Part shown: piece after piece, positions 1 through 36,597 of the stretch
Layout of the letters: the number at the start of each line of letters is the position of its first letter
Numbering within the stretch: the first letter of the stretch is position 1
Source: Methylophagaceae bacterium
GTDB lineage: Bacteria > Pseudomonadota > Gammaproteobacteria > Nitrosococcales > Methylophagaceae
Direction: 5' to 3'
Assembly (NCBI GenBank): GCA_041600795.1
Contig: JBFIJJ010000001.1
Coordinates: forward strand, 1-36,597
Length of the DNA: 36,597 bases
The notes under the pieces: model-generated
The model's input: the letters and a program-made list of their open reading frames with translations, nothing else
Told to the model about the DNA's origin: nothing
The model's database searches: none
Made by a program: the position numbers and the translations under genes

Positions 1-2168
1 GCTGAATAACCTGTGATTTGTGAAAAGGCATAATTGACTGTAATAATTTTGTTATCAGCATCTGAGATGACGATACCTTCCCAAGCATTATCAAACACAC
101 TGGCATGTAATCGTAGCGATTCTTCTGCTTGCAAGCGTTCAGTAATATCATAGAACCACCCTAAAATAGTATCTTGATCGAAGTAATTCAACTTCATGTA
201 GGAGGCAAGCACCCATTTTGTTTTTCCATCAGGAACCTTAAATGCAACGAGTTTATTTCTAACACTTTGTTCGGACTTTAGTGTCGTAAGTACATTAGGA
301 TAATCTTCTTTATTAACATAAAAATCTGTTGGATCAATATCATTTAATTGACTAGAGTCTAACTCTAGCAACTCGATATAGGCTTTATTTGCAAATAAAA
401 CCCGATGGTTATTATCGATAATACGAACAGCAACAGGACTATGATCTAACATCGTCCGTAACTGTTCACTATTTTGTCGAATTTGTTGTTCAATTTCTTT
501 TTGCGCTGAAATATCAGTATGAGTACCTATCATCCTAATTGGCTTGAGCTCGATATTACGCTGTATAACAACGCCTCTTGCTAAAATCCATTTCCAACTA
601 CCATCTTTGCAGCGCATCCTAAAATCAACTGCATAATGAGGGGTTCGATTATCTAAATAATCGTTTAAGCTTTTATGAACACGAGTTTTATCCTCTGGAT
701 GTAAATTACTCTCCCATTGTTCAAAGCTCTCAACAAATTCATCTTCACCATAACCTAGCATCTGCTTCCAGTGCGTTGAGAAGATTGTCTCACCAGTCTG
801 AATATTCCAATCCCATACGCTATCGCCAACACCTTCCAATGCCATTTTCCAGCGCTGTTCACTCTGTTTTAGGTTATCTGAATACTCTCTTAAGACAATC
901 ATTTGCTGATCAAGACGTGTCGCCATTGAATCAAATTCCTGAGCAGCTAAAGCAATTTCATCATTGCCAGTTAATTCATGCTTAAAGTGTTGCTCTACAC
1001 CACTATCATATAAACGAAGCGCTTCAGCTAAACGTTTAATACGTTGACCAATACTTTTATTAACTGAAAGACTAATTAATAAGCCACTTAACACGCTAAC
1101 CACTAGTATGGTGGTGATCAATGTCCACAAGATACGGCGTGCTGGTTTAACGATCTCATCAATAGGAACCAGTTTGTAATAGTGCCAACCCATAGGTTCG
1201 AGCAACATACCGACAGCAGCATATGCTACGCCATTGATTGACACGCTCTTGTTTAAAATAGTCCCATCCGGTTGCAAATTCATCGTCATCAAATCATTCA
1301 GCGCTGGCTGATGTTTTATGGTCTCGATGAATTGTGCAGGTGACGATTCAAGCAAATCCTGCCACTCTCCTGCAAGCATGTAATTTCCAGCGTTATCTGT
1401 AAGAAATAGCTGTGCATTTTGATACTTTTGCTGACGTTTCAATACTTTTGTTAAAACATTTTCTAACTGTAGATCAACGCCGATAGAGCCTAACCATTCT
1501 GTCCCCTTATAAAGTGGAAGTAATGCACTCACCATCCACACTTGTGGAACGGGATCATACAATGGTGGAGTGAAAACAAACTGACGATTAGGATTGTCCC
1601 CCGGTGACGTCATTGTTACCCATGGTGTTTTTGTATAGTCATTATCCGCTTGCTGCTCAAAAACGAACTTGGGAAAACTTTTATCAAATATGATTTCTGT
1701 TCTATAAGGAGATAAATACCAAAGATTTTCATATTGTTCTTGTGAGGCAGCACCATACAAGTCCATCACATGTTTTATCCGCATATGAACGCGTTTTTGC
1801 TCATCGCTCACGTCTTTGGGTAAAAAGATGCCCGATTCATTCAAGCCATTAAAATTAACTAGTTTATTACGCCAAATACCATCATCATTCAAACTCATTT
1901 TCTGATAAAAATCGGTTAACTCATCGTGTTCACTCTCTTGGAGCAATACGTCCTCAACCACTTTGGCAAAACTTTCTAATTTAGGGCGAGCTTGGTAGAA
2001 ACGTTGGGTGGCAAGGGATGCTTGATTGTTAGTGAGAGTAACTAATTCAGCTAATTCTTGGGCTATGATGCCTGATTGAAGATATCGAAAAGCCAAGAAT
2101 GACGCCGGAATGACTGTCATAAGAATACTGGCTATAACAATTATCGCTATCTTTTTTTGAATGTTCAT
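1..2168 (-). CDS. Membrane sensor protein, 3'-truncated by the window edge. It has a periplasmic Cache-like domain between two TM helices, then HAMP, then at least 3 PAS/PAC domains. The output domain (likely GGDEF/EAL or kinase) lies outside the window.
   Basis: Manual reverse translation from ATG at 2168 (MNIQKKIAIIVIASILMTVIPASFLAF...) stays open to position 1. It is not in the ORF track because no stop is reached. The second TM is ILWTLITTILVVSVLSGLLISL. A HAMP-like segment (SIGQRIKRLAEAL...NDEIALAAQEFDSMATRL) follows. PAS/PAC signatures include WKMALEGVGDSVWDWN...FRMRCKDGSWKWILARG, MLDHSPVAVRIID and LHASVFDNAWEGIVISDADNKIITVNYAFSQITGYS. Confidence 0.75.
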   Translation of the reverse strand, partial: MNIQKKIAIIVIASILMTVIPASFLAFRYLQSGIIAQELAELVTLTNNQASLATQRFYQARPKLESFAKVVEDVLLQESEHDELTDFYQKMSLNDDGIWRNKLVNFNGLNESGIFLPKDVSDEQKRVHMRIKHVMDLYGAASQEQYENLWYLSPYRTEIIFDKSFPKFVFEQQADNDYTKTPWVTMTSPGDNPNRQFVFTPPLYDPVPQVWMVSALLPLYKGTEWLGSIGVDLQLENVLTKVLKRQQKYQNAQLFLTDNAGNYMLAGEWQDLLESSPAQFIETIKHQPALNDLMTMNLQPDGTILNKSVSINGVAYAAVGMLLEPMGWHYYKLVPIDEIVKPARRILWTLITTILVVSVLSGLLISLSVNKSIGQRIKRLAEALRLYDSGVEQHFKHELTGNDEIALAAQEFDSMATRLDQQMIVLREYSDNLKQSEQRWKMALEGVGDSVWDWNIQTGETIFSTHWKQMLGYGEDEFVESFEQWESNLHPEDKTRVHKSLNDYLDNRTPHYAVDFRMRCKDGSWKWILARGVVIQRNIELKPIRMIGTHTDISAQKEIEQQIRQNSEQLRTMLDHSPVAVRIIDNNHRVLFANKAYIELLELDSSQLNDIDPTDFYVNKEDYPNVLTTLKSEQSVRNKLVAFKVPDGKTKWVLASYMKLNYFDQDTILGWFYDITERLQAEESLRLHASVFDNAWEGIVISDADNKIITVNYAFSQITGYS

Positions 2169-2554
2169 TACTACTTCTTTTATCTGCTCATAACTTTAGG
2201 TCTCCATCATTCCTAAATAGATAGCATATTAAATCAAGAAACCTCTAACGTTGTTCCTTGATGATATTTACAAAGGACACGTCTATAACTATATCAACAA
2301 TTATATTGTATGTAAGGCTATTTATTTTTTTAACCTAGTTTCATTCCCCAAGATCGACCTTATCTTAATTAACACCTACTTTTCCAATATAAATGCTGAG
2401 TCTATATAATTGGTTGTTTGGTTTTAACTCTTCTTCCTTCCTCCATTAATTCAAAAATAAAGCACTTCATTAAGATTTCATTAAATACTTAATTTAATAT
2501 AAAATCAGGTGATTTATCTTGCAATCAATAGCTTATAACTCCGTTTTTGGGTGA

Positions 2555-4609
2555 ATGAAATATCATGATCTGGTTCATTCTCTCGCAAAAAAACAAACTA
2601 TAAGCCTGTCAAATCCTATGAAAATAGCTAAAGAAACTATTGATATATCACCGTACCAGTTTCACGACTTAGTTGATGTTGCTGCTTTCACACGAATACT
2701 AGAAAACTTTTTCAAAGCAACCCTGATTCCCAATGGTCTCGTAGCAACCGATGGCCAAATACTCTGTCAATCAGGTTGGGAAAATGCATGCTCCCAATTT
2801 CACCGAGTACACCAACAAACAGCTAAACATTGTGTTGATAGCAATCTGGAACTAATGCAAGGCCTTAAGCACGGAGAAACGTGTGGAAAACTATGCGGTA
2901 ATGGGTTATTGGACTATGCAACGCCGATTGAGATCGAAGGCAAGCAGATTGCGACCCTATTTTTAGGGCAGATATTACACTCACCACCAAACTTAGACTT
3001 CTTTCGTAAACAAGCCAAACAATTCGGCTTCGATGAAGCTGAATACATTGAATCTATTCGCAATATTCCTATCGTAGATAAGGCACATATTGATTCGCTA
3101 ATGGCATGTATTGTTGATATGGCGCAAATGCTGGCACTAAATGGCTTAACAATACTACGCCAAACACAAATGGAACAAGATATTTCCAAACATAAAGAAC
3201 GACAAATACAATTAGAGGATATTCTTGACTCCTCACCCGTTGCAATTGGTTGGTCTAATAGCGTCTCCCATAAAATTGAATATGTAAACCGAAGTTTCCA
3301 ACAATTATTTGGTTATACTTTGAACGACATCCCCGACCTCAATAGCTGGTACAAACTGGCCTACCCCAATAAAGAATTTCGTGAAAACGTTATTTTTCCA
3401 TGGTATCAGAAAGTCGCGCTTGCTAAACAAACTGGAGTTAAACCGCCAGATCTGGAAGCAACCATTACTTGTAAAGATGGTTCAACACGTCGCGTGTTAA
3501 TTCATGTCTCATGGGTTGGACAGAGACGATTAATTAATTTCAGTGATATCACCGAACACTGGTTAACAGAACAACGAATGCAAGCTCATGATGCCATGTT
3601 GGAAATGGTAGCAACAGGTAAATCATTAACAACGATCCTTGATGCTATTGTTAATCAGATTCAATCAGAGGACAAAGAATACTTATGTAACATATTACTT
3701 CTTGATGGAGAAGGTAAACACCTACTCGTAAATGCTTCGTCACCCGATTTACCCGACTTTTTTATTCAGGCAATTAATGGCAAAGAAGTTGGTTACTGTA
3801 GCACCTCAGCTTATCTTGAAGAACGGATAATCACCGAAGATGTTCTGAACCATGAATCTTGGAAACCATATAGCCATATTGCCAAACAGGCAGGTATACA
3901 AGCATGCTGGTCTGAACCCATTATCAATTCGAGAGGTAAAATATTAGGCACATTTTCTATCTATCGGCATAAAAAGGCTATTCCAAGTCAACGGGATATA
4001 GAACTTATGATATTTGCAGCCAATCTTGCCAGTATTGCAATTGAAAGTCACCAAACCCATCAAGAACTTGAGCGCCGAGCTTATTATGACTATCTGACTA
4101 AACTGTCCAATCGGCGCTATTTTCTCAAACTTGCTAACAATGAACTTATCCGTTTGTCTCGTTATGGTAATAAACTTTCAGTTCTAATGATGGATGTTGA
4201 TCATTTCAAACAGGTCAATGATACATATGGACATAATGTCGGTGACATCGTACTAAGAGAACTTGCTCACGTTGCGACCAATACACTGCGTAATGTAGAT
4301 ATTCTCGGTCGTATTGGTGGTGAAGAATTTGCTATTTTGCTTCCAGAAACCTCGGAAGAACAAGCGATAGAAACTGCCGAACGACTGCGCGAAACGCTTG
4401 CTTGTATTGAAATTCCCACACCTAAAGGCCACGCTTTGCACTTTACTGTATCGCTTGGCATCACTTCGGTAGTTGCCAACACCAAAGACAAAGAGCTCAA
4501 TATTGATGTACTTCTCAATCAAGCTGATAAAGCGCTTTATAAAGCCAAAAATAATGGTAGAAACCAAGTTTGTGTATTTGCCACCGACACCACTTCTGAC
4601 ACTATTTAG
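2555..4609 (+). CDS. Diguanylate cyclase with PocR-PAS-GAF-GGDEF architecture
   Basis: 684-aa ORF. The N-terminal Cys-rich PocR-like region reads CQSGWENACSQFH...KHCVDSNL...CGKLCGNGLLDYATPIEIEGKQIATLFLGQ. PAS and GAF-like middle regions follow. The C-terminal GGDEF domain has an active-site GGEEF and an RxxD I-site (RNVD) five residues upstream. Confidence 0.85.
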   Translation: MKYHDLVHSLAKKQTISLSNPMKIAKETIDISPYQFHDLVDVAAFTRILENFFKATLIPNGLVATDGQILCQSGWENACSQFHRVHQQTAKHCVDSNLELMQGLKHGETCGKLCGNGLLDYATPIEIEGKQIATLFLGQILHSPPNLDFFRKQAKQFGFDEAEYIESIRNIPIVDKAHIDSLMACIVDMAQMLALNGLTILRQTQMEQDISKHKERQIQLEDILDSSPVAIGWSNSVSHKIEYVNRSFQQLFGYTLNDIPDLNSWYKLAYPNKEFRENVIFPWYQKVALAKQTGVKPPDLEATITCKDGSTRRVLIHVSWVGQRRLINFSDITEHWLTEQRMQAHDAMLEMVATGKSLTTILDAIVNQIQSEDKEYLCNILLLDGEGKHLLVNASSPDLPDFFIQAINGKEVGYCSTSAYLEERIITEDVLNHESWKPYSHIAKQAGIQACWSEPIINSRGKILGTFSIYRHKKAIPSQRDIELMIFAANLASIAIESHQTHQELERRAYYDYLTKLSNRRYFLKLANNELIRLSRYGNKLSVLMMDVDHFKQVNDTYGHNVGDIVLRELAHVATNTLRNVDILGRIGGEEFAILLPETSEEQAIETAERLRETLACIEIPTPKGHALHFTVSLGITSVVANTKDKELNIDVLLNQADKALYKAKNNGRNQVCVFATDTTSDTI

Positions 4610-4673
4610 ACTTTTCCTAGCGACAAGCTAAACGGGATATCTAAAGACACCCCGTCTAGATTTTTAGATCAAT

Positions 4674-7211
4674 TTAATTAACAGCCGCGCTTTTATACTC
4701 TTCCATTTCATTAAAGTTCAGATAACGATAAATGTCATCAGACATAGGTTCGATACCGGCGACTTTCTCTAAGTATTCTGCAACGGTTGGAATACGACCA
4801 ATGCTTGCCACAACGGCTGCTAACTCCGCTGATGATAGGTAAACATTTGCCCCATTTCCAAGTCTGTTCGGAAAGTTTCGCGTTGATGTAGAAACAACGG
4901 TTGCATTATCAGCTACACGAGCTTGGTTACCCATACATAATGAACAACCTGGTGTTTCTGTACGCGCACCTACTCGCCCGAAAATACTGTAATAACCTTC
5001 TTCCGTTAGTTGATGTGTATCCATTTTAGTTGGTGGTGCAACCCATAATTTGGTTGGTAAATTACCCATGTTTTCCAACACTTTACCCGCAGCTCGATAG
5101 TGACCAATATTGGTCATGCATGAGCCAATAAAGACTTCATCAATATCAACGCCAGCCACTTCTGATAGCGGTTTAATATCGTCTGGATCATTCGGGCATG
5201 CTAACAATGGTTCTTTTATTTCGTTCAAATCAATTTCAATAATTTCTGCATATTCTGCATCGGCATCTGGTTGCAATAATTGTGGATCGGCTAACCAGGC
5301 TTTCATGCTATCAATACGTCGTTGCAGCGTACGAGCATCTTGGTAGCCTTGTGCAATCATCCATTCCAGCAGTGAAATATTTGAATTCAAAAACTCAATA
5401 ATCGGTTCTTTGTTTAAATGAACAGTACACCCATTAGCCGAACGTTCCGCTGAGGCATCTGATAATTCAAATGCTTGTTCAACTTTTAGATTTGGCAGAC
5501 CTTCAATTTCTAATACACGGCCATTAAAGATATTTTTCTTACCTTTTTTCTCAACCGTTAATAACCCTTTTTGGATCGCTGCATACGGAATCGCATTGAC
5601 TAAATCACGTAAGGTTATGCCGGGTTGCATCTCACCTTTAAAACGAATCAGTACAGATTCAGGCATATCTAATGGCATCACACCTAAGGCAGCACCAAAT
5701 GCAACTAAGCCAGAGCCCGCCGGAAAACTAATACCGATTGGGAAACGCGTATGAGAATCACCACCAGTACCCACGGTATCAGGCAAAATCATACGGTTTA
5801 ACCATGAGTGAATGACACCATCACCAGGACGTAATGAAACACCAGCACGTGTGCTAATGAAGTCAGGCAATTCATGTTGGAGCTTAATATCAACTGGTTT
5901 CGGATACGCTGCTGTATGACAGAATGATTGCATAACTAAGTCAGAGCTAAAACCAAGACAGGCTAGTTCTTTTAATTCATCACGTGTCATTGCACCAGTT
6001 GTATCCTGCGAGCCGACCGTTGTAACTTTAGGTTCGCAATACGTACCTGGACGAACACCCTCAACGCCACAGGCGCGTCCCACCATTTTTTGGGCAAGTG
6101 TAAAGCCTTTACCAGTATCATTAGGCGCAATAGGTCTGACAAATACGTCAGATGGCGCTAACCCTAGGGTTTCACGCGCTTTATCAGTTAATCCACGACC
6201 AATGATTAATGGGATCCGTCCACCGGCACGCACTTCATCTGCAAGTGTAGTTGGGCGTAATTCAAATGTCGAAACAACATCACCCGCTTCATTAAGGATT
6301 TTGCCTTCGTACGGATAAATTGTAATCACGTCACCCATATTAAGGTTTTGAACATCACACTCAATCGGCAAAGCGCCTGAATCTTCAGCTGTATTGAAGA
6401 AAATAGGTGCAATATTGTTACCTAAGACAACACCACCCTGACGTTTATTAGGTACAAACGGAATATCATGGCCCATGTGCCACAACACAGAATTAATCGC
6501 TGATTTACGCGAAGAACCGGTACCAACGACATCACCCACATAAACTAAGGGATGTCCCTTTTGTTTTAATGTTTCAATTGTTGCAAGTCCTTCAGGCATC
6601 TTGCTTACAAGCATTGCTTTAGCATGAAGTGGGATATCTGGACGACTCCACGCGTCTGTTGCTGGCGATAAATCATCGGTATTGGTTTCACCCGGAACTT
6701 TAAATACCGTTAATGTGATTTTTTCTGGTAATGGTTGTCTATTTAAAAACCAATCAGCATTAGCCCACGATTCAACTACTCGTTTGGCATAATCGTTAGT
6801 TGCAGATTTTTCAATCACATCATGATAGGCATCATAAATCAGTAAGGTTTTAGATAATGCCTTTTCCGCTGCGGCTGCCGTTGCATCAAGGTCTAACAAA
6901 TCAATTAATGATTGAATGTTGTAACCGCCCATCATCGTGCCAAGTAATTCGGTCGCTTTAACAGGATCAATTAAATCACATGCAGTTTCAGACTTTGCAA
7001 CTGCTGTTAAAAATGCAGCTTTAACATAGGCCGCTTGATCAACACCTGGCGGAACTCGATTAATAAGAAGATCTAATAACAGTTCACTATTCTCGTTTTT
7101 TCCCTTTTTTAACAGTTCAACAAGTGATGTTACTTGTTCTGCATTGAGAGGTAGTGGTGGCAAGCCTTGTGCGGCTCTCTCAGCAACATGGTTGTGATAA
7201 TCATTCAGCAC
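4674..7211 (-). CDS. acnB: Aconitate hydratase B (bifunctional aconitase / 2-methylisocitrate dehydratase)
   Basis: 845-aa ORF collinear with E. coli AcnB from the first residues ([16 protein letters not shown] vs MLEEYRKHVAERAAEG) through the Fe-S ligand region ([19 protein letters not shown]). It uses a GTG start at 7211 with GGAG upstream. Confidence 0.95.
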
Positions 7212-7255
7212 GTAAATTACTCCGAAGTGAAACTAATAAAAATATCTACCTGTAG

Positions 7256-8701
<1,446 letters not shown>

Positions 8702-8708
8702 TTGAACC

Positions 8709-9212
8709 ATGGCTGATCTCTCGACTGAAAATGCATCTGAACTGATCCAGTTTGACGGCCGAGAATCAGCCCAATCACTTGCCTTGCAATTAGCCCAGCA
8801 GGCTCGCCGTGAAATTTGTTTCTTTGGTCAAAGCATCGATCCAGTGCTTTTCGATAATTCGGCAATGATCGATTGCTTGAGTGAGTTTGCACGCCGCAAT
8901 GATAAAACTGTCATCAAATTTGTTGTAGATAATACTCAAAATAATGTTGCAAATGGACATAGACTGTTGCCACTTGCACAAAGGCTAACAAGTTCAATCC
9001 ATATTCATTCCACAGCACCACAGCATAAAAATGAAAACCAGATGTTCATGTTAGTTGATGATTCAGCTTACCTTTATTGTCCAAATCGACAACGTTATTC
9101 AGGTAAAGCCTGCTTACATGATGTCCTGACTGTACGTAATTTAAAGCAAGACTTTACTGAAATCTGGAACCACAGTAATGTTGATATCAATGCCAGACAG
9201 ATCCATATATGA
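8709..9212 (+). CDS. Hypothetical cytoplasmic protein with no signal peptide or TM helix, translationally coupled to the next gene
   Basis: 167-aa ORF starting 7 nt after the purB stop. Its stop overlaps the next start (ATGA at 9209-9212). I recognise no confident family. The alternating beta/alpha-like pattern is loosely reminiscent of a catalytically degenerate PLD-like fold, which is a guess. Confidence 0.55.
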   Translation: MADLSTENASELIQFDGRESAQSLALQLAQQARREICFFGQSIDPVLFDNSAMIDCLSEFARRNDKTVIKFVVDNTQNNVANGHRLLPLAQRLTSSIHIHSTAPQHKNENQMFMLVDDSAYLYCPNRQRYSGKACLHDVLTVRNLKQDFTEIWNHSNVDINARQIHI

Positions 9213-10012
9213 ATAAATTCATCTTTATCATATTAAGCTTATTCTCTAGTTATGTGTGCGCTGATACTAGCATTGAAACTATTCAAATCAACCATCGACT
9301 AGCACAAGATGTTTTGCCTGAAGTGACGGCATTTTTACCCGAAAATGCAACTGCTCGTGCATTTAATAATATGATTATTATCAAAGCTGAGCCGGCTACT
9401 ATTAACGAAGTAAAGAAACTGATTAACAAGCTTGATACACCACCACAACGTCTCAGGCTTACCTTATTAAAAACAGCTACGAAATTAGTCGATGAACAAC
9501 AATCACAATGGCAAGGCGATGTTGTGATCAGTGATGATGTCAAATCAGCCAGTGTTTCAGTTAAAACGTGGTCAACACAAACAGATAATAATTCTAATGC
9601 TAAATATCAAGCCCAAGGAATTGCTGGCGTACCGATGAAACTCAATATGGGCCAATTAATCCCGCAATCCCAACAAAATGTCTTTTTGCGATTTAATGGC
9701 GATGTGGTTGTACAATCCAATACGCAATACATACCTATTAATAATGGATTTGAGGCCATTGCGTCTGTGTTACCAAACAATCAAGTGTCTATTGAAATTT
9801 ACCCTCAATTCAGCAGTTTCTCGAAACGGCATGGTAGCATTGATCGTACTCAATTAATCACAACGATAAGCGGCCCGGCAGCAACTTGGCTGGAGCTTGC
9901 CCAAATTAATACGAATGCTAATTCTGAACAAGATGGTGCTAAACAGTACCAGACACATCAGCAGCAACACTATATATATATCAAACTAGACCCTATTTTA
10001 ACTACTAATTAA
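9209..10012 (+). CDS. Secreted protein with a secretin N (NolW-like) domain and a short secretin-like C-terminal region ('mini-secretin')
   Basis: 267-aa ORF with a signal peptide (MNKFIFIILSLFSSYVCA/D). The NolW-like motif reads IQINHRLAQDVLPEVTAFLP...ARAFNNMIIIKAEPATINEVKKLINKLDTPPQRL. The C-terminal stretch (VSIEIYPQFSSFS...IDRTQLITTISGPAATWLELAQI) resembles the core of the secretin beta-domain. The protein is far shorter than GspD/PilQ-type secretins. Confidence 0.55.
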   Translation: MNKFIFIILSLFSSYVCADTSIETIQINHRLAQDVLPEVTAFLPENATARAFNNMIIIKAEPATINEVKKLINKLDTPPQRLRLTLLKTATKLVDEQQSQWQGDVVISDDVKSASVSVKTWSTQTDNNSNAKYQAQGIAGVPMKLNMGQLIPQSQQNVFLRFNGDVVVQSNTQYIPINNGFEAIASVLPNNQVSIEIYPQFSSFSKRHGSIDRTQLITTISGPAATWLELAQINTNANSEQDGAKQYQTHQQQHYIYIKLDPILTTN

Positions 10013-10022
10013 AGAAGACCTT

Positions 10023-10625
10023 ATGGATATTAAACAAGCGATTGTAGAACGTCGCTCAGTTAAACATTTTGACTCATCACATGTGATGACTGATGCAGAA
10101 ATTACTGAATTAATGGAACATGCTGTATTGTCTCCTACAGCATTTAATATCCAACACTGGCGTTTTGTCAGAGTTAAAGATCCCGTTAAACGTCAACAAA
10201 TTCAAGATGCAAGCTGGGGACAAGCTCAAGTAACCGAAGCATCATTATTACTGGTGTTATGTGCAGATCTAAGTGCATGGGAAAAACAACCCCAGCGCTA
10301 TTGGCGAAATGCACCTCAAGAAGTACAAGATTATTTATTACCCGCGATTGAAAATTACTATGCTAACCATCATCAAGGCCAACGTGATGAATGTATTCGT
10401 TCAGCCAGTATTGCAGCAATGAATATCATGCTAATGGCCAAAGGTATGGGCTATGATAGCTGCCCAATGGATGGTTTTGATTTTGATCAAGTCGCTAAAA
10501 TCATCAATTTACCTCATGATCACATTATTACTATGATGATAACTATCGGCAAAAAGAAAATTGATGCGCGTCCACGCTCTGGTCAACTTCCATTAGAGGA
10601 AGTTTTTTTCACCGATTCGTTCTAG
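10023..10625 (+). CDS. Nitroreductase family protein (FMN-dependent)
   Basis: 200-aa ORF with a typical nitroreductase N-terminus (IVERRSVKHFDS...LSPTAFNIQHWRFVRV) and length. Confidence 0.8.
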   Translation: MDIKQAIVERRSVKHFDSSHVMTDAEITELMEHAVLSPTAFNIQHWRFVRVKDPVKRQQIQDASWGQAQVTEASLLLVLCADLSAWEKQPQRYWRNAPQEVQDYLLPAIENYYANHHQGQRDECIRSASIAAMNIMLMAKGMGYDSCPMDGFDFDQVAKIINLPHDHIITMMITIGKKKIDARPRSGQLPLEEVFFTDSF

Positions 10626-10628
10626 ATA

Positions 10629-11666
10629 CTAAATAATAGGTGGGGGTGCTTCTGAAATAGCGTTGCGCCCTTTTCTCTTTGACATATATAGGGCACGATC
10701 AGCGCGTTGCATAAAGCTTTCACTTCCTTCATTCGGGAAGTATCGAGCAATCCCAAATGACATTGTTATTGTACCTAAAGATTCATGCGTATCTTTACGT
10801 TGAATACGTTTAGAAGCAATATCTAAACGAATATTCTCAGCCAATTTCTTAACGTTACTTAAACTGGTATTGAGTAATAATATCGCAAATTCTTCACCGC
10901 CATATCTTACGACTAAATCACGACCTTTTACCGCACCTTTCAGACTCGATGCTACGACTTTAAGCACTTGGTCACCAACAAGATGTCCGTGTGTTTCATT
11001 AATTTTAGTGAAGAAGTCAAGATCACAAAAGATAATACAGACTTCAATACCCGTATTGTCAGAATCTTGTGTTACTTTTAATAACAAATCATCAAAGGCT
11101 CTACGATTTGCAAGTTTAGTTAGAGTATCAGTCTTAGCTTCTATTCTAGCTTGTTCAAGATCTTTCTTCAGACCTTGAATATCAGAAACAGCGGAGTTTA
11201 ATCGCTCTGTAAGTAAATCACCTGATGAAGCGGCAATTCTAGCTTCCTCTAGAACTTGATCAATAATTTTATGAACCTCTTCTTGACTCATATCAGGATG
11301 AAGGCTATCTAAACAGGATTTAAGTTTTTTAGATGATTTAGCTGACGTAACAGCCCCAGCACTGACAAAGTTAAGTACTTCCGTCAAAACGCGACGTAAA
11401 TCTTGACGCATTTCTAACAAAGCAGCTTGATCTTTACCTCGATCAAAAAAGTGTTCGAATAACTCTTTACTCTGCTGTATCGTTATTCCATTATCTTCTA
11501 GCAGTAACTCATCAATTTTAGCGGTTAATGCAGCATTTCTACCAGATACATATTCATACCATACAGTGTAGTTGTCTGGTGTCATTAGGACACCATTTTT
11601 GGTCATTAACGGAATTGCTAGACGCATATATTCCGCTACTTGATCCTGATCTTCACTATATTGCAT
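10629..11666 (-). CDS. Diguanylate cyclase (N-terminal helical/coiled-coil sensor region plus GGDEF)
   Basis: The GGDEF domain has a GGEEF active site (RYGGEEFAILL) and no RxxD I-site. The ORF track begins at a GTG (11675). The ATG at 11666 has a good SD (AGGTGG, 5 nt upstream), so I prefer 11666. Confidence 0.85.
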   Translation of the reverse strand: MQYSEDQDQVAEYMRLAIPLMTKNGVLMTPDNYTVWYEYVSGRNAALTAKIDELLLEDNGITIQQSKELFEHFFDRGKDQAALLEMRQDLRRVLTEVLNFVSAGAVTSAKSSKKLKSCLDSLHPDMSQEEVHKIIDQVLEEARIAASSGDLLTERLNSAVSDIQGLKKDLEQARIEAKTDTLTKLANRRAFDDLLLKVTQDSDNTGIEVCIIFCDLDFFTKINETHGHLVGDQVLKVVASSLKGAVKGRDLVVRYGGEEFAILLLNTSLSNVKKLAENIRLDIASKRIQRKDTHESLGTITMSFGIARYFPNEGSESFMQRADRALYMSKRKGRNAISEAPPPII

Positions 11667-11699
11667 TAAAGCCACCTGATCCTATGATGAGACACGATA

Positions 11700-12911
11700 T
11701 TACTTTTTCTTCCTTGCTGCAATTCTTAACCTTAATGCGTTCAATTTAATGAAGCCTTCTGCATCTTTTTGATTATAAGCACCAGCATCATCTTCAAAGG
11801 TTGCAATTGATTCATCAAACAAACTATTCGTTTCTGATGCGCGACCAGCCACAATTACATTACCTTTATAGAGTTTAATTTTAACCTTTCCATTCACTGT
11901 TTGCTGTGACTGATCGATCATAGTTTGAAGTAGTTCACGTTCTGGTGACCACCAATAACCATTATAGATAAGACTTGCATAGCGAGGCATCAATTCATCT
12001 TTAAGATGTGCGACTTCACGGTCTAAGGTCAGTGATTCAATAGCACGGTGTGCACGCAACATGATTGTGCCTGCTGGTGTTTCGTAACAACCACGAGACT
12101 TCATTCCGACATAACGATTTTCAACCATGTCTAAACGACCTACACCATTTTCGCCACCAACTTTATTTAAATATTCCATCACTTGGAAAGGAGACATAGC
12201 TTCGCCATTAATGGCAACAATATCACCCTGTTTATAATCTAATTCTAAGTAGGTAGGTGTATCAGGTGCTTGTTCAGGTGACACCGTCCAGCGCCACATA
12301 TCCGCTTCAGGTTCATTCCATGGATTTTCAAGAATGTCACCTTCATATGAAATATGTAATGCATTTGCATCCATTGAATAAGGTGATTTTTTACCACGCT
12401 TCATTTCTACTGCAATACCATTCTTTTCTGCATAATCCAGTAATTTCTGACGTGAATTTAGATCCCACTCACGCCATGGTGCAATCACTTTAATATCTGG
12501 GTTTAGTGCATAAGCGCCTAATTCAAAACGAACTTGGTCATTACCTTTGCCTGTCGCACCATGAGAAATTGCATCAGCACCTGTTTCACGAGCAATCTCA
12601 ATTAAACGTTTTGCAATTAATGGACGAGCAATAGACGTACCTAACAGGTATTCACCTTCATAAATCGTATTGGCTCTAAACATTGGAAAAACATAGTCAC
12701 GTGCAAAATCTTCACGTAAGTCTTCGATATAAATTTCTTTAATGCCTAACGATTTTGCTTTTTCACGCGCTGGTTCAACCTCTTCACCTTGACCAATATC
12801 AGCAGTAAATGTAACAACTTCACAATCGTAAACATCTTGTAACCACTTAAGGATTACAGAAGTATCAAGTCCGCCAGAATAGGCTAATACGACTTTATTG
12901 ATCTTAGACAT
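11700..12911 (-). CDS. argG: Argininosuccinate synthase (about 400-aa type I form)
   Basis: It has the canonical N-terminus [18 protein letters not shown] and a [13 protein letters not shown] motif. The 18-codon upstream extension in the ORF track (to 12965) lacks homology. The ATG at 12911 is preceded by AGGAAA. Confidence 0.95.
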
Positions 12912-12961
12912 GAGTTTAGAGTTTCCTATAAAAATACTTATAAATAAATGAGTGCATTGTA

Positions 12962-13753
12962 TCAAAAACCGCGTAATGCTAGCACTTCTTTCACATCATG
13001 TCGCTCATTTCCTTTACAACTGATTCTGCGTGGTGCATCAAGATATTTGAGTTTAAAACCCAGATCCTGATATAGCTTTTCAATACGCGCTGTTGCTTGA
13101 TTTGATAAGACAACTGGACCTTGATGCTTAGCTAACCAATGAGCCAGCCTTTGCTGATCTTCCCAACTGAATCCACCCTGAGAATACTGACGAAACGGTA
13201 CATCATAGGGAGGATCAGCATAGATAAAATCATTGCGCTGAATGTCTAATTTTTCAAAATCTAAATTAGTGAATTGCCACTTGGACAGAACAGATTGATA
13301 AGCTGAAAAATCATGTTGATAGTTGATTTTTTTATAACGCCCAAACGGTACGTTATAGCCACCGGACTTATTAAAGCGACACAAGCCATTATAGCCAGTG
13401 CGATTCAGATAATAAAATAATTGAGCTGATGTATTTGCCATATCCAGCTTAACGGTCGAATTATTAAAATCTTTACGATATTGATAATAAATCGACTCAT
13501 CGTTTTGTAAATCAATGTCTATGGTTAAGCCTAATTGAAGCTGCTGATAGAAATTGATTAATGCAGGATTGACATCATTAAGTAATGCTGTTTTTGGCTG
13601 TAAACCAAGTGCAACTGATAAGCCACCACAAAATGGTTCTACTAAACGACGAGAGTGATGTTTTGACCAATGCTTTAATAATACTGGTAATAACCATCTC
13701 TTGCCCCCCGCCCATTTGAGCGGGGGACGTAATGGAATATTTTCTTGAGCCAT
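12962..13753 (-). CDS. dam: Dam-family N6-adenine DNA methyltransferase (MethyltransfD12 type, probably GATC-specific), orphan
   Basis: 263-aa ORF collinear with E. coli Dam. Shared motifs are [12 protein letters not shown], motif [30 protein letters not shown], catalytic DPPY ([11 protein letters not shown]) and a C-terminal VKEVLAL. There is no adjacent endonuclease ORF. Confidence 0.85.
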
Positions 13754-13799
13754 ACGCTACGCCATCTTAGTGACTGTTAGAAGTCGAAACACTTCTTTG

Positions 13800-15554
13800 T
13801 TATTTTGAATGTAGTGTTTTTCTTGGCGGCATAAGATCAGTGATACTACCTTCTGCCATTTCAGCAGCAAAACATAAGGTTTCAGATAAGGTAGGATGTG
13901 GATGGATAGTTAAACCAATATCTTCTGCATCAGCACCCATTTCCAGTGCTAACACAGCTTCAGCAATCAGTTCACCAGCATTTGGCCCAACAATACCAGC
14001 ACCTATTAACTTGCCAGACTCTTTATCAAATAATGCTTTTGTTAAGCCTTCATCACGACCAAGACTTAAACTACGACCACTAGCAGCCCACGGGAAAGCG
14101 CCTTTCACATAGTCTACATTTTGTGCTTTTGCTTCGGTTTCAGTTAAGCCCATCCAAGCAATTTCCGGATCGGTATAGGCAACAGATGGAATCGTCATTG
14201 GGTCAAATGCAGACTTAATACCTGAAATCACTTCTGCGGCAACTTTACCTTCATGTGTTGCTTTATGGGCAAGCATTGGCTGACCAACAATATCTCCGAT
14301 CGCAAAAATATGTGGCACATTGGTACGCATTTGTTGGTCAACTTCAATAAAGCCATAATCATTAACTGCAACACCTGCTGCTTCAGCGTTGATTAGCTTA
14401 CCATTGGGTGAGCGACCTACAGCCACCAGAATCTTGTCAAAGATGGCTGTTTCTGGCGCATCTTTTCCTTCAAACGTAACTTTCATGCCTGATTTTTCAG
14501 GTTCAATCTTCGCTACTTTTGTGTTTAGATAAATCGCTTCATATTGTTCTTGCACACGTTTTAATAACGGTTTAACAATATCTTTATCCGCACCTGGAAT
14601 CAGGCTATCTTGCATTTCAACAATGCTAATTTTTGAACCCAAGGCATTATAAACAGTTGCCATTTCCAGACCGATAATACCACCGCCGATCACTAATAAG
14701 TTTTCTGGAATATTTTCTAGATCGAGCGCATCAGTTGAATCCATCATACGTGGATCATCATTAGGGAATACAGGGATCTTGGTGACACGCGAACCAGCAG
14801 CAATAATACAGTTATCAAATGAAATTGTTTGTGTACCTTCTGCCGTTTCAACTTGTAAGCTGTTGGCACTACTAAACTTGCCTTCACCTCGAACAATCGT
14901 CACTTTACGTTGTTTTGCTAAGGCTTTTAGACCGCCTGTTAATCTATCAACAATGCCGTCTTTCGTATCAGCAATTTTACGAATGTCTATTTCAGGTTTT
15001 GAGAACGTAACACCATAAGCACCCATATGAGCTGCTTCATTGATAATTTGTGCTGTATGTAATAATGCTTTTGATGGAATACAGCCAACATTTAGACAAA
15101 CACCACCAATGCGTTCATGGCGTTCGACCATGACTACTTTCTTGCCTAAGTCAGCAGCTCTAAAGGCTGCGGTATAACCGCCAGGTCCTGAACCCAGCAC
15201 CAATACTTCAGCATGTAAATCCGCATTACTTACATCAATTTTCGCAGCAGGTGCCGGTGCAGGCGTCGCAACTGGCTCTTCTGCTTTAACAGGAGCAGGT
15301 GCTACATCACTACTTGCAGCTGTTTCCAAGGTCATAATGACATCACCTTGTGACACTTTGTCACCAACAGCTACATTCAAAGCAACAACAGTCCCAGCAA
15401 TTTCACTTGGGATCTCCATCGCCGCTTTATCAGATTCTAATGTGATTACATCTTGGTTTGCTGAGATTACATCGCCAACACTGACTAACACATCAATAAT
15501 TTCGACCGCATCGAAATCACCAATATCAGGGACCTTTACCTCAACTACACTCAT
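13800..15554 (-). CDS. lpdA: Dihydrolipoyl dehydrogenase (E3) with an N-terminal lipoyl domain
   Basis: 584-aa ORF. The N-terminal approximately 80 aa form a lipoyl domain (VKVPDIGDF...LESDKAAMEIPS), followed by an Ala/Pro linker. The FAD/NAD disulfide oxidoreductase core follows (GSGPGGY, GGVCLNVGCIPSK, HPHPTLSE). The start overlaps the aceF stop (ATGA). Confidence 0.92.
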   Translation of the reverse strand: MSVVEVKVPDIGDFDAVEIIDVLVSVGDVISANQDVITLESDKAAMEIPSEIAGTVVALNVAVGDKVSQGDVIMTLETAASSDVAPAPVKAEEPVATPAPAPAAKIDVSNADLHAEVLVLGSGPGGYTAAFRAADLGKKVVMVERHERIGGVCLNVGCIPSKALLHTAQIINEAAHMGAYGVTFSKPEIDIRKIADTKDGIVDRLTGGLKALAKQRKVTIVRGEGKFSSANSLQVETAEGTQTISFDNCIIAAGSRVTKIPVFPNDDPRMMDSTDALDLENIPENLLVIGGGIIGLEMATVYNALGSKISIVEMQDSLIPGADKDIVKPLLKRVQEQYEAIYLNTKVAKIEPEKSGMKVTFEGKDAPETAIFDKILVAVGRSPNGKLINAEAAGVAVNDYGFIEVDQQMRTNVPHIFAIGDIVGQPMLAHKATHEGKVAAEVISGIKSAFDPMTIPSVAYTDPEIAWMGLTETEAKAQNVDYVKGAFPWAASGRSLSLGRDEGLTKALFDKESGKLIGAGIVGPNAGELIAEAVLALEMGADAEDIGLTIHPHPTLSETLCFAAEMAEGSITDLMPPRKTLHSK

Positions 15555-16855
15555 AGTAATACCTTTCTAATATCTGACAACATCTGGTTAAGCATAACGG
15601 TGAATCTCGCACCAGCCGCGCCATCGATCACACGATGATCGTATGAAATTGACAATGGCAACATTAATCTTGGTACAAATTCTTTACCATTCCATTCTGG
15701 TTTCATTTTGTGGCGACCAACACCCAAAATAGCAACTTCAGGCGCGTTGACAATAGGTGTAAAGAAACTACCTCCAATACCACCAAGGCTTGAAATCGAG
15801 AAGGTACCACCTTGTAAATCTTTAGCTGTTAACGCACCTTCACGTGCACGTTGACTAATTTCACCTAATTCACCAGCAAGTTCTAAGAAACCTTTTTTAT
15901 CAACATCTTTGATAACAGGAACCATCAAACCATTTGGCGTATCAACAGCCACACCAATGTTGTAATAGTTTTTCAAGATCAAGCTTTCTTTATCTTCACT
16001 TAAAGAAGCATTGAACTCTGGGAACATTTTCAAGCTAGCAACAACGGCTTTGATAATAAAAACTAATGGTGTCAGATTAACGCCACGTTTAGCCGCCATA
16101 TCTTTATTTTCTTTTCTGAACTCTTCAAGTTCAGTGATATCGGCTTCATCAAACTGGGTAACATGTGGAATATTTAACCAGCATGCATGAAGGTGTTTAC
16201 CAGAGATTTTCTTAATACGTGATAAATCTTGTGATTTAACATCACCAAATTGTTCAAAGTTAATGACAGGTACAGGCGGAATTGCTGAACCCGTTGTCGG
16301 CGCAGCAGCAGGTGTTGACATCACTTGTTTGACAAAGTTTTGAACATCTTCTTTCGAAATACGTCCCTTAACACCTGTTCCAACCACTGAACTTAATGTC
16401 ACGCCCAATTCACGTGCAAACTGACGTACAGATGGTGATGCATGTGAGCTTTTAATCCCTGCTTTGCTATCTGGTGCAAAAGGAACAGCTTCAGCTGCTT
16501 GAACAGGATCAGGGCTAGACACGGCAGGAGCTGGCGCTACTGGAGCAACTTTTTCTACTACTGGTGCAGCAGCTTGTTGTTTAGGTTCACTTGGTGCCGC
16601 TGTTGAAACGTCACCATTAGCTTCAACAAGAGCAATAACAGTTCCCTCTTTGACTTTATCGCCAACAGCAATTTTAAGTTCTTTAATTACACCCGCATGA
16701 GATGCCGGAATTTCCATTGCTGCTTTATCAGACTCTAAGGTAATAATATCTTGATTTTTCTCAACACTATCACCAACAGAAACTAAAACCTCAATGATTT
16801 CTACTTCGTCAAAATCACCAATATCAGGAACTTTTAATTCAATTAAATCTGCCAT
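15551..16855 (-). CDS. aceF: Dihydrolipoamide acetyltransferase (PDH E2) with a single lipoyl domain
   Basis: 434-aa ORF with one lipoyl domain (LESDKAAMEIPA), an Ala/Pro linker, an E3-binding domain (ASPSVRQFARELGV) and a catalytic domain (SYDHRVIDGA). Confidence 0.92.
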   Translation of the reverse strand: MADLIELKVPDIGDFDEVEIIEVLVSVGDSVEKNQDIITLESDKAAMEIPASHAGVIKELKIAVGDKVKEGTVIALVEANGDVSTAAPSEPKQQAAAPVVEKVAPVAPAPAVSSPDPVQAAEAVPFAPDSKAGIKSSHASPSVRQFARELGVTLSSVVGTGVKGRISKEDVQNFVKQVMSTPAAAPTTGSAIPPVPVINFEQFGDVKSQDLSRIKKISGKHLHACWLNIPHVTQFDEADITELEEFRKENKDMAAKRGVNLTPLVFIIKAVVASLKMFPEFNASLSEDKESLILKNYYNIGVAVDTPNGLMVPVIKDVDKKGFLELAGELGEISQRAREGALTAKDLQGGTFSISSLGGIGGSFFTPIVNAPEVAILGVGRHKMKPEWNGKEFVPRLMLPLSISYDHRVIDGAAGARFTVMLNQMLSDIRKVLL

Positions 16856-16859
16856 TACC

Positions 16860-19514
16860 TTATGCCTTCGCTCGATTCAATGCATCTGCATTAATGTTAT
16901 ATTTTTTGATTGCTTTTTCAACTACGTCATGACCAATTTCACCTTGATCTGCCAAGCTATTTAAGGTTGCAACCACAACATGATGACGATCTACTTCAAA
17001 GAAATTACGTAATTTCTGACGCGTGTCTGAGCGTCCAAAACCATCGGTACCTAACACGGTATATGGTGCTTTAACCCATGGACGAATTTGCTCTGCATAT
17101 AAACGGATATAGTCAGTTGATGCAACAACGACTCCTGATTCTTGATCCAAGCATTCTGAAACATAGGCGCGTTTCTTCTCAGCTTTAGGATGTAAACGAT
17201 TATAGCGTTCAACATCTTGACCATCACGGGCCAACTCGTTGAAACTTGTTGCACTCCACACCGTTGCTGAAACTTTCCAATCCTGTTCTAAAAGCTCAGC
17301 TGCTGCTTCAACTTCACGCAGAATCGTACCACTACCAAGAAGCTGTGCTTTAAGCTTATGTTTGCCACCCGCTTTAAGTTTATATAAGCCTTTAATGATG
17401 CCTTGTTCCGCACCTTCAGGCATATCAGGATGAATGTAATTTTCGTTCATCGCAGTTAAGTAATAGAACACACTTTCCTGCTCTTCGTACATACGGCGGA
17501 AACCATCATGCACGATCACGGCCATTTCATAGGCATAAGTAGGGTCATAACTAACACAGTTAGGAATCGTACCAGCTTGGATCAAGCTGTGACCATCTTG
17601 GTGTTGTAGACCTTCACCATTGAGAGATGTACGCCCTGCTGTTGCACCAATCAAGAAACCTTTTGCTTGAATATCACCAGCTAACCACGCTAAATCACCA
17701 ACACGTTGGAAACCAAACATTGAATAGTAGATATAAAACGGCACCATATTAACGTTATAGTTTGAATAAGCAGTCGCAGCTGACACCCATTCCGCCATCG
17801 CACCTGCTTCATTGATACCTTCTTGCAAAATCTGACCTTTAGTATCTTCGCGATACCACATCACTTTGCCTGAATCTTCTGGTTCGTATAATTGACCTGA
17901 TGATGAATAAATACCAAACGAACGGAATAAGCCTTCCATACCAAAAGTACGCGCTTCATCAGGAACAATAGGAACAATATTTTTACCAACGCCTTTATCA
18001 CGAATTAACGCGGTTAAAATTCGAACAAAGGCCATCGTGGTTGAAATTTCACGATCACCGCTTGATTTCAACATCGCACTAAAGATATTCAAGTCCGGTG
18101 TTGTTAATGCAGGAGCTGCATTATTACGTTTTGGTAAGAAACCACCTAATTCTTGACGGCGACTTAATAGGTATTTTTTCTCTTCACTGTCATCATCTAA
18201 TTTGATGTATGGAATTTCTTCTACTTGCTCATCTGACAATGGAATATTAAAGCGGTCACGGAACACCTTCATATTCTCTACACCCAAACTCTTCTGAGAA
18301 TGCGTTGTGTTTTGGGCTTCACCAGCATGGCCCATACCATAACCTTTAATTGTTTTAGCTAAGATTACAGTTGGCTGTCCTTTATGATCAACAGCACGTT
18401 TATAGGCTGCATAGACTTTACGTGGATCATGTCCGCCACGACTTAAGTGCCAAATATCCTCATCGGTCATATCCGACACCATTTCTAGTAATTCAGGATA
18501 TTTACCAAAGAAATGTTCACGTACAAACGCACCATCTTTTGATTTATAGTTTTGGTATTCACCATCCACTACTTCTTCCATGCGTTTTAATAAAAGGCCT
18601 TTTTTATCTTTTGCCAATAGTTGATCCCATTCAGATCCCCAAATGACTTTAATAACATTCCAGCCTGCGCCACGGAAAATAGCTTCAAGTTCTTGAATAA
18701 TCTTGCCATTACCACGAACAGGACCATCAAGACGCTGTAAGTTACAGTTAATGACAAAGTTCAAGTTATCAAGCTTTTCACGACCGGCTAATGTGATGGC
18801 ACCTAATGACTCTGGCTCATCCATCTCACCATCACCAAGGTAGGCCCAAACATTACGACCTTCAGTTACAGCCATATCGCGATGTTCCATATATTTCATG
18901 AAACGTGCTTGATAGATAGCCAAAATAGGGCCCAAGCCCATAGATACAGTTGGGAATTGCCAATAATCAGGCATTAGCCATGGATGTGGGTATGAAGATA
19001 AGCCTTTGCCATCTGATTCAAACCGGAAATTATCTAATTGTTCTTCGGTTAAACGGCCTTCAAGGAATGAACGAGCATAGATACCTGGGGAGATATGGCC
19101 TTGGAAAAACACCATGTCCGCTCCATTACCATGGTTATCACCTTTGAAGAAGTGATTAAAACCAACATCATAAAGTGTCGCAGATGAAGCGAAACTGGCA
19201 ATATGTCCACCCACCGCACCAGGCTTAAGGTTAGCCTTAACCACCATCGCCATTGCATTCCAACGAATGTATGAACGCAATTTGTGTTCGATATCTTGAT
19301 TTCCGGTGATACGTTCTTGTTGATCAACAGGAATAGTATTAACGTAGGCTGTATTTGAACTATATGGCAGATTGATGCCAGAGCGGCGCGCCATATCAAT
19401 CAGTTTCTCGATGATGTGATGAGCTTTTTCATCACCTTCTACTTCAATTATAGATTGAAGTGCGTCTAACCATTCTTGTGTTTCTTGCGGATCGTTATCA
19501 ACAAAATCTGTCAT
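16860..19514 (-). CDS. aceE: Pyruvate dehydrogenase E1 component (homodimeric type)
   Basis: Full-length collinearity with E. coli AceE (FQGHISPG, GDGEMDEPES, INCNLQRLDGPV, YIYYSMFGFQR). The ORF opens at 19526. The ATG at 19514 (MTDFVDND...) has a GAAGG SD, so I prefer it. Confidence 0.95.
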   Translation of the reverse strand: MTDFVDNDPQETQEWLDALQSIIEVEGDEKAHHIIEKLIDMARRSGINLPYSSNTAYVNTIPVDQQERITGNQDIEHKLRSYIRWNAMAMVVKANLKPGAVGGHIASFASSATLYDVGFNHFFKGDNHGNGADMVFFQGHISPGIYARSFLEGRLTEEQLDNFRFESDGKGLSSYPHPWLMPDYWQFPTVSMGLGPILAIYQARFMKYMEHRDMAVTEGRNVWAYLGDGEMDEPESLGAITLAGREKLDNLNFVINCNLQRLDGPVRGNGKIIQELEAIFRGAGWNVIKVIWGSEWDQLLAKDKKGLLLKRMEEVVDGEYQNYKSKDGAFVREHFFGKYPELLEMVSDMTDEDIWHLSRGGHDPRKVYAAYKRAVDHKGQPTVILAKTIKGYGMGHAGEAQNTTHSQKSLGVENMKVFRDRFNIPLSDEQVEEIPYIKLDDDSEEKKYLLSRRQELGGFLPKRNNAAPALTTPDLNIFSAMLKSSGDREISTTMAFVRILTALIRDKGVGKNIVPIVPDEARTFGMEGLFRSFGIYSSSGQLYEPEDSGKVMWYREDTKGQILQEGINEAGAMAEWVSAATAYSNYNVNMVPFYIYYSMFGFQRVGDLAWLAGDIQAKGFLIGATAGRTSLNGEGLQHQDGHSLIQAGTIPNCVSYDPTYAYEMAVIVHDGFRRMYEEQESVFYYLTAMNENYIHPDMPEGAEQGIIKGLYKLKAGGKHKLKAQLLGSGTILREVEAAAELLEQDWKVSATVWSATSFNELARDGQDVERYNRLHPKAEKKRAYVSECLDQESGVVVASTDYIRLYAEQIRPWVKAPYTVLGTDGFGRSDTRQKLRNFFEVDRHHVVVATLNSLADQGEIGHDVVEKAIKKYNINADALNRAKA

Positions 19515-19653
19515 AAATACCTTCATTAAAACTTAGCGTCATAAACAGTTCGGTATTGTAACAGTTTTTGTCTTAATCTAGGCACGGTTTAGCTTTAGGA
19601 GCTAATCTGACTGATATTTAAGTATTTTTTATTTTTTCAAAACTTAGAAACCA

Positions 19654-20277
19654 TTATTTAGATACGGTTATAACCGTATTTTGCGAAACTCTGCTTTGAA
19701 AAAAGCGATAGAGGCGTGGCAGTAATAACACACTAAAAATAGCTGCATACAATAAAGGTTCAGCCTTATCTTGTTTAACCAACATATAAAAATGGACTGT
19801 ACTCGCTATTGCAATAAAATACGTGAGTTGATGCAGTTTTTTCCATCGACGACCGCCTAAACGTTTCACCATTTTATTTGTAGATGTAAGTGCTAAAGGA
19901 ATCAACGCCGAATACGTAAAAAATCCAATAGTAATAAAGGGGCGTTTAATAATATCTTTGACAATTTCATTGATATCAAAAAACTGATCCAGCCCTAAAT
20001 ACAGCAACATATGTAGCGTGGCATAAAAGAAGACATATAGACCCAACATACGTCTAAATGGCACTAAATTAATGTCAAAAAGCCATCTAACTGGCGTAAC
20101 AGCCAAGGTCAAACATAAAAACCGTAACGCCCATAAGCCGCTATCTCTGGTTAATGTTTCGATTGGATTGGCACCAAGTTGGTTAGTCAACAAGCCAATA
20201 ATCATCCAAACCAGCGGTAGCAGGCTAATGATAAATAGAATTACTTTCTGTTTCGACACTGACATGATCATAATCAC
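19654..20277 (-). CDS. msrQ: Protein-methionine-sulfoxide reductase heme-binding membrane subunit MsrQ (YedZ)
   Basis: It is a roughly 200-aa polytopic membrane protein directly abutting the msrP stop. Its profile is YedZ-like (LGANPIETLTRDSGLWALRFL, conserved His in TM helices). The start is ambiguous: GTG 20277, ATG 20271 or ATG 20265. Confidence 0.85.
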   Translation of the reverse strand: MIMIMSVSKQKVILFIISLLPLVWMIIGLLTNQLGANPIETLTRDSGLWALRFLCLTLAVTPVRWLFDINLVPFRRMLGLYVFFYATLHMLLYLGLDQFFDINEIVKDIIKRPFITIGFFTYSALIPLALTSTNKMVKRLGGRRWKKLHQLTYFIAIASTVHFYMLVKQDKAEPLLYAAIFSVLLLPRLYRFFQSRVSQNTVITVSK

Positions 20278-21237
20278 TTAAAAGTATTTTTTTAAATCCA
20301 TACCGGTATATAAATGTGCCACCTCATCGCCATAACCATTAAATAGCTCGGTTTTGCGTTTTAGAAACTCACCAATACGGCGTTCGCGGCTTTGACTCCA
20401 ACGGGGATGATCCACATTTGGATTTACATTCGAATAAAAACCATATTCACGTGGTCCGGCTTTCATCCATGCTGATTCAGGTAGTTTTTCAACAAAACGG
20501 ATATTGACGATAGATTTAATACTTTTGAATCCGTATTTCCAAGGCACTACCAATCTGATCGGTGCGCCATTTTGTCCTAATAATTCACGACCATATAGAC
20601 CAACAGACAATATCGTAAGCGGATTCATGGCCTCGTCCATTCTCAATCCTTCTACATAAGGCCAATCCAACACGGCGCGGCGTTGCCCTGGCATTTGTTC
20701 TGGATCATAAAGCGTAGTGAATTGAACAAATTTAGCTTTAGAGTTTGGTTGTGCTCTTTTAATTAAATCTGCTAGTGGAAAACCGACCCACGGAATAACC
20801 ATCGACCAACCTTCTACACAGCGGAAACGATAGATGCGTTCCTCTAAGGTAAAGGGTCGAATAAGATCGTCATAGTCATATTCTCCCGGCTTATCGCATT
20901 CACCATCGATGGTGACACGCCAAGGTTTACTCTTGTCCGGAAACTCCGTTGCTAAAATTGCTGGCGATGCTTTATCTGTTCCAAACTCGTAGAAATTATT
21001 GTAAGTAGTGACAGAATCATAAGCTGTAGGTGATTCTGTAGCTGAATACTCGCTTTTAACCACGTTTTTAAATGTAGGTTCTGGTGTTTCTGCCGCACGC
21101 ACCAATGAGGTTTGTAACATACTCGCTGTCGCTATCGCAGCAGAACCGTTTAAAAATTGTCTGCGATTAAGATAAACCTTGTGATCGGTGATCTCACTGG
21201 CAGGCATTTCACCTAATCTTTTTTTACGTATGTTCAT
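20278..21237 (-). CDS. msrP: Protein-methionine-sulfoxide reductase catalytic subunit MsrP (YedY, periplasmic molybdoenzyme)
   Basis: It has a Tat signal (NRRQFLNG) and strong collinearity with E. coli MsrP ([65 protein letters not shown]). The ATG at 21237 follows GAGGTGA, while the track start at 21246 is a GTG. Confidence 0.9.
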
Positions 21238-21247
21238 AATAATCACC

Positions 21248-21832
21248 TCAACAGTTTGAGTACTTTTTAGCTAACCAGTAATCAATACTGACATAACGAC
21301 CTGCACCAATAAAAAACAATGTCATCAGCATAATAAAATAGGTTGCAGCGAACTCAATACCATTGTTTAGAATGACAAAACTGCCTTTTTCTGTCAGCCA
21401 CTCATAGTTACCATGTTCTTGTAAAATTGAACGGGCCATTTCAAGTTGTGCACTCGGCTCTGCAATAGCCAGCCAGCCATTCTGCCAATGTACTGTAACA
21501 GCAGCCACAATCATCGTAATCATCAAAGGAATACTGACCCAGCGAACGGCTAAGCCGAGTAATAGCAAAATCGCGCCAAAATATTCTGCACCCCATGCTA
21601 AATAAGCCAATACTTCAGGGAAAGGAAGTCCTAATCCCCAGTCAGCGTTGCCAAACCAGTCAATCACACTATCTAGCGAACTATCTTTATCAAAGGGATT
21701 CCACTTATTATTTGAAGCCATCCAAAAAATAGGCACAAGATAGAGACGTAGTGCTAATGGTGCTAAAAAATCAAGCATCCTCGTTTGATTCAATCCCTGC
21801 TGTAAACGATTGACCATGGTGCAAATAAACAT
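21248..21832 (-). CDS. DoxX-family integral membrane protein, of the type that accompanies HvfA/bufferin RiPP clusters
   Basis: 194-aa ORF with about 4 TM helices and DoxX hallmarks ([33 protein letters not shown]-terminal [12 protein letters not shown]). A good SD (AGGAGA) precedes the ATG at 21832. Confidence 0.75.
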
Positions 21833-21850
21833 GTTTTCTCTCCTATTGCT

Positions 21851-21880
21851 ATAAAAAAGGGCTCAATCAAGAGCCCTTTT
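21851..21880 (-). terminator. Rho-independent terminator/attenuator between the Cys-repeat peptide gene and doxX
   Basis: The minus strand reads AAAAGGGCTC-TTGATT-GAGCCCTTTTTTAT, a 10-bp perfect stem with a GC core, a 6-nt loop and a U-tract. It sits 32 nt after the peptide stop and 19 nt before the doxX start. Confidence 0.7.
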
Positions 21881-21911
21881 CATCACGCTTTATGATTGGG
21901 CTAGATCAATC

Positions 21912-22259
21912 TTATTTTTTGTTAGCACCACATTTTGCTTCGCCACATTTACCTTCTTTCATTTTTTCAGCTTTTTCTTTCATTTCTTCACCGCATTTAG
22001 CTTCCTGGGCTTTTTTCATTTCTTCACCACATTTAGCTTCCTGAGCTTTTTTCATTTCTTCACCACATTTAGCTTCGTGTTCAGCTTTTTTATTTGCGCC
22101 ACAGTTGCCTTCAGCAAGTTGCATATAACCACTTGATAATTCATTTGATGTGAATGGATTTGCATCAGCACTTGCAGTCATTGGTGATAATGCAAGACCA
22201 GCTGTTAATGCTACACTTGCAGCTAATGCGATTGTTGTTTTGTTTGTAGAAATAGACAT
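21912..22259 (-). CDS. Secreted Cys/Met/Lys/Glu-rich tandem-repeat peptide, an HvfA/BufA2-like (6-Cys) putative RiPP metallophore precursor or redox-sink peptide
   Basis: 115-aa ORF with SD AAGGAA. The Sec signal has an AXA site (MTASA/DA). The mature approximately 84 aa contain 6 Cys, every one in an (N/K)-C-G-(E/A) context: EGNCGA, EAKCGE x3, EGKCGE, EAKCGA. It also has 5 Met and no hydrophobic core. Confidence 0.8.
   Translation of the reverse strand: MSISTNKTTIALAASVALTAGLALSPMTASADANPFTSNELSSGYMQLAEGNCGANKKAEHEAKCGEEMKKAQEAKCGEEMKKAQEAKCGEEMKEKAEKMKEGKCGEAKCGANKK
21981..22076. repeat. 36-bp tandem repeat, 2 full copies plus a 24-bp partial copy, encoding the EAKCGEEMKKAQ module
   Basis: Copy 1 is 21981-22016, copy 2 is 22017-22052 and copy 3 is 22053-22076. 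Copies 1 and 2 differ at 2 positions, both synonymous (TGC/TGT Cys, GCC/GCT Ala). Confidence 0.9.
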
Positions 22260-22299
22260 AATATTTTCCTTTAAGTTTAAGTTAGTATAAAAAACAACC

Positions 22300-22313
22300 G
22301 GTCAAACCTGACC
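22300..22313. promoter_or_regulatory. Palindrome GGTCA-N4-TGACC in the divergent sigma/peptide intergenic region (candidate operator)
   Basis: The perfect 5+5 inverted repeat GGTCAAACCTGACC is read directly from the sequence. It overlaps a weak sigma70-like -35 (TTGGTC/TTGACC) on the minus strand. Confidence 0.3.
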
Positions 22314-22327
22314 AAGCTTGCTAACAT

Positions 22328-22353
22328 AGACGCTCTTGATTTCGGATTGTTAC
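22328..22353 (-). promoter_or_regulatory. Candidate ECF-type promoter (GTAAC-N16-CGTCT) directed at the peptide-doxX-msrPQ operon
   Basis: The minus strand reads TGTAAC-AATCCGAAATCAAGAG-CGTCTA, which matches the generic ECF pattern AAC-N16/17-CGT. The implied TSS gives a leader of about 60 nt before the peptide ATG at 22259. This is motif-level evidence only. Confidence 0.3.
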
Positions 22354-22360
22354 AAACGCA

Positions 22361-22978
22361 ATGAATTTTTTTTCTAAATTAAAAAAAAATGATGAATCAC
22401 AACTGATAAAACAGCTTATCGCAGGTGATGAACGCGCGTTTCAACAGGTCGTATCAGAGCACCACAATACGATGTTATCAGTAGCTCGCGCTATTGTTGG
22501 TGACGCTTTTGCTGACGAAGTTGTACAAGATGCATGGATTTCAGCCATTAAAGCCTTACCCCAATTTGAAGGTCGTTCCAGCCTTAAAACATGGTTATTA
22601 CACATTGTATCTAATGGGGCTAAAACGCGAGTTCGCCGAGAAAACCGTATGTCATCGCTAGATGAACATTGGGAATCGGAACCCGCCGACAAATTTGATC
22701 ACACCGGTCATCGCTATGACGATGTTTTACCTTGGGAACAAGCAACGCCCGAGGAAATATTAGCCAATGAGCAGCTACAAACAATTATTGAACAAACTTA
22801 CCAAGAATTGCCCGCGTTACAACGGGCTGCCTTAACTATGTATGATATGGAAGGGATCGAAATGAACGAGATTTGTAACATTCTCTCGATCTCTTCGTCT
22901 AATGTGCGAGTCCTTTTACATAGAGCCCGAACAACGTTGCACCATAAAATTGAACAATATCAACAGAGTGAAAAATAA
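22361..22978 (+). CDS. ECF (group 4) RNA polymerase sigma factor
   Basis: 205-aa ORF with sigma70 region 2 (AGDERAFQQVV...VVQDAWISAIKALPQFEGRSSLKTWLLHIVSN) and region 4 (LPALQRAALTMYDMEGIEMNEICNILSISSSNVRVLLHRAR). Confidence 0.9.
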   Translation: MNFFSKLKKNDESQLIKQLIAGDERAFQQVVSEHHNTMLSVARAIVGDAFADEVVQDAWISAIKALPQFEGRSSLKTWLLHIVSNGAKTRVRRENRMSSLDEHWESEPADKFDHTGHRYDDVLPWEQATPEEILANEQLQTIIEQTYQELPALQRAALTMYDMEGIEMNEICNILSISSSNVRVLLHRARTTLHHKIEQYQQSEK

Positions 22979-23226
22979 TGTACCAATGTAAAGACATTGC
23001 CGATGAAGTAAACAACTATATTGATGGCGATTTAGCCCTCGGTAAACGCATCGGGCTATTTTTTCATCTGTTGATTTGCAGTTGCTGCCGGAATTATTTG
23101 CAACAAATTCGCTCTACGATATCTATCGTTACCGTTGCTCGTCCAAAAGAACAAGACGGCACTGACATAGATTCATTAGCTAAACGTTTACATAGTCTAT
23201 GCCATGAAGAGCATGACCATCATTAG
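22978..23226 (+). CDS. Zinc-finger (ZAS, zf-HC2) anti-sigma factor, short soluble form with a His-rich tail
   Basis: 82-aa ORF whose start overlaps the sigma stop (TAATG). It has an HxxxCxxC motif (H30-LLI-C34-SC-C37) plus Cys4. No TM segment is present. The C-terminus is LCHEEHDHH. Confidence 0.7.
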   Translation: MYQCKDIADEVNNYIDGDLALGKRIGLFFHLLICSCCRNYLQQIRSTISIVTVARPKEQDGTDIDSLAKRLHSLCHEEHDHH

Positions 23227-23468
23227 ATTTGATATTTATCTTTCCATTCTTGATATGGCATGCCGTAGATAATTTCACGCGCTTGCTCATAATTTAGATC
23301 CAAGCCTTTTTGCTCAGCTTCAGCTAAATACCACTTTGCGAGGCAATTACGGCAAAAGCCTGCTAAATCCATCAGATCTATATTTTGAACATCTGTACGC
23401 TCAGCTAGATGTGCTAGTAAACGACGAAATGCCGCCGCTTCAAGTTCAAGTTGTGTTTGTTTATCCAT
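23223..23468 (-). CDS. DUF1244-family small protein
   Basis: 81-aa ORF. The sequence (AAAFRRLLAHL...GFCRNCLAKWY...GMPYQEWK) matches my memory of the conserved DUF1244 family. It starts 12 nt after the ABC ATPase stop. Confidence 0.6.
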   Translation of the reverse strand: MDKQTQLELEAAAFRRLLAHLAERTDVQNIDLMDLAGFCRNCLAKWYLAEAEQKGLDLNYEQAREIIYGMPYQEWKDKYQI

Positions 23469-23480
23469 TTTAAATCCTAA

Positions 23481-25478
23481 TTAATCTTCATATAAAAAAC
23501 AGCGAACCTCATGTCTACCGTGTAATGTAGTTGTCGCTGGATAACTTTCCAAGCATTTAGCCATTACCTTCGGGCAACGCTGATGAAAATGACAGCCTTG
23601 TGGTGGATTGGCCGGCGATGGTAACTCGCCTTCTAATCGAATATATTCTTTATTGTTAGCGCTATCAATGTCCGGCACTGCAGCTAATAATGCTTGGGTG
23701 TAAGGGTGTTTTGGTGATTTCAGAACCTGTAGTCGATCGCCTTGTTCAACAATTCGTCCGAGATACATCACTGCAACTCGATGAGCCAAATAATCAACTA
23801 CGGCTATATTATGCGTAATAAACAAAAATGATAGCCCAAACTCATGTTGGATTTCACGTAATAAATTCAGAATCTGAGCTTGTACCGACACATCTAAAGC
23901 ACTGGTTGGCTCATCACAGATAATGATTTCAGGATCGGTTGCTAAGGCCCTTGCAATACATAAACGTTGGCGTTGGCCACCCGAAAATTCATGCGGATAA
24001 CGATGTTTAATTTCAGAGCGTAATCCCACACGTTCAAGCAATTGTTCAACTCGTTTCTCACGGAGATTAGGATCTTTTATGTCCATTCCTTCTTCAATAA
24101 TCTGACTAACTGTCATACGAGGATTCATCGAAGAATACGGATCTTGAAATATTACTTGTAACGAACTTCGATGTGCCTTTAATTGGCGCTGTGTTAACTC
24201 TGTTAAACGATTACCTTGAAAATCAACGACACCTGAAGTTACTGGTACTAATTGTAATATGCCCTTGCCAACGGTAGTTTTACCACAACCTGATTCACCC
24301 ACTAATGCGAGCGTTTCTGATTGCTTTAAAGTCAGGTTTACCCCATCAACTGCTTTGACCTGCCCGACTTCACGCTGAAATAAGCCTTTACGAATCGGAA
24401 AATGCACACACAAATCAGTTACATCAAGGATATGTTTATCTGCTGGCAACACATCTGATAACGGTGATGAATGTTTAACTTGATCCAAAAGATTACTGTT
24501 TAATGACTCAGGAGATTCATATAAATGACAACGTACACCATGACTTTGATGTTCAAGCCACAGCGGAATCTCCTGATGACAGCGTTCAAATGCATGTTCA
24601 CATCGTTCAACAAAACGACAACCACTAAATTGCTGGGTTAATACTGGTACCGTACCTTTAATAACCGTTAAACGTTGATCGCGTTTCTGTTCTGACGGCA
24701 AAGCCTCGAACAACTTATCGGTGTAAGGGTGTTGATGATGTTTGAATAGCTGCTCGCGACTTGCTGATTCAACAATTTGTCCCGCATACATAATGGCCAC
24801 ATGATCCGCCATTTGGGCGACGACACCGAGATCATGGCTGATCAATAAAATTGCCATGCCTGTATCGCGTTGGATTTGTTTTAATAAATCCAAAATCTGA
24901 GCTTGAATGGTAACATCAAGCGCCGTAGTCGGCTCATCAGCAATCAGTAATTCAGGTTCCCCCGCTAATGCCATTGCAATCATCACACGTTGTTTCATTC
25001 CGCCAGATAATTGATGTGGAAATTCTTTAGAGCGTTGTAGCGGATCAGGAATACCGACAGAATGTAATAGTTCAATTATACGAGTCTGACACTGCTGCTC
25101 ATTCAGTTGAAAATGCCATTTTAAACACTCTGCTATTTGTTGACCGACGGTCATAACCGGATTCAACGAACTTTGTGGTTCTTGAAAGATCATCGCGATC
25201 CTTCGGCCACGAATGTGCTGCATTTCAATTTCAGATAGGGCTAATAAATCTTCGCCAGCGAGTGAAATATCACCTGATACAATACGGCTCACCATTGGCG
25301 GATTAAGTCGCATTAATGACAATGCTGTCATTGACTTTCCACAGCCGGATTCACCTAACAAAGCAAACGTTTGACCACGCGCAATCTCAAAATCAACACC
25401 ATCAACAGCACGCAGCGGTTGTTTATCTGAACCAAACCACGTTTTTAAACCGCGTACTGATAATAATGCAGAGCTCAT
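23481..25478 (-). CDS. ABC transporter ATP-binding protein with two fused NBDs of the DppD/DppF (YejF/GsiA-like) type
   Basis: 665-aa ORF with two Walker A sites ([16 protein letters not shown]) and two signature motifs ([16 protein letters not shown]). Each NBD is followed by an oligopeptide-type C-terminal Cys/His segment. The start overlaps the permease stop (ATGA). Confidence 0.9.
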
Positions 25479-26884
25479 TTTGAACTCTGCATTCTTGGGT
25501 CAAAGGCATCACGTACCACATCAGCAAATAAATTTGCAGCCAAGACTAATATAAACATAGAGAAAAATGCTGCGGTCAAAGACCACCACACGATGGGTTC
25601 ACGAGCCATCTCTAACCGTGCGCTATTGATCATATTGCCCCAGCTAATCATCGATGGATCAACGCCAACACCAACATAAGATAAAACGGCCTCAGCTAAT
25701 ACTAATCCACTGAAATCTAAAACGATTGCTATCATGACTATGTGCATTAAATTCGGCAAGATATGTCGATGAAGTATTGTAAAACTTCCTGCGCCCAGTG
25801 CTCTAGCAGCTAAGACATAATCAGCCTCTCGCAATTTTAGAGTTTCACCACGCAAGATACGACATAACCCTGTCCAACTGGTCATTCCCAAAATAATACA
25901 TAAGAATAATAAACGCATATCAGCGCGTTCAGCCACGGTAATAAAATTTTCGGGATGATTGTTCATATACACTTGAAGCATCAACACAGCAGCAGCTATC
26001 AATAACACACCAGGAATTGAGTTAAGGGTGGTATAAATATATTGAATAAGATCATCAATCCAACCTTTGAAATAACCAGCAGAAATCCCCATAAATAGGG
26101 CTAGCGGCAACATTACCAAGGTTGTGAGCGTGCCAATGACAAGTCCAGTACGCACACTTTTAAGTGTTTGATAAAGCACATCCTGCCCTACTTTATCGGT
26201 ACCAAAAACATGATAATCAAAACTTAAGGCCATTAGATTGCTCGCAAACAAGCCTATGATCAAAAACATTGCCAGAGCTGTTCTAAGTGGGTAGTCAGAT
26301 TTGCCATATAGAATATAGAGACCTGCCTCAGTAAAACTAATCTGCTTCCGCCGAGCAAAAATCAAGACCATTAACAGTAAAAACCCCAGCCAAATGATCA
26401 AGACTAACAGTGACGTATCAATTAACGTCGAACTGATATCAGTCCATTTGTCTGTTTCTGACGCTAAATGGGAACCGGCATAAGTCAGTTTGGGATAATC
26501 ATAATCAAGCTTGCCATTATCTGAGGCAATCATTTCGCGAACAAATAAACGTGTCGCTAAAGGTGAGGAATAGGTTTTTTCAATATGCTGGCGTAAAGGC
26601 AATAACGCCAAATCAAGTACCGTTAAGACTTCTGATGAATAATGTTGGCGATCATTATGTTCTTGTTCAAGTGCTGGTCTAAAATGTATCGAATCAAGCA
26701 AGCCGATAACAACATAACACAGCAATACCATGATAGACATCATGCCACGTTTGCGTTTTATAACAGTTAGCCAAGGGGTAATAAGATGTGGCCGCTGCCT
26801 GATATAAAAGACACTGGCTACAACAACAGCCAATAATAGGTAAATTAAGATATCAGTCCATAAAACTACGGGCAGAAAAGGCAT
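25475..26884 (-). CDS. ABC transporter permease, DppC/OppC-like core with a long N-terminal extension (extra TMs plus a periplasmic loop)
   Basis: 469-aa ORF. The C-terminal approximately 270 aa have the binding-protein-dependent permease fold, including an EAA-like loop (YVLAARALGAGSFTILHRHILPN). The N-terminal approximately 190 aa hold two or three TM segments flanking a hydrophilic segment of about 100 aa. Confidence 0.85.
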   Translation of the reverse strand: MPFLPVVLWTDILIYLLLAVVVASVFYIRQRPHLITPWLTVIKRKRGMMSIMVLLCYVVIGLLDSIHFRPALEQEHNDRQHYSSEVLTVLDLALLPLRQHIEKTYSSPLATRLFVREMIASDNGKLDYDYPKLTYAGSHLASETDKWTDISSTLIDTSLLVLIIWLGFLLLMVLIFARRKQISFTEAGLYILYGKSDYPLRTALAMFLIIGLFASNLMALSFDYHVFGTDKVGQDVLYQTLKSVRTGLVIGTLTTLVMLPLALFMGISAGYFKGWIDDLIQYIYTTLNSIPGVLLIAAAVLMLQVYMNNHPENFITVAERADMRLLFLCIILGMTSWTGLCRILRGETLKLREADYVLAARALGAGSFTILHRHILPNLMHIVMIAIVLDFSGLVLAEAVLSYVGVGVDPSMISWGNMINSARLEMAREPIVWWSLTAAFFSMFILVLAANLFADVVRDAFDPRMQSSK

Positions 26885-26893
26885 GGTTATTCA

Positions 26894-27847
26894 CTATTTG
26901 GCGAGTTGTGAAATATCAATTTTTAATTCCTTAGGCAAAGAAAATTCAACTGTTTCACGCAAACCTTGGTCTTCATCAGCCGCAGAGACACCAAGCTGCT
27001 TTAAACGTGACACCACATTCTGTACTAAAACTTCAGGTGCAGACGCGCCGGCAGTCAGGCCTATTGTTGTCTTGCCATTAAACCATTCCGGGTTGATATC
27101 TTTGTCAGTATCAATCAAATAAGCAGGTGTATCTAACTTGACTGAAAGTTCACGCAATCTATTAGAATTCGAGCTATTTTTTGATCCAACAACCAGCACA
27201 ACATCACATTGCTTTGCTAAATTTTTAACAGCATCTTGGCGATTTTGGGTGGCATAACAAATATCATCTTTTTTCGGTCCTTCAATTGAAGGGAAACGTG
27301 CTCGTAAAGCATCAATGACAATAGATGCATCATCAACGGATAATGTTGTTTGCGTTACAAACGCTAACTTATCAGGATTTTTAACCTGTAACGTTTCGAC
27401 ATCTTCAGGTGTTTCGACTAGATACATACCACCTTGTTCTGACGTATATTGGCCCATCGTACCTTCAACTTCAGGATGGCCCTGATGACCGATCAAAATG
27501 CATTCTTGACCTTGCTTTTGATATTTTGATACTTCCATATGCACTTTTGTAACTAAGGGACAGGTGGCATCAAATACTTTTAGACCGCGTTGTTTGCCTT
27601 CATGTCTCACTTTTTGAGAAACGCCATGCGCACTGAAAATCAAGGTACTGTTATCCGGTACTTCGGACACTTCTTCAATAAAGATCGCCCCTTTTTCTCT
27701 AAGGCCATCAACAACAAAACGATTGTGAACAACTTCATGTCGCACATAAATAGGAGCACCAAATAATTCGATTGCGCGCTCGACAATTTCTATGGCGCGA
27801 TCTACACCCGCACAAAATCCACGCGGATTGGCTAAAATTAATTTCAT
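26894..27847 (-). CDS. ispH: 4-hydroxy-3-methylbut-2-enyl diphosphate reductase
   Basis: 317-aa ORF, near-collinear with E. coli IspH ([63 protein letters not shown]). Confidence 0.95.
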
Positions 27848-27851
27848 CAGG

Positions 27852-28937
27852 TTATATCACCGCTTTCGGATAAGAGCCTAAAACACGACACATAGACGAT
27901 TCTTGTTCTAATTGTTGCAATGCTTTTGATAATGAAGGGTCTTCACAATGGCCTTCAACGTCAATAAAGAACACGTATTCCCATATTCCTGTCCGAGCTG
28001 GTCGTGATTCGATCCGCGTCATACTGATACCGCTATCTGCTAAGGGTTTGAGTAATATTTGCAAAGCACCCGGTTTATTCTTAGTTGACACTAATAAGGC
28101 CGTTTTATCTGAGCCAGATGGCCCTACATCTTGAGTTCCTATCACCAAAAATCGCGTGGTATTATCAATTTCGTCTTCAATATTACTGGCTAATACCGAT
28201 AAATCATAAATATCAGCGGCTTGATTGGCGGCAATAGCGGCAGCACTGGTATCACTCATTACGTTTTTAGCTGCTTCCGAGTTACTATTCATTGGCACCA
28301 ATTCACACGTTGGAAGATGTTGTGCCAGCCATTTACGACATTGCCCCAATGCCTGTGGATGAGCATAAACTGTTTTTAACTGACTTAAATCTGATGCTTT
28401 ACTCAGCAAATAATGATGAATACGTAAGGTTACTTCCCCATTAATTTTTAGTGGCGATGTAATAAACCGATCTAAGGTGTGTGACACCATACCTTCGGTA
28501 GAGTTCTCAACAGGTACTAAACCATAATTGGCATTACCTGTTTCAACTGCATGAAATACATCAGCAATTGTTGTCATCGGTTGCATTAAAACCGACCCAC
28601 CAAATTGCTTTAATGCCGCAGCTTGAGTGAAAGAACCTTCTGGTCCAAGATAAGCAACTTCCAAGGGTTTTTCTGTTGCCAAACATGCTGACATGATTTC
28701 TCGAAATAAACGGGCCATTTCCTTATCAGGAAGTGGCCCTTCATTACGTTCAATCACTTGACGTAATACCATCGCCTCACGGTCAGGACGATAGAAATCA
28801 GCATCAGCACCTTGCTCAATTTTAATGCGTGCCACTTCTTGAGCCATGGCAGTTCGTTTGTTAAGCAAATCTTGTAATTGCTGGTCAATACTATCAATTT
28901 GTTGTCGAATTACCTGTAAGGCGTCGTATTCACTCAT
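27852..28937 (-). CDS. pheA: Bifunctional chorismate mutase / prephenate dehydratase (P-protein)
   Basis: 361-aa ORF with an N-terminal chorismate mutase helix ([26 protein letters not shown]), a PDT domain ([16 protein letters not shown]) and an ACT domain ([26 protein letters not shown]). Confidence 0.92.
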
Positions 28938-29019
28938 AGATATTTAACCATTTATTCCTAAATTTAAGGTGCTATCAAACCAAGCAATATGTATAGCAAA
29001 GTCTTTTTGCTTAGATTAT

Positions 29020-31623
29020 TTATTCTTCTACAGCATCACCAAGTTCATCAGCAGCATCAAGTTCAGCATCAATATCAACAGCTTCTTCCTCATCTTCAAG
29101 GATTCTTTCCAAACCGACTAGTTTTTCGTTCTTAGTTAAGTTGATTAATTTAACGCCTTGCGTATTACGACCGACGATAGAAACATCTTTGACTGGTGTA
29201 CGCACTAAGGTGCCACCATCACTAATAAGCATGATTTGATTTTCATCTTTAACTTGCACAGCGCCGACAACATTACCGTTACGAGCTGATGTTTGAATAG
29301 AGATAATACCTTGACCACCACGGCCTTGAACCCGATATTCTTCAAGATGTGTCCGTTTACCATAACCAAACTCGGTTGCAGTTAAAATAGCACCATCCTC
29401 TTCGTTAGCAATGATCATCGAAATAATCTGTTCACCTTCTGGTAAACGCATACCACGGACACCACGAGACACACGTCCCATAGAGCGAACATCGGTTTCA
29501 TCAAAGCGAATAACCTTACCACCAGAACTGAATAGCATAATATCAGACTGACCATCGGTTAATGCCACAGCAACCAATTGATCATCCTCTTTCAAATCAA
29601 CAGCAATAATACCGTTCGCTCGCGGGCGTGAATAATCAACTAATGGTGTTTTCTTAACCGTACCCGAAGCAGTCGCCATGAAGATGTATTTATCTGCTTC
29701 AAACTCTCTCACTGCTAATACAGCATTAATTTGTTCGCCTTCTTCTAGTGGCAATAAATTAACCATCGGTTTTCCACGTGCAGCGCGTCCACCAGTCGGA
29801 AGTTCATAGACCTTTTTCCAATACACTTGGCCTTTGCTTGAGAAGCACAGTAAGGTGTCATGGGTATTGGCAATAAACAAATGTTCGATGAAATCTTCAT
29901 CTTTCATTGCAGTCGCTGATTTACCTTTACCACCACGACGTTGTGCTTGATACGTATCTAATTGCTGTGTTTTAGCATAACCAGCATGAGAAAGCGTTAC
30001 CACCATCTCTTCTTCAGTGATTAAATCTTCAAGCGTTAGATCAAGATGTGCATCAATAATTTCGGTACGACGTTCATCGCCATACTCTTCTTTCACTTTA
30101 ACTAATTCTTCACGAATAACAGCCATCAAATTATCTGGATCACTCAAAATCGCCAATAGCTCAGCAATTTCTTCTAGAACTTCACGATACTCTTGTAGAA
30201 TTTTGTCTTGTTCAAGGCCTGTTAAGCGATGCAAGCGCATATCTAAAATAGCTTGCGCTTGTACTGGCGATAAATTGTAAGAACCATTAACTAGGCCTAA
30301 ATTCGCATCCAAACCTTCAGGACGAGAAGCCGCTGCACCTGCGGCACCTAACATTTCGAGAATCATTTCTGACGCCCAACCACGAGCTAATAGCGCTTCT
30401 TTGGCATCAGTAGGACTATCTGAAGATTTAATTAACTCAATAACCTCATCAATGTTAGCTAAAGCAGTAGCTAACCCTTCTAAGATATGGGCACGGTCAC
30501 GGGCTTTACGAAGATCAAATAACGAACGACGTGTTACCACTTCACGACGGTGACGAATGAACGCATCAAGAATCTGTTTTAAGCCTAATAGACGAGGTTG
30601 ACCATCAACAATAGCCACCATATTGATACCAAACACAGTTTGCATTTGTGTTTGTTTGTATAAGTTATTCAAGACAACTTCAGGTACTTCACCTCGTTTA
30701 AGCACAACTACCATACGCATACCATCTTTGTCTGATTCGTCGCGTAAGGCAGAGATACCTTCTATTTTCTTTTCTTTAACCAGTTCTGCAATTTTCTCAA
30801 GCAAACGTGCCTTATTAACTTGATATGGCAATTCGTGAACAACAATACTTTGTTGTCCTGTTGCATCATTGGTTTCAATATCTGCTCTAGCACGAATATG
30901 AACACGACCACGACCAGTACGATACGCTTCAGCAATACCTCGAGCACCATTGATCATAGCTGCTGTTGGGAAATCGGGACCAGGAACATATTCCATCAAC
31001 TGATCGATATCAATATCAGGGTTATCAACTGTTGCGATACAGGCATTTAATATTTCAGTGAGGTTATGAGGCGGAATATTTGTCGCCATACCCACAGCGA
31101 TACCTGATGAGCCATTAACCAATAATGCAGGGATCTTTGTTGGAAGAACGGCTGGTTCTGATTCAGATTCATCGTAGTTGGGGATAAAGTCGACAGTTTC
31201 TTTATCTAAATCAGCCAACATTTCATGTGTGATTTTGGCCATGCGAACTTCGGTATAACGCATCGCAGCAGGTGAATCACCATCGACCGAACCAAAGTTA
31301 CCTTGACCATCAACCAGCATATAACGCATAGAAAACGGCTGCGCCATACGCACCATAGTGTCGTAAACCGCTGTATCGCCATGGGGATGGTATTTACCGA
31401 TTACATCACCGACTACACGCGCAGACTTTTTATAGGAACCATTCCAGTTGATGCCTAAGTCTCGCATTGCATAAAGAACACGACGATGAACAGGTTTAAG
31501 TCCATCACGTACATCTGGAAGTGCCCGACCTACGATTACGCTCATTGCATAATCGAGATATGAGCTCTTCATTTCATCTTCAATACTAATTGAATCGAGT
31601 TCTAAAGCAATTTCATCAGTCAT
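29020..31623 (-). CDS. gyrA: DNA gyrase subunit A
   Basis: 867-aa ORF with the canonical N-terminus ([28 protein letters not shown]), the active-site region (AAMRYTE), C-terminal beta-pinwheel repeats and an acidic tail. Confidence 0.97.
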
Positions 31624-31720
31624 TTATAACATCATCCAAAAAACATCCGGCAACTCATTTTGCCAAAGATACGATAATAACATTATGGGTGATTTCATGC
31701 ACCTTTTAGCAATAGCACTA

Positions 31721-32359
31721 CTAGGGGTTACGTTTTGAAAAATAACCGCTAAAATCATCCTCTAAGGTCGCCAACAGTTGTTCAAGTCCCTGTTTCCAGC
31801 CTTTAACGACATTTTCAGCAGTAGTTTTCTCTACATCTACTTCAACTTTTAAGCCTGTCTGAAATAAAGCTTGTGATGTCTCTTGTTTGCCATCCATTAA
31901 GAAAAATTGCATTTCTAACACTGCTTGCGGCGAAAATTGCTCACGCTTATCACCATATAAAGCGGTTACGGCTGATTCTAAGACCATATCGGCAGCAACA
32001 CTTTCATCGGTGGTGACCTGACTAAATTGTCCACTTTTTTGCAACCAGCGTTTGAGTTGTTCTGTAAACATGGTTTGTGGTTCAGAAAAGAACAAGTGAT
32101 TTTTTTGAGACTGATATTCGTTTTCACCAATGCGAAACACTATCGGTTTTGAACTGTAATGTGAGGTTACTCGCACTGGCTTGATAAGTAATACTCGATT
32201 TTTAGGAAACTCGCTTGCGACTGCGCCTCTATCAACATCAACTATGTAATAATGCGGCTCATCATCATCGTCTGATTTACTGCCAAGTCCAAAGCAGCCT
32301 GTTAACATAGTTATCAACACAAGTATGCTTAACATTCTTAAACTGTTTTTATTCTTCAT
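31721..32359 (-). CDS. Lipoprotein, ABC-type transport auxiliary component family (PqiC/YmbA-like, DUF330)
   Basis: 212-aa ORF with a lipobox (LTGC). The size and pattern (YYIVD..., LLIKPVRVTSHYSSKPIVFR..., FFSEPQTMFTEQLKRWL) are typical of the family. This is a family-level call only. Confidence 0.55.
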   Translation of the reverse strand: MKNKNSLRMLSILVLITMLTGCFGLGSKSDDDDEPHYYIVDVDRGAVASEFPKNRVLLIKPVRVTSHYSSKPIVFRIGENEYQSQKNHLFFSEPQTMFTEQLKRWLQKSGQFSQVTTDESVAADMVLESAVTALYGDKREQFSPQAVLEMQFFLMDGKQETSQALFQTGLKVEVDVEKTTAENVVKGWKQGLEQLLATLEDDFSGYFSKRNP

Positions 32360-32433
32360 TTTTTATCTCTAAATTACAGTAGCGACGATTTCAGCCGATA
32401 TAATATGTTAACTAAAACAAGATTGCTTTTATT

Positions 32434-32949
32434 ATGGACAAATTGAAAACAAAAATTCGTGATATTCCTGACTTTCCCAAACAAGGAATCACATTTAAGG
32501 ACATCACGCCATTAGTGCAAGATCCTGCAATGTTACGATTTGCTATAGAAAAACTTACTGAACCCTATACTGACAGTAATATTACTGCGGTTGCGGGCAT
32601 GGAGGCACGAGGCTTTATTTTCGGTAGCCTTGTCGCTTGGCAACTGAACGTCGGATTCATTCCACTGAGAAAACCGGGCAAGCTACCTTATGATGTACAA
32701 AGTGTCGACTATGATCTTGAATACGGTACAGCTAGTCTACAAGCACATATTGATGCAGTTAAACCCGGTGACCGAATTTTATTGATAGATGATTTACTCG
32801 CCACAGGCGGTACTGCTGAAGCAAGTTGCCAACTGGTTGAAAAACTCGGCGGTGAAGTTGTGGCATGTGCCTTTGTTATTGAACTATTAGCTTTGAATGG
32901 ACGACATAAATTAGCTAAATACCCCATCCATTCACTCATTACCTACTGA
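32434..32949 (+). CDS. apt: Adenine phosphoribosyltransferase
   Basis: 171-aa ORF with IRDIPDFPKQGITFKDITPL, the PRPP motif ILLIDDLLATGGTA and the typical length. Confidence 0.93.
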   Translation: MDKLKTKIRDIPDFPKQGITFKDITPLVQDPAMLRFAIEKLTEPYTDSNITAVAGMEARGFIFGSLVAWQLNVGFIPLRKPGKLPYDVQSVDYDLEYGTASLQAHIDAVKPGDRILLIDDLLATGGTAEASCQLVEKLGGEVVACAFVIELLALNGRHKLAKYPIHSLITY

Positions 32950-32954
32950 TTACC

Positions 32955-33806
32955 ATGATGACTAAACTTATCTTTTTAATCGTATTAAGTTTGAGCTCAA
33001 TTGCTCATGCACAACAATTCCAATCGCCAATAACTGATACACATTGGCAGGTTATTGAAACGCCATTGGAGTGCAGTCTTATTCAACACATTGCTGATTT
33101 TGGCGACGCTAAATTCAGTCAAGCGACCGGTGGAATGCTTACCCTCAGTTTTACTACGTCTCATTACCCAGCTAGTCAAAATAATGCTCAATTTGAGATT
33201 GCTACCGCACTCTGGCAAAACAGTGATGAACGTATTCCTTTAACCTCGGTTCCAACTGACGCAGGACAAACAGTATTTGAACTTAAAGGCCAACTTGCTA
33301 AACAAGCATTAACACACCTTCAAGAAGGGCTACTCCCAACACTTCGCTACCATAGCCCCAATTCATACAGTGGTGTTGAAGTGCTGATGTCGACAGTACA
33401 TCTGTCGGATTCTATTTCTGGATTTCAACAATGCATTGCTAATCTCCATCCTGATACATTTGAAGCTGTTCACAAGCTGACCGTTCATTTTGGCCTAGAA
33501 CAAGCAAGATTAAATGCTGATGCAGAAAAAGCACTGACTCGCTTAGCTGATTATGTAAAAGTAGACGACAGCATTAAACGGATTAAAATTACAGGCCATA
33601 CCGATAATCATGGTCGTAAACGGCTTAATGCACCACTTTCAGAAATGAGGGCGACTGCGGTAAAACAATTTTTAGTTGAAAAATGCCAAATCCCAGAACA
33701 ATTAATTACCACATCAGCCTACATTGAGAAAAAACCATTGGCGTCAAATAAAACCGATCAAGGTCGCGCGCTTAATCGTCGAGCAGAGATTACTTTAATC
33801 CGCTAA
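32955..33806 (+). CDS. motY: MotY-like flagellar motor (T-ring) protein with a C-terminal OmpA-like peptidoglycan-binding domain
   Basis: 283-aa ORF with a signal peptide. The N-domain resembles Vibrio MotY (W-x-V-x-x-TPLEC-x-L-x-H-x-I-x-x-FGDA-x-FS; F-Q-Q-C-I-x-NL). The C-terminal OmpA-like domain reads ITGHTDN...LSEMRA...NRRAEITL. The gene starts 5 nt after the apt stop. Confidence 0.65.
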   Translation: MMTKLIFLIVLSLSSIAHAQQFQSPITDTHWQVIETPLECSLIQHIADFGDAKFSQATGGMLTLSFTTSHYPASQNNAQFEIATALWQNSDERIPLTSVPTDAGQTVFELKGQLAKQALTHLQEGLLPTLRYHSPNSYSGVEVLMSTVHLSDSISGFQQCIANLHPDTFEAVHKLTVHFGLEQARLNADAEKALTRLADYVKVDDSIKRIKITGHTDNHGRKRLNAPLSEMRATAVKQFLVEKCQIPEQLITTSAYIEKKPLASNKTDQGRALNRRAEITLIR

Positions 33807-33878
33807 CATTAATGCCACGATGTATTTGAGTAACACCATGCTCACATCATCACTATCGCCATAATTTACGGGGCTTTC

Positions 33879-35705
33879 ATGCATCAGGAAACGATTATCG
33901 CACTATCTGCAATAGGAATTATTGCCATAATTTGTCAATGGTTTGCATGGTGGGTAAAACTCCCTGCCATCTTGTTTTTATTACTTGCAGGTATCGTGAT
34001 CGGCCCGCTCATGGGCTGGCTTAATCCTGAGCAATTATTTGGTGACTTACTATTCCCTTTTGTGTCTTTATCCGTTGCAATCATTCTGTTTGAAGGCGCA
34101 TTAACATTAAAATTCGAAGAAATTCGTGGCTTACAAACCGTAGTTAGAAATATGCTAACTATAGGTGTAGCCAGCACATGGACTGCGATCACCCTTGGTA
34201 CACACTATATAATCGGGTTCGCATGGGATTTATCATTATTATTTGGGGCGCTGATGGTGGTAACTGGGCCAACAGTTATTGTGCCGATGCTAAGAACCGT
34301 TAGACCCAACGCCAAAATTGCCAACATACTTCGTTGGGAAGGCATTGTTATTGATCCTCTTGGTGCCATCCTTGCGGTATTGGTGTTCGAAGTTATTGTC
34401 TCAATGAAATTGCAAGGCCATACATCGATTAGCCACACTCTATTTATGTTTAGCACTACCGTGTTAACCGGCATTATCATCGGTGCTGTCACAGGTTATC
34501 TATTTGGTCTGATATTACGCAAACATCTACTACCTGAATATTTACATAATGTTGCGACGCTGACATTAGTTTTTGCTGTATTTGCATTATCCAATCATCT
34601 CACGGAAGAGTCCGGCTTATTAACGGTAACCGTGATGGGGATTTGGCTGGCTAACATGAAAAACGTACCCGTTGAAGATATCTTAGACTTCAAAGAAAGC
34701 CTAAGTATCTTATTGATTTCAGGTCTATTTATATTGCTTGCTGCCCGCCTAAACTTTGACCAGTTTGCTACCTTAGGTTGGGCAGCATTAGTGTTATTTC
34801 TGTTTATTCAACTGTTTGCCAGGCCGATAAAAATCATTGTTTCTACTTTTGGTTCTGATTTGAAATGGCAAGAAAAATTCATGATTGCTTGGATTGGACC
34901 TCGCGGCATTGTTGCTGCCGCAGTGACCGCATTATTTGCTATCCGCTTACAAGAAATCGGTGTTGAGAATGCTGAGCTATTAGTCCCCCTTGCCTTTTCT
35001 ATCATCATTGGAACAGTTGTACTGCAAGGCGCAACGTCAAAAGTCCTAGCACAGCGTTTAGGTGTAGCAGAACCTGAAGATAATGGTTTTTTAATTATTG
35101 GTGCTAACCCAGTTGCTCGATTAGTCGCTAAAGCACTTAAGGAAAGCGGTTTTACCGCAATAGTCACTGATGGTAGCTGGACTAATATCAAAACTGCACG
35201 GATGGAAGGATTGTCAACCTATTACGGCAATGCTGTGTCTGAACATGCCGATCGACATTTAGACTTAGTCGGGCTAGGTCATCTGTTAGCTTTAACCCCG
35301 CAGAAAGATCGTAATGCCCTTGCTGGTCAGCGTTATCAATCAGAGTTTGGCGCTAACAAAATCTATTTATTAGCTGCAGAAGAACAAAAAGAGGTTGATG
35401 GCAAAGAACAACAATCTCGTAAAACAGTCAGTCATCGCTATAACACACTGTTTGAAAAAGATCGTACATACTCACAACTCGCAAGTTGGATTGGTCAAGG
35501 TGCCAAAATTAAGCAAACCAACTTGACTGATAACTTTAATTACGACGATTACAAACAACAATATGGTAAACGTGCTATTCCATTATTCATCTTCAACGCA
35601 AAACGACAGTTACGCTTTTTTACTGGAGATGATACTTTGATTCCTGAAGCTGGCTGGACTATTCTCGCTCTAGTCAAAGATGAACCCGAAAAGATAATGA
35701 CGTGA
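33879..35705 (+). CDS. Cation:proton antiporter (CPA1 Na+/H+ exchanger family) with a C-terminal RCK/TrkA-N-like cytoplasmic domain
   Basis: 608-aa ORF with about 12 TM helices. Na_H_exchanger-like motifs include LFEGALTLKF, TGPTVIVPML and RWEGIVIDPLGA. A soluble Rossmann-like tail follows (FLIIGANPVARLVAKALKESGFTAIVTD). Confidence 0.8.
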   Translation: MHQETIIALSAIGIIAIICQWFAWWVKLPAILFLLLAGIVIGPLMGWLNPEQLFGDLLFPFVSLSVAIILFEGALTLKFEEIRGLQTVVRNMLTIGVASTWTAITLGTHYIIGFAWDLSLLFGALMVVTGPTVIVPMLRTVRPNAKIANILRWEGIVIDPLGAILAVLVFEVIVSMKLQGHTSISHTLFMFSTTVLTGIIIGAVTGYLFGLILRKHLLPEYLHNVATLTLVFAVFALSNHLTEESGLLTVTVMGIWLANMKNVPVEDILDFKESLSILLISGLFILLAARLNFDQFATLGWAALVLFLFIQLFARPIKIIVSTFGSDLKWQEKFMIAWIGPRGIVAAAVTALFAIRLQEIGVENAELLVPLAFSIIIGTVVLQGATSKVLAQRLGVAEPEDNGFLIIGANPVARLVAKALKESGFTAIVTDGSWTNIKTARMEGLSTYYGNAVSEHADRHLDLVGLGHLLALTPQKDRNALAGQRYQSEFGANKIYLLAAEEQKEVDGKEQQSRKTVSHRYNTLFEKDRTYSQLASWIGQGAKIKQTNLTDNFNYDDYKQQYGKRAIPLFIFNAKRQLRFFTGDDTLIPEAGWTILALVKDEPEKIMT

Positions 35706-35787
35706 TTTTTCGTAACCAATTGATAATAAAAAATTACTTGTATTTTTTAGATAGAACCCTGTACTGCAGTATCGATAGGAGCGTGTA

Positions 35788-36597
35788 ATGGCCGAAGAAA
35801 TTGATGACGAGATGCTTGAAATTGACTCCAACGGTAGAGATGGAGATTCTGAAGAAAACAATTCAGGTGGAAAACTAGCCCGTATTAAAGCGTTACTTTC
35901 TAATAGAATTATTCTTATTTCAATCATTTCAGTGTTGATTATCTTGCTTGCCGTAGGTGCTTATTTCATCTTTTTCACCGGAAATGATGAAGCCACAGAC
36001 ACAGAAATAACCGAACTTAGTGGGGAAGTTGCAACACAACCAGATATGATGGCGCCACCACAATCTGAAGACAACTCTAGCGCATTTTTATCTGCAATCA
36101 GTGAAAATTCAAACTCACCTGATTCCGAACAAATCAGTAATAGTGACGGCACTGATGGCGACAAACCATCACGCGTCTCTCAAATATCCAATGGCATGGT
36201 TGAGGCTGCAAAAACAGGTGGATTTCCTACTGCTGATAGTGCAAGTGGCGCCGCTAATACAGTATCAGATCAAATGCCAGCCGAGACACCTGAATCAAAA
36301 CAACTATCAGAATTACTCAATGAAAAAGTAGCGGAACTAGAAGCCGAAAACCAAAGGCTTAAACAACAAATCTCAAATTTGGATATCCAAATTAAGCTAT
36401 ACAAAAATGCAAAACGCGCTGAGGATTTAAGTATCCCTGTTGATAGATTTGATTCCAATGCAATTACCAGTCCTGCTCCTTATAATGATGGCTTAGTCAA
36501 TGATTTTAGTAGTGACTACTCTGCATCACCCTATGCTGATGATGAAATGACCCCAAAACCAACTTGGGGTGATGCTAAACCTGATCAGAACAAATAA
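35788..36597 (+). CDS. Hypothetical bitopic membrane protein with an acidic N-terminus, one TM, a Ser/Asp/Asn-rich disordered region and a coiled coil
   Basis: 269-aa ORF with a strong SD (AGGAG, 7 nt upstream). The TM is IILISIISVLIILLAVGAYFIFF and the heptad-like segment is LSELLNEKVAELEAENQRLKQQISNLDIQIKLY. The stop codon is the last 3 nt of the window. I recognise no family. Confidence 0.5.
   Translation: MAEEIDDEMLEIDSNGRDGDSEENNSGGKLARIKALLSNRIILISIISVLIILLAVGAYFIFFTGNDEATDTEITELSGEVATQPDMMAPPQSEDNSSAFLSAISENSNSPDSEQISNSDGTDGDKPSRVSQISNGMVEAAKTGGFPTADSASGAANTVSDQMPAETPESKQLSELLNEKVAELEAENQRLKQQISNLDIQIKLYKNAKRAEDLSIPVDRFDSNAITSPAPYNDGLVNDFSSDYSASPYADDEMTPKPTWGDAKPDQNK

What the first reader, a model, noticed from the sequence alone, without database searches (positions are those of the whole stretch)
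19654..23226. ECF sigma / soluble ZAS anti-sigma divergent from a 6-Cys KCG-repeat secreted peptide - DoxX - MsrP - MsrQ operon: an HvfA/bufferin-like precursor with no MNIO or DUF2063 maturase beside it
Seen in the sequence: the peptide gene, a terminator, doxX, msrP and msrQ are co-directional with 2-80 nt gaps. An ECF sigma factor and an HxxxCxxC anti-sigma are transcribed divergently from a 101-bp intergenic region. Established knowledge: Sec-exported peptides with repeated (E/A)(G/A)KCG motifs and 6 or 12 Cys are the precursors of the HvfA (Haemophilus) and bufferin (BufA2, Caulobacter) copper-binding RiPPs. In those systems an MNIO enzyme (DUF692, HvfB/BufB) with a DUF2063 partner (HvfC/BufC) converts Cys into oxazolone/thioamide or thiooxazole groups, and a DoxX gene is a common accessory. 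Here the DoxX gene is present but DUF692 and DUF2063 are absent from the whole 36.6-kb window; the periplasmic Met-sulfoxide repair system MsrPQ sits in that position. A partly analogous published system is Azospira suillum SigF/NrsF controlling YedY-YedZ plus the Met-rich periplasmic peptide MrpX, a sacrificial hypochlorite sink. Inference: this may be an undescribed envelope oxidant/copper defence module. A Cys+Met-rich periplasmic peptide would act as sink or chelator and be recycled by DoxX (thiol/quinone) and MsrPQ (Met-SO), under a redox- or metal-sensing ZAS anti-sigma. Alternatively it is a split HvfA system whose maturases are encoded elsewhere.
Basis: partly seen in the sequence, partly recalled or inferred. 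Interest (0 to 1): 0.85.

Follow-up and report, generated by a model that had tools for sequence, protein, structure and literature searches.

The report
Stress-controlled copper-peptide operon lacking its maturase
A marine methylotroph carries a known kind of stress-switched operon for a secreted cysteine-rich copper-binding peptide. It is fused to a periplasmic methionine-repair system and lacks the two enzymes that normally modify the peptide, an unusual variant of a described system rather than a new one.

Summary

The peptide belongs to the HvfA / Buf_EGKCG (oxazolin) family, not BufA2. The DoxX protein is an HvfX. MsrP and MsrQ are canonical. The regulator pair is an ECF sigma factor with a small ZAS anti-sigma.

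No MNIO or DUF2063/HvfC coding potential exists in the window or in about 25 related loci. The whole arrangement is syntenic across Methylophagaceae, including the cultured Methylophaga frappieri JAM7.

A conserved promoter, TGTAAC-N16-CGTCTA, sits before the peptide gene. It resembles the published Neisseria sigma-E promoter. The same motif precedes hvfA in canonical MNIO-containing clusters.

ECF/ZAS control of hvf clusters together with methionine sulfoxide reductases is already published for Neisseria and Haemophilus. Caulobacter SigF/NrsF does the same for bufferin operons and YedY. msrP-type genes inside such clusters have been noted. "Undescribed module" is therefore overstated.

Whether hvfBC lie elsewhere in these genomes could not be determined here. 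I put it at about 55:45 for "elsewhere".

Verdict: a new variant of a known kind, of moderate interest.

The parts
19654..20277 (-). msrQ, the haem-b membrane subunit that passes quinol electrons to MsrP
   Evidence: NCBIfam NF003831 scores 171.9 bits (cutoff 130) and Pfam Ferric_reduct matches. The true start is probably a few codons downstream of the longest ORF, because relatives are 197-202 aa.
20278..21246 (-). msrP, the periplasmic molybdopterin protein-methionine-sulfoxide reductase; it carries an RRQFL Tat motif
   Evidence: NCBIfam NF003767 scores 467.8 bits (cutoff 207) and Pfam Oxidored_molyb matches.
21248..21832 (-). hvfX, the DoxX-family membrane protein of HvfA-type clusters
   Evidence: NCBIfam NF050144 (HvfX family equivalog) scores 232.6 bits (cutoff 80) and Pfam DoxX matches. 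It is 58% identical to the DoxX of the P. aeruginosa pPALO11 sigma-ZAS-hvfA-DUF692-DUF2063-DoxX cluster.
21853..21880 (-). intrinsic-terminator-like hairpin plus T-run between the peptide gene and hvfX; a likely attenuator that gives an excess of peptide transcript
   Evidence: Sequence. A GC-rich hairpin followed by a T-run occupies the same position in 20 of 20 related loci, with different stem sequences in Methylophaga sensu stricto.
21912..22259 (-). hvfA-family precursor: a Sec-exported 115-aa peptide with the N-terminal core motif NPFxSxELSSGYMQLAEG, then 6 KCG-type Cys and 5 Met
   Evidence: NCBIfam NF050137 (HvfA family, KCGExKCG_twice) scores 44.5 bits (cutoff 19.5). The strict HvfA equivalog NF050188 scores only 26.8 against a cutoff of 95. 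It is 43% identical to the pPALO11 hvfA product. The peptide has 821 homologues.
22298..22315 (-). short hairpin in the 5' leader of the peptide mRNA, followed by a T-run; role unclear
   Evidence: The sequence is conserved in 19 loci, but the consensus fold is weak (-1.68 kcal/mol, one compensatory pair).
22327..22354 (-). ECF-type promoter of the peptide operon: TGTAAC-N16-CGTCTA
   Evidence: Only 2 matches to the relaxed pattern GTAAYN{15,17}GTCTA occur in the 36.6-kb window, against 0.21 expected. GTAAC-N17-GTCT is present upstream of the peptide gene in every Methylophagaceae locus that includes this region. It is also upstream of hvfA in the MNIO-containing clusters of pPALO11 and pAURM-2. 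It resembles the Neisseria sigma-E consensus GTMAGBWTT-N12-13-CGTCTAAH (PMC2893595).
22361..22978 (+). ECF sigma factor
   Evidence: TIGR02937 scores 87.9 bits (cutoff 42.9) and Pfam Sigma70_r2 and r4_2 match. It is 40% identical to the sigma factor of the pPALO11 hvf cluster.
22875..22901 (+). second copy of the same promoter motif, inside the 3' end of the sigma gene about 77 nt before the anti-sigma start; a likely sigma-dependent promoter for the anti-sigma gene (negative feedback)
   Evidence: In 15 distinct sigma genes the four third-codon positions inside the -35 and -10 elements are 100% conserved, against 2 of 52 neighbouring third positions.
22978..23226 (+). small soluble ZAS anti-sigma factor (C4, H30-x3-C34-x2-C37) with a Cys/His-rich C-terminal tail
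   Evidence: NCBIfam NF052368 scores 48.6 bits, just under its cutoff of 50. The M. frappieri orthologue hits Pfam zf-HC2. The four candidate zinc-ligand positions (C, H, C, C) are invariant in 22 homologues. It is 32% identical to the zf-HC2 protein of the pPALO11 cluster.

Best explanation
This is the Methylophagaceae version of the ECF-sigma/ZAS-controlled hvf (oxazolin-type) envelope stress cluster, fused to msrPQ and lacking hvfB/hvfC at the locus.

Proposed working:
1. Thiol-reactive stress (hypochlorite-like oxidants, peroxide, possibly copper) inactivates the zinc-binding anti-sigma. This step is inferred from the family.
2. The freed ECF sigma uses the TGTAAC-N16-CGTCTA promoter. The motif and its conservation are shown; its use is inferred.
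3. The peptide gene is transcribed heavily. Partial read-through of the terminator gives lower levels of hvfX-msrP-msrQ. The anatomy is shown; the stoichiometry is inferred.
4. A second copy of the promoter inside the sigma gene raises anti-sigma expression and shuts the response off. Selection on the DNA is shown; the function is inferred.
5. The peptide is exported by Sec and buffers Cu(I) and/or oxidants in the periplasm through its KCG cysteines (or heterocycles derived from them) and its methionines.
6. MsrPQ uses quinol electrons to re-reduce methionine sulfoxide in periplasmic proteins, the peptide included.
7. HvfX is a quinone-pool-linked partner of the peptide of unknown chemistry.

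On maturation, I think it somewhat more likely than not (about 55%) that an MNIO/HvfC pair encoded elsewhere still converts the cysteines.
For: -
- Sigma, ZAS, HvfA and HvfX are 40, 32, 43 and 58% identical to the matching genes of the canonical sigma-ZAS-hvfA-DUF692-DUF2063-DoxX cluster on P. aeruginosa pPALO11. A. ursingii pAURM-2 has the same gene set.
- The flanking order …DUF1244-ZAS-sigma <-> peptide(s)-hvfX-msrP-msrQ-aceE… recurs in loci whose HvfX is 67-94% identical. These include M. frappieri JAM7 CP003380.1, two MAG chromosomes and a 2.59-Mb contig.
- The promoter motif occurs 27 times in about 665 kb of these loci (both strands), always at the same two positions. It is shared with MNIO-containing clusters and is close to the Neisseria sigma-E consensus.
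- The terminator is conserved in 20 of 20 loci.
- Published regulons with the same logic: the N. meningitidis sigma-E operon NMB2140-2145 (doxX, three hypotheticals, rpoE, the ZAS MseR) plus msrAB. H. influenzae RpoE2/HrsE gives HOCl-induced, RpoE2-dependent doxX-DUF692-DUF2063 genes plus msrAB. The Caulobacter SigF regulon comprises YedY plus the two bufferin operons.
- For maturation elsewhere: the family-wide core motif NPF…(E/Q)L..GY and the invariant xCG context are kept as strictly in Methylophagaceae peptides as in MNIO-linked ones. The N-terminal region is thought to serve HvfC recognition (PMC11252979). Only 67 of 2583 complete genomes with Buf_EGKCG precursors lack any MNIO (PMC12452194).
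Against: - There are no expression data, so induction, promoter use and read-through are all inferred.
- No MNIO or HvfC gene was found in any of the roughly 25 Methylophagaceae loci (±8-10 kb).
- No second HvfX locus appeared for the 16 Methylophagaceae genomes in the GTDB scan.
- Every Methylophagaceae-like peptide homologue whose context I examined sat at the same syntenic locus.
- The conserved N-terminal motif stays in the mature peptide, so it could be conserved for a reason other than HvfC binding.
- The role of HvfX is unknown. DoxX is dispensable for modification and for copper protection in Caulobacter (PMC11626156).
Confidence: 0.6

Rival explanations
1. MNIO-independent module. Methylophagaceae have no hvfB/hvfC anywhere. 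The KCG peptide works unmodified, through thiolates and methionines, as a periplasmic Cu(I)/oxidant buffer. HvfX (cysteine side) and MsrPQ (methionine side) keep it functional using the quinone pool. Regulation is as in the best explanation.
For: - The maturase genes are absent from every Methylophagaceae locus, whereas 35 of the other 64 HvfX loci in the GTDB sample carry MNIO and/or HvfC next to HvfX.
- msrPQ follows hvfX exactly where hvfBC lie in A-X-B-C clusters (L051, L058, L064, L069, L071, L080).
- The genomes are small, 1.95-2.7 Mb.
- Unmodified HvfA also binds several Cu(I) ions in vitro (PMC11252979).
- 67 complete genomes with such precursors and no MNIO are on record.
Against: - Absence from the rest of the genome was not tested.
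- The published base rate of MNIO-less genomes is only 2.6%.
- Strict retention of the xCG context and of the N-terminal core motif across lineages fits continued recognition by HvfC/MNIO.
- Six or more free cysteines in an oxidising periplasm would be prone to disulfide formation (general knowledge).
Confidence: 0.4
2. MrpX-like sacrificial methionine sink. As in Azospira suillum (SigF/NrsF, YedY1-YedZ1, MrpX), the peptide mainly consumes hypochlorite through its methionines and MsrPQ regenerates it. The cysteines would be secondary.
For: msrPQ is in the same operon, the window peptide has 5 Met in about 84 mature residues, and some orthologues have 8-12 Met. The published precedent is PMC4436054.
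Against: - Met content is not conserved, since L023, L024, L027 and a copy in L017 have 1-2 Met, whereas the KCG cysteines are invariant.
- MNIO-linked homologues without adjacent msrPQ are as Met-rich or richer (L079 16, L036 14, L043 and L060 12).
- The anti-sigma is a soluble ZAS, not NrsF/DUF1109.
- The peptide is a homologue of HvfA, not of MrpX.
Confidence: 0.1
3. Chance adjacency. The peptide-hvfX pair and msrPQ are unrelated neighbours and the small ORF is a low-complexity artefact.
For: Some sources annotate the peptide only as a "low-complexity protein". A terminator separates it from hvfX.
Against: - The adjacency holds in about 25 loci down to 67% HvfX identity, with 0-30 nt hvfX-msrP gaps.
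- The peptide has a signal peptide, a ribosome-binding site, a dedicated conserved promoter and an NCBIfam family match.
- An independent lineage has MNIO-HvfC-HvfX-MsrP (L033).
- The literature notes such genes in Buf_EGKCG clusters.
Confidence: 0.03

Closest known systems
Neisseria meningitidis sigma-E operon NMB2140-NMB2145 (doxX, three hypothetical genes, rpoE, ZAS anti-sigma MseR) with msrA/msrB as second target (PMC2893595, PMC3240639)
   Same: An ECF sigma with a small cytoplasmic ZAS anti-sigma sits next to a DoxX-containing cluster that H. influenzae work equates with doxX-hvfA-hvfB-hvfC (PMC7907618). A methionine sulfoxide reductase belongs to the same regulon. The promoter is of the same type (GTAA…-N12-13-CGTCTA).
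   Different: In Neisseria the cluster holds three further genes, one operon also contains sigma and anti-sigma (positive autoregulation), and the reductase is MsrAB at a distant locus. Here hvfBC are missing, the reductase is MsrPQ inside the operon, the sigma/ZAS pair is divergent, and only the anti-sigma appears sigma-dependent.
Haemophilus influenzae hvf operon (HvfX-HvfA-HvfB-HvfC, oxazolin) under RpoE2/HrsE (PMC11252979, PMC7907618)
   Same: An HvfA-family Sec-exported KCG-repeat peptide and an HvfX are present. Control is by a hypochlorite/peroxide-responsive ECF sigma with a ZAS anti-sigma, together with periplasmic methionine sulfoxide repair.
   Different: The Haemophilus peptide is modified by adjacent HvfB (MNIO) and HvfC. 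The window peptide misses the strict HvfA equivalog cutoff (26.8 against 95 bits), has different repeats (EAKCGEEMKKAQ), and has no maturase nearby.
Buf_EGKCG/oxazolin gene clusters surveyed in PMC12452194
   Same: The precursor family is the same. The core genes occur "in various combinations". A small number of clusters carry oxidored_molyb or ferric-reductase genes. Bufferin-type precursor genes away from MNIO genes are recorded, and 67 of 2583 Buf_EGKCG genomes have no MNIO.
   Different: That survey was anchored on MNIO genes. It did not describe a lineage-wide, syntenic, MNIO-less peptide-hvfX-msrPQ operon with its own ECF/ZAS pair.
Caulobacter SigF/NrsF regulon (buf1, buf2, YedY/MsrP) (PMC3511200, PMC11626156)
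   Same: An ECF sigma co-induces Sec-exported Cys-containing copper-binding peptides, a DoxX and a YedY/MsrP-type reductase under metal or oxidative stress.
   Different: The precursor families differ (DUF2282, Buf_6/12Cys). The anti-sigma is the membrane protein NrsF (DUF1109). The genes lie in three separate units, and MNIO and DUF2063 are present.
Azospira suillum SigF/NrsF - YedY1-YedZ1 - MrpX (PMC4436054)
   Same: An ECF-controlled operon joins MsrPQ-type genes with a small periplasmic peptide containing sulfur amino acids.
   Different: MrpX is a methionine-rich peptide unrelated to HvfA and has no KCG cysteines. The anti-sigma is NrsF, and there is no DoxX.

Membership tests
HvfA family / Buf_EGKCG-oxazolin precursors | Match to the family model (repeated KCG motifs) above the curated cutoff | tested here: met
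   NF050137 scores 44.5 bits against a cutoff of 19.5, in 3 stretches.
HvfA family / Buf_EGKCG-oxazolin precursors | Sec signal peptide followed by the conserved core N-terminal motif NPF…(E/Q)L..GY | tested here: met
   The motif is shared with about 30 MNIO-linked homologues and with the pPALO11 HvfA.
HvfA (strict equivalog, H. influenzae type) | Score above the equivalog cutoff | tested here: not met
   NF050188 scores 26.8 bits against a cutoff of 95.
hvf / oxazolin biosynthetic gene cluster | MNIO (DUF692, PF05114; HvfB) encoded next to the precursor | tested here: not met
   tblastn with 3 MNIO seeds found no hit better than E about 2 in the window or in the loci, and none in the 16 GTDB Methylophagaceae-type loci. 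No PF05114 is recorded in L013, L096 or L098.
hvf / oxazolin biosynthetic gene cluster | DUF2063/HvfC partner protein encoded next to the precursor | tested here: not met
   The same searches with 3 HvfC seeds were negative. Pfam on the window ORFs was negative.
hvf / oxazolin biosynthetic gene cluster | MNIO and HvfC present somewhere in the same genome | not testable with these tools
   The window is a 36.6-kb contig. Whole genomes of relatives cannot be scanned here. An MNIO protein search lists only its 120 best hits, none on the marker contigs.
hvf / oxazolin biosynthetic gene cluster | HvfX-type DoxX protein in the cluster | tested here: met
   NF050144 scores 232.6 bits against a cutoff of 80.
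hvf / oxazolin RiPP | Cysteines converted to oxazolone/thioamide or 5-thiooxazole | not testable with these tools
   This needs mass spectrometry or NMR of the native peptide.
BufA2 (Buf_6/12Cys) bufferins | Match to a Buf2-type model; a 6-Cys domain that is not built of KCG repeats | tested here: not met
   Only the two HvfA models matched in NCBIfam at E<=0.01, and Pfam gave nothing. I did not verify that the NCBIfam copy holds a BufA2-type model. PMC12452194 treats Buf2 and Buf_EGKCG as separate families. Cys number varies from 6 to 14 among orthologues.
MsrPQ | MsrP and MsrQ equivalog scores above cutoff; adjacent genes; Tat motif on MsrP | tested here: met
   The scores are 467.8 against 207 and 171.9 against 130 bits. 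An RRQFL motif is present.
ECF sigma with ZAS anti-sigma (sigma-E/RpoE2/SigR type) | ECF sigma domain architecture | tested here: met
   TIGR02937 scores 87.9 against 42.9 bits, and Sigma70_r2 plus r4_2 match.
ECF sigma with ZAS anti-sigma (sigma-E/RpoE2/SigR type) | Small soluble anti-sigma with C/H-x23-26-H-x3-C-x2-C | tested here: met
   C4-x25-H30-x3-C34-x2-C37 is invariant in 22 homologues. The motif definition is from PMC7907618. NF052368 scores 48.6 against a cutoff of 50, just under.
ECF sigma with ZAS anti-sigma (sigma-E/RpoE2/SigR type) | Redox (or metal) release of sigma and induction of the target operon | not testable with these tools
   This needs expression and biochemical experiments.
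Azospira SigF/NrsF-YedYZ-MrpX system | NrsF (DUF1109) membrane anti-sigma and an MrpX-type Met-rich peptide | tested here: not met
   The anti-sigma is a soluble ZAS protein. The peptide is an HvfA homologue with variable Met content.

The most novel reading that the evidence does not exclude
Methylophagaceae as a whole have lost the MNIO/HvfC maturases. They keep, under strong selection and ECF/ZAS control, an unmodified HvfA-type KCG peptide with HvfX and MsrPQ. The ancestral functional core of these widespread clusters would then be a peptide-HvfX pair: a redox-recyclable Cys/Met periplasmic buffer tied to the quinone pool. MNIO chemistry would be an add-on. This would also give the first handle on what HvfX/DoxX does.
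Probability: 0.4. Interest if true: 0.6.

Novelty: new variant of a known kind. Interest (0 to 1): 0.4.

Why it matters
HvfA/bufferin-type peptides are a very large, recently recognised class of periplasmic copper-binding RiPPs, and the role of their DoxX/HvfX gene is unknown. This bacterial family has kept peptide, HvfX and the stress regulator but replaced the maturase genes at the locus with MsrPQ, which makes it a natural experiment.

If no MNIO exists in these genomes, the peptide and HvfX must work without the heterocycle chemistry. That would redirect thinking about the function of HvfX and about how much of the system concerns oxidant repair rather than copper.

If the maturases are elsewhere, this is an ordinary split cluster. 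It is still a clean example in which the sigma-E/RpoE2-type regulon (metallophore plus methionine repair) is condensed into one operon.

Methylophaga frappieri JAM7 is cultured and has a complete genome, so both outcomes are directly testable.

Tried and rejected
Attempts to decide whether MNIO/HvfC exist elsewhere in these genomes all failed:
- The exact HvfX of the window is on record only on a 2.2-kb Logan contig, and the window is itself a 36.6-kb contig.
- The supplements of PMC12452194 held here contain accession lists only, with no Methylophaga names. The per-genome table is not held. PMC11252979 has no held supplements.
- Literature searches for Methylophaga with DUF692, MNIO, bufferin or UPF0276 gave nothing relevant.
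- A protein search used the MNIO of L014, the only MNIO-linked peptide among the window peptide's 120 best homologues. It returned Arenicellales, Thiohalomonadales and unnamed hits. None was on the marker contigs of 2,697,465, 2,589,453, 1,950,064 or 2,046,928 bp. This is uninformative because only 120 of at least 8000 hits are listed.
- Three further Methylophagaceae-like peptide homologues whose context I looked up (P0226, P0169, P0228) lay at the same syntenic locus, so no second locus was found.
- A viral-contig scan with an MNIO alignment found nothing.

Ideas rejected:
- A BufA2 assignment.
- Met-richness as a signature of MsrPQ linkage.
- A structured RNA in the 5' leader. Rfam gave nothing meaningful and the alignment fold is weak.
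- Pseudogene remnants of hvfBC between the peptide gene and hvfX, or between hvfX and msrP. The gaps are 79 and 1 nt and tblastn is negative.

Full report
**Observation.**
- msrQ is at 19654-20277 and msrP at 20278-21246, both on the minus strand.
- A DoxX gene is at 21248-21832 and a 115-aa peptide gene at 21912-22259, also on the minus strand.
- An ECF sigma gene (22361-22978) and an 82-aa anti-sigma gene (22978-23226) lie on the plus strand, across a 101-bp intergenic region.
- The peptide has a Sec-type signal (…TASA|DANPF) and six cysteines, all in xCG context.
- A GC-rich hairpin with a T-run lies between the peptide gene and the DoxX gene.

**Family assignments.**
- The peptide passes the NCBIfam HvfA-family domain model NF050137 (44.5 bits, cutoff 19.5). 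It fails the strict HvfA equivalog (26.8 against 95).
- The DoxX protein is a clear HvfX (NF050144, 232.6 against 80).
- MsrP (467.8 against 207) and MsrQ (171.9 against 130) are canonical.
- The sigma factor is an ECF sigma.
- The anti-sigma carries C4-x25-H30-x3-C34-x2-C37, the ZAS pattern as defined in PMC7907618. These residues are invariant in 22 homologues.
- In the literature the KCG-repeat peptides form the Buf_EGKCG/oxazolin family, which is kept apart from BufA2 (Buf_6/12Cys) (PMC12452194). Six cysteines is incidental, because orthologues have 6-14.

**No maturase at the locus.** tblastn used MNIO and DUF2063/HvfC seeds from three canonical clusters: P. aeruginosa pPALO11, A. ursingii pAURM-2 and metagenomic locus L014. 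It found nothing in the window or in any related locus. Pfam on the remaining large window ORFs found neither family. The gaps are 79 nt (peptide to hvfX) and 1 nt (hvfX to msrP), which leaves no room for gene remnants.

**Conservation.** The closest HvfX homologues carry Methylophaga, Methylophagaceae or Piscirickettsiaceae names.
- Every neighbourhood I examined, at 67-94% HvfX identity, has the same gene order. It runs gyrA-(serC)-pheA-lytB-ABC transporter-DUF1244-ZAS-sigma <-> peptide (one or two tandem copies)-hvfX-msrP-msrQ-aceE-aceF-lpd.
- These loci include the complete chromosome of the cultured Methylophaga frappieri JAM7 (CP003380.1) and a 2.59-Mb contig.
- A scan of GTDB species representatives with an HvfX alignment kept the 80 best loci. 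I classified them by tblastn.
  - 16 are of this Methylophagaceae type, with no MNIO or HvfC. Two of them are MAG chromosomes, OX044353.1 and OZ244743.1.
  - 35 have MNIO and/or HvfC next to HvfX.
  - 29 have HvfX without either in the fetched stretch.
- msrP next to hvfX occurs only in the Methylophagaceae type and in one Thiohalomonadaceae MAG (L033), whose order is MNIO-HvfC-HvfX-MsrP.
- Six loci have the order peptide-HvfX-MNIO-HvfC. In them the maturase genes occupy the position that msrPQ holds here.

**Regulation.** The pattern GTAAYN{15,17}GTCTA occurs twice in the 36.6-kb window against 0.21 expected, and both copies lie in this locus.
- The first copy is TGTAAC-N16-CGTCTA at 22327-22354 on the minus strand, facing the peptide gene.
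- Across about 665 kb of Methylophagaceae loci (both strands), GTAAC-N17-GTCT occurs 27 times, always at the same two positions.
- The same motif precedes hvfA in the MNIO-containing clusters of pPALO11 and pAURM-2.
- It is close to the published Neisseria sigma-E consensus, -35 GTMAGBWTT, 12-13 nt, -10 CGTCTAAH (PMC2893595). Here the sequence is GTAACAATC-N12-CGTCTATG.
- The window's sigma, ZAS, HvfA and HvfX are 40, 32, 43 and 58% identical to their pPALO11 counterparts. That cluster reads sigma-ZAS-hvfA-DUF692-DUF2063-DoxX.
- The second copy lies inside the 3' end of the sigma gene, about 77 nt before the anti-sigma start. In 15 distinct sigma genes its four third-codon positions are fully conserved, against 2 of 52 neighbouring third positions. 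This indicates selection on the DNA and suggests a sigma-dependent promoter for the anti-sigma gene, that is, negative feedback.
- A terminator-like hairpin follows the last peptide gene in 20 of 20 loci, with different stems in different lineages. This fits high peptide expression with attenuated read-through into hvfX-msrPQ.

**What is already known.**
- In N. meningitidis, the sigma-E operon NMB2140-2145 holds doxX, three hypothetical genes, rpoE and the ZAS anti-sigma MseR. Its only other clear target is msrA/msrB.
- In H. influenzae, RpoE2 with the 67-aa ZAS anti-sigma HrsE controls msrAB. It also controls, after HOCl, the doxX-COG3767-DUF692-DUF2063 cluster. That cluster was later shown to be the hvf/oxazolin cluster (PMC11252979).
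- In Caulobacter, the SigF regulon is YedY (MsrP-type) plus the two bufferin operons, including DoxX.
- PMC12452194 notes that a small number of Buf_EGKCG clusters carry oxidored_molyb or ferric-reductase genes. For the Buf1 and Buf2 bufferins it reports that sizeable proportions of precursor genes lie away from MNIO genes.
- The same paper reports that 67 of 2583 complete genomes with Buf_EGKCG precursors have no MNIO gene.

**The open point.** I could not find out whether hvfB/hvfC exist elsewhere in these genomes. No whole-genome search is available, the held supplements give accession numbers only, and the one MNIO protein search lists only its 120 best hits.
- *For a split system:* the base rate of genomes with no MNIO is low. 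The family-wide core motif NPF…(E/Q)L..GY and the xCG context are kept as strictly here as in MNIO-linked peptides. The N-terminal region is thought to serve HvfC recognition.
- *For true absence:* the maturases are missing from every locus of a whole bacterial family, and msrPQ sits in their place. The genomes are small. No second HvfX locus turned up for 16 genomes, although that scan was truncated. The three Methylophagaceae-like peptide homologues I looked up all sit at the syntenic locus. Unmodified HvfA binds Cu(I) in vitro.
- I put this at about 55:45 in favour of maturases elsewhere.

**Methionine content.** It does not single out this operon. Orthologues range from 1 to 12 Met, and MNIO-linked homologues without adjacent msrPQ reach 12-16. 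This argues against a primarily MrpX-like sacrificial methionine sink.

**Mechanism I commit to.**
1. Oxidant or thiol-reactive stress releases the ECF sigma from the ZAS anti-sigma.
2. The sigma fires the TGTAAC-N16-CGTCTA promoter.
3. The peptide is made in excess, exported by Sec, and buffers Cu(I) and/or oxidants through its cysteine-derived and methionine ligands.
4. Read-through supplies HvfX and MsrPQ. MsrPQ repairs methionine sulfoxide in the periplasm.
5. The internal promoter restores the anti-sigma.

The anatomy, the homologies and the sequence conservation are shown here. Induction, stoichiometry, metal binding and the role of HvfX are inferred.

**Verdict.** This is a new, lineage-wide variant of a known system rather than an undescribed module. 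Interest is moderate (0.4). It would rise to about 0.6 if the maturases prove to be absent from the whole genome.

Noticed in passing
window 22875-22901 (+), inside the sigma gene: A second copy of the ECF promoter motif (GTAACATT…CGTCTAA) lies about 77 nt upstream of the anti-sigma start. Its synonymous positions are invariant in 15 distinct Methylophagaceae sigma genes, against 2 of 52 neighbouring third-codon positions. It is absent from Methylophaga sensu stricto (L013, L028-L030) and from the Pseudomonas and Acinetobacter clusters. It is probably a sigma-dependent promoter for the anti-sigma gene.
   Followed up: yes
window 23170-23226 (anti-sigma C-terminus); homologues in L002, L003, L009, L010, L017, L020, L022: The anti-sigma ends in a Cys/His-rich tail (KRLHSLCHEEHDHH; pattern LHxxCxxHxH, sometimes with Y for C). 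The tail is conserved in the window's subclade but absent from Methylophaga sensu stricto and from canonical hvf-cluster anti-sigmas. It could be a second metal-sensing site.
   Followed up: partly
L002 9003-9866, L003 9012-9866, L010, L017, L019, L096: Many relatives carry two tandem peptide genes where the window has one. In several of these loci (L002, L003, L017, L019) the downstream copy has a conserved C-terminal tail after the last KCG, …AK(K/A)(V/I/L)D(K/N/D)(A/N)F(L/M)S(N/Q)N.SY..(A/V)(M/L)GK. Its function is unknown.
   Followed up: partly
window 22298-22315 (-), 5' leader of the peptide mRNA: A short hairpin (TTGGTCA…TGACCGG) followed by a T-run sits just downstream of the promoter. 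The sequence is conserved in 19 loci, but covariation support is weak and the T-run is missing in Methylophaga sensu stricto. It could be a leader attenuator, a stabilising stem or a protein-binding palindrome.
   Followed up: partly
L002 7222-8205; L011 6778-7393 and L012 3185-3800: In the 2.59-Mb contig an IS30-like transposase gene (HTH_38, rve) is inserted between the sigma and anti-sigma genes. In another lineage the sigma gene is called as three fragments (85, 55 and 51 aa). The regulator pair may be disrupted in some genomes, or these may be assembly errors.
   Followed up: no
window 21660-21710 (hvfX codons ~42-56); alignment A2: Methylophagaceae HvfX proteins carry a 6-residue insertion (…[13 protein letters not shown]…) that Pseudomonas and Acinetobacter HvfX lack. 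It contains an NPF tripeptide like the peptide's core motif. The window's subclade also lacks a 12-residue loop that M. frappieri and the canonical HvfX have.
   Followed up: no
L031 (Thiocapsa marina 5811) versus L055 (Thiocapsa sp. MAG): Within one genus, one genome has HvfX and a nearly identical 96-aa KCG peptide with no MNIO/HvfC within 10 kb. The other has MNIO and HvfC about 3 kb from HvfX. Loss or relocation of the maturase genes is therefore not unique to Methylophagaceae.
   Followed up: no
window 23223-23468 (-): A DUF1244 gene converges on the anti-sigma gene, overlaps its end by 4 nt, and keeps this position in all related loci. No functional link is evident.
   Followed up: no
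window 2555-4609 (+) and 35788-36597 (+): A PocR-PAS-GAF-GGDEF sensor diguanylate cyclase lies at 2555-4609. The 269-aa ORF at the right end of the window has no Pfam match.
   Followed up: no

Follow-up and report, generated by a model that had tools for sequence, protein, structure and literature searches.

A predicted HvfA-family metal-binding peptide precursor encoded with hvfX and msrPQ in a conserved Methylophagaceae locus

The open reading frame at positions 21,912-22,259 on the minus strand of the contig analysed here (36.6 kb, read in its entirety and referred to below as the window) is the predicted precursor of a periplasmic metal-binding peptide of the HvfA family, i.e. of the oxazolin or EGKCG-type captophorin kind, and as such an additional member of a family that has already been described. 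The locus in which it lies is a conserved, previously undescribed arrangement of known parts that recurs throughout the Methylophagaceae examined. Taking the evidence together, we think it somewhat probable that the gene specifies a stress-induced, Sec-exported Cu(I) buffer that works alongside HvfX and MsrPQ, and whose cysteines are modified by HvfB and HvfC encoded elsewhere.

The gene, identified as an ATG-initiated frame whose translation matches the family model NF050137, encodes 115 amino acids followed by a stop codon (nt 21,912-21,914). Residues 1-31 (nt 22,167-22,259) comprise MSISTNK, a hydrophobic stretch and an ASA/DA junction, arranged, as judged by eye, like a Sec signal peptide; the same n-h-c layout with ASA/D is, again by eye, kept in the hvfA homologues, in line with the signal peptide cleaved after ASA that had been proposed in a preliminary description of this DNA. 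Beyond it lie a conserved NPF..ELSSGYMQLAE segment (nt 22,110-22,160) and a core of E-[GA]-[KN]-C-G repeats (nt 21,915-22,109), all of these features being on the minus strand and the three coding segments being delimited from the translation. The mature peptide of 84 residues contains 6 Cys, 5 Met, 17 Lys, 16 Glu and 12 Ala, counts that bear out the K/E/A-rich composition, with six Cys and five Met in about 84 residues, given earlier. The cysteines, at positions 53, 65, 77, 89, 105 and 110 (spacings 12, 12, 12, 16 and 5), occur in the contexts EGNCGA, EAKCGE (three times), EGKCGE and EAKCGA, exactly as first described; all six are followed by Gly and lie in an E-[GA]-[KN]-C-G motif, and four of them stand isolated, 12 residues apart. 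Part of the core is a 36-nt tandem repeat of 2.8 copies (21,978-22,076, minus strand; TRF score 184, 96% matches) that encodes EAKCGEEMKKAQ units. The description of this repeat as helical was not confirmed: AlphaFold2 gave no confident fold for the peptide (mean pLDDT 45.8 with zero residues above 70, from an alignment of 25 sequences), its helices at residues 69-73 and 80-100 being tentative only. An exact look-up found no identical peptide in public assemblies.

Assignment to the family is supported by three observations, namely a match to the NCBIfam model NF050137 (KCGExKCG_twice), a neighbouring hvfX gene and motifs compatible with the maturase FonBC, and the resemblance to HvfA-type MNIO substrates noted in the preliminary description is upheld in this respect. 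NF050137 is a curated domain model entitled 'HvfA family oxazolone/thioamide-modified RiPP metallophore', which the peptide matches in three stretches with 44.5 bits against a cut-off of 19.5. Alignment to the HvfA family, which had been suggested as a check, thus succeeds at this level, but the match to the equivalog model NF050188 (H. influenzae HvfA/oxazolin), although colinear end to end, reaches 26.8 bits against a cut-off of 95, and the peptide is therefore to be regarded as a family member and not as an HvfA orthologue. No Pfam family was found for it at E <= 0.001, including that of bufferin 1, DUF2282 (PF10048). In H. influenzae the EGKCG cysteines of HvfA (oxazolin) are modified by the MNIO HvfB with HvfC, and the product binds copper (PMC11252979); the HvfA-type modification has been reassigned to 5-thiooxazole and the class named captophorins (PMC13097082), and the Buf_EGKCG/oxazolin family numbered about 2,000 proteins in one survey (PMC12452194). 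FonBC requires a small residue after Cys, has EAKCG and EGKCG as native motifs, and is influenced in its processing by Gly at +1 (strictly) and by Glu at -3 (less so) (PMC13097082). The motifs of the present peptide fall mostly inside this substrate range, the Asn at -1 in EGNCG lying outside the variants assayed for FonBC. The description of HvfA-type peptides as a family dates from 2024-2026, and the present one would receive its name from the NCBI models now in use.

A protein search returned 821 homologues of the peptide at E <= 0.001, and relatives bear the name 'low-complexity protein' in their sources. That label and the lack of a confident AlphaFold2 fold are what speaks for a spurious frame, or for a merely low-complexity product with no specific function, a reading to which we give almost no credence: against it, the position and frame of the gene are kept across 48 related Methylophagaceae loci, hvfA owns a conserved promoter and ribosome-binding site, the curated family model is passed, and the Cys, Gly and Glu of the motif are invariant although their synonymous codons change. 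In 40 Methylophagaceae peptides from loci that contain no MNIO, Gly occupies +1 at 295 of 295 Cys and Glu occupies -3 at 294 of them, with Gly or Ala at -2 and with Lys at -1 in 267 cases (the remainder being chiefly Thr, Ser or Asn). The homologues have thus clearly kept the CG motif, whose loss the preliminary description had named as the outcome that would mark the peptide as low-complexity. The corresponding figures for 18 MNIO-linked peptides are 135/136 for Gly and 133/136 for Glu. Across 296 sites in the Methylophagaceae loci the Gly after Cys is spelled GGT (152), GGC (134) or GGA (10) with zero replacements, the motif Cys being TGT in 213 cases and TGC in 83. An invariant Gly written in varied synonymous codons argues for selection and against recent duplication, and the Cys-Gly motif is, as judged from these codons, under strong purifying selection.

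At most positions of the NPF-x3-ELSSGYMQLAE segment, which follows the signal peptide, conservation is 80-100%. Since Cys-free paralogues in two loci (L016 and L021) retain this segment, it need not serve for recognition by a maturase. The repeat array evolves fast, as is evident from the nearest relative (L001, with AceE 97% and HvfX 87% identical), in which it is built of four 24-residue units that bear Cys doublets and no Met. Neither the spacing by 12 residues nor the content in Met is therefore a family feature, both being lineage-specific details. In the Methylophagaceae peptides methionine falls 56 times at a regular place, C-G-x-x-M, and core Met is absent from 11 of the 40, that of L001 among them. 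Met-richness was considered as a signature of the link to msrPQ and rejected, core Met being present in 29 of 40 msrPQ-linked peptides against 8 of 18 MNIO-linked ones, and the L001 array being Met-free.

Directly 3' of hvfA is hvfX (21,248-21,832, minus strand), which encodes the DoxX-family membrane protein of HvfA clusters (NF050144, 232.6 bits against 80; Pfam DoxX, E = 3.7e-19); such a gene is frequent, though not obligatory, in clusters of this family. It is followed, after a gap of 1-10 nt, by msrP (20,278-21,246, minus strand), for a periplasmic molybdenum methionine-sulfoxide reductase with an RRQFL Tat motif (NF003767, 467.8 bits against 207), and this is abutted by msrQ (19,654-20,277, minus strand), for the haem-binding membrane partner of MsrP (NF003831, 171.9 bits against 130). 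The operon order is hence hvfA-hvfX-msrP-msrQ, from which the genes for an ECF sigma factor and its anti-sigma factor diverge. A scan for HvfX, with one genome per species, gave 80 loci, relatives being read within +-10 kb. Forty-eight loci of Methylophagaceae type share the order ispH, ABC transporter, DUF1244, anti-sigma and sigma and, divergently, hvfA, hvfX, msrP, msrQ and aceE; the identical gene order is found in the cultured Methylophaga frappieri JAM7, an isolate whose genome is complete (CP003380.1). We found no description of the family-wide Methylophagaceae arrangement hvfA-hvfX-msrP-msrQ in the literature. In some 50 related marine bacteria, as here, hvfA thus adjoins protein-repair genes and not the gene of the enzyme that normally modifies such cysteines.

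All loci outside the Methylophagaceae in which hvfA was detected have hvfA-MNIO-HvfC, usually with hvfX directly after, and the hvf loci of these organisms often lie in similar surroundings (argG, aceEF). Several depart from a single compact cluster: some 6 kb separate hvfABC from hvfX in L033 and L043, L055 has the order MNIO-HvfC-hvfX-msrP, and L082 and L083 have sigma-anti-sigma-hvfA-MNIO-HvfC-DoxX. Two matches to MNIO on long contigs (P0169 and P0222) are canonical clusters of other gammaproteobacteria. Among MNIO-anchored clusters, 'small numbers' are reported to carry oxidoreductase-molybdopterin and ferric-reductase genes (PMC12452194). Rfam has no family in the locus or in the window.

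The gene divergent from hvfA encodes an ECF sigma-70 factor (22,361-22,978, plus strand; TIGR02937 sigma70-ECF, 87.9 bits against 42.9), which adjoins hvfA in related loci also, and that for a small cytoplasmic anti-sigma factor of 82 amino acids follows it (22,978-23,226, plus strand), its translation containing the zinc motif H-x3-C-x2-C (HLLICSCC). The anti-sigma factor scores 48.6 bits on NF052368, just under the cut-off of 50, and its M. frappieri orthologue has Pfam zf-HC2; an ECF sigma gene followed by that of a small soluble H-x3-C-x2-C anti-sigma factor is the layout of switches of the RpoE2-HrsE and SigR-RsrA type. Motif matching located an ECF-type promoter, TGTAACA-N16-CGTCTA, 5' of hvfA (22,327-22,354, minus strand) and a second copy inside the 3' end of the sigma gene, 77 nt before the anti-sigma start (22,874-22,901, plus strand), i.e. 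two occurrences where 0.03 would be expected in the window. In related loci the motif occurs almost only in these two places, the latter being occupied in most loci; the second copy lies within coding sequence, and its conservation is therefore no independent evidence. The same motif precedes hvfA in the canonical locus L050. We infer that TGTAACA-N16-CGTCTA fits an ECF promoter that would be served by the adjacent sigma factor. The case for orthology between the sigma factor in the window and that of the canonical cluster L083 is weak, with an identity of only 31% and a different promoter.

Two hairpins are predicted in the transcript. Between the promoter and the hvfA ribosome-binding site, a terminator-like call identifies TTGGTCA-GGTT-TGACCGG followed by a T-run (22,288-22,315, minus strand), and a hairpin is predicted at this place in 39 of 39 distinct relatives, the stems differing in sequence (median dG -9.2 kcal/mol, z -2.4). 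Consensus folding of a MAFFT alignment of the leaders yielded a weak consensus of 4 bp, because the stems are out of register in the alignment, whereas folding of each sequence by itself showed the hairpin in all. From the hvfA stop to the hvfX start, a GC-rich hairpin, GGGCTC-loop-GAGCCC, with A-run and T-run flanks (21,853-21,880, minus strand), can be read from the sequence and is likely a partial terminator, which could let transcription of the precursor exceed that of the genes downstream. A simple terminator scan had no match here, probably because the stem can extend into the T-run. As to the signal, the ECF sigma factor RpoE2 of H. influenzae, with its small cytoplasmic anti-sigma factor, mediates induction of msrAB and doxX-hvfABC by HOCl, and SigE of Neisseria shows the same co-induction (PMC7907618).

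Neither an MNIO (PF05114, HvfB) nor a PME1 partner (DUF2063; HvfC_N/HvfC_C) was found in the 36.6-kb window by Pfam searches of its open reading frames or by tblastn, for which four MNIOs served as queries in the former case. MNIO and HvfC are likewise absent within +-10 kb in 48 of 48 Methylophagaceae loci, and from the Pfam-annotated genes of the M. frappieri locus. Protein searches with the MNIO and HvfC of L033, the nearest canonical locus, gave none that could be linked to known Methylophagaceae among the best 120 of more than 8000 matches and the best 120 of 2827, respectively, and nothing usable on Methylophaga with MNIO/DUF692 emerged from the literature. EGKCG precursors occur with no MNIO at all in 67 of 2583 complete genomes (PMC12452194).

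These results bear on whether the cysteines of the peptide are modified, and here we lean slightly towards modification in trans and away from a copper and oxidant buffer with unmodified cysteines; we put at a little better than even the proposal that an HvfB/HvfC (MNIO/PME1) pair, specified by genes in another part of the genome, turns the cysteines into 5-thiooxazoles. Consistent with this, E-x-K-C-G is as strict in the loci that have no MNIO as in those linked to one while synonymous Gly codons vary freely, the small residue after Cys and the EAKCG and EGKCG motifs are those that FonBC accepts, Met-containing single-Cys repeats (EGKCGEGMKKA) resembling those of the present peptide are found in L033 directly beside MNIO and HvfC, the separation of hvfABC from hvfX is already present in L033 and L043, and genomes with EGKCG precursors and no MNIO are rare in the survey cited above (67/2583). 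The failure to find a maturase in the window, within +-10 kb in the 48 loci or in the M. frappieri locus stands against it, as does the retention of the N-terminal segment by the Cys-free paralogues of L016 and L021. A further objection is that FonBC in vitro modified a two-repeat peptide and left a one-repeat peptide unmodified (PMC13097082), four of the six cysteines here being isolated.

The same absence of hvfB and hvfC from the window and the 48 loci, where a tight hvfX-msrP-msrQ group stands in their place, would also be expected if Methylophagaceae had lost hvfBC and the unmodified peptide acted as a periplasmic sink for Cu(I) and hypochlorite through its Cys thiols and any Met that it contains, with HvfX/DoxX reducing the thiols and MsrPQ the Met sulfoxide. 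We consider this reading, close to the unmodified Cu(I)/thiol buffer that the preliminary description gave as its alternative, possible, although short of probable. The regular C-G-x-x-M position in 56 cases in the Methylophagaceae peptides would suit it, and so would a link between MsrPQ and copper in E. coli, where MsrPQ is reportedly induced by copper stress and is said to repair the Met-rich copper chaperone CusF. Met is, nevertheless, not a conserved residue (the core lacks it in 11 of 40 Methylophagaceae peptides), and L001 has a Met-free array yet retains msrPQ. The strict Glu at -3 and Gly at +1, which are features of FonBC processing, are moreover hard to reconcile with plain thiolate binding. 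The 67 complete genomes with EGKCG precursors and no MNIO offer a precedent (PMC12452194), and in Caulobacter DoxX is reported to be dispensable for installing the modification, its role therefore lying elsewhere (PMC11626156); the metal-binding function of bufferins requires the thiooxazoles, the unmodified form being devoid of it, which tells against an unmodified buffer here (PMC11626156). A more tentative proposal, which we think somewhat less likely than not, extends the idea to the whole of the Methylophagaceae: an HvfA-type peptide would have been uncoupled from MNIO and rewired into a self-contained envelope-stress module (redox-sensing ECF sigma with zinc-anti-sigma factor, unmodified Cys/Met peptide, HvfX and MsrPQ), serving as a recyclable Cu(I) and hypochlorite buffer with no heterocycles. 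If true, a RiPP family would have a naturally occurring branch that is 'maturase-free', and the unexplained DoxX/HvfX would gain a role as redox partner of the peptide.

In the reading that we prefer, a stress operon whose peptide is modified in trans, oxidative, hypochlorite or copper stress would inactivate the zinc anti-sigma factor, and the freed ECF sigma factor would drive transcription from the TGTAACA-N16-CGTCTA promoter. The precursor would be produced in larger amounts than HvfX and MsrPQ and exported by Sec, and the periplasmic peptide would then sequester Cu(I) via its modified cysteines, possibly with a contribution from Met thioethers. MsrPQ would in parallel repair oxidised periplasmic methionines; it is more likely to be a co-regulated general repair module, since the idea that it repairs Met in the peptide itself is weakened by the 11 of 40 msrPQ-linked peptides, that of the nearest relative included, in which core Met is absent. 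The locus supports the view that HvfA-type peptides serve the envelope response to oxidative and chlorine stress as much as copper homeostasis. Precursor and HvfX stay together across a bacterial family while MNIO and its partner are not nearby, a periplasmic methionine-sulfoxide reductase and a sigma/anti-sigma pair of redox type having joined them instead. The locus also provides a natural test both for the function of HvfX/DoxX and for EGKCG peptides acting without thiooxazoles.

The MsrPQ-CusF pair of E. coli likewise links the handling of periplasmic copper by a Met-bearing protein to repair by MsrPQ; CusF is, however, a folded chaperone of an efflux pump with no operon link to msrPQ, whereas the present peptide belongs to a RiPP family and is encoded in the msrPQ operon itself. 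The closest comparison is with HvfA of H. influenzae (NTHI1441), encoded in the operon doxX(hvfX)-hvfA-hvfB-hvfC (PMC11252979), with which the peptide shares a conserved N-terminal segment, C-terminal E-G/A-K-C-G repeats that end in a KCGExKCG doublet, a DoxX/HvfX neighbour and, as predicted here, a Sec signal peptide and probably control by an ECF sigma factor with a small anti-sigma factor of zinc type. It differs in that H. influenzae HvfA has AEGKCGEGKCG doublets, whereas four of the six cysteines here are single in 12-residue Met-containing units, and in that the N-terminal disulfide Cys pair of HvfA is missing; at the level of the operon, hvfB and hvfC are not in the locus and msrPQ has been joined to it.

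The EGKCG captophorins fontiphorin (FonA/FonBC) and gonophorin (PMC13097082) have the same five-residue motif, including native EAKCG, and a small residue after Cys, and are stress-linked, copper-binding periplasmic peptides, as is predicted for the peptide described here. Their clusters encode MNIO and PME1 beside the precursor, whereas the present locus has neither, and the two adjacent repeats that FonBC needed in vitro contrast with the mostly isolated repeats found here (PMC13097082). The bufferins BufA1 (DUF2282) and BufA2 (Buf_6/12Cys) of Caulobacter vibrioides are similar in kind, being Sec-exported RiPP copper buffers with Cys-derived thiooxazoles, whose clusters have DoxX and ECF sigma/anti-sigma genes in or near them, as here (PMC11626156). 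They are, though, small folded proteins that contain 4 to 12 Cys and lack EGKCG repeats, no sequence relation to the present peptide having been detected (no Pfam DUF2282 match), and their sigma pair, SigF/NrsF, is of another type than the pair found here (PMC11626156).

The regulation is most readily compared with that of RpoE2 in H. influenzae and SigE in Neisseria, where an ECF sigma factor, paired with a small anti-sigma factor in the cytoplasm, co-regulates a periplasmic methionine-sulfoxide reductase and doxX-hvfA in response to hypochlorite (PMC7907618). In those organisms the regulon is spread over the genome, with MsrAB (plus MtsZ) as the reductase (PMC7907618), whereas in the present case the genes lie in one locus and the reductase is MsrPQ; a single locus thus reproduces a regulon that is scattered in Haemophilus and Neisseria.

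The repeat core of the HvfA-like precursor is turning over very rapidly, through gain and loss of repeats. The nearest relative (L001; AceE 97% and HvfX 87% identical) encodes a precursor (L001 9483-9917) that is near-identical to that of the window (21912-22259, minus strand) throughout the signal peptide and the N-terminal segment, and its repeat array, comprising four copies of EKAKEGKCGEAKCGADKEGAKAADG and containing no Met, is wholly unlike the array in the window. Two further loci, L016 (8583-9002) and L021 (8872-9177), encode precursor paralogues that retain the signal peptide and the conserved NPF..GYMQLAE segment, followed by an acidic tail that contains no Cys; the ECF promoter motif (TGTAACA-N16-CGTCTA) accompanying these genes is exact in L016 and diverged in L021. 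Since these Cys-free paralogues nevertheless keep the N-terminal segment, that segment has some function that does not depend on Cys modification. Across Methylophagaceae hvfA genes the invariant Glu at position -3 relative to each Cys is encoded by GAA in 294 of 296 instances, with the adjoining Gly, Cys and Lys codons varying freely, and this bias looks to exceed general codon preference, as judged from the hvfA genes.

In some relatives (L004, L005, L012 and L056) two precursor genes lie in tandem, the second of which is distinguished by a conserved tail after the last KCG, of the form KCGAK-x-(L/V/I)D-x-AF(M/L)-x-N-x-(S/T)Y, and the same tail is also present in loci L006 and L024 and in the protein-search matches P0010 and P0115.

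In the hvfA leader, a few bases 3' of the -10 element of the ECF promoter, a hairpin precedes a T-run (22288-22315, minus strand); it could be an attenuator or a short RNA, or could stabilise the 5' end. It has no match in Rfam; each of the 39 distinct hvfA leaders from related loci is predicted to form a hairpin, with stems that differ between them (GGTCA/TGACC, GGCC/GGCC, CCGG/CCGG and CGGG/CCCG), and T occupies at least five of the nine bases after the hairpin in 30 of these 39. Between hvfA and hvfX, a GC-rich hairpin (GGGCTC/GAGCCC; 21853-21880, minus strand), preceded by an A-run and followed by a T-run, looks like a bidirectional-type terminator; a simple scan made no call here, probably owing to the stem's capacity to reach into the T-run. 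The exact ECF promoter motif occurs a second time (22874-22901, plus strand), within the 3' end of the sigma gene and 77 nt upstream of the anti-sigma start, and recurs at the equivalent position in most related loci. This copy could provide the anti-sigma factor with an internal feedback promoter; as the motif sits in the coding sequence for sigma region 4, constraint on the protein may account for its conservation.

In one Methylophaga genome (L030, 4799-8047) other genes take the place of the ABC transporter adjoining the locus. Read by eye, these look like genes for a thioredoxin-like protein, a CcdA/DsbD-like membrane protein and other small redox-type proteins, together with a second anti-sigma-like gene; on this reading, the region would be a further thiol-redox module of the envelope, adjacent to the sigma gene.
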